This document shows positions 1 to 64,000 of a DNA stretch of 64,000 bases, in pieces (within the stretch, counting starts at the first letter, position 1; the number at the start of each line of letters is the position of its first letter). Where the stretch lies: NCBI RefSeq assembly GCF_009914755.1, contig NC_060939.1. One strand, 5' to 3'. A program made the position numbers and the translations under genes. The notes under the pieces are model-generated. The model made no database searches. It was not told the origin of the DNA and saw only the letters and a list, made by a program, of their open reading frames with translations. This DNA is from the human T2T-CHM13v2.0 reference genome, Homo sapiens.

Positions 1-1360
1 TAAACCTGTTTGTGTGCAACAGAGAGGGCATATGTTGCAGTAATGTCAGAAAGCTATACATTACGCAAAAACAGCTAATGGCCAGGTGCTGCATTACCTT
101 CCTAGTGTTATGGTTGTAAGGCCAGTAAAACGAAAACCTCAGCTGACAAGCGATCTTTATAGCTCATCTAGGCCAATGCATGGTATGCTTGTATGTATGT
201 GTGTATTTGTGCATGCACATGTGAAAGACAGAGAAATAAAGAGCATGTTAGTAAGGGAGAACAGAAGGTATCTGAAAGACAAAATAAGCATATTTATAAA
301 ATTGGAGACATAATGGGATTGGGTCAGTGTTTCCATCTCTTTACTAGTGGTGCATGTCTGTAGAAATGTATTTTGCAAAGGTTCTCAATTTTCCTTGATT
401 CACATGACTTATACAGACCTTAAAATGGATAATGATGGATCATAATGAGAGACAGAAGGCGAGTCAGACAGGGAAGCAGCTGGAGACTAGAAGTGATGGA
501 AGGGCACTGATCCTCAAAGTGCTAAGGCATTTTAATCACCTCAGACTTGGTCTCAAGTGCTAGCACCTTCAGAGACTAATAACTGTGATCCTTAGCAAAA
601 GAAAATTGGGCTTGTGACATCTTGAATAGGGGAAAAATGACACTTCTTGTTTTTAGGTACAAATGAGACACTTAGGCAGTCCAGAGCAAGACAGCCCTGT
701 AGGAATTTCCTCAGGGGGTAGGTAATAGATCAATGTACTTTATCACTGCCTGGGTCCTGAAACTAGTCTCCTTTTCCCACATAAAGAGCTCATGAGGAGA
801 ACAGTGCCAGAATATGCCATTTTGGGAGAACTGAAATTGAAATTTTCCGGTTAAAATTCATTTAATAAGCTTTTCTCATAGACCTTTTAAATCTCAAATG
901 TTAAAAGGAAGGAAACAGAAAGACAGAACTGCTAATTCAGTGGCACTGTATTATCTAAGACATTCACTTTAACCTATGACCAAAGTCATTCATTCTACCA
1001 TTTTTGTTCTCTTCATGTAAAAGGAAAATTCAGTTAGAATATAACAACCTTCTGGGCTTTTCTGTCCGTTTTCTCTCTCTTCCCTTGATCCTCATGCTGG
1101 ATAAATGCTTCACTAGAAGATATCTCCCTTGGTGGTTGAGCCAAGTGGACATGTCAGTTTTGTGAATTTACATGATTCTTCCAGGAAACATGATAATGAT
1201 TCTGAAAATAATACTTGATCCAAACTTTATAACTTAAGACTGTTTTTCTGGCTCTGTAACTTAGAGCAAGAAAGTCTTTCAGTAGTAATTTCAGTTAATC
1301 AAACAGTTTCATGGATGAAATGAATGTTCATGTAATACTGTTCACTTGCCCCAGACCTGC

Positions 1361-1410
1361 CTGTGTGTGTATGTCTGTGTGTGTGTGTATGTCTGTGTGT
1401 GTGTGTGTGT
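1361..1410. repeat. Interrupted (TG)n microsatellite
   Basis: TG runs broken twice by TATGTC. Confidence 0.95.
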
Positions 1411-1649
1411 AATGCAAAGTGAATGAAAATACACTATAACCTGGATAACTGGCCAAAAGACACAAATGAAATTCATTCAGACTAGAGGCACAGGAAATTC
1501 AGTGCCTAAGAATGAGGGGATACATGAAATAACAGACAGAGATATTTAGCATGGTACTATATCCCTGTTTCTACAAACAACTGTCACCTTCAATATAGGA
1601 AAGCTTTCTGAGTGTGTCTCTCCTACAACCAACACTGCTGAGCAGTCAT

Positions 1650-2090
1650 TCTTGATGCAACACCGCCTACCTCCACCCCAACTCATTAATTCACTGCTGC
1701 TATAAGTTTTGCAGGTAACAACTCACATCTGTACCCTTCTCCAGAAGCTTGCCCTTTGGTGATTGGATCTGCCTCACCCTGAGGCAGCCAGGAACCCAAG
1801 ACTGAGTGGTCTGAGTGTGTGAGTGGGTGGGAGGTGGTGGTAATAAAGCTCTACCACTTTGTTGCCACAAGGCAGGCAGTCTTGACAGTACAAATGTTTA
1901 TGTTTCAGAAGTCCTGTGGTATCAGGTTGAAGCTAGATATCACCTGAAATCACATCTTTACTTAGCCTCTCTCCTCCATCCTAATTTTCTCACTTCTTCT
2001 GAGGTTTCTCCCAAGAGTACCCTCTGAATAAATCATTTACATAAGAATCACGTCTCAGGCTCTGCTTCTGAGGAAGCCAGATATAAGACA
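1650..2090 (+). mobile_element. ERVL solo LTR, LTR33/LTR16-like
   Basis: 3' end AATAAATCATTTACATAAGAATCACGTCTCAGGCTCTGCTTCTGAGGAAGCCAGATATAAGACA resembles LTR33-type termini; 5' boundary approximate. Confidence 0.65.
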
Positions 2091-2779
2091 AATAGTTACA
2101 AATGACACTCAGAAATGTTCCTAAATGCCATTATTTCATGTTCTAAATGAAGACATTTTGTTCATCAATTCTTTAACAAACATTTTCAGAGTCTCCTAGT
2201 GGTACTGACTGCCAGCCAGCAGTTACACTTGAGTATTAATTACTACCTTTATTGGTAGACCAGTGTTTTTACAATTGTTTGAATATTGTATTGCTTTTCA
2301 CTCATATAACTTTATGAGAATAGGAAATTAAAAAATTAAAGTACTCATAATAAAAAGAAGGGATGTAGCCCTAAAAGAAAAAAACAAACAATGAAATTAA
2401 AGCAAAGATGAAAATCATCAGGGCTGCACTCAAATGATATCTTTAGCTTCAAACCTTCTAAATCAACATAAGTGAGCAGAATGTGATCCACTGTGAAGGA
2501 AACGGACAAAATAAAAAATATGTGCAAAAGGCTGGAAATAGGGCATTGGATATTTTGTCTAAAGGAAAAAGGGTAACTATGGATTTTATAAAATCACTAT
2601 ACTAATCTTAATTATCTGAGAACACAACTCTTCATTATAGTGTCTCCCTTTTTGAAACTTTTTAAGAAGTTTTATGTGTTTTAGAGAGACATTATAGATG
2701 AATATAGATAACTGCATAGCACTAGGCCATTAAAATTTTGAAGGGTCAAGGGTAAGAAATCCAGTGGATAGCGAAGGGG

Positions 2780-3225
2780 GATGTAAGTTTGGCAGGCCTA
2801 GAGGTGTACTACACAGATCTCACTGCAAGTACCTGCTACAGGGCATACTGACAAGTGGCCTCTGTCTGTGGCACCTTCAGCTCTGTTGCAGTGTCAGCAC
2901 TGAGGCTGGGACTCAGCAGAGAAGAGGCACCAGGGCTAGGTCATTTCTGCCCCATGCAGGTCTCCTCAAATATCACCTTGATCTAGAATTCCTCATCAGC
3001 CTGGCCAAGGCTTTCTCAGAAAAGCATTCAGTCTGAAGCTCCTCCTGCCCAATTCTCCCCGCTTTCTCTCTTCTTTCACAGATGCCAGACCTGTATGATA
3101 TTCTGAAGGCTTTTCTAGCTTTATATTTGTTCCTTCTTCATCCACATTAGGTGTTTCTCCCAGTAACTCTCTTGTGATCCAATCTGTCTTGGCACATTCT
3201 TTTCTCTAAAACCAAAATCGGCACA
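2780..3225 (+). mobile_element. Old ERVL LTR (LTR16 group)
   Basis: GC-richer block ending CTCTTGTGATCCAATCTGTCTTGGC...GGCACA, like LTR16-group 3' ends. Confidence 0.5.
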
Positions 3226-3449
3226 AAGAGGTATGATTGGGGGTGGAAATACGCATTATTTAGACACCGAGTCCTCTCAATGAAAAGCTTGGAAAATGAT
3301 GCTGGAAGGTTAGTTTCCAAAGGGTTGTGTAGCTGCTAGGCTTTGTAGTTTTCTGCTATGAACCTATAAGGCTAACAAATAAAGCAAATAGAACAACTCA
3401 AAGAATCAGTGTCTTAATTCAGACTTCAGACCGCAAAAAAAGCACTCAA

Positions 3450-3615
3450 GCAGTAAGAACTCATATTTGAATTCCATGTGCTTGGAGTCCATTTTATCCC
3501 ACTTGGCTTTAGTTTCTTTACCTAGAAAATCATATATAATAATGTTTATGTTGCAAAGATGTTGCAAAGATAAAATGACTTAATATATGTGGAGATGCCT
3601 AATAAATAATCAATA
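3450..3615 (+). mobile_element. MIR SINE fragment
   Basis: Core-like TTAGTTTCTTTACCTAGAAAAT...GTTGCAAAGATAAAATGACTTAATATATGTG. Confidence 0.6.
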
Positions 3616-4234
3616 GATAGTTTCCTCCCAGCTAAACACTCAGCTACTTGACATTATCCACAGAAAATATGTAGATCATTGTCCATACTTTACAATTAGT
3701 GGAGATAAAAGGACAGAAAAAAAAACCCACAAACAACAATATTTGAATATATGGAAATCGAAAGTTATTTTCCTGTGTTACCATAACCAGTGCTTTTCTC
3801 CCTTATGTCTGAATCCCAAAGGATCTGGTTGCAAAAATGAATATATATTGTATGTTTTTAAAAATTTTTCATATGTGGAAAGAGATGATTGAAAAAATAT
3901 TTTTTATTATGCTAAGCTGTAAATGAAGAAACAGGAACTATGTAAGTTCAAATGCTAATCCTCCCACAGATGTATTACATTTCCCTAAATTACCAAAACC
4001 CCTAAATTTGGCAAAGTAGAAGAATCAATGACTTGTAGCATTCTGGATATAAATATTTTAAAAGGCAATAGAGCAGGGGCTCCAGTAAATGTGGAGAGCT
4101 AATAGAGAAGATATAAGTATTCTAGGCTGCACACAGAAGGAAATTAGAAAGGAGGTGGAAGACCTTGGAGCAGAAGAGAGTAGAGGGTAGGAAGCTAAAG
4201 ATGTTTGAGAGCAATGGTAATAAGCTATAGTGGG

Positions 4235-4590
4235 TGTCATGGTGCATTACCCAAATTTCCACCCCCCTTCTCCCAGCTAAAGCTTTTATTCTTCACTTGC
4301 TCCAGAGGTGTGGTTGCTGAACCAGCAACCCTCTCTCTCTAAGGCTTAATATGGAGTACCAAATGCCTGGCTGAAGTGACTTTAGCTGGTGCAATTCTGA
4401 AGGGCTGCCCCAGCTCCAGAGCTCTTTTTAGGAATAGCTAAGGCCTTGGTCATAACTGCATTATATTCACCTTCTCCTTCTGCCCATTCCTGCTCCCAAA
4501 ACTCCAGTCAAGGTGTTGATGCTAACAGTGTTCCCCATAAACTTGCCACATGCAAATATGCCTTTGCTTCCAAGGAACCCCACCTGGGAT
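4235..4590 (+). mobile_element. LTR16A/C-like ERVL solo LTR
   Basis: CTGAAGGGCTGCCCCAGCTCCAGAGCTC...GGTGTTGATGC...TGCTTCCAAGGAACCCCACCTGGGATA. Confidence 0.65.
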
Positions 4591-6061
4591 AGCAGCCCTG
4601 TTGAAAAGCATCAAGAGATAGAATGAATAAAGTCAGTTGAGTATCAAAGTCTTCATAATCCCCCAGAATATGTGTGAGAACAGGTTTGATCAGATTTCTT
4701 GTGGCCAACAGCAGTAGCCATTGACACATCAGGATTTGAGTACCCTTAAGGGTACAGGTTTCAGTCTGAAGACGAAATATATCCTGGGGCTTAAATTAAA
4801 AATATTTTTCCTCCAATCTATAGGGCTGAGTAAAAAACTCACTCTAGCTTTAAAAATAAATATAAATAAATAAAATCAAATAAATATATGGAAAACAACC
4901 CAAAAATAGACTTCAAAGAAGACTACCATGAAAGGCAGACTCTATGCTTATTGGTCAGTTAAAATTGGACCCAAAGAATGTTTATTCCAGTGCCTTCCAA
5001 TTGTCTAGAGCAATTTTTCTAATTTTAAGTTTGCACATTTTTAAAGCAAAAACTCAGCTTTCTGGGCTGCAGATACAAAATTTATGTCCTTCCTTGTCTA
5101 TGTTATTTATCTTAAAACTCCATTTAATTCCCTCATTTATTCCTTTTCTCTTACCTTACCTTCTATTAAAAACAAAACAACACTTAACCATAATTGCCCA
5201 TAGCTAATTACTACTGAAAATATGTATTTATTTTTTTATTTGGTTTTATGTACAGCATATTTAAAATAAGGATGCAAATTTTCACTTTAGATTTGGTCTT
5301 TTGTCTTTGTCTTCTTTTCTCCTCTTTATTGAATTTTGTTAACACTGTAATTCTTACGGAATGCCCATAGTGTGGCATGATAGCAGGGATGTAAAACAAT
5401 GAAAGTCCAGTATGTTAAACACTGTTCTCTCTGCAAGAAAATAATTAGTAAATCATGAATAAAACTGCACAGTAACATCAGATGTGATACCCTATATTCC
5501 TGGCCTATTCTTTGAAGTTTCAACTTCACCAATCTCAGCACAGATCGTCGATGTGTCATTGGCTTCAGCTAACTATTATTATTTCTGCAATTGTTTTCAT
5601 ATTTGGCTAATGACACTCCTACTTTCAGAATGGCCCTTTGGCTGATGTCAAATTATAACACCCTAAAACAAAAGTGGTATCTGTTGAGTAAGCATCCCTT
5701 TTTCCAAATTGCAAACTCATAAAAGATAGTACAAGTAAGCAAAAATGGTATTCAAAAGGGTATGGGAGGAGGGTGCAGGGAAAAGGAGGGCACCAATGCT
5801 AAAATTAATTGTATGATTATATGACATCAATTTTAAAATGAAAAATTTTCACATATTGCATGTATACATATTAAGTATTTGGAACCAAGATATAGAGAAT
5901 GTGGGTAGCTAACATATGATTTTTCTTCCAAAGGAAATGTTGCTGAAAATATATAAAGACAATTCTGAAAATCTGCATAATTTGCAGGAGAAACAACATT
6001 GCAAGTGAACTTGGACCAGGGAAGAGATGGAGCTTTGTTTACTTGGCTTATAAGCGTGGAC

Positions 6062-6282
6062 TTATATTTATTGAGCACGAATTACATGTCAGACATTTTA
6101 TGTATTAATTTACTTGTTCCTTCTAATAACCCTTTGAGGAATATGTCAGTATTTCCTTATCATATAGATGAATAATCAGGTACTCCAACGCATAACATAA
6201 CTTGCCTAAAGTCACACAGTTGTTAATTGTCAGAGCTGACATTTGCACTTAGGCAGTTCAATTCCAGTGCCTGCTCTTTTAA
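6062..6282 (-). mobile_element. MIR SINE
   Basis: ATTTATTGAGCAC...TATAGATGAA...TAACTTGCCTAAAGTCACACAG...TTAGGCAGTT..ATTCCAGTGCCTGCTCTT, antisense MIR. Confidence 0.8.
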
Positions 6283-6439
6283 AAACAATGTACTGCAGAG
6301 ACAAAGGCAGTGAGGCAAACACACATGCCCCATTAAACAGAAGGCCAGGGGGCAATCAGCACATTCACTAACCTGAGTTCTCATTTGTAACAGGGAAAAA
6401 CCAATAGATACTGCTTTATTATCCAGTCTCTTATCTCCT

Positions 6440-6556
6440 CAAAGATTGCAAGCTCCATTAAATAAGGAATCATATCTAGTCGAGCTTCATCTCTAGTACC
6501 TGGACAGGGCTTAAAACATAAGAAATAGCACATACATATCTAACAAATAAATGAAC
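6440..6556 (+). mobile_element. L2 3' end
   Basis: AGATTGCAAGCTCCAT...CTCTAGTACCTGGACAGGGCTT...AAATAAATGAA. Confidence 0.6.
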
Positions 6557-6994
6557 TTAATAAAAGAGAAATACCAGAACAAAATCCTGAAATTTTATCA
6601 TTCGTCTCTCGTTCTTGTACTCTGTGTATAGTTTTCCCTGTTTTGGCAGAAGTATATATTGTCTCAGGAACAATTTTGATTGTAAGTGAGAATGCCAAGG
6701 GAAGAAGTCAATGTTAATCATATGACTTTCAAACAAGGCCCTTGAAACCCAAAATTGAAATGAGAGCTTTGAGAGAAAAGTATTTTTTGAGGCTCAAAAA
6801 AGGAAATCCTAGCATAATTGATTTTTCTGGAGCACTGAGAGGCAATAAAAGTCCTTTCAAAGTTGAGTTGTGGGGAAAATCTTCAGAACCAGGATAAGAC
6901 AGAAAAAGAAAAAAGCAAGGATATAAAAGGAAAAGTAGACAGGGTAGACTGAGGCGTTTCAATACATGTGTAATTAGAATTCTACCGTGAAAAA

Positions 6995-7075
6995 TCAGAA
7001 AAAAATAAAAAAGGAAGGAAAAAAGCCAGAAGGGAAGGAAAGAAAGCAGAAAGGAAGGAAGGAAGGCAGACAGGC
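6995..7075. repeat. GA-rich low complexity (GGAA/GAAA)
   Basis: Nearly purine-only tract; source of the K/E/R-rich ORF 6987-7262. Confidence 0.85.
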
Positions 7076-7759
7076 AATATTCAAAGAGATGATTGTTTTG
7101 AATGAAACTCTTCTAGTTTCTATTAACTTAGTTGGTAACTACTGTCCCTGGCAGCCACCAAAGGTCCGAACAGAAGAGCAAGAGATCTACCTGCATGAGT
7201 CCCTTCAAGGGAAGGATTGCAGGCATGACTTCTATGACATAGCCACAGTGCGAAAGTTTTAAAGTTTTTTATTACTCTCAGATCCTCATGCTAGGAATGG
7301 TCACTAGATAGGGGCAAACAACAGTTCTCTGTCCCAGGTCTCCTGCAGCTGCAGCAACAGCAAGTGTGGGCATGTGGGAGCAAGCTTCCCCTATTTAAGG
7401 GTAGTCTGGGATGAGTGTCTTAATTTTGCAGGGTTACTTTCTATTGGATACTTCAAACAACTCTGTCAGCAAGAGCAGTTGAGCAGTTCGGCACAAAGCT
7501 GGTGTTGAATCAGGGCTCCATAGAAGGACTTCTTATTTATCATGGTCAGCCTACCCAGGCGTAGGCAGCAATCAACTATGGTTTCTCAATTTCTTTTAAT
7601 ACTAAGTTGACTGAGATGTTTTCTGTATGGATCAGAACTGCCAGTGCTTAGATTCAAGAAACCAAACAACAACAACAACAACAAAACCAAATCCCATGTA
7701 TAGTAACTTCAAAAAAAATCCTCAAATACATAATAGAGAATCTAAAGAATATCAAACAC

Positions 7760-8060
7760 AGATAGGAAAATCATATAAACAGCCGAAGTGAAAATACCAG
7801 TTATCTATAAAGAAAACTATTAATTTGACAGCTGGCACCTACACAGCAAGTATGGAAACCAGGAAAAACAAACCGGAATGGATATCTTCAGTAAGTTAAG
7901 AGGAAATAACTGTCCAGTTAGAATTCTAAATTCACCAAACTAAGTTACAAGAAGGCCAAAATTGTGTTTTTCCTATCAACAGATATGCAGAATGTCTGTC
8001 CTTCAGGTAAAGTAAAAAAATAAATTAGGTATTGGGAGCCAAAAAAAAAAAAAAAGGTAA
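7760..8060 (+). mobile_element. Ancient L1 ORF1 remnant
   Basis: CAGTTATCTATAAAG...TGACAGCTG...ATGGAAACCAG...GGATATCTTCA...AAATAACTGTC..AGAATTCTA resembles the L1M ORF1 C-terminal region. Confidence 0.55.
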
Positions 8061-8176
8061 ACATGTGTATTAATCTAAATACACCAGAACTATACTGAGC
8101 AATTAAAATTTGGAAACTTCAATGTCTAATATGGAGTTTCAAAATCACATTTTAATTCATTTGGTCTTGTCAAAGG

Positions 8177-8668
8177 TGTATTAGTTTCCTATTGTTGCTA
8201 TTACAAATGACCACAGACTTGGTGGCTTAAAGCTACACAAATTTACTATATCGTAGCTCTGTTTGTCTTAGGCTACAATCATTGTGGGCAGGGGCTGTGG
8301 AACACTGTAGGGAATGTCTGGGGGAGGATTCATTTCTTTGCTTTTCTAGCCAGAGGTTGCTCCCTAGAGGTCACCTACCTTACGGTCAATTCCTCCACCT
8401 TCAAAATCGGCAAAATTGGGGTAAGTCTTTCTCACACCATCTCTCTGGTTCTCCCTTTTCTGCCTCCTCCTTTCACTCCTAGGACTCTTGCAATTACATT
8501 GGGCCCAAGTGGATAATCTGGAATAATCTCCGTATCCCAAGGCCAGCAGATTAACAACTTTAATTCCATCAACAACTTTAATCCCTCTTTGCCATTTAAA
8601 GTACCATATTCACAGGTTCCAGGGATTAGTACACAGATATCTTTAGAGATCCATTATTCTGTTACTAT
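8177..8668 (-). mobile_element. MLT1D-like MaLR solo LTR
   Basis: Begins TGTATTAGTTTCCTATTGTTGCT; contains ATTACATTGGGCCCA..GGATAATC and CATATTCACAGGTTCCAGGGATTAG; ends CATTATTCTG. Confidence 0.85.
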
Positions 8669-8879
8669 AATAGGCTTCTAATTCTCTTCACCAGCTTTTA
8701 ATATACACTAAACCATTTCCAATCATGCAGAATTTTTCTATTATGGTAAACTTTGCTTATAAACTAAACTTTTAAATCACCAAAAATACTAGTGAAAAAG
8801 TAATCATTAAACAGAAAAGCAAACAGTTTTAGAAACTGTTTGGTGTTTTTTTAAATAGAGGTAAAAATGTATTTACATT

Positions 8880-9340
8880 ATGGTCTAGAAATTCCTTTAC
8901 TAGATATTTACCCAAGAGAAATGAAAACATGTTTACAAAAAGATTTGTACATGAATGTTTATAGTAGCTTTATTAATGACAGCTGAAACTGGAAACAACC
9001 CAAATATCTATAAACAGAAATTTAGATAAACAAATTGTGATATATTTAGAAAAAGGAACAAATGACTCATGTACTCAACAACACGGATAAATCACAAAAT
9101 CATTATGCTGAGTGAAAGAAGCCACATCAATAGACACAGGAATCCATAATATATGACTCATTTACATGAAGTCCTGGGCAGGCATAATAATGCATGACAG
9201 AAATCAGAATGTCTCGGCCATGGGGGAATTGGGAAAATTATTGGGAAGGGTCAAGATAGAACATTTTGGAGTGTGTTTGGGTGGTGGTTACACAGACATA
9301 TACAATTCCCAAAGCCAATGAACTTAAGAATTGTAAAATT
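8880..9340 (+). mobile_element. L1ME/MC-type 3' end
   Basis: TTTACCCAAGAGAAATGAAAACATG, CTGGAAACAACCCAAAT, TATGCTGAGTGAAAGAAGCC. Confidence 0.85.
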
Positions 9341-11633
9341 TAAATAATCTATCACAGCTCCCTTGTAACTATCCAGATAGCATCCATTAACTCCAACCTC
9401 TAGCTCTCCTGCATTGATGGTGTCAGTCCCCTTACTTATAAATTTATTCCCAAACATTCTCACTGTTCTTAAATTTACTTTTAGAGCTCCAATTGAAAAC
9501 AAAATCGATTTGATTTTGGATGGAAACAAAGTAACCAGACACATACATTGTCCAAATTTAAACATAAATGTATTCATGGAACAAATGCCCTTGCCTGTCT
9601 CTCACGGACTGATGCTTTATGTATTTCTCTTCTGAATTTATAATTGGAAATGACTGTAGTCAATGCCTCAGGACAGGAGTGCATTATTGCAGGCTCATTG
9701 ACTTTAAAAAGGTGTGTAGATATTTCCCATTAATTAGAATAAAATAAGATCAAATAATAATAGCCCAATTCGTGATAATTTCGTTCTTGTAATTGACATC
9801 ATCATACAAATGAGTTCTACGACAATGGAATATACTCAGTTAGAATTTCTTCAACCTTATTTACTTTAATTTTCCCTTATTAAAGTTTAAATTCAATCAA
9901 TTTTTGCTTACTAAAGTATATCTGAGAAGTTCACATTAGGTGGATGTGAAGTATAAAATTTAATTATATAAGATGTCAGGTTAAAATCATAGTAAAATTT
10001 GTCAAACTTCAAATTACAAGTAACTTTCAGATAGTTTATTGTCACACGCTTAAATTTTCTGCATCAAAAATCTTTTCTATAAGTGATTTCAATAAGCTAA
10101 ATGTTTTACATGTTATATTATCTTATCCTTATCCATAAATGGAACACTACCTCGCTTATTTTGTGCAAAAGTAAGGTGATATGTTAGCTTTGATGATCAC
10201 TCCACTAAGTGTAAAAACGGTATTTTTCCAAATAAAAAATTTCCAAATAAATGCTATTTTTTTAACTTTATTTTTCTATTTTAATTTTTTAAACATTTAA
10301 TGTCATTTGGAGTCATCCATATAGTTTTAAACTTTGAAATTAATTTAGAAAAAAACATGGCCTTAATTTTCCATGAGGTATTAAAAATAGTCATATTTTT
10401 CATGTCAAATTCATCTTTATATGAATGAACACAATTAAACCAATTAAACACTGCACATCTGCAATTATTGACAAATAGGGGTTTTTTTGCTTCAGACCCA
10501 TGACAAAACTAAAAAAAAGTCTTAAAATCACATATCCTTGAGTGTATTTGCACTATCTTTCCACATAAAACATACTTTGTACACAATAAGTGTTTGACAT
10601 TTGCTGAAGTGCTATATTTTAGACACTATTGAATTTAAAAACATTAAAGAGCCATCTTCAGATTGAGGTATTACATATTTGCCAGAGGAAAGATACAAAG
10701 TCCTTCAGAGAACTAGAAACTCCTAAGTCTGTTTTCTTTGCTGCCCAGTTTGGTACTTCCTGCAATCTTTTCTATATCTGCACAAATCTTGGTTGGTAAA
10801 CTTAGACTCCGTGGTTATTAGGAAGGATTCAGCTTTTGTCTGGGGAAAACCAGTTTAAATTTGTATACAATAGAAAAGCTTCTCACTAGCTTCAACTGTT
10901 AGCACAATTTGCTCCAGGATTAAAAAAAGTTAAAAAAAATACCTCATGGACACTCTATATTCTACTTTACTAATTAAATTTCTTCTAAGTCATATTTACA
11001 CGTTTTTATCATTTTGAATGACATTTACTTAATTTCCTCCAGGAGGTTCATGTGTTTAGTAAATTTCTAAATAAGTTCAATCTGACTTCTTTGTCTCTCC
11101 TAGAATCCCTTTAGTTAGCCAGTCACTGCTGACAATCAAGATAGTTGTCATCATATCCATTGTTCACCACCTTGCTTTAATGTTTGCATGTGAAGCAAAC
11201 ACTCTCTCTACTTGAGTCCAGTCCTTTATCACATAAGGCTCATTAGGATTTTCTGACTTGATGAAGGGAAAACATTAGGATTACCTGGAAAGCCCCTGAG
11301 GATCAAGCTCCCTGATTCTCAGTTATTCTACTCTAGATTCTTCCACTGTTAAGGAGAAGGTGCCTAGGATACTTGGAGTTGAAGCTATTATTTAGGCCTG
11401 AAAGTTCCCTGAAACTCGCCATTTAAATTTCACAAAGGCACTGATATCCCTCTGCCTGGGCTCAGTGACCCCAAATTGCAGTTTATTCTGTTGTACAGAT
11501 TGCACTTCTCTAACCCCACCCATGTTTAGCCTGAATCTATGAACAACCTTTGTGTACGTGGCCAGATGCTGACAGATGAAAGTAAACACAGAAGCCAAAA
11601 AATAAAAAGAAAAATCTCATCAGCTCAGCTGAG

Positions 11634-11640
<7 letters not shown>

Positions 11641-11678
<38 letters not shown>
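11641..11678. repeat. (TG)19 microsatellite
   Basis: Perfect dinucleotide run. Confidence 0.98.
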
Positions 11679-11681
<3 letters not shown>

Positions 11682-11767
11682 CATTTCAGGCCAATTCAAA
11701 ACTAACAGAGATAGTCATGAGGTAGTTTACATCATGATATAACCTCATGGGTTCTGCAACCATGGTT

Positions 11768-11900
11768 TTTGTTCAGTAATCACTAGTTGAGTATTTACTG
11801 TGTGCCAGGCACTGAAATAGGCATTATGAAGGATACAAAATATTACAGAGACAAAAAAAGGAAGTCCACAACTGACTGTTACCAATTTAGTCTTAAAGGG
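11768..11900 (-). mobile_element. L2 3' fragment
   Basis: TTGAGTATTTACTGTGTGCCAGGCACTG...AGGATACAAA. Confidence 0.65.
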
Positions 11901-13527
11901 AGTGGCAATTTGCCACTTGGTCGACTGTAGCAATGGGGGTAAAAGTTGAGGTTCAGGGTCATGTACAAAGGCTGCTGATTGTCCCTGAGTAACTCTTCTT
12001 CTTCTTGAGGAGGTCTGTGATGAGGAAATAATCACAGATTGCTTTGTGGAATGAATGAATGATTGGAGGAGATCACCTTTCAGTGGCTTCAATAAGCAGC
12101 TATAGTTCTCATATGCTTTCAGTGACTTTTCTCTGTTATCTGACCCTCCAGATAGAATATTCAAGTACAGAGTTATACAGCATGCAGTCAGCACACCTTT
12201 GTTCTTTGTACCATTTTTATGAATCTACCTGTTCTCACAGTGAGAGTTGTGTCTTTAAATTGTGAGTTTGTTCATGTGTCATCCTAATAGGTTTATCTCT
12301 TTTGCTGGTGGGTCTTCCTCCTTTATCTGCAATAACAAATCTTGACTGCTTTATGGATCATTTATGCTGCTTAATCTCAACATAATGTCTATTCTCTTGC
12401 TTTAACCATGACACGTGGACCAAAGTCTTGCTTTTGAATTCCAAGCCATTCTCTACCCATCCTCAGAAGTACTGGGAGGATCTGCTTGGGGCTCTGTATA
12501 TTGGACTAATCTTATCTGAGGTCACATAGCGTGAGCGAGATCATAAAAAGTGGGAAGACCCAGCGAGGTGAGCTTTAGCTATAATGCTAGTGGGGCAATT
12601 CAGAGGCCAAAAGTTTGCATGTCAAATGTAAACACAAACTACAGACAACATGGGGTCAAAATGAATATCCAGAAGACAGACAGACTTGAGATCAGAGAAG
12701 AAATAAAGTGGGGAAAACAAAGGGTCTTTGGCTTCAGATTGTTGTACTATTAGTGTGATTGACTGCTGCCTGCTATGTGGATTTAGATCAACATCAATTC
12801 TAGGTATTCCTTCTCCTTTTATGCTTTAGAAATACCCACACCTAATCCTTCACTACTTTACCATATCTGAATTTCAGGTAGATCTTTGAAGGAATCTCCC
12901 ATTTCTTGACACACATGTGGCAAATAATTAAATGCTTGTCAGCAACGTAATTTTACTGTAATGCTGGAGAGAATCCTGGGTAATGTTCTGTCTTGAAACT
13001 CTGGTGATTTAATTGTACTGCATTCCTAGCATTTATAGTAAGTTTTTGTGGAGCCCTGCTCCCCAAGGTAAGCCCAGTGTTTGAAGCAACAATATTAAAT
13101 TTTACCACATTTAGTTAGTCCAGAGTGTAGGATGACTTTCCACTTTTACAGCTCTTCTCTTGTACACAGATCTTCCAACAACTCATTCAGGGCCATGAGT
13201 TCAACTTTTACATTGACTCCTCACCTACGATATGTTCTTTAGTTCTCCCCAGTAATCACTAAGTTTCCTCTCTGGAAGGGCAACATGTCTGTAATAATTT
13301 GAAAGCAATTTTTGTTGAAGTCTATTTTTAGGAGGTAAAATGCATTTAGCATTGGGAAAATAAGTATGCAGGAGACACAGAAAGGCAGCTCTCTCATCTG
13401 TGGCTCTGTTATAGACACTACCTTTGTGAATAGAAAAAGATAATTGGGAGAATCATCTTCAGTTTGTTTCTCTGGGAATCCATCAGCCAAAGGCCAAGTT
13501 TTGCTGTTAACAGTAGATGCTCTGTCA

Positions 13528-13930
13528 GTTAAACTCAAAAAATGTTTATTGAGCTCTATTACTTGATTCACAGTGTTAAGCATGCAATTAAAATGTATAA
13601 ACAAGTAAAAGACATGATTCTATCCTTCAAGGAACTTGTAAACATGTTTTTGTAAAAAACAAACAACAACAACAAAAAAACAAAATAAAACAAAAACAAA
13701 GCCTAAGAAACAAATCAGAGAAAGGTAAACGGACTGTAAAAACATACATACTAGATTGTGTGATATAAACAAGTGCTACATGCTTTGCAAGAAAGGAAAA
13801 TAATGTTAATTGGGGAAATTATGACAGATGACCAGGAAAAGTTCTGAGTCATACTTGTCCTTAAAGGGTAGGTCCAATAACACAAACCATAGTGAAGGTA
13901 ACTGGCATTCTAGGTAGAGAAACAGCATTA
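13528..13930 (-). mobile_element. L2 fragment with internal (CAA/A)-rich tract
   Basis: ACTCAAAAAATGTTTATTGAGC...GACATGATTCTATCCTTCAAGGAACTT...GGCATTCTAGGTAGAGAAACAGCAT. Confidence 0.6.
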
Positions 13931-14523
13931 TCGAAGGGATCAACATGGTATTCTATTTTACATCTCTAAACTAGTATTATTTCAAATAAAATTTTAAAAC
14001 AACTTGAAAGCAATAACATTATTCTGTTCTTTGAGGATGAATGAGATGCTTATTGGCATCCTTTTCCTTTCCCAAAACAGGACTACACATGCTCAGAAGT
14101 GCAGATAACTCATGCACAAGTGGAACTGAAACAGACAAACAGACTGCTATAGATTGTGAAAAAAACCAACATAGAAATGGAGGACCTAGAATAGTCTATA
14201 GAAACATCCCCACCCTGCTCAGTGCTTCATGGTACAATAACAGAAAGACTTTAAAGCAGTTAGAAGCAGCTAAGAGGGTGTGGAAGAAGTAAATTTCCTT
14301 AGTTCCAGTATCAATTTCTGGCTGTCTACAATCTGATTTAAAAACAGAAAATAAAGACTTTACAAAATTATAGCAAAACTGAAGATAGTTTTGAAATGTG
14401 CAAACAAACCTTATGATGAGGAAGTTATTGTTCTGACACAGACTGGTATGGGATAGAGGAAGAATCATAGGCAGATGATGAAGACCTAATATAACAAAGA
14501 AAGAGAGAGTCAAATCAAAACCA

Positions 14524-14626
14524 GTGCTTGCTCTGCAGCACATATACTAAAGTGGAAATGACACAGAGATTAGCATGGCCAGTCCACAAAGATAACATGC
14601 AAATTTCTGAAGTGTTCCATACTTTT
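14524..14626 (+). pseudogene. Full-length U6 snRNA retropseudogene
   Basis: GTGCTTGCTCTGCAGCACATATACTAAAGTGGAAATGACACAGAGATTAGCATGGCC...CATGCAAATTTCTGAAGTGTTCCATACTTTT is collinear with U6 from nt 1 to the oligo-U end, with many substitutions and small deletions. Confidence 0.95.
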
Positions 14627-17600
14627 CTGCCATCACAAAAAATATGAAATTATAGAACTCATTGGTAGAGCAGATACACAAATGAGAAAGAGAAAGGAAT
14701 CAAATATTATCACAACAGAAACCCAAAAACCTACAAAAGTAAACAATAAAAGAGGAAGAAAGAAACAATGGATATAAAAAAGAACCAGAAAACAACAAAA
14801 TGACAGGAGTGAGTCCTCACCTATCAATAAAAATCTTGAATGGAAATGGCTTAAATTACCTAATTAAAAGCATAGACTAGGTGAATGAATAAAAAATAAA
14901 CAAGACTCAACATTTGCTGCCTACAAGAAACCTACTTCACCTGTAAAGACACAATAGACCAAAAGGAAAGGAATGGAATAAGGTATTTTACACAAATGGA
15001 AGCAAAAAGTGAGCAGGAGTAGTAATTCTTATATCAGATAAAATAGATTTTAAGTCAAAAGCTGCGGAAAGAACAGGGAAGGCTATTATATGAGGAGATC
15101 AATTCAGCAAAAGGGACATAACAATTGTAAATACATATGCACTCAATGCTGGGGCACCCAGATATATAAAGCAAATACTATTATAGCCAAGGGGAAAGAT
15201 AGTCCAAAATACAATAATAGTTGGGGATTTTAACGCACCACTTTCAGCACTGAACAAATTATCTAGACAGAAAATCAACAAAGAAATATTGAAGTTAAAC
15301 TGCACTATAGAATATATGGACCTAACAGATATTTACAGAACAGTTCACCCAATAACTGCAGAATATACATTCTATTCATCAGCACATAGAACATTCTCTA
15401 GGATAGACCATATGTTGGGCCACAACACAAGTCTTAACAAATTGTAAAATACTGAATTTATATCTAGTATATTTTCAGACCACAATGGAATAAAACTAGA
15501 CATTGATAGTAAGAGGAACTTTGGAGATTGTACAAATCCATGGAAATTAAACAACACACTTCTGAACAACCAATGGGCCAATGAAGAAATTAAGAATGGA
15601 ATAAAATTTTTGAAACAAATAAAAAGAGAAACACAACATACTAAAACCTACAGCATAGAACAAAACTGGTACTAAAAAAAAGTTTATAGCAATAAATGCC
15701 TACATCAAGAAAAGGTATCAAATAAATAACCTAACAATGTGCCTCAAGGAACCAGAAAAGCAAAAACAAATCATCCTCAAAATTAGTAGAAGAAAACAAT
15801 AAAGATCAGAGCAGAACTAAATAAGAGAGAGACTTAAAAAGTACAAAAGCACAATAAAAGAAGTTAAAAAAAATAAGCAAAGTCACCAAACCATTAGCTA
15901 AAGTAAGAAAAATAAACAGAGAAGACTCAAATAAGTAAAATAAGAAACAAACAAAAACGATGACAACCGAGACTATAAAAAAAAAAGGATCATTACAGTT
16001 TATTATAAACAACTATACACCAACAAATAGGAAAATTTAAAGGAAACGAATACATTCCTCAACACATGCCACCTGCCAAGATTGAACCAAGAAGAAATGG
16101 AAACTCTGAACAGACCAATAACAAGTAATGAGACTGATCAGTAATATGACTCCCAACAAAGAAGAGCCCAGAACCAGATGGCTTTACTGTTGAGATCTAC
16201 CAAACTTTTGTAGGAGAATTAACACCAATCCTTTTCAAACTATTCCAAAAAATTAAAGAGGAGAGAATTTTTCCTCGCTCATTCTATGAGGCCAGCATTA
16301 CCCTGATATTAAAACCAGACAAGGAAATAGCAAAGAAAATGAAAACAACAGACTGATATTCCTGATAAATAATAGATGCAAAAATCCTCAACAAAATAAC
16401 AGCAAATCAAATCCAACAATACGCTAAAAAGATAACATACCAATATCAACTGGGATTTTTGCCAAGGATGCAAGGATAGCTCAACATACACAAATCAATA
16501 AACCTGATACATTACATCAATGCAATAAAAGACAAAAAACCATGGTTCTTTCAATAGATACAGAAGAAGCATTTGGCTAATTTCAACATCCCTTCATGAT
16601 AAAAACTCTCAACAAATTAAGCATTAAAAAAACCACAACACATTAGAAGCCATGTATGACAGATTCACAGCTGGCATCATAGTGAACAGAGAAGCTAAAA
16701 CTCTTTTTTCCAAGAACTGGAACAAAAGAATGCCTATTTTACCACTTTTATTCAGCTTACTATTGGGAGTTCTAGCTAAAGCATTTAATCAAGAGGAAAA
16801 AGTAAAGGTCATCCAAATTGGAAAAGAGGAAGTCAAATTGTCTTTGTTTGCAGATGACATGATCTTATATATAGAAAAACTTAAATACTTCATCCAAAAA
16901 ACTCTTAGAACTGATAAATTACTTAAAGTTGTAGGACACAAAAACAACACACAAAAGTGAATAGCATTTCTATATATAAATAATGAAGTAGTTGAAAAAG
17001 AACTCAAAAAGCAATCTCATTTATAATAGTTTAAAAAATATCTAGGAATAAATTTAACCAAGGAGGTGAAAGTCTCTACAATAATAACTACAAAACATGA
17101 ATGATAGAAATCAAAGGAGACACAGATAAATAAAAATACATTTCATGCTCATGAATTGGAAAAATTATTATGGAAAAAATTAGGAAAAATGAGCAGGCTA
17201 CCCAAAGCAATCTGCAGACTCAATGTTATATCTATCAAAATGCTATTGACATTTTACACAGAAATTTAAATAAATTCTAAAATTTGTATGGAACCACAAA
17301 AGACTCTAAATAGCCATAACAATACTGAGCAAAAAGAACAATGTTGAAGGTTTCACATTACCTGATTTCAAAATATACTACAAAGTTATAATAATCAAAA
17401 TAGCAAGGTATTGATATAAAAACAGAAACATGGACCAAAGGAACAGAATAGGAAAATGAAAAATAAATCCACATATTTACAAAGGTGCCACTGACATACA
17501 TTGAAAAAGGACACCCTCTTCAATAAAAGGTGCTGGAAAAAGTGGATATCCATATGCAGAAGAATGAAACTGGATTTTTATCAGTATACACAAAAATCAA

Positions 17601-18845
17601 CTCAAATTGTATTAAAGACTTAAATGTATTACCCGAAACTATAAAACTACTAGAAAAAAATACAGGGGAAACACCTCAGGACATTGGTCTAGGCAAAGAT
17701 TTTATGGCTAAGACTAAAAGCACTGGGAACAAAAACAAAAATAGACAAATTCGGTTTTATTAAACAAAAAAGCTTCTGCACAGCATAGGAAACAATCAAG
17801 ACTGAAGAGAAAACCTGAAGGAGAGAATATATGTGCAAACTATTCATTTAACTGGGGACTAATATCTGGAATATAAAAGGAACTTAAGCAATTCAACAGA
17901 AAAAAAATTTAATGTGGACATAGGATCTGAACAGACATTTCTTAATATAAGACATTTGACCAACAAATAAATATATGAAACAATAACAAACCTCACTAAT
18001 CATCAAGAAAATTCAAATCAAAACCACAATGTCATCTTATCCCAGTTGTTACGTCTATTATGAAAAAGACAGTAAATGCCTATCAGGAGGCGGAGGAAAG
18101 AGAACTCATACGCTGTTGGTGGGAAGGGAAACTGGTATAGCGTTATGGGAAAAAGTACGGAGGTTTCTCAAAAAATGAAGAATAGAACTACCTATGATTC
18201 AGCAATCCCACTACTGGATATTTATCCAAAGGAAATGAAATCAGTATATCAAAGGGATTTGTGCACCCTCAAGTTTATTGCAGCACTATTCACCATGGTT
18301 AAGATATGGAATCAACCTAAATATCAATAGACAAATGAATAAACAAAATATGGTATACATACCCAATTGAATATTAATAAAAACGAATAAAATCCTGTAA
18401 TTTGGGAAACACAGATGAGCCTGGAGGACATTATGTTAAATTGAGTAAGCAAGGTGCATAAAAGAAATACTGCGTGTTTTCACTCATATGTGAGAGCCAG
18501 AAAAATTTAGATCATAGAAGTAGAATGTAGAATTGTGGTTATTAAAGCCTAGAAAGAGTAGTGGGGAGGGGAGGATAGGGAGAGATTGGTTAACAAATGT
18601 AAATTTACAGCTAGCTGGGAGGTACGAATTCTGGTGTTCTGCAGCATGGTAGGGTGAATACATTTAACTGTAACTTACTGTATAGTCTAAAAAAGCTAGA
18701 AGAGAAGATTTTCGATGTTCCCAACACAAAGAAATGTTAAATATTTCAAGTAATGAATATATTAATTACTCAACTATTACTCAACTTTCTACTCCATAAA
18801 TACTTGCAATTATTTATGTGCCAATTAAAATAAAGGAAGAAAAAT
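14627..18845 (+). mobile_element. 5'-truncated L1 (L1MA4/5-like 3' UTR), fused to the U6 copy
   Basis: Inter-ORF spacer, ORF2 start ATGACAGGAGTGAGTCCTCAC at 14800, RT motif LFADDMILY (ORF 16652-16960), L1MA-type 3' UTR and A-rich end. Confidence 0.95.
14800..18500 (+). pseudogene. Decayed L1 ORF2 (endonuclease/reverse transcriptase) with many stops and frameshifts
   Basis: Fragments [55 protein letters not shown] and FIAALFT..KIWNQPK are recognisable ORF2p segments. Confidence 0.92.
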
Positions 18846-19696
18846 AGGGCAGGTACCACCATGGCTACAGTATTTGCAGAGGACAGAATGAAGAGCAACT
18901 CCAAAACCGAATGTGTTTATAACTTTGTAGTTTTAGCACTTAAATGTTAATAATACAATACAATTGGGTAATTAGAATGGAGTTGATTCTGGGTGTTAGC
19001 CATTATTAATAATAGTTTCATTGTCTTTAAACAGCTCTTAAGAAATTCCTTTCATTACCATCAAAGAGAAGCATGTGAAATTGGTGAACCTAGTCAACAC
19101 TTTCTGAAATTATTCCAGGGCTAACAGCGGGTAGAAAAGAAAAATAAATAAATAAAAAACCTGTTAGATAATTATACATATAATTATTAGGAGGACTTAT
19201 TAATTGCCGGTATGCTATCTATACATTACCTAAGCTAATTTTCTTAAAAAATGAAAAAAACCTTTTTTTCAACTATTTTTCATTTTTCTTTTTAAAAACA
19301 CTTTCTTAAGAGAAACTCATAAAAGCTTAAATGCTATTGCTATTCTTAGAAGGACTTTAGAAGTCATTATCTTATACTATTTTCACGAATAGCAGGAGCA
19401 CTAGATACTTTAAGAGTCTTTGCTTATATTTTTATTTTAATATTCAATTCATGAAAGATTTATGTGTTTCATATAATCATTGATACTCTGAGTGCCAAGA
19501 CATTCCTAAAGGTGGCCGGCCTTGAAAACAGGTCTGCTTTACCTTGTGACTCTAATTTAGCATGTGCCTTTCAAATGAATGTGTTTAATTCATGTCTTTT
19601 CTTTTTTTTTTTCATATTATCAACTGTAATTTCAAGGAATATCAAAAGAGCACTGAGAAGTATTTTTTATACTTTAAAGTCCTCAGATGGTTTAAG

Positions 19697-19875
19697 ATAT
19701 ACATATATCTTATTTTATATAATTGATTTATAATTATATATAATATAATTATATATTATTATATAAATATATAATAATTTATATATACATAATTATATAT
19801 AATTTATGATATATAATTTATAATAATTTATATATAATTATGTATATATAAATTATATATATTTATATATTAAAT
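19697..19875. repeat. AT-rich (TA/TATAAT)n low-complexity tract
   Basis: ~180 bp of almost pure A/T. Confidence 0.95.
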
Positions 19876-21944
19876 TCCTGAGTAGGTCTTTTGAAAATTA
19901 ACTAATTCCATTTAATGTATACATTTGACAACCAAAGTAGACCAACAAATCTGTATCTAGAGGATGTCATATTGCCTGAATATGTCTTTTAAAAATTATG
20001 GCAAGTATTGTGTTTGATTATCTGGATTTTTTTCCACTCACACGACCAGTAATTTTTGGCAGGGAGAGATGACTCATGAAATTTAATGGCAGCTCATAAT
20101 AAATTTATCAAAAATATCAAGGTTTTCTGAGAAAAAGGCCATAAAAATTCAATCTAAATGTTCAAATTTAAAGAAAAAAATATGACACTTTCAATTACAT
20201 CTTTAATTTAAGAAGTCTAGTTAATGTGCTACTTGGAGTATATGAGGAATCTTTAGAATTCTGATATTCATTCATCCCTCAAATCTTAAATGATTAAATG
20301 ACTATTGTGAACAAAACATCATAAGTATGTACCTGTTCTTTAACCCTTGGGGTAACAATATACAAAATGAATTAAGTCAGGAATTGTACATGTTTTTAAT
20401 ATGGAATTTTATTTATTATTCACCCCTACTGAACATGAAAAATATTTACCCTGTAGGGTATTACAAGTAAATACTTCATTGGTTGTAGAAGTCTAAATTC
20501 TGGTGAGCTATGCAGAAAACAAACAAATGTATATCTTTACTTCATTATATGCTATATAAAAATGTGGATAAGTGTATCTTGATAGATCAGAGACTGATGG
20601 TATTCAACATAGCTTCCTGTGTGCTTTAAATTGCAACATAAGGGAAATAACTATTGCACACAATTCTTTCAGAGAAAAGATAAGGCAACTTGATCCCATA
20701 ATATAGCACTTTTCTTGAAGCTAAATTTAAAAGACCTAAGGCAGACAAAAAGGGAGAGATGTGTAGTGAATATAAATGAGGCGATACCTGGTTTTATATA
20801 ACAATATTTAAGAGAGAGGGTGCAGTGCTATGTCCACAGATTTAAGCTAAGGACCTTCTATGCACATTTTTTCCCGTCTTGTTTTCTGAGAAAAAGAATT
20901 ACATGCCAGAAAGCTGACAATAATAGAAGTATTTGGGAATTTGGTGCTTTTATCTTAAAAATAACATCTAAGAGAAATGAAAAGGCTGCTTTTTTATCTG
21001 CGCAAAAGCAAATTCAAAAGATTATTACTTTTTATCCTCTTGGTGATATTGCCATAGGCTTTAATTAAATATTTCTCTCCTGGCACCCACCCTTTACATT
21101 TATGACTAAGAGTGCTTGAGGAAGAATGGGAGTCCACTGAGCAGGTCACAATCTTAAAGCTCCTCTGACTCTTATTAGTAAAGTGTTAAAAACAAAAATC
21201 TGGAGAAGGATGCATATAAAAGTGACAATGTCCACTGCAAGAAATGGAGGAATTCCAAAGTCAGCAGTTGTCAGCATTAATATTACTGTACACCAAGGAA
21301 TAGGATCACATTAAATATCATCTTTCCTTTCTGGTACAGCCTAATAAGTTTAGGTTAGTTCTACTATGAAATCTTAAAAACAAATAGCCCTTTGCCGGAA
21401 TATAAGTAGCTCAGGAAAACAGAATATATTGTCTCCCTCAAGGATAAAGAGAGCCCACAAGTAATCTGCAGTGCCTCAGCTGTTTTTTTCTCATCTTAGG
21501 TCTTTGAAAATGTTAGGTCTTGAAGGGATCAATTTGCTCTCAAGTGTGTTTTCTCAACACCTAGACATTGGTTTGAAAATTGGCATGTTTAAAACTTTGA
21601 AAGAAGAGAATATCCTTCTACAATTTTCTGTTCCTTCAATTCTGGTCACAGTTCTGCTATGAATGTGTTCTTGTCCAGACTCCCCAGGGATTGATGCTTT
21701 TGAACAATGGAGATACCAAGAGTCAGTTAGGTTGAGATTTAGTTAAAATCCTGTGTGTTAGTAGCTGTGTGGTTTGTGGGCGTGCTGGTGAAGAGGCACT
21801 TTTTAGCACTGCTAGCTAATCAATATAACTAAAACATAGAATGTTTATTAGGATCAGTGTTTCACTGGTATTTGCAGCCCTGTCTCACTTTAGGCATTAC
21901 TTGTAGTGATCTTAATGTGACTTCAATGATTATCACAATTGTGA

Positions 21945-22475
<531 letters not shown>

Positions 22476-22544
22476 TAGAACTTTGCCTCTCTATTCCATT
22501 AGTACCGCTGTATCTATATCCCCAGTGTTGTTCTCTAACACATC

Positions 22545-22725
22545 TCTCTTTTGCTTCCTCCTTTCCTTTCTGCCCTTGCCCTTTCTCTCTTCTCCCTTCC
22601 TTCCCTCCTTTTCTCCTTCCCTTTCTTTCTTCCATATATTCCATGTGTATTAATAAAATATATAGTATATAGTATATATGTGTATGTGTATACTGTGTAC
22701 TTATATATGTGAATTAATATATTTA
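22545..22725. repeat. CT-rich tract followed by (TA/TG)-rich tract
   Basis: Direct inspection. Confidence 0.8.
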
Positions 22726-24697
22726 TAACTGGCAAATAATTCCTCTTAGGAAGATGAAAATTCTGTATGTGTATATGGAGTTAGCTGGTAAGCCTGTGCT
22801 ATACCTGGAAATGGAAATAACTGTTTTGCATAAGAAACGGGAAGGGATCTTTAATTGCCTTTAATTATTTGACATCAAGAAAGAGGGGAAGATGAAAGAG
22901 GAGAGAGGAAGTTGGGGAAGTGAACCTGGACCAATGAGACTGTGGTCTACCCAAATTCCATGATTTGATTACTACCTTAGATTCCCTCCAAAATGTTCAA
23001 TAAAGTTTTTTTAAAAAGATGAAAGCAAATTGATTTCTAGTGGAAACTGATGAAGGATCTGAACTAAGTATCCAGTGTTCTGTGGGGCAGCAAACAAAAG
23101 GAGCTGGAGCAAGGAGCCAGAGAAAAACATTAAAAAACTAGTTTTCAAAACATAAAACAAAAAAGATTTTGAAGGTTGCTGGGAAGCTTTGCTTTTCAAA
23201 CACCAATAGAATAGGGTTGGGACCAACTTCAGGTACATCTCCAAGTACTGGGACCTTAACTAACATTTTCGTTTCTTTCCTTTCCTCCCTATCTTCCTTC
23301 CTGCTTTTTTTCTGTCATTTTTTTTTTCATTTTTTCCTTACTTTCTTTTTTCCCTCTTTTCTTCCTTCTCTCTGTTTTTCTCTTCTCTACCTAACAATTT
23401 TTAGAAATACATAAAATACAATCAAAATTTTAAATACATATTTAAAATAAAGTAGAAGAAACTCCCGATTAAATAGAAAAAAAGGTAGAGTGAGATGTAT
23501 CCCCAGATACCCCAGATACACTGGTTATAAAAGTATTTTTATACAGTTATACTAGAATTATGCTATAAATTTTAATGTGAGCTTCCTCTTGACAAAAGCA
23601 ATAAAAGGTAATAAGTGTTTATAAGATTAATATTGAACATAAGAGAATTGTGTATCATTTTGTGAAATGCATACATTTTGCTCTTATTACTTATCTTAAT
23701 AGTGACCTGATTATAAAAAGTTGCAAAATTTTACTGTTTGCTTATGCAATATGGTAGAAACTCAATGCTTTTCCAGATGCTTTGACATGTTGGCCAAGGT
23801 GACTAGCCTCTTACAGTTTGGAAAAAATTTCCACTCCCATATGTATGTTAGTGCATCCCTGATTACAGGACCAGGAAGGGCAGATACTCTGTTGGAAAGC
23901 TCTTTAAGAATTTAAGACAGTTACATTGTTTAGCTTCCTTCTTCAGAGTGTGTCACCACCATTTCATCTATTTTGAGTTTTTAGGATGCAGTGGACTGAA
24001 AGTCTAATTCTATGTTTAAATCTGTGTTTAATATATTGTTGATATTTTAAGCCATTTTCAGTTTTGTAATTCTTAACCAGAAAATAATTCTGTGGCAAAC
24101 AAAGCATTTCTTTAAAGTGACCATCGAGGTTCTAATCTATAGGTAGAAATATAAAACAGATTGTTTTCTATATTTAGAGGACAAAGTAGTCACTGCACAG
24201 TGTAAAAATGCACTAAGAAATAAATCCCATCAATTTTTTTTTTTTTACAAAGAAACAAAATTTAGAATCTCACATGAGCTTTCTGTAAAGCTATTACACT
24301 TGAGTGCTAGGTAATATTGCAACCACAGCACTTTTTGATGGTTTATGGGAATTCTCTACAATCTTAAATTCTTTCAACTTAAATTGCACTTCAAAGTTTC
24401 ATTCATATCCAGTAAAAATGATATATTTTTCAACTGGGAATGAATTATTCAGATAACGGTGTTAGTGTGGAACCAAGGAGCTGTAGCATTAGCATAAAGA
24501 TTTCCCTGTCTTACATTAATTGCTAAAATTGAAAACAAACACAAAAGATAGTGAGTTGGAGATCTTTTTTGTTAAATTAAATAAAGTCTTTTATGGTAAC
24601 CTTTACATCAGATTTTTAATCATGGAACATGGTTCCTGGGGGATTATAAACTATTTCATCTTGTTTATTAATGATAGTAATGCAAAAACTATGGTGG

Positions 24698-24978
24698 TTT
24701 TTTTTTTGAGACGGAGTCTCGCTGTTGCCCAGGCTGGAGTGCAGTGGCCTGATCTCTGCTCACTGCAGGCTCCGCCCCCCGGGGTTCACGCCATTCTCCT
24801 GCCTCAGCCTCCCAAGTAGCTGGGACTACAGGCGCCCGCCACCTCGCCCGGCTAATTTTTTGTAGAGATGGGGTTTCACTGTGTTAGCCAGGATGGCCTC
24901 GATCTCCTGACCTCGTGATCCGCCTGCCTCGGCCTCCCAAAGTGCTGGGATTACAGGCGTGAGCCACTGCGCCCAGCC
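24698..24978 (-). mobile_element. AluY (Ye5-like diagnostics) with shortened central linker
   Basis: CpG-rich; reverse strand reads GAACCCCGGGGGGCGGAGCCTGCAG and GGCGAGGTGGCGGG; TSD AAAAACTATG at 24684-24693 and 24979-24988. Confidence 0.95.
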
Positions 24979-25384
24979 AAAAACTATGTTTTTATGCAGA
25001 CTTAACAATTGTTTAGGGTGGTGGTTTGAATTTTTTTTGGTCTTATGTAAATTATTCAAATGGCATACTTAAAAAAAAAGTAATCCATATATTTGTGTAT
25101 CATTTTGTTGTATTTTGTCCCTGAAAGATGTTGATTTGTAAGAGGCAGCTTATAAATGCTTTGATTGAAATTTATAAGAAACACAGCATCAAATAGTGAT
25201 TTCTTCAATAAAGATATCCTGATTGAAGCATACAAAATGCATCATTGATTTAAAATGTCATGATTTAATGCTTAATATGTGCCAGATAAAACATTAGACA
25301 GTGTGAAAGATGGAGAGATAAATATAACATGATTTACAGAAAACACAATTTATTTGGAAAGAAACTATAAAAAGAGAGGCAAAT

Positions 25385-25695
25385 TCCAGGGGAAGGATTA
25401 GCTTTCAAGCTTACTCACATGGATATTGGCAAGCCTCAGCAAAAGACAGATAAAGAGAAAGAGGAAAGAGAGAACACTCCAGAGTGGGCTCCCAAGGAGA
25501 AAGTTATCTTCCTATCACTTAATATCAGAAGCAACAACTTAATATCGGAAGCAACAGTTTATCATCATTACAGTATTATATTTTTTGAGAAGTGAGTCAA
25601 TTAGTCCAGCCCACACTCCTAGGGACGGGATTATACAAGTGTGAATACTTGGAGACAGGTCTCAATGGGGACCATTTTACAGGCTGCTTCTCACA
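25385..25695 (-). mobile_element. MLT1F/G/H-like MaLR LTR fragment
   Basis: AGTGAGTCAATTAGTCCAGCCCACACTC...GTGTGAATACTTGGAG...GGGGACCATTTT..AGGCTGCTTCTCACA; internal 20-bp tandem duplication 25517-25556. Confidence 0.75.
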
Positions 25696-25964
25696 GGCTT
25701 ATATATTGTGGCAGCCCTTGCAAGTTAGAGTACAGCTACGTCAGACTTCCCCAGATCCCAAGGGAAAATAAAGAGAAGATAAATGTAACACAGTAAATAC
25801 TTTTTAAAAATCAAATAATGAAACAAGCAAACAAAACAACCCTGCAGATGTGAAGTATTTGGGAAAGTCCCATTCTTACCAGCTATTTACAATTCAACCC
25901 AAGAGAAGGTTTTTTGAACCACTGATGGAATATGGTTAATCTTTGTGAACCAATATGATGCCAG

Positions 25965-26447
25965 ATATTTTTAACTTAATAAAACTGAGGAAAAAATGAA
26001 CGTTTTATGTGAGGAATGCAAGCCCCTTTGAACTACTGACCTAGAGAGGAATTGGAATGAAAGAGCAGTCGAGTCCCACATCTCCCCTTAAGCTAAATAA
26101 ATACCTCTCGAAGCCGCTATCATGCTATTTGGGCTTTCAACTAACTGTTGCTAAGTAGCCACAAAATGCTATGTGCTGGACAATGTAACTTAAACTTTGT
26201 AGCTCAGCAACGTATAGCCTATCACTAATCAGTGTTCCTGTAAACCAATGAGTATTCATTCCTATGAGCAACTTTTGTAATCACTCCCTCTCCTGATTCA
26301 TCCATTTTTTCTTTAAAAACTTGAGCCTCTCTTGTTTTCCAGAACACTTGCCTAGGCAACTTGGAAGTGTTTTCCCAGGCAGCTGTCCTCAACCCTGGTC
26401 TAAATAAATTATATTAATTTTGCTTAATTTCTCCCTTTAGGTCAACA
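25965..26447 (+). mobile_element. ERV1 (MER4-group) solo LTR
   Basis: CCAATG, CTTTAAAAACTTG, GGCAACTTGGAAGTG..TCCCAGG..GTCCTCAACC, AATAAA, terminal GGTCAACA; 5' boundary approximate. Confidence 0.7.
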
Positions 26448-26596
26448 AAACAAAGAACAAAGAGAAAGGTGGTGGTCATAGTGCTACACTGTTGGGTCAT
26501 CAGCTCGTGATTCTTTCAAAGAAGAATCTTTTGAAGATTTTTCTTTGATCTTGAGGTTCCGTACTTGTCGTTATAGAATATTGCTTTTCCTTATAA

Positions 26597-26760
26597 GAGA
26601 GGCATGTGATAAAATAGAAAGCACAGCACATTTGGATTTAGAAGACGTGACCTCTAAATCTGGTCCCACCTCTTACCAGCTAAGCTGCATGACCTGAGAC
26701 AACTCACTTTTTTTTACATCCAGTTTCCTCAAGTGTAAAATGGATAGAATAATGCAAAAC
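26597..26760 (+). mobile_element. MIR SINE
   Basis: GAGGCATGTGATAAAATAGAAAG...GCTGCATGACCTGAGACAACTCACTT...CAGTTTCCTCAAGTGTAAAATGG. Confidence 0.8.
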
Positions 26761-27480
26761 TATTCATTGCTATGCATTGCATGTGCCAAAAGCTATGGGA
26801 TCTTAGAGAAAGGAGATGAGGATATTGACCACTAGTGAGGACTGTGGGATGAGTGTGGGGCTTGAGAGGAGTGGAAAAGTTGTGGCCAGGTGGTGTGGAA
26901 AATTAAATACAGAGCCATCCAGGTATTGGAGAGCATGATTGATGCCCCTAGTGAGGCTGGGTAATGTGGGTTTATTGTGAAGCCAAAGAGAACAACTCTA
27001 TAGCTTTTGGCAGCTTTTTCAATGGTCTGGAAACAGGAATACTAATTGTAAATGGTGGGGTTTGCCTAGATTTAGGATTGGCAAGAAAAAAGAACGGGAG
27101 ACCAAGGAAGTATGATAATCCAGGGTGTTAATGAGTAGGAAAATGTGGTCTCTTGGGGTAAGCCTTTCCAATTGTTACATTTGAATAGAGAACTTTAAAG
27201 CTACTGCAGATGCAGCTCACGGAGACCTCGTATGTCCAAAAACATGGTCCGTGTGGCCAGACATCTGTTCTCTGTTCCCATTTATGGCTCTAACACATGG
27301 CAAATCATTTAGAATATACTGGTATAGACTTAATCTAAGAGGCTGAAAAAGCACTTGACTAGTTACAGGCAAAATTAGTTATTTTATTTTTTATGTATTA
27401 TACATCTCTTCTCTGTGCCCTTCTCAGTTTCATTGAAGGTCCCATACCTTTTGCCCACATATAGGGTTCTTGCAAGTCTC

Positions 27481-27483
<3 letters not shown>

Positions 27484-27523
<40 letters not shown>
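27484..27523. repeat. (T)40 homopolymer
   Basis: Perfect run with no adjacent Alu or L1 body. Confidence 0.97.
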
Positions 27524-27526
<3 letters not shown>

Positions 27527-28463
27527 TAGGAAAACATATGTGATTAAAAAAACAAAGGCAGACCTTTAAAATGGGTTTATTACCCTTTATGGGCATCACA
27601 TTCTTATAAAGATTTTCAAAAGAGGTGTGCCCTAGGAGTAACGAATTACTAACGGCACTTAGGCAGGTAGCCTGTTTTAAGCAGAGGAGGCCCCAACTCC
27701 ATTGTAAAACTGACAATAATCATGGTCAGTTCAACATAAGCTCCAAAGTTGAGGTCCTTACCTATTTTCAATGTCTCCCTTTCTTTCTTCCAAGGATGCA
27801 GACAGGGCCAGAGCTATTTTATCCATCAGTACAACAGCGTAGTGCTCATAGACTGTAAGATTTTCAATAGCCAATGAAAGTATCTGAGGCTCTAGAAAAA
27901 TATTTCACTTATAGCCAAAGAAACAACAACTCCAAAATTACAATTTTAACTTTATGTCTGCCAAATGTAATATAATGACAACTTCATTAGTTATTAATTT
28001 CAGTGTTCAAAAAACCATACATTTGAAAATACTTTGTGGCTTTGAGTTTTATATAAGATAAATGTCAAAAATATGTATGACGATTGTCAAAAAATCATAC
28101 GAACTTATAAATTCATTAACTTATTCATGACTTAATAAGCTTAAAATATTAATTTTCATTCATCCACTTATTTATTAACTTAATACAAATTATTTCACAA
28201 ACAAGCACTTAATTTATATTAGGTCAGCAGTATTCAATCTAGACTGCTGGTATCCTTAGAGAACAAAGAGACTTTGTCAGGAGGACATACATATAAATAG
28301 TTTGATGTAGATTAATTTTCAGATGTTCAACTTTCATGTGTACTCATTACTGATATTGATCAATCTAAAAACAAGCCTGTTCCTCTGGTTCCATTTTCTC
28401 ACTGCCTTGTCTCCAATCAATCATCTTTCTTTCCATTGCAGATTAAAGGCATGCACCTCGAGA

Positions 28464-28505
28464 GTGTGCACGTGTGTGCACACACACACCACACACACTC
28501 ACACC
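28464..28505. repeat. (GT)/(CA) alternating purine-pyrimidine tract
   Basis: GTGTGCACGTGTGTGCACACACACACC... Confidence 0.85.
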
Positions 28506-29012
28506 CGGTAGTCCAAATCTTCCTCTAGATACGAAGGAACTAAAGGGCCATTTTAACAGAATAAAAGTAGGAACGATTGGTATTTCATCAAAAATAATTT
28601 CTGATACTAGATCACTGAATGATTTGTGGGGGTATATAACTGGGAAAGAGTTAAAAGAAGTCAATTATATCACTATAAGAACAACTGGCCCATTTCTGCC
28701 TAATTATTTAGGCAAACTAGTTTTCTCAGTTATTTATACCAGTAACAACCAAAAGCAAGAATGAAATTGAGACAGAAATGTGTCTTCTTCTAGCAAAAAT
28801 TGATAAATTGAAAAGAAGCTCTACCCATATAAGTAACAGATTGATTTATAACAAAATTGTATTTAGTAATTATTTTCCATAGTGTATAATATACTATTTT
28901 TGATAAATTTTGTGTCAATAATGATCATGATAATCCAGCAGATGTTTTCCAAAGCTTAGAAACCTCACGATAGGATTTTTTAAATACAAAATTTAATGTT
29001 TATCTCTCTGTG

Positions 29013-29101
29013 AATATATATATGTATATATGTATGCATGTACACGCATACATATACAAATGTATATATATGTATGCATGTACACACATGCAAATGTATA
29101 T
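29013..29101. repeat. Alternating purine-pyrimidine tract with duplicated TATATATGTATGCATGTACAC unit
   Basis: Direct inspection. Confidence 0.85.
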
Positions 29102-30338
29102 TTTGTCTTTTATTGTAAAAATATGCCGTGATTAAAATATTTTTATGACAAAACATATTAGCATAAAATAATGTGAAGGAAGAGAAACATCAGTTCATGG
29201 AAAAAGAGTGCCAGTTTTAAAATTTCTGATGCTAAACCAGAGCTTCCTCAAATATTTCTTAAATGTAGGTGGTGACTATCAAAGCACTATGGTATTTACA
29301 GACCTTTGGAAACATTTAGGAGAATGATGTGACAATTTTTTTTAAATGTCAAGATTCACAGCATGGTAGAAATTACAATTGCTTGCAATAATGTAAAATT
29401 ATGATGCTAAATTACAGATTAAATATCTATAAATATAATCTTTAGTAGAATATAATCCTAATAATATAAGCAAGCAAGGTACAATGTTTTTCAAAGTTTC
29501 TTAGAGAGAATTCAAGAAATGTTTATAGTTCGCCACACTGGGCGCTGTGCTTATGTTAAGTTTCCATGTTTTTCCAGCCTATCAGACTTCCTGTAAATCA
29601 TTTCTATGGATCACTCATATGCTCAGACGTTGCCTTGGTAAAGGAAGGAAAGACACAAAGTAGAGTTGAGGCTTTTTTATCAGATATGGAAATACAAGCG
29701 GTGAGACAGACAGTTAAAATTTATAACAACAACAACAACAAAAGATCATTTTGTAGAATTTGTGAGTATAGTATATTTTTCCTTCTGGTATTTTTGTGGG
29801 TCCTGTTCTATTTTTGTTATTAAATTTGAAATTGTTACTCTATTAGTTGAAAATATACTATTAATGAATGTAGTCAGTACTCTTCTACCTCAGGACAATG
29901 TTTCATTTATTGAATTAAATTACATTAATTGAATTAAATAACATGGATGAGTCTGTAATATTTACCTATATCCCCAAGGTGCTGGGAGTGGGAGATGGCA
30001 ATGGCTTAAGTGGGGAAGGATTATGAAGAATAATAAAACATATTCTTTTGCCTGGATAATTTATATTCCAGTTTTTTTCTTTAGTTTTCTACCTATAGAA
30101 TTAAAATGATATATCCCTGCTTAAAACCTCTCACTTTCCCTTTGTTCATCAGGAGAATGGAAAAAAAAACTGAAGTCATGATGAACGTACAATGTTTTTC
30201 TGTTTCTCTGCCTTTGTGTAGATTGTGTCATTACCCTGAGTGCTGTTTCTGCCCTTATTTACCCAATTATTATTACACACTGAAGCCATCTCTGACATGG
30301 TAAGGAAAAACTAGTCAATATTTGTACACCTATCTTTA

Positions 30339-30725
30339 TGTAGACTGGATTCCCTGGAAACAGACTCAGACAATGAGTTGCTTGCTCTGGGAAGCCACAT
30401 CCGTTAAAGTAAGGCAGGAGAAGCTGATTCTCAATGCAGTTGCAAGCAAGGCCTCATCCTATCCTAACAAATTCTGAAGCCGGAATGCCCTTTCAGACTT
30501 CTCCCAAGTTAAGGCAAGAGGACTAGCTATTGTAACCGTGTATTACACAGTCATCAGACCAGGCCACAACCTTAGAGTTTACATAACCTTGTACAATGCA
30601 ATTCAATGCGACTGAAGCCAAAACCCAGTGAGACATTGCTGAAAGCACCTTTCGGTAGCCAAGATCTACAGCAGTTAGTGTACAGCGTACTGGCTGGGAC
30701 AAAGGGATCTTGACGAGGCACCATA
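30339..30725 (-). mobile_element. LTR16-like ERVL solo LTR
   Basis: GGATTCCCTGGAAACAGACTCAGAC...ATGCAGTTGCAAGCAAGGCCTCA...TCTGAAGCCGGAATGCCCTTTCAGA. Confidence 0.65.
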
Positions 30726-30754
30726 GTATATATTGCAGGCCTCAGAGGTAAACT

Positions 30755-30960
30755 GAATTCACTCATGTACATCATATTTAATACCTGCTGTATGCAAGGA
30801 ACTCTTTCAAGGTCTGTGGAGACACTGTTAATGAAAACAGCCAATATCCCTGCCTTTATAGAGCACATGTTCTTGTAGGGGAGGTACAACTCCAATGATA
30901 AACATAATAAAGAGGGAAAGTATACAGAAGGTGACACACGCTGTGGCAAGAAGAAAAGAT
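30755..30960 (-). mobile_element. L2 3' fragment
   Basis: ATATTTAATACCTGCTGTATGC...ATCCCTGCCTTTATAGAGCACATGTTCTTGTAGGGG. Confidence 0.65.
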
Positions 30961-32627
30961 GGACCAGGGCTGGGGGTTTAAGACAGGTTGGCCATATTTC
31001 ATAATTTTCTTTTCAAGTCTCCTTTCAGCATTTTAGTTTCTTGAAGGCAATCTTTCTAACTCCCATGCCTAGAATGAAGTCAGGGTTCAATTTGCAATGC
31101 AGTACAGTACATTTTTCTCATCTTTTTGTTCCCTTCTCCTTTATGATCTTAACTGCCACCCACACACCGTGAGCAGAGTTGGTTTGTATTAACAAAGAGT
31201 GGTATGATTTGAAAGACTGCATAAAATACTCCTCCCCACACAAATAGACCAAAAGCATCCAGGGGGCCAAGTGCTTAAAATTTCATTTTGGAGCTTACCC
31301 GATTGTAAATTAGAAAGCATTGTCATCTCCCTACTCTAAAAGGAAAGGATCCCTTGGTGGGCTACTTTGCCGAGTCACTGGGTGGATATGTTTTTGACAG
31401 TTGAAAGTATGTGCAATTCAAACTTCTTAAGGGCTCACTTGGTGCAGAGGTCCTCACTACTATTAAACAAGAAACAGAAAACACAGTGTTTTGGGAAGTA
31501 GGTAGAACTTGAAAATGTTTGTGTTCCTGGGAGGTGAAGGTGTGACTCAGCTCGCTGGGAGTTCAACTGGTCACCAGACTCTCACACGCTTCCCCTGGGG
31601 TATCTAATTAAGAATTTCTCCCAACATGACTTCAGAAAAGAAACTGGTCAACCCTGAAATTTTAGACGAGGCAAAAGCTATGTTCTGGGAATAATAGAAT
31701 GATTGCGATAAAGGATATTAAAATGATGCCTAGTGTTTCCTTCTCGCTCTTCTATGGAACAATAGATAAGCCTACAGAAAGGAGTGGGAAACTTTGCTCT
31801 TTCAGGAGTCACTGGCTACCAGGAAGAAAGAAGAAAAATGGCATACACATCTGTAAAAGTTGACACCATAGTATTTTGTTTACAGACAAAATAAAAACTA
31901 CGTGTCTTAAAATGATTGCAGGAAATTATAATTGAATCCTATAATTATTGCATACAATAAAACTAAAACATATTTTAGCTTTACGAGATAAAATATAAAA
32001 CTGAAATATAATTTAGTTTTAAGTTATCACCATTAAAGGAAGTAAGAGAAGAAGAAAAGGGAAATGGAAAGAAAATAGAGATTCAGGAGAAGAGAATAAA
32101 AACAATCTTTAATAAAAGAGAGAAAGAAGACAGAGAAAGAAAGAGAGAGAAAGAGGTGGGTAAGATGAGAAGAGAATGCCAGTAATATGAAGGGCAAAGT
32201 GATGGACACGGAGAAAAATACCTTAGGGACTGGAAACAGGATGATTGGTAGAAAGGTGAAGAGAAGAAAAAGAACAGCTTGAACAAATAATACATGTTAC
32301 AGGTGTATTAACGCCTCTTGCCCCATATCTGGTGCACAGTTGGTTTATGAGTATCAAGTAAGTCATCACTACTATAACTATGCTTCTGGCATGTCCTAAT
32401 ATCTGGAGTAGTTAATGGAACACTGGGAAATATGCCTGCTATCATTTTCAAATTGAAACAGTATATGGAATAAAGTTTTGTTTTCCTATGGAATTCGGTA
32501 TATTTTACATGTGTGTAAAGAAAATGTACTTTACAATTCCAACAGTTTATTACCAATTGGCCAAAAGTTTTTAATGTCCATGAGATTAAAATTGTCTCAT
32601 TCCAAAATACATGCAAGCAGCATTTTA

Positions 32628-32935
32628 TTTTATTTTTATTTATTTATTTATTTGAGACGGAGTCTCGCTCTGTCACCTAGTCTGGAGTGCAGTGGCGTGA
32701 TCTTGGTTCACTGCAACCTCTGCCTCCCAGGTTCAAGTGATTCTCCTGCCTCAGCCTCCTGAGTAGCTGGGACTACAGGCACGTGCCACTATGTCCGTAT
32801 AATTTTTTGTATTTTTAGTAGAGACAGGGTTTCACCGCATTAGCTAGGATGGTCTCAATCGCCTGGACTCCAGTGATCCACTCGCCTGTGCTTCCTAAAG
32901 TGCTAGGATTATAGGCATGAAAACTGCATCTGGCC
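32628..32935 (-). mobile_element. AluS (Sc-like)
   Basis: Full dimer with (TTTA)n tail; perfect 15-bp TSD GCAAGCAGCATTTTA at 32613-32627 and 32936-32950. Confidence 0.96.
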
Positions 32936-33054
32936 GCAAGCAGCATTTTAAAACCAGCATTTACTTTATTGATTTTTGCATTATATCACTTTTCAAATTA
33001 AATTTTCTTTTAATCTAATTGAGACCAAGGAGATGAAAAATAAGTCATAAAATG

Positions 33055-33635
33055 TTTATTTTTAATTTTTTAATTTTATATGTATAAATTTATGAGGTAC
33101 GAGTGTAATTTTGCTACATGGTTATTTTGCATAGTGATGAAGTCAGGGCTTTTAGTGTATCCATCACCAAAATAATGTACATCGTACCCATTAAGTAATT
33201 TCTCATTATTCACCTCCCTTTTCCCCTTCAGTCTCCACTGTCTATCATTCCACACTCTCTGTCCATGTGTACACATTATTTAGCTCCCAATTATAAATAA
33301 GAACATGCAGTATTTATCTTTCTGTGTCTGAGCTGTTTCACTTAAGGTAATGGCCTCCAGTTCCAACAATGTTGCTGCAAAAGACAAGATTTAATTCTTT
33401 TTTATGGCTAAACACTATTCCATTGTGTGCATAAACTACATTTTCTTTATCCAATTACCCATTAATGTACACTTAGGTTGAATCAATATCTTTGCTATTG
33501 TGAATAACATACTATTGTGATAAACATATGAGTGTAGATGTTTTTGATATAATGATTTCTTTTCCTTTGGGTAGATACCCAGTTGTGGGATTGCTGGATC
33601 TAATGGTCATTCTATTTTTAGTTCTTTGAGAAACA
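33055..33635 (-). mobile_element. L1PB-like 3' end
   Basis: Antisense L1 3' UTR and ORF2 end: GGGTAGATACCCAG, GGGATTGCTGGATC, ATGGCCTCCAGTTCCA. Confidence 0.88.
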
Positions 33636-34017
33636 GAATGCATGTTCTTTGTTGTCGTTTTTTCGTATCTTCCTTTTTTTCATAATTATTTACTACCAGT
33701 CTCTTTATCTTTGTGATTTCCTGCTTATTTAGCTAAATTTTTAAAAAATATGAAACACTCATAGTGCCAACTAGGAAAATCTGGGCTATTATCAGTGCCA
33801 TGCTAGGTTGTAATAGTGGCCATCAGAATGAGAGAGCTTGTAGCTTTATTGTCCTCTACCCTTTTCTGCTCTTCTTCATAGATAAGGACTTCCTGAAGTG
33901 GCAAGAAAAATTGAAGAATTAACTAAAATCATGGAAGATGTAAGAGAGGGAAAACATGCCTTTATAAAGAGATGTCACAATAATCAATAACAAGAATTAA
34001 AAAGGAAATATCATTAC

Positions 34018-34430
34018 TGTCAGGCCTCTGAGACCAAGCTAAGCCATCATATCCCCTGTGAGCTGCACATACACATCCAGATAGCCAGTTCCTGCCTTAA
34101 CTGATGACATTCCACCACAAAAGAAGTGAAAATGGCCTGTTCCTGCCTTAACTGATGACATTGTCTTGTGAAATTCCTTCTCCTGGCTCATCCTGGCTCC
34201 AAAGCTCCCCCACTGAGCACCTTGCGACCCCCACTCTGCCCGCCAGAGAACAACTCCCCTTTGACTGTAACTTTCCTTTATCTACCCAAACCCTATAAAA
34301 CGGCCCCACCCTTATCTCCCTTCACTCACTCTCTTTTCGGACTCAGCCCACCTGCACCCAGGTGAAATAAACAGCCATGTTGCTCACCCAAAGCCTGTTT
34401 GGTGGTCTCTTCACACGGACGCGAGTGAAA
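34018..34430 (+). mobile_element. LTR7 (HERV-H) solo LTR
   Basis: TGTCAGGCCTCTGAG..CAAGCTAAGCCATC start; duplicated GTTCCTGCCTTAACTGATGACATT; TATAAAA 34294; AATAAA 34366; TCTCTTCACACGGACGCGAGTGAAA end; TSD ATTAC/ATTAT. Confidence 0.96.
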
Positions 34431-34786
34431 ATTATAAATGTTATAGCATTAGAAAGAAAGTGACAGAAAACAACTTTATGCCAATATAATTTTCAAATAA
34501 TTGAAATCAAAATTCAACTTATCAAAACTGGCAATAAAAAGAAACAGAAAATATGAATAAATAATGTTGTAACTAGTAAAGAAATCAAATTTGTGATGAA
34601 AAATCTTCCTATAAGGAAAAATCTTGTTTCAGCTAGCTCCACTAAGGAATTATTTCAATCATTTAAGGTAGAAATAATGCCAAACTTACAATAACTCTGT
34701 TTTATGAGGTCAGAATGATCTTCATGTCAAAACTTCTTGAGGATAATGTAAGAAAGGAAATTTATAGGCTAAACTCATTATTGGAC

Positions 34787-35381
34787 TGAAGTAAATCAAA
34801 ATATTTACCCCCAAATATATTTCTTTGACATATTTTGAGATGGCTGCCAGAGGGACAGCAAAGAGAAGTGTCCCTGAAAAGCTGTCTTTCAGGGGCAGAG
34901 GAGATTTGCATCTGTAGAGAATCTGCCTTGATGCAGCCAGGTCTTTCCTTGTCTGAATCTAGGAAACATTAGCAGATTCTGACATCTTTAAAGGTTTAAA
35001 GAGAAATATTTGCCATCTATTCTCTCTGATGGCTACTCCCTGGGAGGTTTCATGTACACAACAAGACCACCTTTGCTAACCAAGTCTCCTCCTCTCTCCT
35101 TCCCATAACCTGTCTTGCCGCCAAAACCCCATTTACCACCCCCAACCTGTTTGCTGCCATGCTCTGTGCCTGCATTCTTTCTGTAACTTAAAGATGATAT
35201 ATAAAGTTTTGTACCTCATTGCAGGGGTTGCTTTTGGTCTTTATTCTAAAGGCTCCTGTGTCACATAAAACTGGGACCAAATAAATTTGTATTCCTTTTC
35301 TCCTATTAATCTGCCTTTTGAGAGTTAATTTTTCAGCAAACCTTCCAAGGGCGAAGGAGAGGCTTTCCCTTCACCTCTACA
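34787..35381 (+). mobile_element. MER39/MER34-group ERV1 solo LTR
   Basis: AAATATATTTCTTTGACATATTTTGAGATGGCTG near the start; AATAAATTTGTA..CCTTTTCTCCTATTAATCTGCC; TG...CA ends; TSD GGAC. Confidence 0.8.
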
Positions 35382-35872
35382 GGACATGGACATGAAAATC
35401 GCTTTTAAAAAATCAAACTGAATCCAGCAATTACCAAAACATTAATTCATAGTAACTAAGTTAATTAACTAAGTAATTAATTCATAGTAACATAGTTATG
35501 TCTCTTGGGACATTTGCTAATGTAAGTTGTATTACTGTAGAAATATAAGATTAGATTAACATCAAAATCAATTAGAAATATATATATACTATGACTATTT
35601 TAATGAATATGGAGACATATGCAATAATATTCAACATCCATTCACAGTGAAAACCTCCAGAAAACTAGGAATAGAAAGGGTGTGTTACAAAACTTATGGA
35701 AAAATAACTATTTTTATGGTATATCATTGTAAGCTTTTCTCCTGAAATGGGGAAGGAAACAAGAAAGGCATTGTCACTATCCCTATTATACATCGTACAA
35801 TAGATACAGACCAAAGTAGCAGAATTAGGAAAGAAGGGAAAAAATTATCATTATTCATATGTGGCATGATTG

Positions 35873-36462
35873 TAGTAGAGGCATGTGAACCAGAACAACT
35901 CCATCTTGAATAGGAGCCAAGTAATATGAGGCTGAAATCTACTGGGCTGCATTCCCAGACAGTTAAGGCATTCTAAGTTACAAGATGAGATAGGAGGTAG
36001 GCACAAGATACAGGTCATAAAGATGTTGCTGATAAAACAGGTTGCAGTAAAGAGGCCAGCTAAATCCTACCAAAACCAAATCCTACCAAAACCAGGACAG
36101 CCACAAGAGTGACCTCTTGTCATCCTCACTACCATACTCTTGTCAGTGCCATGACAGTTTACAGATCCAATGGCAACGTCAGGAAGTTACCCTATATGGT
36201 CTAAAAAGGGGAGGCATGAATAATCCACCCCTTGTTTAGCATATCACCAAGAAATAACCATAAAAATGGGCAACCAGCAGCCCTCGGGGCTGCTCTGTCT
36301 ATAGATTAGCCATTATTTTATTCCTTTATTTTCTTAACAAACTTGCTTTCACTTTGCACTGCCAACTAGCCCTGAATTCTTTCTTGTGTGAGACCCAAGA
36401 ACCCTCTCTTGCGGTCTGGATTGGGACCCCTTTCCTGTAACATATTTCTCTGTCCTGTAACA
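35873..36462 (+). mobile_element. MER41A LTR with duplicated terminus
   Basis: GAACCAGAACAACTCCATCTTGAATAGG; GGTCTAAAAAGGGGAGGCATGAATAATCC without the GAS block; CCCCTTTCCTGTAACA; TSD ATTG at 35869-35872 and 36463-36466. Confidence 0.9.
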
Positions 36463-36933
36463 ATTGTGTATGCAGAAAATCCAAAAGGGACTATAACTGA
36501 ATTATTAAAACTGATAAATTACTTTAATAAAGTTGCTAGATATAAGTATAAATCAGGAATCAATTGCATTTCTCTACATGAGAAACAAGTGGAAATGGAG
36601 CATTTCAAATATATTACATTTACGGCATCATCAAAAATATCAAATATTAGTATGACCCCTTTGGAAAACTTCTTGGCAACATATTCCAAAAGAGTAATGC
36701 ATGGAAACTCTGGACTCAACAATTTCATTCTTAGATATATAGACTACAAAACTCATATGTTCAAAGTAGCACTATTCACAATAGCCTCAAACTGGAAATC
36801 TCTCAAATGCCCATCCACAGTAAATGCTTAAAAAATGATGTTTTTACAAGATGTAATATATATAGCAATGAGACTTAAAATATACATAAAATTATGAGTA
36901 AATTTTATAAATGTAGTATTGGCTGAAAGAAAT

Positions 36934-37646
36934 TGTTTCAGTAAGTAGCTAGTCAGACATGAACAGGGCAGGAGAGGGCTCCCTACCAACACACACACAC
37001 AGATATACACACACACACCCACACACCCCAGGACCAGGAATGTCAGGCAGCCATCAGGTGATGGACAGGTGGTGGTGAACTCTCTCTTTAAAATAATAAT
37101 TGGCCACAGCCAGTGCCAGGGAAAAGCAGTCTCTCAATAAACAGAAACACCTAAAGCTGGTGATCAGCAGCTTCCTGATAAGATCTCAGGAACTGGGCAA
37201 ATGGGCTCAAGCATGCACACTAAGAGGCAAAATGGCAGAGTTTAACTAGTGTATCGTAATATAGGAACACTGGAATTGTAAGGTAAACACCTCAATGGAG
37301 CACGCATACAACTCCAATAAACACACTGAACATGTGACAGCCCACCCCAAGGAAAGAATCAGGAGAGAAGTAATGCAAGACCCCGGAAGCATGCCAACAT
37401 ATAAAACCCCAAGTCAAAAGGTCTAACTGCACACTTGAGCTCTCAAGTCACCTGCTTGGCCCTCTTCCATGTGTATGTTACTTCCTCTCATTCCTGCCCT
37501 AAAACCTTTTAATAAACTTTCACTCCTGCTGTAAAACTTGCTTCAGTCATCTCAGCCTGCTTTATGCTCCCTCGGTTGAATTCTTTCTTCTGAGGAGGCA
37601 AGAATTGAGGTTCCTGCAGACCCATACGGACTCACCTCCAGTAACA
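36934..37646 (+). mobile_element. MER50 ERV1 solo LTR
   Basis: GTAGCTAGTCAGACATGAACAGGGCAGGAGAGGG; CAGGAATGTCAGGC..CCATCAGGTGATGG; GAGGAGGCAAGAATTGAGGTT; TSD AAAT. Confidence 0.88.
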
Positions 37647-38145
37647 AAATCATCTACAAAACAATTCTTACTGGGTGATTCAAATTATTTAAAGGTCAAA
37701 AATAGATTAGAATGGGACAGAAGAGGGGCAGGGATTTTGGGTAATGTGCTATTTCTTGATCTGGTGCTGGTTATAAGAGAACTTTCACTTTTGAAATTTC
37801 ATTGAACTGTTCACTGATGCTTTATGTGCTCTTGTGATATTATACTCCTATATAATAGTTCTAATAAATAGAACTTAGTATAAAACTTCTCTCAGAAAAC
37901 TATAAAACATTGATTGGAAAAATAAAAGTTGTAAAGACACCAAAGACACTGGGTCTCCAAAACTAGTATCTATTTGATACAATCTCAATGTTGTAGAAAT
38001 TAGCAAATGGTTTTAAAATTTGTGTGGCAGTGTAATGGGTCACACACAATAAAGACAATCTTGGAGAACAGAACACGGTTAAAAGTCTTCCTTTACTGAA
38101 TGTCAAGACTTACAGAGCAATAATAACTAAATACGTAAGGAACTT

Positions 38146-38374
<229 letters not shown>

Positions 38375-40191
38375 AAGGGATTTGTTTTTAGGTAGACAAA
38401 TAAATAGACTAGAATACAATAGAGTAGAATAGGAGAGCACAGAAAAATAACCTTGCTGTAACACTGTGGAAGCATGGGAAAAGGATGCCTTATTTGAAAA
38501 TGTTGCTGAGACAATCAGATATTCATTTAGAAAAATTTTAAATTCATTTTAGATAAATTTTAGAACTAAATGTAAAACACAACCAACAAAATTTATAGAA
38601 AATGATACAGAAGAATATTTACATAATCTCACAATATAGAGTCACTTCTTAAACATTGACAGAAAACTAATGATACATAAATATTTTAAATTAGGGTATA
38701 TTAAAATTCAAACAATAAAAAATAAAATAAAAATTTATTTTCACAAAATGGTTAAAAGGAAAGGCATGAAATGGGAGAAGACATTCTCCACACATATCAC
38801 TAACAAAGGCAACTTATTTCAATTATGTAGAGAAGTCCTACAAAATAAAAACAAAACTACAGGCAACTCAAAAGAAAAATGGCAAAACACTTGAACATGC
38901 ATTCCACAAAAGGGATATCCAAAGGGCCAAAGGTTGCTTAATATCCTAATTAGTCACATAAATAAAAATTAAAACAATTGTGAGATATCATTTACTACCC
39001 AAGAGAATGACTAAAATAAAAATGTCAAATATTGGTAAGAATATGGAACAAGTGTGAATTTTAGACACTATTTGTAGAAGCATAAATTAAGATAATTTTG
39101 GAAAACTATTAAGCATTATCAATTAAATTTGAAAATATTCTCATCCTATGACTCAGCAATTCTAATCTTAAGTATACCCAAAAGACATGTCTTTACATGT
39201 ACACCAAAGAAATATGGACAACAAATGTGCTTAGCTACAAATTTCATAATAGCAATCCATAAACAGAAGTAACCCAATTTCTGTCAATATTAGAAAGGAT
39301 AAAGTATAATCAGACAGCGAAATATTATGCAGCAATGAAAAAAGTGAAAAATGGCCACATGTAACAACATGAATGAATCTCATCAACATGATGTTGATGA
39401 AAAGACCTTTACCACAAAAAATACGGTAAAATTTTATTTATATAACACTCAAAACAAAACCTAAGAAAAATGTAGTGTTTGAAAATGTGTACTTATGTTA
39501 AAATGATAAAGAAATGCAAGGAAATAATAAACAAAAATATCAGGAAGGTTATTACCTTTGACAGAGAGGATAATTAGTGACTGGGGGAAGGTATTAAGAT
39601 GGAATTAAATCTTTACATTACTACTAAGATATTTTTCACCATTTTAAACAATCCCAGTTAAAGGCATTTTAAGCAGAATGCAGGCTGCCTCATATTGTGC
39701 ACTCACTGCCTAACTCCAAGATTCCCTTTATAAAGGATACAAAGTGCAGAGCAATAATGCAAGGTGCGGCATCATTGCTCTAATGTTATACAATAAAACA
39801 ACCTTGCCAGAAAGTCCAGATAAACAAAATAGTCTTTTCTCCCTTGAATATGGATTTAATCTCACAGTTCTATTTTATCATAGTCCTGAAAACTAAAATA
39901 TTTGTGAGGGCTAAAGTTACTTGGTTAGCAATAGCTCTTTCAATAAGATGGCATTCACCATTTATATTTGTTTTTATTTTCTATCTTAATAAAAACCTTG
40001 TGATGTTTCAGTCTAGCAGCCAAATAAATATAAGAGATTTCAGAACGTATGAGGCAAATTTTCGATCTTCCTGACAGTTCTATGTTGTTTCTGGCCACAT
40101 CCCATATGGACTTAGCTATAAGATATGCTGGGAACTTAAGTAGCAGTTTTGTCCTCGTGACCACTCAACCAGGCTTATGGCTTGTGTATAT

Positions 40192-40350
40192 TTTATTAGG
40201 AAAGTTTTAAATACATAGATAACTTGAAAATATTTTACACTTAATATTCAGATACCCACCTACTGTATCATTACCATTTTATTTAATTTGCTGTATCATG
40301 TAGCTATCTGCCTGTCCTTCCCTTTATCAACCATCCATCCATCTAATCAT
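40192..40350 (-). mobile_element. Old L1 (L1MC4/5-like) 3' terminal fragment
   Basis: TTTTATTAGGAAAGTTTTAAATACATAG...TACCCACC...CATCCATCCATC. Confidence 0.5.
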
Positions 40351-41744
40351 GTGATTATCATTGTTTTTAACAGCTCAGATTTATTACAAGGTAAACCTCA
40401 ATGCAAGCAGCACCTATGTCAAGAAATAAAGTTTTTTCAATAGCACAGTCCCCCCTTCCCATGTTTTCAGTTCTTAAAAAAGGAAATGATCCCAAAGAAA
40501 GGCCTTTTTTTTTCCATAAAGGTGAAATTTTAAGAAAATTAGCTTACTTTACCTTCCCTATTTTGTCTTTATTGGTACATTTTTCTGTAAGCTGAGAATG
40601 AAGAAAGATAAAATTGCACAAAAAGTTTATGCGATCAACTTTCTCATAGATTTCCTAGTGCGATCTCAAGGACATATTAGAAATTCTTAACACTAAAATT
40701 CTAGAAGGTTGAATATTTTTATAATCAACAAATAGACCAGGCTGGGTCAGTAAACAAGTTAGATCTATGTCTCATGGGACATTTGCTAATGTAAGTTTTC
40801 TAAATATGGGCAATTTAGAGCTCATATTTGCCATTATCTGGTGAAACAGTCTGCATTGAACCTAATGCAACCTAATGTTTTTTAATGTATGGTTTTCTGA
40901 ATTCCCCTCAGACATTATAGCAGCAAGCCACACAGTAAAGAAAGCTTTTTTTCTTTTTCTTTTTTTTTTTTTTTTTCTGTGCAGTGATTTCACTTCTCAC
41001 ATTTCTGTTGGAATGAAAATTAGATTCAAGGACAGTTCTGTACCTGTTAACTCTGACAAGGTGTGGAATGCAAAGCTTTCCATGGCTGTAATAAAAAATG
41101 TATGCAAAGTTGATTTTTTTCTCTTTTGTCTGAAGGTTTCAAACTGTCTATCCTGGAGTAAAAATATTCTAGTTTTGCAGCATCAGCTACCTTGTCTGTT
41201 GATGACCATGTTCTCCAAATGCCAGCTGTAGGGGGAATAGCAGCTCTCTGAGGGCTGCTTATAACTTCAGCACTTGATTTTCCAGGGACTGACAATGCTC
41301 ATGGCCCTCCTGCTTAATTGTTTGAGCTTCTCTTTGCTCTCCAGATGGCATCCTTTGGAATATTTGAATGAGTATGGCAAAATTATGGAGCTTCTATGAA
41401 TGAACAGAAGTTAGTCTAAAGCAAAAGAAGGAACAAATGGGCATACTTTTTTGTTTACCTACATAGAAGTATTACTATTTCATTATGTAAAGGGTAGCAT
41501 AGACAGTTTACATCCAGATTATATTAAAATTCAGATCTTAAGTATTATTTTAACTTTTTGACAAAGTCACATGCAAAATAAGCTTATAGTTCTTTGCATG
41601 TGTAAAAAATAATTGTAAGTATGCAGCCAATTCATGTCGCTATGAGTCCTCAAGTGTAAAGTGAAGCCCTGGGTGCTGGTTTACTTAGACCATTTTTGGA
41701 ATAACTTTTTCAGCCAAAAGTCAAAAGGATAGGTTAGATTTCTA

Positions 41745-44060
41745 TTGTGTAAACAAGATCAGTACACTGAATGAAAATAATGTATTTTTATATACTAGCA
41801 GTAAACAATATGAACATGAAGAGAAAATACCCATTTAAAATAGCATACAAGAGAATACAATATTTAGGAATAAATGTAACAGAAGAAATGTGAGACTTGT
41901 ACACTACACTGAAAGTTATTCAATGTTATTTAAAAAAGTAAATAAAAATATTCTATTCATGTGGATTGGAAGACAATATTGTTATCATGGTGACACTCTG
42001 TATTAGTTTTCTTATTGTTGCACTAACAGATTGCCACAACTTTAGTATTTTAAAACACCACCAATTTATTATTTTATAGCCCTGGAGGCCAGAAATGCAG
42101 CATAAAATCCACATGTTGGCAGTGATGGTTTCTTCCAGAGTCTTTAAGGAAAATTCCGTTTCTTGCTTCTTTAAGTTTATAGAGGATGTCAGTGTGCCTC
42201 AGCCTGTGGTCCCATCACTCCAGTCTCTGCTTCCATCATCACATTGATTTCTCCTAAAGTCTTCTTTCCCCTCTCATATAAGGACACTTATATTTAGTCT
42301 CACAAAGGTAATCCAGGAAAATCTTAAGATCTTTAACTTTATCACAGCTAGAAAGGCCCTTTTGCCATGAAAGGTAACATATTCATAGATTCTGGGGATT
42401 CAGACATGGACATATTTGAGTGGGGACTTTACTCATTATTGTGTCCTTCAAACTGATCTTCAAAACATATGCATCCCACATCAAAATTCTAATTGCTTTT
42501 GTGGCAAAAACTGAAAAGCTGATTACAAAATGTATTAGGAAACTCAAAAAAAAAAGCAACAGAATAACCAAAACAATATTGAAAAGAGCAAAGTTGAAGG
42601 ACTCACATCTTCTAATATCAAAACTAAAAGCTTCAGTATACACGACACCATAGTGTTGTCATGGATGTATAGATCAACATAACAGAATTAAGACTCCAGA
42701 AATAAACTCATATGGTCAACTGAATTTCAACAAGGGTGCCGAGACCATTCAAAGTAGAAAGAGGAATTTTTTTCAACAAATGGGTGGAGATAACTGGATA
42801 TTCCCATGCAAAGGAATAAAATTGGAATTCCTATCTTAAATGACATTTAAAAATTAGCTCAAAATGGATTTAAAAATCCTACATACAAAAGGGAAATCTA
42901 TAAAACTCATAGAAGAAAACTTAAATATAAATCTCTGACTCTCGGGAATAGTTTCTGAGACATGACACCAAAAGCATAAGCAACCAAAGAAAAAATAAAT
43001 TTTACTTTATCACAATGAAAAACTTTCGTGTGTCAAAGGACGCTTTGAGGAAAGTAAAAAGATAAAACCACAGAATGGAAGAAAATATTTGAAAATCATA
43101 TATCTGATAAGGGTCTAGTATCCAGGAAATATACTCTTAAAAATTAACAATAAAAAGACAAACAACTTAAAAACAGGAAGAGAATTTGAATAGATGTTTC
43201 TCCAAAAATATAGAAATGGCCAATAAGCACATGAAAATGTATTTAACACCATTAGTCATTAGGAGCATGCAAATCAGAATCACAATAAGATATCACTGTA
43301 TAAACATGAGGATGGCTATAGTAATAATTTTTAAAAACATAAGTAAGTGTTGGTGAGACTATGGAGAAATTGGCACCCTCATATATTGCTGGTGAGAGCA
43401 TAAAATAGTCCAATTGCTATGGAAAACTTTGGCAGTTCCTCAAAAAGTTAAACAGTTACCTGACCCAGCATTCCACTCCTAGTTCTATACCCAAGAAAAT
43501 TGAAAACATATGTTCACATGATGTTTACAGCAGCGTTATTTATAAGAGCCAAAATCATGAAAACAATTTACATGTTCATTGGCTGTTGAATAAACAAAAT
43601 GGGATATATGCATACAAATAAATATTATTCATCCATAAAAAGAATTAAATATTAGTACATGCTACAGGATGAATGAACTTTGAAACATTATGCTAAGGGA
43701 AGGAAGTCAAAGACAAACGGCTGTAGATTTGTATGATTTCTTTCATATGACATATCCAGAATTGGCAAATCCACACAGATAGAAAGTAAAATAGTGGTTG
43801 CCAGGGAGTATAGGTAGGGAGGGACAGTCCTAGAGGTCAGAAATCCAGTATAAAATCAGTATCTTGGCAGAGATGGTTCCTTCTGGAGGCTCCAAGGAGA
43901 TTCACTTTCTTACCTCTTTAATACTAACGGGCATGAGATCTCTTTTTAAGGTGATAAAAATGTTCTGCAATTAGATAGTGGTGATGATAGCATAGCACAA
44001 TCTTGTGAATATACTAAAAAATCACTGAATTGTAAAAAATGAAAAGAGTGTATAGTATAG
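41745..44060 (+). mobile_element. L1MB-like ORF2 3' half and 3' UTR
   Basis: TTCAACAAGGGTGCC, CATGACACCAAAAGCA, GACCCAGCATTCCACTCCTAG, GTGGTTGCCAGGG, GTGAATATACTAAAA. Confidence 0.9.
41999..42445 (-). mobile_element. MLT1C/D-like MaLR LTR nested in L1
   Basis: TGTATTAGTTTTCTTATTG start; AAGGTAACATATTCATAGATTCTGGGGATT..GACATGGACATATTTG end. Confidence 0.85.
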
Positions 44061-44387
44061 ATAAAGGGATAGGGGATCGAGTATAGAGTCTCTTAAATCC
44101 AGGAAATAAATACTCTCTCTGTTCTCATTCTTTGAAGAATCTTGACAGGTTTTTGTTTTACTCTGAATAACTTTGAGAAGAAACCAGAGATATTGAAGAT
44201 TCAGAGGTTAAAAAATTTCAGTGTGTGTTCTAGAGTGTGGTAAATGACATTTTGTATTTTCACTTCTCTTTAACAGGATAAGGAATTGATGTCCCAGATG
44301 CTGATTCTGTAGGTGCCCAGGGCACAGTGTTGATATGTGGCAGAAAGAGAAGGGGCATAGAGTGGGTGGGACAGAGTAACCTAGTTA

Positions 44388-44553
44388 TGTTGTATGGGAT
44401 GAATATTTGTGCCCCTTCAAAATTAATATGTTGAAGTTTTACCCTCAAGATATTGGGAGGTTTTTGGGCAGTAACTGGGTTTAGATGAGGTTGGGACAAT
44501 GGTGTTCCTGTGATGGAATTCATACCTTTATAAGAAGAGAAAGAGAAACCAGA

Positions 44554-44603
<50 letters not shown>

Positions 44604-44786
44604 TGCCTGCTATGTGTGGACAAAGGGAGAAGGTAGCACACCAGAAAGTAGGCTGTCATCAGAAACCCAATCTCCAGGCATATTGATCTTGGACTTCCTA
44701 GCCTACAAAATTAGGAAATAGAAGTGTCTGTTATTTAAGTGACCAAGTGTATGATTTTGTAGTAACAGCCTGAGCTGGCCATTACA
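44388..44786 (+). mobile_element. MLT1A-like MaLR LTR
   Basis: TGAATATTTGTGCCCCTTCAAAATTAATATGTTGAAG; TTGATCTTGGACTTCCTAGCC. Confidence 0.85.
44557..44602. repeat. (GT)23 microsatellite inside the MLT1A-like LTR
   Basis: Perfect run. Confidence 0.98.
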
Positions 44787-45729
44787 TTATAGAATGAGAT
44801 ACAAGAGGCAAGTGTGGAATAAAGAAGGTGAGAGAATAGGGAATATATTTGTTTAATAAAACAGGATCCTGATCAGAGAGAGATTTGAAAAGGGGACTGA
44901 TGTTATACCATTTTAGTTGTTTGATCTTTAATTGAAAATTCTTTCATGAACCACAAACAGATTGTAGATAGACTACAGTAACATTTCTGTTAATAAAATT
45001 CTTTGTTTTTTTAAATATTAAGGTACAGTAGAATATATATATGCTTATTAGTTTTTATTCATGTAGGACTTATACAGAGAACATTTTCATTTTATGTATT
45101 ATAATATAACTATGGGTACACAATTTATAATGTTCTTTAGAAAAATATAAAGCAAAAAAGGAAAAGATCTATTGAATTTTTTGAATTTGAAACAGTTGTT
45201 TTATTTTTATGTATTTGTAATGAGCTGGGACCTTCGGAATGGGAGTTCATGATGAATAACAGGTAATGATCAGGTGATTAAGGAGGCAGAAGACAAAAAT
45301 ACAGGGCAGAACAAGAGCCTTGCCAATGGTAAGGGATATAGCCAAGTGTGATAGAGGATGGAGAATTCTTTATGCACACGAGAATAAAGCTCTCTTCCAT
45401 AATGGGCCATCTAAATCATCACTCTATCAGACACAGTGTCATTTTGTGATTCCTGGGATTCCTGCAGGCACACAGTATTGGACAGGCTATCAAAGAATAG
45501 CAGTAACCCAGATGAGTCAACAAACAGAGCAATAGGTCACAGGCTTTTGTAAATAGGTTCCAAATGGAGATAGAGTTGGGCTTATGAGAAGCTGGCTTCT
45601 TTCACCAAATATATACTACCTTACCCTCAAGTAGATTCTCGTCTGGTATTCAAGGGGAGCCTTTTTTTTCAGCTTTAGTGCAGAGTGATTCTCCTCTAAA
45701 GCACTGTTTAGGAGATTGTCTTAGATTAG

Positions 45730-45915
45730 TCTTATAAACTCAGCACCAATAGTATCAGTGTGAACTTGGACCAAATGCTTTATCCTCCTATGTCTTCTTT
45801 GCTCATCTGTAACACATGAATAACAATGTCTGCTCCAGAAGCAAATATTTGTGAAGATTAAATTGGGTAATATCTATGAAGTGCTTCACACAGTACCTGA
45901 AAGAATAAGCACTCA
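45730..45915 (+). mobile_element. MIR SINE
   Basis: GTGTGAACTTGGAC...TTTGCTCATCTGTAA...TTGTGAAGATTAAAT...GTGCTTCACACAGTACCTG. Confidence 0.75.
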
Positions 45916-46599
45916 TTTCATGATAATATATTTCAAAACTAGCATTTCTTCAATTCTGAGGTCTCATGACCAGAAATCTTATTCTCTTCTCTTTTCTCCA
46001 GATGCATTAAACTTAGCTAAGTTCCTCACATTGTTCTCACCAAGCACTTTCATAAATAACTGAAGCCTTTTTCTTGTCCATTAACAGCTGTGATCTCTCG
46101 AGCTCTATCAATCCACTTTCTGTATTTCATAATTCTCTGCCTCTGAATTGGCACTAAACATCTCAGTCTTTTTCTTCTTCCGATTTCCTTACATCAAAGT
46201 CTGGTCTGTTACTCTTTAGCTTTTATATGTAAGAAGAAATCAAAAGATTTGGGCATTATTCTTTCAAAAGTGCCGGGAAACTAGCCATGGACATGCAAGA
46301 CCTTCTGTTTTATTTTGGGCAGAAGAAAACTAAAAGCCTAACAGTGATGCTCTGGGCAGTCCTGAGGCAGTCCTGAGGATGATTTCCATACAGGAACTGT
46401 GAAGGCCTGACTTCAGTAGTTGTCTGCTCCCACATTCTATCCATGAACAACCATCATTCCTCCAAAACTCTCTGTCTCCCATATTCCAGTAACAGAACAA
46501 AAAAATCTACAAACCACCAATGAGCATCTTGCAGTTACATTCAACTATACATTTTGTATTAAACATAAGTACAGGTACTATTTATGTAGCATTTCTTTC

Positions 46600-46745
46600 C
46601 TAGAGGATTTTTCAAACTTTAACGTTTAATCATCACCTGAAGTTGCATATTAAAGATGCAGATTCCTAGTTTATTTAGTCTGAAAAGAATGTCAAGTGAC
46701 TTTAATATAGGTAGTTCATGTACCATACTTTGAGAAACGCTGCCT
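46600..46745. mobile_element. MER5-like hAT-Charlie MITE relic
   Basis: TTTTCAAACTTT...ATCACCTG...ATGCAGATTCCT...ACTTTGAGAAACGCTG with terminal inverted similarity. Confidence 0.6.
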
Positions 46746-48869
46746 AGAAAATGGAGCACATGTGCTCACACTTTAAAGAAGAGAAAAAACTTCAAGGTTG
46801 CACTTATATATGGCAGGCAGAATACACAACATAACCAATTTATGTATTTATTTTAAAAAAACCCTTGTTTTATATCTTAAACAGCATTTTACTCTGTATC
46901 TTGAGTATTTAGTTTTCATTTAAATAAAGTAAAATAAGCAATCTTTTGGTTAAATCAAGGAATGAAAATGTTACAAGTAGAAGTCAATTCCCTGTGAGCA
47001 ATGGTAAAAAAATCAGGGTATTATACACTGTTTTTATGAATTACAATCTACTGGCAGCTTTTCACTTATTATTTTTAGGAAATGCTTTGCTTTCACTGAG
47101 ATTTTTAAGATAAAATTCTTAGAGAATGATTCTCAAGACATCAGACAAAAATATCATTAACCACTCAAACTTCAGGCACTAAGCAAAGTTCACTAAATGG
47201 GAAGTTTTCCCCAGGAAGAACCTCATTATAATTTTTTGTGTTGGTGCTTCAAGGAAAAGACTGCTATGTGATAAAATGATTTTGATATCATAGAAGTTCA
47301 TTAAAATAAGGATTCTATCTGTAATGAGATGGGGGTGCATGACCCATGGAAGTGCTGGAAGCAGGTGCTGAAGAATACATGATGGCAAAGAGGGAAGAAC
47401 ATAAAATCAAAACTGATGATGACCTCATCAACCAGACAAACTGTCTCCTGAAACTGGGAGAACGCAACCATCAGTAAGAATGAGAAAAAGGTAGGACAAA
47501 CACATAAATGGTAGTTTTATTTTTCTCTCTCACTTTCTCTGTCTCATCTACATGCAAACCAGATGAGAACATATTTTTATCTAAGCAGTTAGTTATTTGT
47601 TCAGATTCTCCTTTTAGAGTTTTTTATTTGACCTCGATGCTTTATTGTTTCACTTTTATATATGTTTTTTTTTACTTTAAAATACAGCAGAGACAACTGA
47701 TAAGCATTCAAGCACATTTCCTGATTTTTCATTTATATACAAAATATTCTTAATCTTCTGCAAACTGGCTTTTATTATCAATTGCTTCTAAAATTCTCCC
47801 TAGAGTTATTTAATATTCTTTCTCTGGACAAAATTAATATTTTAATTAGTTTTTTTAAGTTCTGCCATCACATATGTTTCACCTTTATTTCAGAAAGTTG
47901 GCCACCTCCTTCCTTCTGAAAAAATTATTTTTAATCTTGGTTTGGTCCTTTTCCTCTTTGATTCACTTAACTTTCTTTTTTTCATTGAAATGTTTTTCTT
48001 TTCTCTCTCCGTTGCTTTCTTTCTCATTTCTTGTCTTTCTTTCTTCTTCCAACCATTTCTCCTTTTCTTCCTACTTTCTTTCCATTTTTTATCCTTGTTT
48101 TCTTCTTTTTACTCTTTTTAAGTCTCAATAGGAGATTTCTATTCATCCCTTTCCATACCCATAAAAAACTCAATTCATTCACAAGACTTCCAAATATCAA
48201 TTTTTTACTTTGACTCTTCACTTTGTTTTTTAAGGTATTTCCATTTACATATTCAATCAAAGCCTAAAATGGGTCATATCCAAGTTCATAATGTGTTCAT
48301 AAAATAATTATAACATGGCATTTTCCCCCATTCTGACCGTGCCATCTCCATTTCCCAGATTTTTACTCTCTGAAGTCTTAATCATCTTTAAATTTGTTCT
48401 CATTCTTCCACTCATTATCATGTGCGCTGATTCTTCTTTTTTGAACATGCTTGCTATCTCCGCTACTTTTCCGTGTTTGTATTTGTGACAATATTGCTAA
48501 TTATCATCAACTCACATCTGGACAATAATATGGCATTTTTCTGGTTTCTTTGTCTATAAGAATAAATAGTAAAGAAACCAAGTCTCATGAGAACACGTAA
48601 GGGCAATGGAGACATTGTCAAAAGAAGAGTTAATGAAGGAAAATGATATAACCTTTAACCTCTCTTCCAACTCCGGCATTCCATGATATCTGCCTTTCTT
48701 TCTTAGTTTCATTCTTTCACTATATCTATAATGATAGCATTCTCTACCCTTTATTCTTTGAACCCACCAAAATTAAAAAGGAGAAATGTCACAGTATTGT
48801 GAAATGGATTGTTGAATTCTGCATTCTCCACATTATCATCAAACCTACTTTTTTTATAAGACAAAACTA

Positions 48870-49220
48870 GGTTTCTTGCTTACCTAGGCAGGGAGACCAC
48901 TACCTTAAGAAAGTCTTAGTAGTGTCTCAGAAGGGGAAGAGCAAACTTGGGATACTGAGGATTCTGAAATCTGTTTATGGTGGGTATTCCAATGTAGGAG
49001 CTTGGTTTGGATTGAGTAAGAGTCATGAAATAATAGTTTAGGATTTGTAGATAGAGCAAGACAACAATGTTGAGGCAAAAAGTTTTAAGAGGATATAAAC
49101 TGTTCTTTGATGCTTCCTATTACATAATTTACGGGTGTTTTAAGAAGATTCTTGGAAGAACAATAAATTATTTGCAGCTTTTATCATGTGGGGAAAGCTT
49201 TTTGAGATAGTAAAATCATG
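48870..49220 (-). mobile_element. Possible old ERV LTR fragment
   Basis: G-rich block GGGAGACCACTACC..TAGTGTCTCAGAAGGGG..GGATTGAGTAAG resembles an antisense old LTR; family uncertain. Confidence 0.35.
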
Positions 49221-49429
49221 TTGAACTATTTTCTTAAAGAGTCTCCATTTCTTCATAAAGAAAATTTAAAAACAGTTACATAATGTTTTAAAACATATAT
49301 AAAACTGTAAAAATAAAATTTTATAGGAAAATTGAGTTCTAAAATCTTTAACTTCCTGGAAACAGGTGCTTCTGTTTTTCTACCAACAGAAGCTTGCATT
49401 TTTAGTAGTTTTACTTCATAGAAGAATCA

Positions 49430-49665
49430 CGTACCTAAATCAAAAACACAAGCTCAAATACTTAGATGGGCCAGACCCAAAACATTAATGCACCAAGCTG
49501 TAGGTTCCACAGTAGGGGTATGTACTGTGGGAACTAAAAATGTAGAGAACATTTTCCATTTAAAGTCATTTACATCTAAATTAAAGCATTTTAAAACTTG
49601 TCCTGGTCAAACAGAATCTATGTCCAGGCCTGTTTCTACCTGCGAACCACCATTTTGCAACCTTT
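49430..49665. mobile_element. Possible hAT (MER45/58-like) DNA transposon relic
   Basis: End CCAGGCC...CCTGCGAACCACCATTTTGCAACCT resembles hAT MITE termini. Confidence 0.4.
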
Positions 49666-51984
49666 TTCAGTTGAAAGCATTGTGGGAATCTTAACTGTTG
49701 TTTGATGTTGGTTATCAAGTTAGAAGAATGCTTACAGGAGTTTCCCGGCATCCATCCAGCTGTTAGTAGCAGATATATGTAGTACCCAAGTATAGACAGA
49801 GCCCTGTCTAACCTCATCCATAGTTAAGGAAAAGGTTAAGTTTTCCAAAGCTCTGCAGTGACACAGAAAAACCTTGATGCCAACCCTGGCAGCTCAGAAC
49901 AAAGTGAGAGGATAAAGAGCTACAAACACACTTGGGCAAAATCACAGTTCTTTTGATTACAGAAGACATTCCTTCTTTAGCAAAGCAAACAAAATTTCAC
50001 AAGTGCTTTTATTTTTATATATTTTGGTTTGTTTTTCAACACTGAAATGTATTTAAAGCATTTTAAAGCCTGTGGCTTTTTACAAAATCATCATCCTTCA
50101 CTGTAGGTTTGAAAGAAAAAAAGTAATTAGGGGAAAAAAATGTTGGCAAGCTTCATCAATAGACTGATGAAGTCAGCTATTACTCTCCAGCATGAGTCCT
50201 GGCATGACTGCTTAAATGATCATTTGATTCGTGGTATCAATGAGTTTTTAGATCTGGCTCTTTTTGTGTATGCAGCTTTGGGAATTATGTATGACATGTT
50301 GATTATATTCTGCAGCAGGAAAGTCTGCAGTGATCTGCTTTGTTCTAGCTCAGTCTCATTGCCATTAGCAAAAAAATCTCTAAGAGCCTTCAAAAGACAG
50401 GCTGCCAGCCAAAACACCAAATCAGAATTAAATTGTGGCATAAAAATATAGAAAACCCAATTAAACTGGGATTGTTAGTTGGGGTAATTTGTATGTCATG
50501 TTAACACCCTCTTCTCTCTGGTCACTCTATTTGTTTATGAGTGTGGGCTGACCTAGAAAATCATATAGTCCATAGTCCTGTTAAAAGCCTCAGTCACTGG
50601 GCTCCATATGGTTTAAAGTGTATGATATTCCACTTTAAATATCCATTTAAACAACCCATTTCAGGACAGCTGAAAAAAATCAGTCCTGCAGGTCCATTTG
50701 CCAACCAAGCAGTCTGCATCTTTTAGACTCCACTGCCTTAGCATTTGCCACTGGCTTTCTTGAAATGTGGAGAAAGTAAATGTGTATGTCCTCAGCAAAA
50801 ACATTTATGGCCATGCAACTAATTAATTGCTATCCATTTCCAACAAAAAGCTAACTCCATTTCTGAAATTTAATCATGCAACAAGGGCTCCCAATATGCC
50901 AGCCTTAGAGTGCAGGGAGCAATAGGGCAGTGGGTAAGGGGGTTGGTCGCTGTCATTTTCAGCCAAGCAGTCTATTAAAGATGTATGCATTTTCCGATCT
51001 GACTGCTTAAAGAAGACTGCATGATGTCTCCTGAATGATGTACAAAGTAGTAGGAAGATGCACTGCTGATTCATGCTGCCTCCAAAATTGAACTGTCATT
51101 GGAGGTCCCTTCATTATCTTCACACTATAGCTCTCCTCACAGTGCTGGCTACCATATCTATAATATGAATTCAACTTAGTCTTTCAAATGTATTACAGTT
51201 TATTCTATTGAATTCATTCTTCACTTACATGTGTTTTGGTGATGTAAGGTGTCCATATATCTCAGATAGTTTAGAGGCTGATGGAACCATTTTATCACTG
51301 AAAAGAAATACTATTGAGAAGTGATCCAGAAAACCTTGTTCTTCCACTTATAAATAGGCCAGGACAAAAACACATACATAAAGGACAGAAAAATCAAAGA
51401 ATATAATATTACTTTCTGTTCTTTTTATTTAGTTATACATTTAGATTTTCCTAAGTATTTCTTTTTGACAATAGGCCTGAAACTAATCTATTTTAGACAA
51501 AAGTTAGAGTTATGTCATGTAAATTTTGGAAGAGAAGTTAGAGAGCAGCTAACTCACCCATCATTTTATAGATTAGACAATACATTAATGGAAGAAGCAA
51601 GCACCAGAATGCCAGGGAAGAACCAGCTGATCCTGACACAGAATATCCTGCTTGGCCATTTTACTGTATCAGACCCTCCCAGATTCCACTGTCATGAAGG
51701 CCAAAGAGCTTTGTCTTCTTGATGTGGAGCCTGGTGTCCGGCCCACAGTAGTCTTTCTGAAAATGTCATGAGCTGAATGAACCTAGTTGAACCATGAAGA
51801 AAGGAGGAGCCAGGGAGGAAAAGCTCTCAGTTCTAACTATAACAAGAATCTTGAGGTTATAATATGAAAGCAAATTATCAGTTTAATATGTGGTTTGAAC
51901 TAAAACATCAAATTCCTTTAAAAAACAGAAAGTGCAAATAACCAATATATTTGGATATCTCAAAGTATAATTTGAGAATTATCT

Positions 51985-52128
51985 TCATCAGAGTTATCTC
52001 AGTGCCCCAATTCTAAATTTATTGAAGTAGAACATCAAAGATTGGGGCTCAGGGATTAAATGTGTAACAAGTTTTTATACATGATTCATACTGATTGACA
52101 TTCACTCTGAAGACTGAAAACCACTTTA
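51985..52128. mobile_element. MER5A-like relic
   Basis: TGGGGCTCAGG...TAACAAG...TGATTC...TGAAAACCACT. Confidence 0.45.
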
Positions 52129-52694
52129 TTCAGCTATCATGGCTCCAATAGTCCTCCAAAAATTTATAGGGGGAAGCTTCTTTGCTCTTATCTAAATAAC
52201 TGGATATGTGGTTAGGGATGGTAAAGTGAGCACCTATGTTGATGAAGCCATTTCAACTAGCTAGAGCCAGGAATCTGGTTAAGGAGGGGACAGATAAATA
52301 GTGGCCATAATTTATGGCTCCAGAGTTGTCTCCTTGCCTGGGCCTGAAATTCAGGCGAGCCACAAGGAGCTGGGCATAGCAGCAACTCCCATCCATAAGA
52401 GTTGTCACCTTTGCTGACATTTCACAAAAAGAGATTTTCTTGATGTTATCAATTAATACTCCCAGAAGGAGCCATTTTGCCCTCTTTTCAGTCAACAATC
52501 AATTCATTTCTTATTGCTAGTCAGTTTATATGCAGATTTCAAATTATCCAATTGTCTCTATGTTAAAGGAATAATTTAAAGTCCCAACATAAAAGTCACT
52601 ATACAAGTAACCCTGTATAAAGTCTATACAAATATGTGGTGTTTTTTTTTAACATTTATAGTATTTATTCATTGCTCATATGTACCTTTCTAAT

Positions 52695-54190
<1,496 letters not shown>

Positions 54191-55059
54191 GCCAAATGAC
54201 TTAGGAGTACAGTCTCAAGCCCACATTCTCTGGGCAGGATTTGTGGTATTGTTATCTGTGAAAGACATTAACAAAAATACAAAATCCTATAGGTAAGTGG
54301 AAGAGGTTGAATTCAAACAACCACCCTGGAATTTCTGAAGACAGGAACACAGGCTGACAGCGGCATAAGGCCTTTCAAGTTACAGTATCTTTGTGTCTTT
54401 TTATTTCTACTGAAAAGAAGATTTTCTACATTGCTCTCACCCTGATCCCAAAGGGACTATTTGGAAAAGACTGAGAACAGTGGTTGGAAAGAATTGTGCA
54501 TAGAATTGCGCCCTGATACCCACTATTAAACACATACTCCTTCCTCTACACTCTTGAAACAAGCAGCTTCCTGTTCTTGCCTCCCGTATTTCACCTCCTT
54601 AGTCTGCTAACCCATACTCTGAAAAATCATGGGAAAAAAAAGAGGGTGCTCAGGTCCATGGCATAAGTATAAGAACCTGTAGCCCCTTGATGTGAGCAAA
54701 GGGATGGTGTGAAATATTAATAGTTCCTACTACAAGTATGAAAACATTAACTTGGCAATATATAAATTATGTCTGAAAATATTTTAAAATATTTAACTTT
54801 GTGCAAGTATTCCAATGCAGTTTCTACACATAAATATTCAGCCAAAATAGCATTTTCATTAACAAGATTGATGGCTAATAGGAAAATGCTCATACCATAT
54901 AGTTAAATAACAAATTTAGGTTACATAAAAACACAGAGTTATGGGTTGGCTTTGTAAAAAAAAAAAAAATCTATGCATATTAAAGGACTGAAAATATATA
55001 CATAGAAATGGTTTTAAAAATTGTATTTAGGTTGTATGAACTTGATTTAAACTTTTTAA

Positions 55060-55460
55060 ATTTTTTTTTATTTTGAGATTACATTCCCAAAAAGTTATAA
55101 TAAATGATATGAAGAGGCCCCATGTACTCTAAACAATTCCTCCCAATGATAACATCTTGCAAAACTATAGTGCAATATCACAATCAGGATATTGACATTA
55201 ATACAATCGAGACACAGAACATTTTCATTACTATGAGGATCCCTTTCACTGCCCTTTCATGGCCATATCCATCTCTTCTTCCCTTCTCGCTCTGTCTCTC
55301 CTCCCTGCAAAGCACTAATTTGTTTTTCATTTCTATAATTTTGTCATTTCAATAATGTTGTATGAATGGACTTATGCAGTAAGTAACCCTTAAGGATTGG
55401 CTTTTTTTTTTCCCCAGTCAGCATAATTCCCTGGAGTTTCATCAAATTGTATGTATCAAT
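55060..55460 (-). mobile_element. L1MC/MD 3' UTR fragment
   Basis: AACATCTTGCAAAACTATAGTGCAATATCACAATCAGGATATTGACATT. Confidence 0.82.
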
Positions 55461-57764
55461 ACTTCAGGAATTCCAGTATTTTTTAATGTACTTTTTGTGT
55501 TTCCTGTTTTTTAAAAAACTGTATTTTAATAACATTTTATAAACATATGAAGTAACTAAGTCTTATATCCATATCAGAAAAAGATTGGCAATTATTAATA
55601 TACAGCCAGAGGTTTGTGAATACTTGCTAAGGAGAAAATTTTCTTTAATAAAATTTATAATACTCATATCACCACAGTAGCGATAGTGTGGGTTAGTGAC
55701 CATGATGTGAAACACTGAATGCTAAAACAATATCCATTAAAACATTACATTCTACACTGGAGAGATTCAACTTTATCATTTGTTATTTGAATGGCTCAGC
55801 TCACTGTAGGCCCTTCTTAGAATTCCAAAGGGTGTGTTTCAGGACAGAAAGCTTTATGCATCATTATTTCATACCCCTCTGCGTCTTCACATGTTTGAGT
55901 CTGTAAAATAATTCTGTTCTGAGATACTGAAGATGAACTCTTGAAGTTGAACAAAAGGATTCATTTGTCTCACTAGAAATTCATACTCGTTATAAAATAG
56001 AAATCCGGCTTCCCCTCAGTAATAGAGCAACCATGAATCATAGTGTCACGCTGGCTCAATCATAATCTAACACTTCATGCCTCAGACAACAACTTGATTT
56101 GTCAAGAGACTATCCCTGTGAGGGCTGCCAATAGTATTGATGCCCATTGAAGGGGATATAATTAAGCCCTTGGTGAGCTAATTTCATTTTCTTTTTTTTT
56201 TAACAACTTGGGGTGCATAAGTGCAGAATAGGAAATAGAGGGTGCTAAGAAATCTTTCTCTGCCAATATTCAGAGCAAGTGTTTCTCACCTTTTTTTTTT
56301 TTTAATCAATAAAGGATGTTTTGAGACATTCAAAACAGTCTTCTGTCAAATACTCAACAGGTACATGTTCCTACCCAGTAAACACCATCAGGTTTTCTCC
56401 ATGTATAACATTTTCTTCCAAATTAACTGCAGTAAAGCCCAGTGTTTCATGTTTTTTATCTGCTTCTATTATGGCTTGAGGACAGAGGAATTGATTTGGA
56501 TTCACTCTACTACTTGCTGTGAGCGGTTTGGAGTAAAGGTATTCGTCAATTTGGATAATTTCTTAGAAGCTTGTTATTTGCTTGGGAATACATCCTTTAC
56601 TCCACAGTTGAAAGTATAAGGAACTAAGTTAACTACTTACAATTATTATTTAAGTTAAAATAAGAATTTTATGCTGAGACTGGGAAGTAGCAGCTTAAAA
56701 GTTATCTTAATCATTCCCGTATTAGGATAAATTCTGAAGTTGCATGAGGCGAGCGTCCTATTAAGGCAACAAAAAAATCTCTATACCCAAAAAGTCCCTC
56801 CCCCTTTGACCTTTACTTGTCTTCCATGAGGAAACATAACTCCTTCCAAAATACAGAGAAATAAATGTATTCTGCACATGTTACATGCTTTGATCAAAAC
56901 CATTATATTCATTGGGGGATTTAGAGGGCAGGAAAGATCATTTTATAGGATTTCTGCCCCAAACTGATATCCAACTAGTTAAGCATATTTAGTTTTTCTC
57001 ACCTCTCCGAATTCCTGGGCCCGTTCTTGGTGATGATACACACAAACTGCACATCATGACAGATCCTGCATTCAGAGTAGGATGGACAGCTGCCCTCACT
57101 TAAAACGCTGGCTTGTGCGGTGGGCAAAATTAGATTGCTTAGCAACTTGGAGCAGAAGGACGATTGTTAAAATGTGTTTTAAATTTGCCATCTCATGGAC
57201 AGGGCCTATCCGGGTGGCTGCTTTGCCTCTGGAATACATCTCCAGGTTCCAGAGTCTCCAGCAATATAATGGCAGAGTCAGGGTTGATAAGTAGAGCTAA
57301 CCAAATCTCGGTTTCTTTATGAGAAACAACCACAAACAGGATAAATTTAGTCTACAGATTCTCGCTTTCCCTTTATGACTACTTTATTCTCTGTTCTCTC
57401 TGATTCCCCAAACACTCAGATTCCTGGAGCTTTCAAGCTATGGGTTTCTCTCATTCCAAGAAGAAATGTTATCTCATAATCCACTAACAGTTATATTCAT
57501 GTGTTTGATATGTTTTGTCCTAGTATTGTTAGAATATTCAAAAGGAACAAATGGGGAAAAATAAAATGAAAATGAACTGACACGTGATGCTAGATGTGGG
57601 AGGCTTCAGAGGCACTGGATCATTTCAAAACTTCCTGTCTGAGATTATATGGGCAGCTCTCTATTTCTCTCATGCATGAGGTCAGCTGAAATGTTCTAGC
57701 TTGCTTACACTGTTTTATGTAAAAGCTGTCAAGATTTGGGAAGACAGGACTCTAATTTAGAGAT

Positions 57765-58174
57765 TTCTATGGCTTGGATGTTTGGCTCTTCCAAACCTCA
57801 TGTTGAAGTTTGATCCCTAATTTTGAAGGTGGGGCCTAATGGCAGGTGTTTAGGCCATGGGGGCAAATTTCTCATGAATAGACAATACCCTCCCTTGGGA
57901 GTGAATGAGCTCTCACTCTACTAGTTCCCACAAGAGCTTCTTGTTAAAAAGAGCCTAAAACCTCCCCTGTCTCTATTGTTTCTTCTTTCACCATGTGACC
58001 TCTGCATACCTTGGCTTGTCTTTGCCTTTGACCATGAGTGGAAGCAGCCTGTGGCCCTCCCCAGATGCCCAATCTTCCAGCCAGCAGAATCATGAGCCAA
58101 ATAAACTCTTTTTATTAATTTCCCATCCCCAGGTATTCCTTTACTGCAATAACAACAACAAACTGACTAAGACA
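57765..58174 (+). mobile_element. MSTB-like MaLR solo LTR
   Basis: CCAAACCTCATGTTGAAGTTTGATCCC, CCATGAGTGGAAGCAGCCTG, GAGCCAAATAAAC, ACTAAGACA end; TSD GAGAT. Confidence 0.9.
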
Positions 58175-58237
58175 GAGATGAAATTAAGTTAGTAGCTTTT
58201 TACATCCTCATTCCAGAATGCTTCAATGAACTGCAGA

Positions 58238-58400
58238 TCCTTTCGGTTACAAGTAACAGAATATCAGACTAAGAGTGGTTTAAACAGATAGTGGTTTGTT
58301 TCTCTCACATAAGAAGGAAACCAGAGGCAGTCGCTGACATTGTTTAAGCAGCTTGAATCACATGACCTTTCACTGCTATTTTTTTATAACCTCAGCATTT
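58238..58400 (-). mobile_element. Old MLT1J/K/L-like fragment
   Basis: CTTTCGGTTACAAGTAACAGAA..CAGACT..AGTGGTTTAAACA...TCTCACATAA. Confidence 0.55.
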
Positions 58401-58780
58401 TTTGTATGTTTTGTCAAAGCCCAATCCCTGAGGCTTATATATTACCTCAAAAATTTGCCACATTTTTCTATTTGTGGATATTTCCCTGTATCAGTAAGAA
58501 ACTAATTAATAATTCTAAATTGTCTCCCTAAGGGAGGAACAAGGTAAATAGAAAGGAGAAACAGAGAAACAGTGGCTAATTGTGATGCATAAACTGAATG
58601 TGGACTGCCTTGCATAGCAGCTGAACTCCTGGGCCAGTGTTTATGGCCAAGAATGAGTTAATGGAGTCCAGAACCCCAATGCTTCAGTAGGTATATCCTC
58701 AACAGGGTACTTTTATTATCCTAGTCCAGTGGTCCCTTTTAGCCACTCTTATTCAGCCAAGTAAAGAATCACATATGTAT

Positions 58781-59071
58781 GGCCAGGCACAGTGACTCAC
58801 ACCTGTAATCCCAGCACTTTGGGAGGCTGAGGCGGGCAGATCATGAGGTCAGGAGATCGAGACCATCCTGGCTAACATGGTGAAACCCCGTCTCTACTAA
58901 AAATACAAAAACAAAATTAGCCAGGCGTGGTGACAGATGCCTGTAGTCCCAGCTACTTGGGAAGCTGAGGCGGGAGAGAACCCAGGAGGTGGAGCTTGCA
59001 GTAAGCTGAGATTGCGGCCCCGCACTCCACCCTGGGCAACAGAGCGAGACTCCAGCTTAAAAAAAAAAAAA
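58781..59071 (+). mobile_element. AluY-like element
   Basis: GGAGATCGAGACCATCCTGGCTAAC and GGAGCTTGCAG; small right-arm deletion; TSD AATCACAT(A)(T/A)GTAT. Confidence 0.94.
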
Positions 59072-59749
59072 TCACATAAGTATTGGCTCATCCCTTAGAC
59101 TTTCCTTGATCTTTCCTTGCAGTAACCAACATTTTATAAGATACCACACCTGAGAACTATTCCCAAGTGTGAAATTCTGAGCCTTCAAAATGAAAACACA
59201 TCTGCTATTCAGGAAATGTATCCAGATTGACCTTCTTGGAAGGTACCTGCTTTTTGGGCAATTCCTGCTATTGGCTTAGATGGGCACTTCTCCATTTTCT
59301 GCCTTTCTCAAGCTTGCCACACTTGGAATGTTTCACTTGTTTGTGATCCCAGTATGAGACGTCTCTTCCCTGCAAACTTACTCATTCCTCTCTGTACTAG
59401 GTTTCCATGGATTTTCAAACTGCATGTAATTCTTATGCTTTAAAAAGCATTTCCATGAAGCTCACCCCAGCTCTGCCACACTTCTTGATACTTTGAGTCT
59501 CCATGTCTTTAAACGATGGTTTTATCAAAGATGCCCCTCTTCTTCTCATCCAACTTTGTATGTACTCTTACATTCTCATTAATTTACTTTGTTCCATCTA
59601 ACCACTGACTTAATTTTGGTCCATTTCTTTCAAATTTGTACCTTCAACCAACATATTCTTCTGATTTGGAAAATGTTGTCTATAATTGCCTTCTCTATAT
59701 ATCAACCAAAAATTTATCGGCATCTTCTTTTTTAAATTTGCAAACTAGC

Positions 59750-60897
59750 TGATGGCAAATGATCACATAAAAATATGTTCATCACTATTAGCTAGTAGGT
59801 AAATGCAAATTACAACCAGAATGAGGTATCGCTACATACCCATCAGAATGGCTAAGGTAAAAAAAGAAAAAAAAAATACTGGTAAGAATGTAGAAAAACT
59901 GGATTACTCACAGAATGCTGGTGGGAATGTAAAATGGTACAACAATCCTGGCAAACAGTTACACATGTTAAAACATGTCACTATCATAAGACCCAGATTG
60001 GACTCTCAGGCATTTATTCCAGAAAAATGAAAAATTATGTTCAAACAAAACCTACACATGAATGTTCAAATAGCTTTATTCATAATAGCCCCAAACTAGA
60101 AACAACCCAGATGACCTTTAACAGGTGAATGGTTAAACAAACTGTGATACACACATACCATGTTGCTATAGTCTGAATAATTGTGTCCCTCCAAAATTCG
60201 TATGTTGAATTCATATGTCAAGTCCTCATGAATGAGATTAGTGCCCATATTTAAAAGGCCAGAGGGGGCTGTCACCTCTTTCACCATTTGAGGACACAGG
60301 AAAAGGTGACAAAGTGGGCACACACCAGACAATAAATCTGTTGGCACCTTGATTTTGGACTTCCCAGACTCCAAAACTGTAAGAAATTCATTTTTGTTGT
60401 CTATAAGCCACTCCGTTTATGGTATTGTGTTATAGCAGTTCCAACAGACTAAGACACATGTACTAATACTCAGCAATTAAAAAAAGAATAAGCTGTTAAT
60501 ATACACAAAAAGTTGGGCAAATCATCAGGAAATTATGCTAAATGAAAAATGACAATCTAAATGGATGCATACTGTATGACTCCATTTATATAACACTCTT
60601 GAAATGATAAAATTTTAGAAATGGAGAAAATACTGGTGGTTCCCAGGAGTTAAGATTTCTGTGGGTTGGGGAGAAAGAAGTGGGTGTGAGTTAATAAAAT
60701 GGACAGATGAGGGATCACTGTGGTGATGGAAATGTTCTGCATCTTGACTCTATTGATCCTGGTTTTGGTATTGTACTATACTTTTGTGAGACATAACCAC
60801 TAGGAAAAACTGGGTAAACGGTATAGGGTGTCTCTTCAAATTATTACTTACAACTGCATGCAAATCTATAATTATTTCAAAATAAAAAGTTTAATTA
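59750..60897 (+). mobile_element. L1MC/MD 3' end split by a MaLR LTR
   Basis: TGCTGGTGGGAATGTAAAATGGTAC, GGTGATGGAAATGTTCTGCATCTTGAC, ACAACTGCATGCAAATCTATAATTAT..CAAAATAAAAAGTT. Confidence 0.88.
60164..60456 (+). mobile_element. MLT1A0/MSTD-like LTR with internal deletion
   Basis: TGCTATAGTCTGAAT..GTCCCTCCAAAATTCGTATGTTGAA start; ACTAAGACA end; TSD CATGT. Confidence 0.87.
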
Positions 60898-61569
60898 AAT
60901 TAGAATCACATTTGTTTAGGATGGTATAAAATAAGTAAATTAGAAGATCAAAGTAAAAATAAACAAATAGAATTAGAAAATTGTCCATAAAATTACGTAG
61001 CATATTATAATTGTGTATTTTCTTCAACATCATTAAAATTTTTTACTATTTTTTAAAAGATAATGTTCTCTACTTTGATATAACTAAATTTGCATTACTT
61101 TTTCATATTTCCAGAATTAATTCTGTTTGCAATTTCTTTGGGAGAAACCACCTCTTGAACCATAACGCAAAAAACAAAAACAACGGTCTTAGAAAAATTT
61201 CTAAAAGTCATTTCAAATACTTCCAATATGTCCGATATTGTACAGATAGCATTTGATTAATATTTTAACCAACCTCTTACATCTCAGATAGTATGCTTTC
61301 AAAAATATTGGTTTCATTGAGTATAAAAAATAGTTATAATTTGGAAAGGAAGAAAGCCATTGATAGACTAGTAGAAAGAGCTAAGAATTAAGTAACAAGA
61401 AGTCAATGAAAGTGGGAAAGCAGAATAACTGGGAAAAATTACCATGAAGTGCATGGAAGAGACTGTATTGCATGTAACATAATTTTTTTGAAAAGTATCC
61501 TCCATTTAACTAACTCTCTCTTCATCTGTATTTACACTTTCCTTAAAACTACCCATTTGGTTTATTTTT

Positions 61570-61850
61570 AAATTATTTTAACCAAAAATATTACCGAATT
61601 ATATCATACATACAGAAAAGCATACAAATTATAAGTGAAAAGCCCAAAGTATTTTTACTAGATGAGTCAAGCCATGTAACCACCACAACCCATATGAAGA
61701 AATACAATGTTAAAAAAAAAAAAACCACATAAGCTTTTATCTCAGTCACAAACTATTCCTTCTCAAAAGAAACCAACATTCTAAGCTCTATAACCATAGA
61801 CTTATTGTTCCTGCTTTTGTACTTATATAAATAGAATTCTAAAGTATAGA
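61570..61850 (-). mobile_element. L1ME-like 3' end fragment
   Basis: CATACATACAGAAAAGCATACAAAT, CCATGTAACCACCAC, CTTATATAAATAGAAT. Confidence 0.7.
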
Positions 61851-62029
61851 CAAAAATAAAATACAATTATCTTTCACACAATCTATCTCCCTTCTTAAGT
61901 GTTTTCTATCTTGGCTTCCTAAATCAGAACCCCTAAATTTCTTTGTCCCTCTCCTCATTGCCTTATTTCATCAACTATCTAGCTCTGGAAGCAGTCAGCT
62001 AAACATTTTTTAAATTTTTTCTTGACACT

Positions 62030-62630
62030 TTGTTGCTGTTAGCACTAATTTAGGAGGTCATTAATTTTTTTTTAATCAATCAATGAGCACTCAAACTGTC
62101 TCCCTGCCCTCAGTATTACTCTCTCTGCTTTAATCTCTTCTCCCTGCTGCTTCCAATATGACCTTTCTAAAATACAAGCTGCTCAGCTACTCATTCACTT
62201 TAAAGCAATTCATATCTTGCTTCACCTTCAGGAAAAACAAATCCAATCATTTTAGCTTGTAAGCAAATCCCTTGATGACTCAGATCTAGAAGTTCCCATC
62301 TTCATTCTGCTTACAAATCCCAGCATGCACTGTACTCCAGCCATGTGGTATAACGTACAGTCTTCTAAATATAAATACTCTTTCACTCACTTTTAAGTCT
62401 TGGCATATGCTCTGTTTTCTTCCCAGGTTGCTTTTCTACCTCTTTGTCTGTCAAGTAAAGAGCTTATTCGACCATTAAAACTCAGTTATAGCGTCCTCAC
62501 AATCCCCTCTCTCACTCCCAGAGACAATAGCTGCATGTGATACTTGCTCCAGTATAATCCTTACATACTTCTACGTAACATTTCTAACATAATGTGCAAT
62601 TATTTATTGGCATGGCTCTCTGCTCCATAA
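62030..62630 (+). mobile_element. L2 fragment
   Basis: TGACCTTTCTAAAATACAAG, CACTGTACTCCAGCCA, GCATATGCTCTGTT, AAAACTCAG. Confidence 0.6.
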
Positions 62631-63074
62631 ACTGAGTCATCTTTTTATTATTTTCTACATTCTTCATGTATAGAATAGTATACATACATAGAATAGTTGT
62701 TATATTTGAATGAACAGTAATAAAATCATGAATAAAATAAACAACAAATAGAAGTGCAATAATATTCTGTAAAAGCATCAAGGAAGGAAGAGATATGTCT
62801 TCCACAAATAAGGCCTTTAAACTCAGTCTTAAAGAATGGGTTGAATTTAGGCAGGCTGAAAATGAGACAGAAATTGATCCCTCATTACTCACAAGCAGGA
62901 ACATTCTTTGGGAAACGTGCACCTGGGGAATTCCAAACATCACTTAGGAAGAGCACTTCTTCAGACTATTTCAGACAATAAAACCTCTTCTTTCTACCAA
63001 AGACACTCACTACCGGGTTCAAACTCAGGCCCTGGCTCCTGGATGTACTTTGACAATGGGAAATCATAAAACAA

Positions 63075-63262
63075 GCATTGGCTCACGCTTTGAACAGTCC
63101 TAGATTCAAATCCTCTGCTTGCAGTATTTGTTATTGATCAGTCCTAAGTCTCCTTTATATCCTTTGTATAAAAGGAATAACATGCTCATTTTTAAGTAGG
63201 TTAACGTGAGAGTCAAATGAAATAATGTTTACTAAAGTGCCTGACACAATATTTGGCAAATA
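63075..63262 (+). mobile_element. MIR SINE
   Basis: GCTTTG..CAG..CTAGATTCAAATCCT...GTGAGAGTCAAATGAAATAATGT...AAAGTGCCTGACACA. Confidence 0.7.
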
Positions 63263-63904
63263 GTGCCCTGGAAATTTTAATTCCCTTTTCTGTTTCCCCA
63301 ATACACACTTGTCGTATTTTCCTTTTTATACACTCACTATATATTGCAGGAGGTGGAACACTATGTGCATTAGCTGTGTAGTGTACTAGGTGGCAGAAAC
63401 CATAATACCATGTAGGGCTGAGCATAAACAGTAAATCCTGCCATGTGTGCTGTGTTCTACTGACCTCTGTGATTCTCTGGAGGCCCACTGTGGCCTGGAT
63501 TGCTGACACAGGCATGAAGAAACTATGCTGCTTTTTCAAAACAGCTAGCTCATGTCACCTGATTTTGCACAGATTCAGAGCACCACACACATTCCATCTG
63601 ATTTGTGCTTAGAAGAGATAAAGAGAAAGAAATGCCTAAAAACAAAACCCACATGCTAAATCAGCTAGTTTTGAAGCTCCACTCAAGGTTGCACATAAAT
63701 AAATCTGTTCTTGGTCTCTATTTCTGTCATTCAGCAACACTGTGTAAGCATTTAGTATAGACACATCTATATCTGATGCTGTGAGGGTGAGGGACCCATA
63801 GAAGCAATGAAATTTCTATCACTCAGCTGATCATTGCATCTCCTGCTGCTTGAAAAGTAAATTAGTTTATCCAGTACTTATTTTCCTCTGTATGATACCA
63901 CATG

Positions 63905-64000
63905 AATTCATTTATTTGACAAATACTATTTAAGCATCTACTATGTGCTAGGAACAGAGTTACATGCTAGAGATTCTGTGGGAGACAGCATAGAAAAGGC
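63905..64000 (-). mobile_element. L2 3' end
   Basis: ATTCATTTATTTGACAAATA..ATTTAAGCATCTACTATGTGCTAGG. Confidence 0.7.

What the first reader, a model, noticed from the sequence alone, without database searches (positions are those of the whole stretch)
34018..37646. Four co-oriented ERV1 LTRs from different families stacked in 3.6 kb
Seen: LTR7, MER39-like, MER41A and MER50, all on the + strand, each with its own 4-5 bp TSD (ATTAY, GGAC, ATTG, AAAT) and separated by 350-500 bp of old L1. Only one other clear ERV1 LTR occurs in the remaining 60 kb. Motifs: ACAAAAGA (34117), CCCCACCC (34304), octamer ATTTGCAT (34904), TEAD-type CATTCC/GGAATG (35950, 37037), TGATAA (36030, 37176), ETS CCGGAAG (37383). 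Known: LTR7 is active in pluripotent cells; MER41 and MER50 copies act as trophoblast enhancers; a MER39 copy drives decidual prolactin. Inference: a recurrent retroviral integration hotspot, perhaps self-reinforcing through open germline/embryonic chromatin, that may work as a primate-specific composite embryo/placenta regulatory module.
Basis: partly seen in the sequence, partly recalled or inferred. Interest (0 to 1): 0.7.

Follow-up and report, generated by a model that had tools for sequence, protein, structure and literature searches.

The report
Four old retroviral LTRs side by side
Four leftover control ends (solo LTRs) of four different ancient retroviruses sit within 3.6 kb of an old L1 in a gene desert on chromosome 15, which looks like an ordinary chance cluster in which only the youngest one has any recorded activity.

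Summary
Window 34018-37642 carries four complete solo LTRs, all on the + strand. Each is flanked by its own target-site duplication, and they are separated by pieces of one old + strand L1.

Names, tested against copies named in print:
- E1 is a HERV-H LTR (LTR7 group; subfamily not settled).
- E3 is MER41 of the A type (it lacks the 43-nt STAT1 block).
- E4 is MER50.
- E2 belongs to a family of its own and is only about 56-58% like the MER39 (PRL) and MER39B (ENTPD1) type copies. "MER39-like" holds only loosely.

Divergence gives the age order E2 > E4 > E3 > E1, roughly 65-110, 45-75, 35-60 and 15-25 million years. These were four separate events spread over tens of millions of years.

Under uniform placement, about 40-210 such four-LTR clusters are expected genome-wide, 4-27 of them on one strand. 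A hotspot is therefore not needed.

Only E1 has locus-specific functional evidence: two RefSeq "OCT4-NANOG-H3K4me1 hESC enhancer" features. The nearest protein-coding gene is about 470 kb away. Ordinary, already-annotated repeats.

The parts
34013..34017 (.). 5' target-site duplication of E1 (ATTAC)
   Evidence: Sequence. The ends of E1 were fixed against 7 relatives.
34018..34430 (+). E1: solo LTR of HERV-H (LTR7 group), 413 bp. It holds a 51-nt tandem duplication and the 8-nt AAAAGAAG motif.
34431..34435 (.). 3' target-site duplication of E1 (ATTAT; 4 of 5 letters match the 5' copy)
33572..34573 (.). Two adjoining RefSeq functional features named 'OCT4-NANOG-H3K4me1 hESC enhancer' (33572-34072 and 34073-34573). 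Together they cover E1.
34436..34783 (+). L1 remnant, piece between E1 and E2 (ORF2-derived)
   Evidence: 5 of 5 hits are L1 ORF2p chains, but weak (E 0.46-0.9).
34784..34787 (.). 5' target-site duplication of E2 (GGAC)
34788..35382 (+). E2: solo LTR of an old ERV1-type family, 595 bp. It is distantly related to MER39 and MER39B; the exact family name is not settled.
35383..35386 (.). 3' target-site duplication of E2 (GGAC)
35387..35868 (+). L1 remnant, piece between E2 and E3. It is taken as L1 from its position between two ORF2-matching pieces, not from a protein hit of its own.
   Evidence: only short dispersed DNA matches; no ORF2p hit.
35869..35872 (.). 5' target-site duplication of E3 (ATTG)
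35873..36462 (+). E3: solo LTR MER41, A type, 590 bp. It has a 16-nt tandem duplication of its own and a 20-nt 3' extension shared with some relatives.
36463..36466 (.). 3' target-site duplication of E3 (ATTG)
36467..36930 (+). L1 remnant, piece between E3 and E4 (ORF2-derived)
   Evidence: L1 ORF2 protein, E 6.4e-5, two matched stretches.
36931..36934 (.). 5' target-site duplication of E4 (AAAT)
36935..37638 (+). E4: solo LTR MER50, 704 bp, holding an (AC)19 microsatellite
37639..37642 (.). 3' target-site duplication of E4 (AAAT)

Best explanation
Four unrelated germline retrovirus integrations landed in the same old, + strand L1 remnant in a gene desert. They came from a MER39-related ERV1, then MER50 (the HERV-FRD lineage), then MER41, and last HERV-H, and they happened tens of millions of years apart. 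Each provirus later collapsed to a solo LTR by recombination between its two LTRs, which left one LTR between intact target-site duplications. Their closeness and shared strand are best read as a chance cluster in DNA where insertions are tolerated. It is not a targeted hotspot, and there is no evidence that the four work together. The youngest LTR, the HERV-H one, keeps the pluripotency-factor sites of its family and is recorded as an OCT4/NANOG-bound reporter enhancer in human ES cells. The other three carry their families' inherited motifs, with no locus-specific sign of use.

Shown here: the elements, their ends, their families and their relative ages. Inferred: the mode of solo-LTR formation, chance as the cause of the clustering, and the absence of joint function.
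For: - Real repeats with full-length relatives.
- Ends and target-site duplications fixed against relatives.
- E4 matches the two MER50 copies of print, upstream of MFSD2A and TNFAIP2 (nhmmer E 1e-73 and 8e-73).
- E3 matches an LTR about 18 kb upstream of IFI6 end to end (E 4.6e-76). E3 and 7 of 7 relatives lack exactly that copy's 43-nt block with tandem GAS sites, which is the printed A/B difference.
- E1 matches the UCA1 promoter LTR (LTR7C/HERVH in print) at 81-83% in two blocks. Its relatives occur as same-strand pairs 5.0-5.7 kb apart. Its 7 of 7 nearest copies are preceded by one and the same proviral flank.
- E2 is 75-79% identical to its own family but 56-58% to the PRL and ENTPD1 LTRs.
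- Non-CpG distances to nearest relatives are 0.045, 0.156, 0.200 and 0.286 for E1, E3, E4 and E2.
- L1 ORF2 matches in the spacers are co-linear once the LTR lengths are subtracted: 240 codons of DNA against 256 residues of ORF2p.
- The uniform null gives 38-212 clusters genome-wide.
- The hESC enhancer features overlap E1 only; such features cover 1.3% of chr15.
Against: - Locally the cluster is unusual: P about 0.003 for 4 of 5 LTRs within 3.63 kb of a 64-kb window, and 0.0004 with strand.
- All four LTRs also share the strand of the host L1.
- My null is analytic, uses recalled genome totals and ignores regional heterogeneity. It shows that chance suffices, not that chance is the cause.
- I saw no chromatin or expression data for trophoblast or decidua, so use of E2-E4 is not excluded.
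- MER41A and MER50 copies are reported in print as trophoblast enhancers.
Confidence: 0.8

Rival explanations
1. Recurrent integration hotspot. An early LTR kept the site open in germline or early-embryo chromatin. Later gammaretrovirus-like viruses, which favour active enhancers and promoters, were drawn to the same few kilobases.
For: Four ERV1-type LTRs lie within 3.6 kb, against roughly 0.13-0.20 expected per 3.6 kb; the local P is about 0.003. All are on one strand. The oldest element, E2, carries an octamer inherited from its family (6 of 7 relatives). E1 lies in an annotated hESC enhancer. The preference of gammaretroviruses for active regulatory DNA is established knowledge that I recall; it was not checked here.
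Against: Tens to hundreds of such clusters are expected genome-wide without any hotspot. The finding was picked out after the fact from a genome scan. The insertions are spread over a six-fold range of divergence. Integration preference predicts no shared strand. No further ERV1 copy of the tested families is nearby. The site is an AT-rich L1 in a gene desert, not a promoter-like region.
Confidence: 0.07
2. Composite regulatory module. The four LTRs together act as a primate-specific enhancer block for embryo and placenta, kept by selection.
For: E1 overlaps two curated hESC enhancer features. Print reports LTR7 and HERVH-int as enriched among the strongest hESC reporter enhancers, and MER41A/B/C and MER50 copies as trophoblast enhancers. 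CATTCC and TGATAA in E3 are kept in 7 of 7 and 5 of 7 relatives.
Against: No RefSeq enhancer or silencer feature overlaps E2-E4. The nearest protein-coding gene, SEMA6D, is about 470 kb away, and an uncharacterised lncRNA ends about 41 kb upstream. The 6-mers occur at chance frequency, 4 against 2.4 expected and 5 against 3.6 expected. E3 has none of the STAT1 sites. Each element is about as diverged as its relatives are from one another, so there is no sign of constraint.
Confidence: 0.1
3. Not four independent insertions. The block is one composite or rearranged element, or it was assembled by duplication or recombination.
For: None beyond the closeness and the shared strand.
Against: Each LTR has its own matching 4-5 bp duplication at ends defined by relatives. 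The four belong to different families with different divergence. The L1 pieces between them continue one another in ORF2 order. No relative of any of the four was found with the same neighbours.
Confidence: 0.02

Closest known systems
LTR7 / HERV-H solo LTRs (HERVHF group of ERV1 in Repbase)
   Same: E1 aligns with the UCA1 promoter LTR (LTR7C/HERVH in print). Its nearest relatives flank proviruses. It carries AAAAGAAG and a tandem duplication of the kind described for LTR7 blocks. It overlaps an OCT4/NANOG hESC enhancer feature.
   Different: Subfamily not settled. E1 stands 0.045 from its nearest copies, while they stand 0.026 from one another. It is solo, whereas print stresses LTR-flanked HERVH copies in co-opted roles.
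MER41A (MER41-int, HERVW9 group)
   Same: Full-length match to an IFI6-upstream MER41-type LTR. Exact absence of the 43-nt STAT1 block that print gives as the A versus B difference.
   Different: No detectable likeness to the AIM2-upstream LTR that print calls MER41B (z 0.4). That copy shares only the GAS-bearing centre with the IFI6 copy. E3 has a 16-nt duplication of its own and a 20-nt 3' extension.
MER50 (MER50-int, HERV-FRD lineage)
   Same: Matches both MER50 enhancers described upstream of MFSD2A and TNFAIP2.
   Different: No nearby gene and no recorded activity. It holds an (AC)19 array that most relatives lack.
MER39 (PRL decidual promoter) and MER39B (ENTPD1 placental promoter)
   Same: Same sense, a shared 3' end, and a likeness strongest in the last ~150 bp. 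Overall identity is 56% to the PRL copy (z 8.5) and 58% to the ENTPD1 copy (z 11.5).
   Different: Far below the 75-79% that E2 shows to its own family; nhmmer finds no match to the PRL copy and only the last ~150 bp of the ENTPD1 copy. E2's family shows provirus-like pairs and shared inner flanks, whereas print lists MER39 and MER39B without a characterised inner part.

Membership tests
Solo LTR of an endogenous retrovirus (all four) | One complete LTR, with ends as in relatives, between matching short target-site duplications | tested here: met
   GGAC, ATTG and AAAT are perfect; ATTAC / ATTAT match in 4 of 5 letters.
LTR7 group (HERV-H) | Sequence likeness to a copy named in print | tested here: met
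   UCA1 5' LTR (LTR7C/HERVH): E1 1-69 at 82.6% and E1 200-391 at 81.4%.
LTR7 group (HERV-H) | Relatives flank proviruses of about 5-6 kb | tested here: met
   Four same-strand pairs 5.0-5.7 kb apart among 40 scored hits. 7 of 7 fetched relatives share one upstream inner flank.
LTR7up / 7u1 subfamilies | The 8-nt AAAAGAAG insertion in block 2b (Carter et al. 2022, passages seen) | tested here: inconclusive
   The 8-mer is present at 34119 and in 6 of 7 relatives, next to a 51-nt tandem duplication.
MER41A | Likeness to a MER41 copy of print | tested here: met
   IFI6-upstream LTR, E 4.6e-76. Print names an upstream MER41 at IFI6 but not its distance, so the identity of that copy is inferred.
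MER41A | Lacks the 43-nt STAT1-motif block that MER41B has | tested here: met
   0 of 43 letters present and 0 GAS sites in E3 and in 7 of 7 relatives.
MER41A | Near-identity to MER41B apart from that block (review's wording), tested on MER41.AIM2 | tested here: not met
   There is no likeness between E3 and the AIM2-upstream LTR (z 0.4). The AIM2 copy is itself only weakly like the IFI6 copy (z 16.8 over about 220 nt), so this speaks to the AIM2 copy's divergence rather than against E3.
MER50 | Likeness to copies named in print | tested here: met
   The copy about 13 kb upstream of MFSD2A (print: 12 kb) and the copy 3.5-5 kb upstream of TNFAIP2 (print: 4.5 kb).
MER39 | Family-level likeness to the PRL exon-1a LTR | tested here: not met
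   There is no nhmmer hit, and the alignment gives only 56% identity (z 8.5).
MER39B | Family-level likeness to the ENTPD1 promoter LTR | tested here: not met
   A sense LTR lies 17 kb inside the annotated ENTPD1 gene (L036). E2 matches only its last ~150 nt by nhmmer (E 6.6e-17) and is 58% identical overall. That this LTR is the printed MER39B is inferred.
L1 (host of the insertions) | ORF2 protein likeness on the + strand, pieces in order | tested here: met
   Third spacer E 6.4e-5. First spacer weak, E 0.46-0.9. Second spacer no hit. No Pfam hit for 10 pieces.
Enhancer | Experimental record at this locus | tested here: inconclusive
   Only E1 is covered by RefSeq hESC enhancer features. That these features come from the ChIP-STARR-seq study read is recalled. 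No data for other cell types were on hand.
Integration hotspot | More clustering than a null model gives | tested here: not met
   The uniform null gives 38-212 clusters genome-wide, 4-27 on one strand. The null is analytic and uses recalled totals.

The most novel reading that the evidence does not exclude
The site is a self-reinforcing landing pad. The oldest LTR (E2, with its family's octamer) created germline or early-embryo open chromatin in an otherwise inert L1. Successive ERV1 viruses, which favour active regulatory DNA, were then captured there one after another. The block now forms a stratified enhancer whose layers record successive viral tropisms: pluripotent cells for HERV-H, and trophoblast for MER41 and MER50.
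Probability: 0.05. Interest if true: 0.6.

Novelty: already known. Interest (0 to 1): 0.15.

Why it matters
If the cluster were a true hotspot or a joint enhancer, it would give a concrete locus for asking whether old LTRs steer later integrations, and how layered viral enhancers combine.

As it stands, it is a textbook example of independent solo LTRs nested in an L1. It is useful mainly as a caution: family names recalled from sequence alone need checking. A locally striking cluster is also expected many times over in a 3-Gb genome.

Tried and rejected
1. I first judged E3 "not MER41", because it has no match anywhere in 40 kb around the 5' part of AIM2. I withdrew this after the IFI6-upstream copy bridged the two.

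2. I first judged E2 "no likeness to MER39" from blastn and nhmmer. A Smith-Waterman comparison with shuffles then showed a weak but real likeness.

3. Naming E2:
- The nearest genes of 36 hits gave no known LTR-driven gene.
- A 26-nt pattern search gave 544 matches but lists only 100, none of them in ENTPD1.
- 50 kb of ENTPD1 gave only a distant relative.

4. L1 continuity at DNA level failed. The second spacer finds only six matches of 45-53 nt in the genome, and no spacer has a homologue in the sequence I held.

5. Pfam found nothing in 10 open stretches of the spacers and flanks.

6. Rfam found nothing in 32000-40000.

7. The masked-repeat table of chr15 carries no family names and is sparse, so no empirical genome-wide cluster count could be made.

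8. A search of papers for clustered solo LTRs or integration hotspots of endogenous retroviruses returned 202 papers. I saw the listing of 12 only, and none is on this question.

9. Supplementary tables were closed. Those of Carter 2022, Yu 2023, Frost 2023 and Barakat 2018 may list these very copies.
Full report
WHAT IS THERE

The stretch 34013-37642 of the window (T2T chr15:44,488,013-44,491,642) holds four dispersed repeats. Searched one at a time against the whole reference, each finds thousands of first-look candidates: 3086, 2633, 3715 and 2220, of which the tool scored 40 each. Relatives cover each repeat from end to end. Identity to the best copies is as follows.
- E1: 92-95%.
- E2: 72-79%.
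- E3: 81-85%.
- E4: 74-81%.

I fetched 7, 7, 7 and 6 relatives with short flanks and aligned the termini. Homology to relatives starts and stops at the following places.
- E1: 34018 to 34430.
- E2: 34788 to 35382.
- E3: 35871/35873 to 36462.
- E4: 36935 to 37638.

Directly outside these ends lie matching short duplications.
- E1: ATTAC / ATTAT.
- E2: GGAC / GGAC.
- E3: ATTG / ATTG.
- E4: AAAT / AAAT.

For E3 the first bases differ from the TGTCAGAGG start of its relatives. Reading the LTR from 35873 needs two small changes and gives a perfect duplication. Reading it from 35871 gives none.

E3 also carries a 20-nt 3' extension. Relatives L015 and L020 have it too, and their own duplications (AAAA, GTAG) flank the extended end.

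All four elements are in + sense. So each is a complete solo LTR, and each marks its own integration event.

THE HOST SEQUENCE

The spacers are A-rich on the + strand.
- A 120-codon open stretch of the third spacer matches human L1 ORF2 protein in two separate stretches. The first begins at residue 706 and the second lies near the C-terminus (E 6.4e-5).
- A 45-codon stretch of the first spacer has only L1 ORF2p chains as hits, 5 of 5, at residues 450-492. These hits are weak (E 0.46-0.9).
- Two open stretches of the second spacer gave no ORF2p hit at E up to 10. Its DNA finds only six short matches in the genome.
- Ten open stretches gave no meaningful Pfam match at E up to 0.1; two had single chance-level hits to unrelated families, far below their cut-offs.

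The two matched starts are 1912 nt apart in the window. Subtracting E2 and E3 with one duplication each leaves 719 nt, or 240 codons, against 256 residues in ORF2p. The pieces therefore continue one another.

I conclude that E2, E3 and E4 interrupt one old + strand L1. E1 interrupts it too, if the sequence upstream of E1 is also L1, which I could not show. The ORF2 remnant is broken by stops, by frame changes, by at least one large internal deletion and by the LTR insertions. I give no places for these breaks.

NAMES

No repeat library was on hand, so I compared each LTR with copies that papers name and place.

E4
- A paper on trophoblast enhancers places a MER50 12 kb upstream of MFSD2A and another 4.5 kb upstream of TNFAIP2 (passages seen).
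- E4 matches an element about 13 kb upstream of MFSD2A (nhmmer E 1.2e-73).
- It also matches an element 3.5-5 kb upstream of TNFAIP2 (E 8.4e-73 and 2.6e-19).
- MER50 is supported.

E3
- A review says MER41.AIM2, a MER41B, lies 220 bp upstream of AIM2. It says MER41A differs from MER41B by a 43-bp deletion that removes the STAT1 motif. It also says IFI6, APOL1 and SECTM1 depend on upstream MER41 copies (passages seen).
- I located an LTR with two GAS sites 21 nt apart, just upstream of the AIM2 pyrin exon. E3 shows no likeness to it (z 0.4), and I first took that as a refutation.
- Then 20 kb upstream of each of IFI6, APOL1 and SECTM1 showed an LTR about 18 kb upstream of IFI6. E3 matches it end to end (E 4.6e-76).
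- That IFI6 copy is also weakly like the AIM2 LTR over about 220 central bases (z 16.8).
- In the alignment the IFI6 copy carries a block of exactly 43 nt with tandem GAS sites. E3 lacks the block.
- E3 and 7 of 7 relatives have 0 of these 43 letters and no GAS site at all.
- E3 is therefore MER41 of the A type.
- That the IFI6 copy is the one meant in print is inferred.

E1
- The 5' LTR of UCA1, called LTR7C/HERVH in print, aligns with E1 at 82.6% (E1 1-69) and 81.4% (E1 200-391).
- Among the 40 scored relatives, four same-strand pairs lie 5.0-5.7 kb apart.
- All 7 fetched relatives are preceded by one and the same flank, so they are 3' LTRs of proviruses.
- E1 carries AAAAGAAG at 34119, as do 6 of 7 relatives. 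It lies between two copies of a 31-nt repeat with a 51-nt period.
- Carter et al. 2022 (passages seen) describe this 8-mer as an insertion unique to 7up and 7u1, and describe a tandem duplication of block 2a. They also say other subfamilies have SOX2/3 sites elsewhere.
- I could compare no named LTR7, 7B or 7Y copy.
- E1 is a HERV-H LTR. Its subfamily is open.

E2
- The PRL exon-1a LTR is a 498-bp MER39 in the gene's sense.
- blastn and nhmmer find nothing between it and E2 or 7 relatives of E2.
- A Smith-Waterman comparison finds a sense-only likeness. It is strongest in the last ~155 nt, with a shared end, and is 56% over nearly the full length (z 8.5).
- ENTPD1 is said to use a MER39B promoter. 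In the first 50 kb of the gene there is one related LTR in sense. It is like E2 at 58% (z 11.5) and like the PRL copy at 59% (z 5.6).
- E2 is 75-79% identical to its own relatives.
- So E2 belongs to a third family of this wider group. "MER39-like" is right only loosely.
- Three of 7 relatives share one upstream flank, and a pattern hit lies 5.4 kb from one of the LTR hits on the same strand. This suggests proviral copies exist.
- Naming E2 further needs a repeat library or the inner genes. I stop there.

Repbase files LTR7, MER41, MER50, MER39 and MER39B all under ERV1 (table seen).

AGE

Kimura distances without CpG sites, from each element to its fetched relatives, are as follows. The value in brackets is the distance of the relatives from one another.
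- E1: 0.045 (0.026).
- E3: 0.156 (0.153).
- E4: 0.200 (0.195).
- E2: 0.286 (0.265).

The relatives are the best-scoring copies, so they are not a fair sample.

Taking half of each distance, and about 0.032 for E1's own branch, I applied two rates. The first is a recalled 2.2e-9 per site per year. The second is 1.3-1.7e-9, which I get by setting E3 to the 45-60 million years printed for MER41.
- E1: roughly 15-25 million years.
- E3: 35-60 million years.
- E4: 45-77 million years.
- E2: 65-110 million years.

Print gives MER50 as Simiiformes-specific. It gives LTR7 subfamilies as ranging from before 25 million years ago down to hominoid-specific.

The absolute figures are rough, and E2's is probably inflated by diversity within its family. 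The order E2 > E4 > E3 > E1 is firm.

MOTIFS

- The 6-mers are at chance frequency. CATTCC/GGAATG occurs 4 times against 2.4 expected. TGATAA occurs 5 times against 3.6 expected.
- The 7-mer and the 8-mers occur once each, against 0.04-0.33 expected.
- Most motifs are inherited from the families:
  - octamer in 6 of 7 E2 relatives;
  - CATTCC in 7 of 7 E3 relatives;
  - TGATAA in 5 of 7 E3 relatives;
  - CCCCACCC in 7 of 7 E1 relatives;
  - ACAAAAGA in 6 of 7 E1 relatives.

IS THE CLUSTER MORE THAN CHANCE?

I used 112,000-175,000 ERV1 copies in 3.1 Gb; these totals are recalled. Uniform placement then gives 38-212 runs of four within 3.63 kb genome-wide, and 4-27 on one strand. Both formula and simulation agree.

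For one 64-kb window with five LTRs the chance is 0.0032, or 0.0004 with strand. There are about 48,700 such windows.

Real LTRs are unevenly spread, which raises the expectation further. The finding was picked from a genome scan. Chance suffices.

FUNCTION

RefSeq lists two adjoining features named "OCT4-NANOG-H3K4me1 hESC enhancer" at 33572-34072 and 34073-34573. Together they cover E1. Nothing is listed over E2-E4. Features of this series cover 1.3% of chr15.

I recall that these features derive from the ChIP-STARR-seq study. Its text reports LTR7 and HERVH-int as most enriched among the strongest hESC enhancers (passages seen).

The region is a gene desert.
- A U6 pseudogene lies in the window.
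- An uncharacterised lncRNA ends 41 kb upstream.
- SEMA6D starts about 470 kb downstream.

E3 lacks the interferon-responsive block. MER41A/B/C and MER50 copies are reported as trophoblast enhancers, but nothing ties these two copies to that role.

VERDICT

The hotspot and module readings are not needed, and beyond E1 they have no support. These are ordinary, already-annotated repeats.

Noticed in passing
window 33572-34573: Two adjoining RefSeq 'OCT4-NANOG-H3K4me1 hESC enhancer' features cover the HERV-H LTR and its flanks. Another hESC enhancer feature ('OCT4-NANOG hESC enhancer') lies 23 kb beyond the window end.
   Followed up: partly
L006:1101-1759 (chr1, just upstream of the AIM2 pyrin exon): The LTR that print calls MER41B at AIM2 shares only its GAS-bearing centre with the IFI6-upstream MER41-type copy. 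It shares nothing detectable with the A-type copies, and only 57 first-look candidates were found for the 3-kb stretch holding it. It looks like a much more diverged or different subfamily than the review's wording suggests.
   Followed up: partly
window 36443-36462; L015, L020, L021: Some MER41 A-type copies end with a 20-nt extension that repeats the LTR's last bases and resembles the start of the inner sequence. Target-site duplications flank the extended end, so it was part of the integrated LTR.
   Followed up: partly
window 36062-36094: A 16-nt unit is duplicated in tandem inside E3. It is absent from the relative L015 and from the IFI6 copy.
   Followed up: no
window 36989-37026: An (AC)19 microsatellite lies inside the MER50 LTR. 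Most relatives align on both sides of it but not across it.
   Followed up: no
L008, L012, L014; G000 chr11:121.432-121.438 Mb: Three of 7 relatives of E2 share the same upstream flank, and a perfect pattern hit lies 5.4 kb from an LTR hit on the same strand. This family therefore seems to have proviral copies, whereas print lists MER39 and MER39B without a characterised inner part.
   Followed up: no
L040-L046: All seven nearest relatives of E1 are 3' LTRs of proviruses and are closer to one another (0.026) than E1 is to them (0.045). E1 is an older or side-branch member next to a young burst.
   Followed up: partly
window 38149-38372: A stretch of about 225 nt matches many places in every fetched gene flank at 70-80% identity. 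I take it for an old Alu-type SINE; the name is recalled and was not tested.
   Followed up: no
window 33283-33634: A repeat matches window 18163-18497 on the other strand (70%) and a stretch upstream of APOL1 (72%). Its kind is unknown. It lies just upstream of the L1 piece that E1 sits in.
   Followed up: no
L033:2353-2811 (10-20 kb upstream of SECTM1) and L029:6119-6311 (upstream of IFI6): A further HERV-H-type LTR and a fragment of the E2 family turned up in gene flanks that were fetched for another purpose.
   Followed up: no
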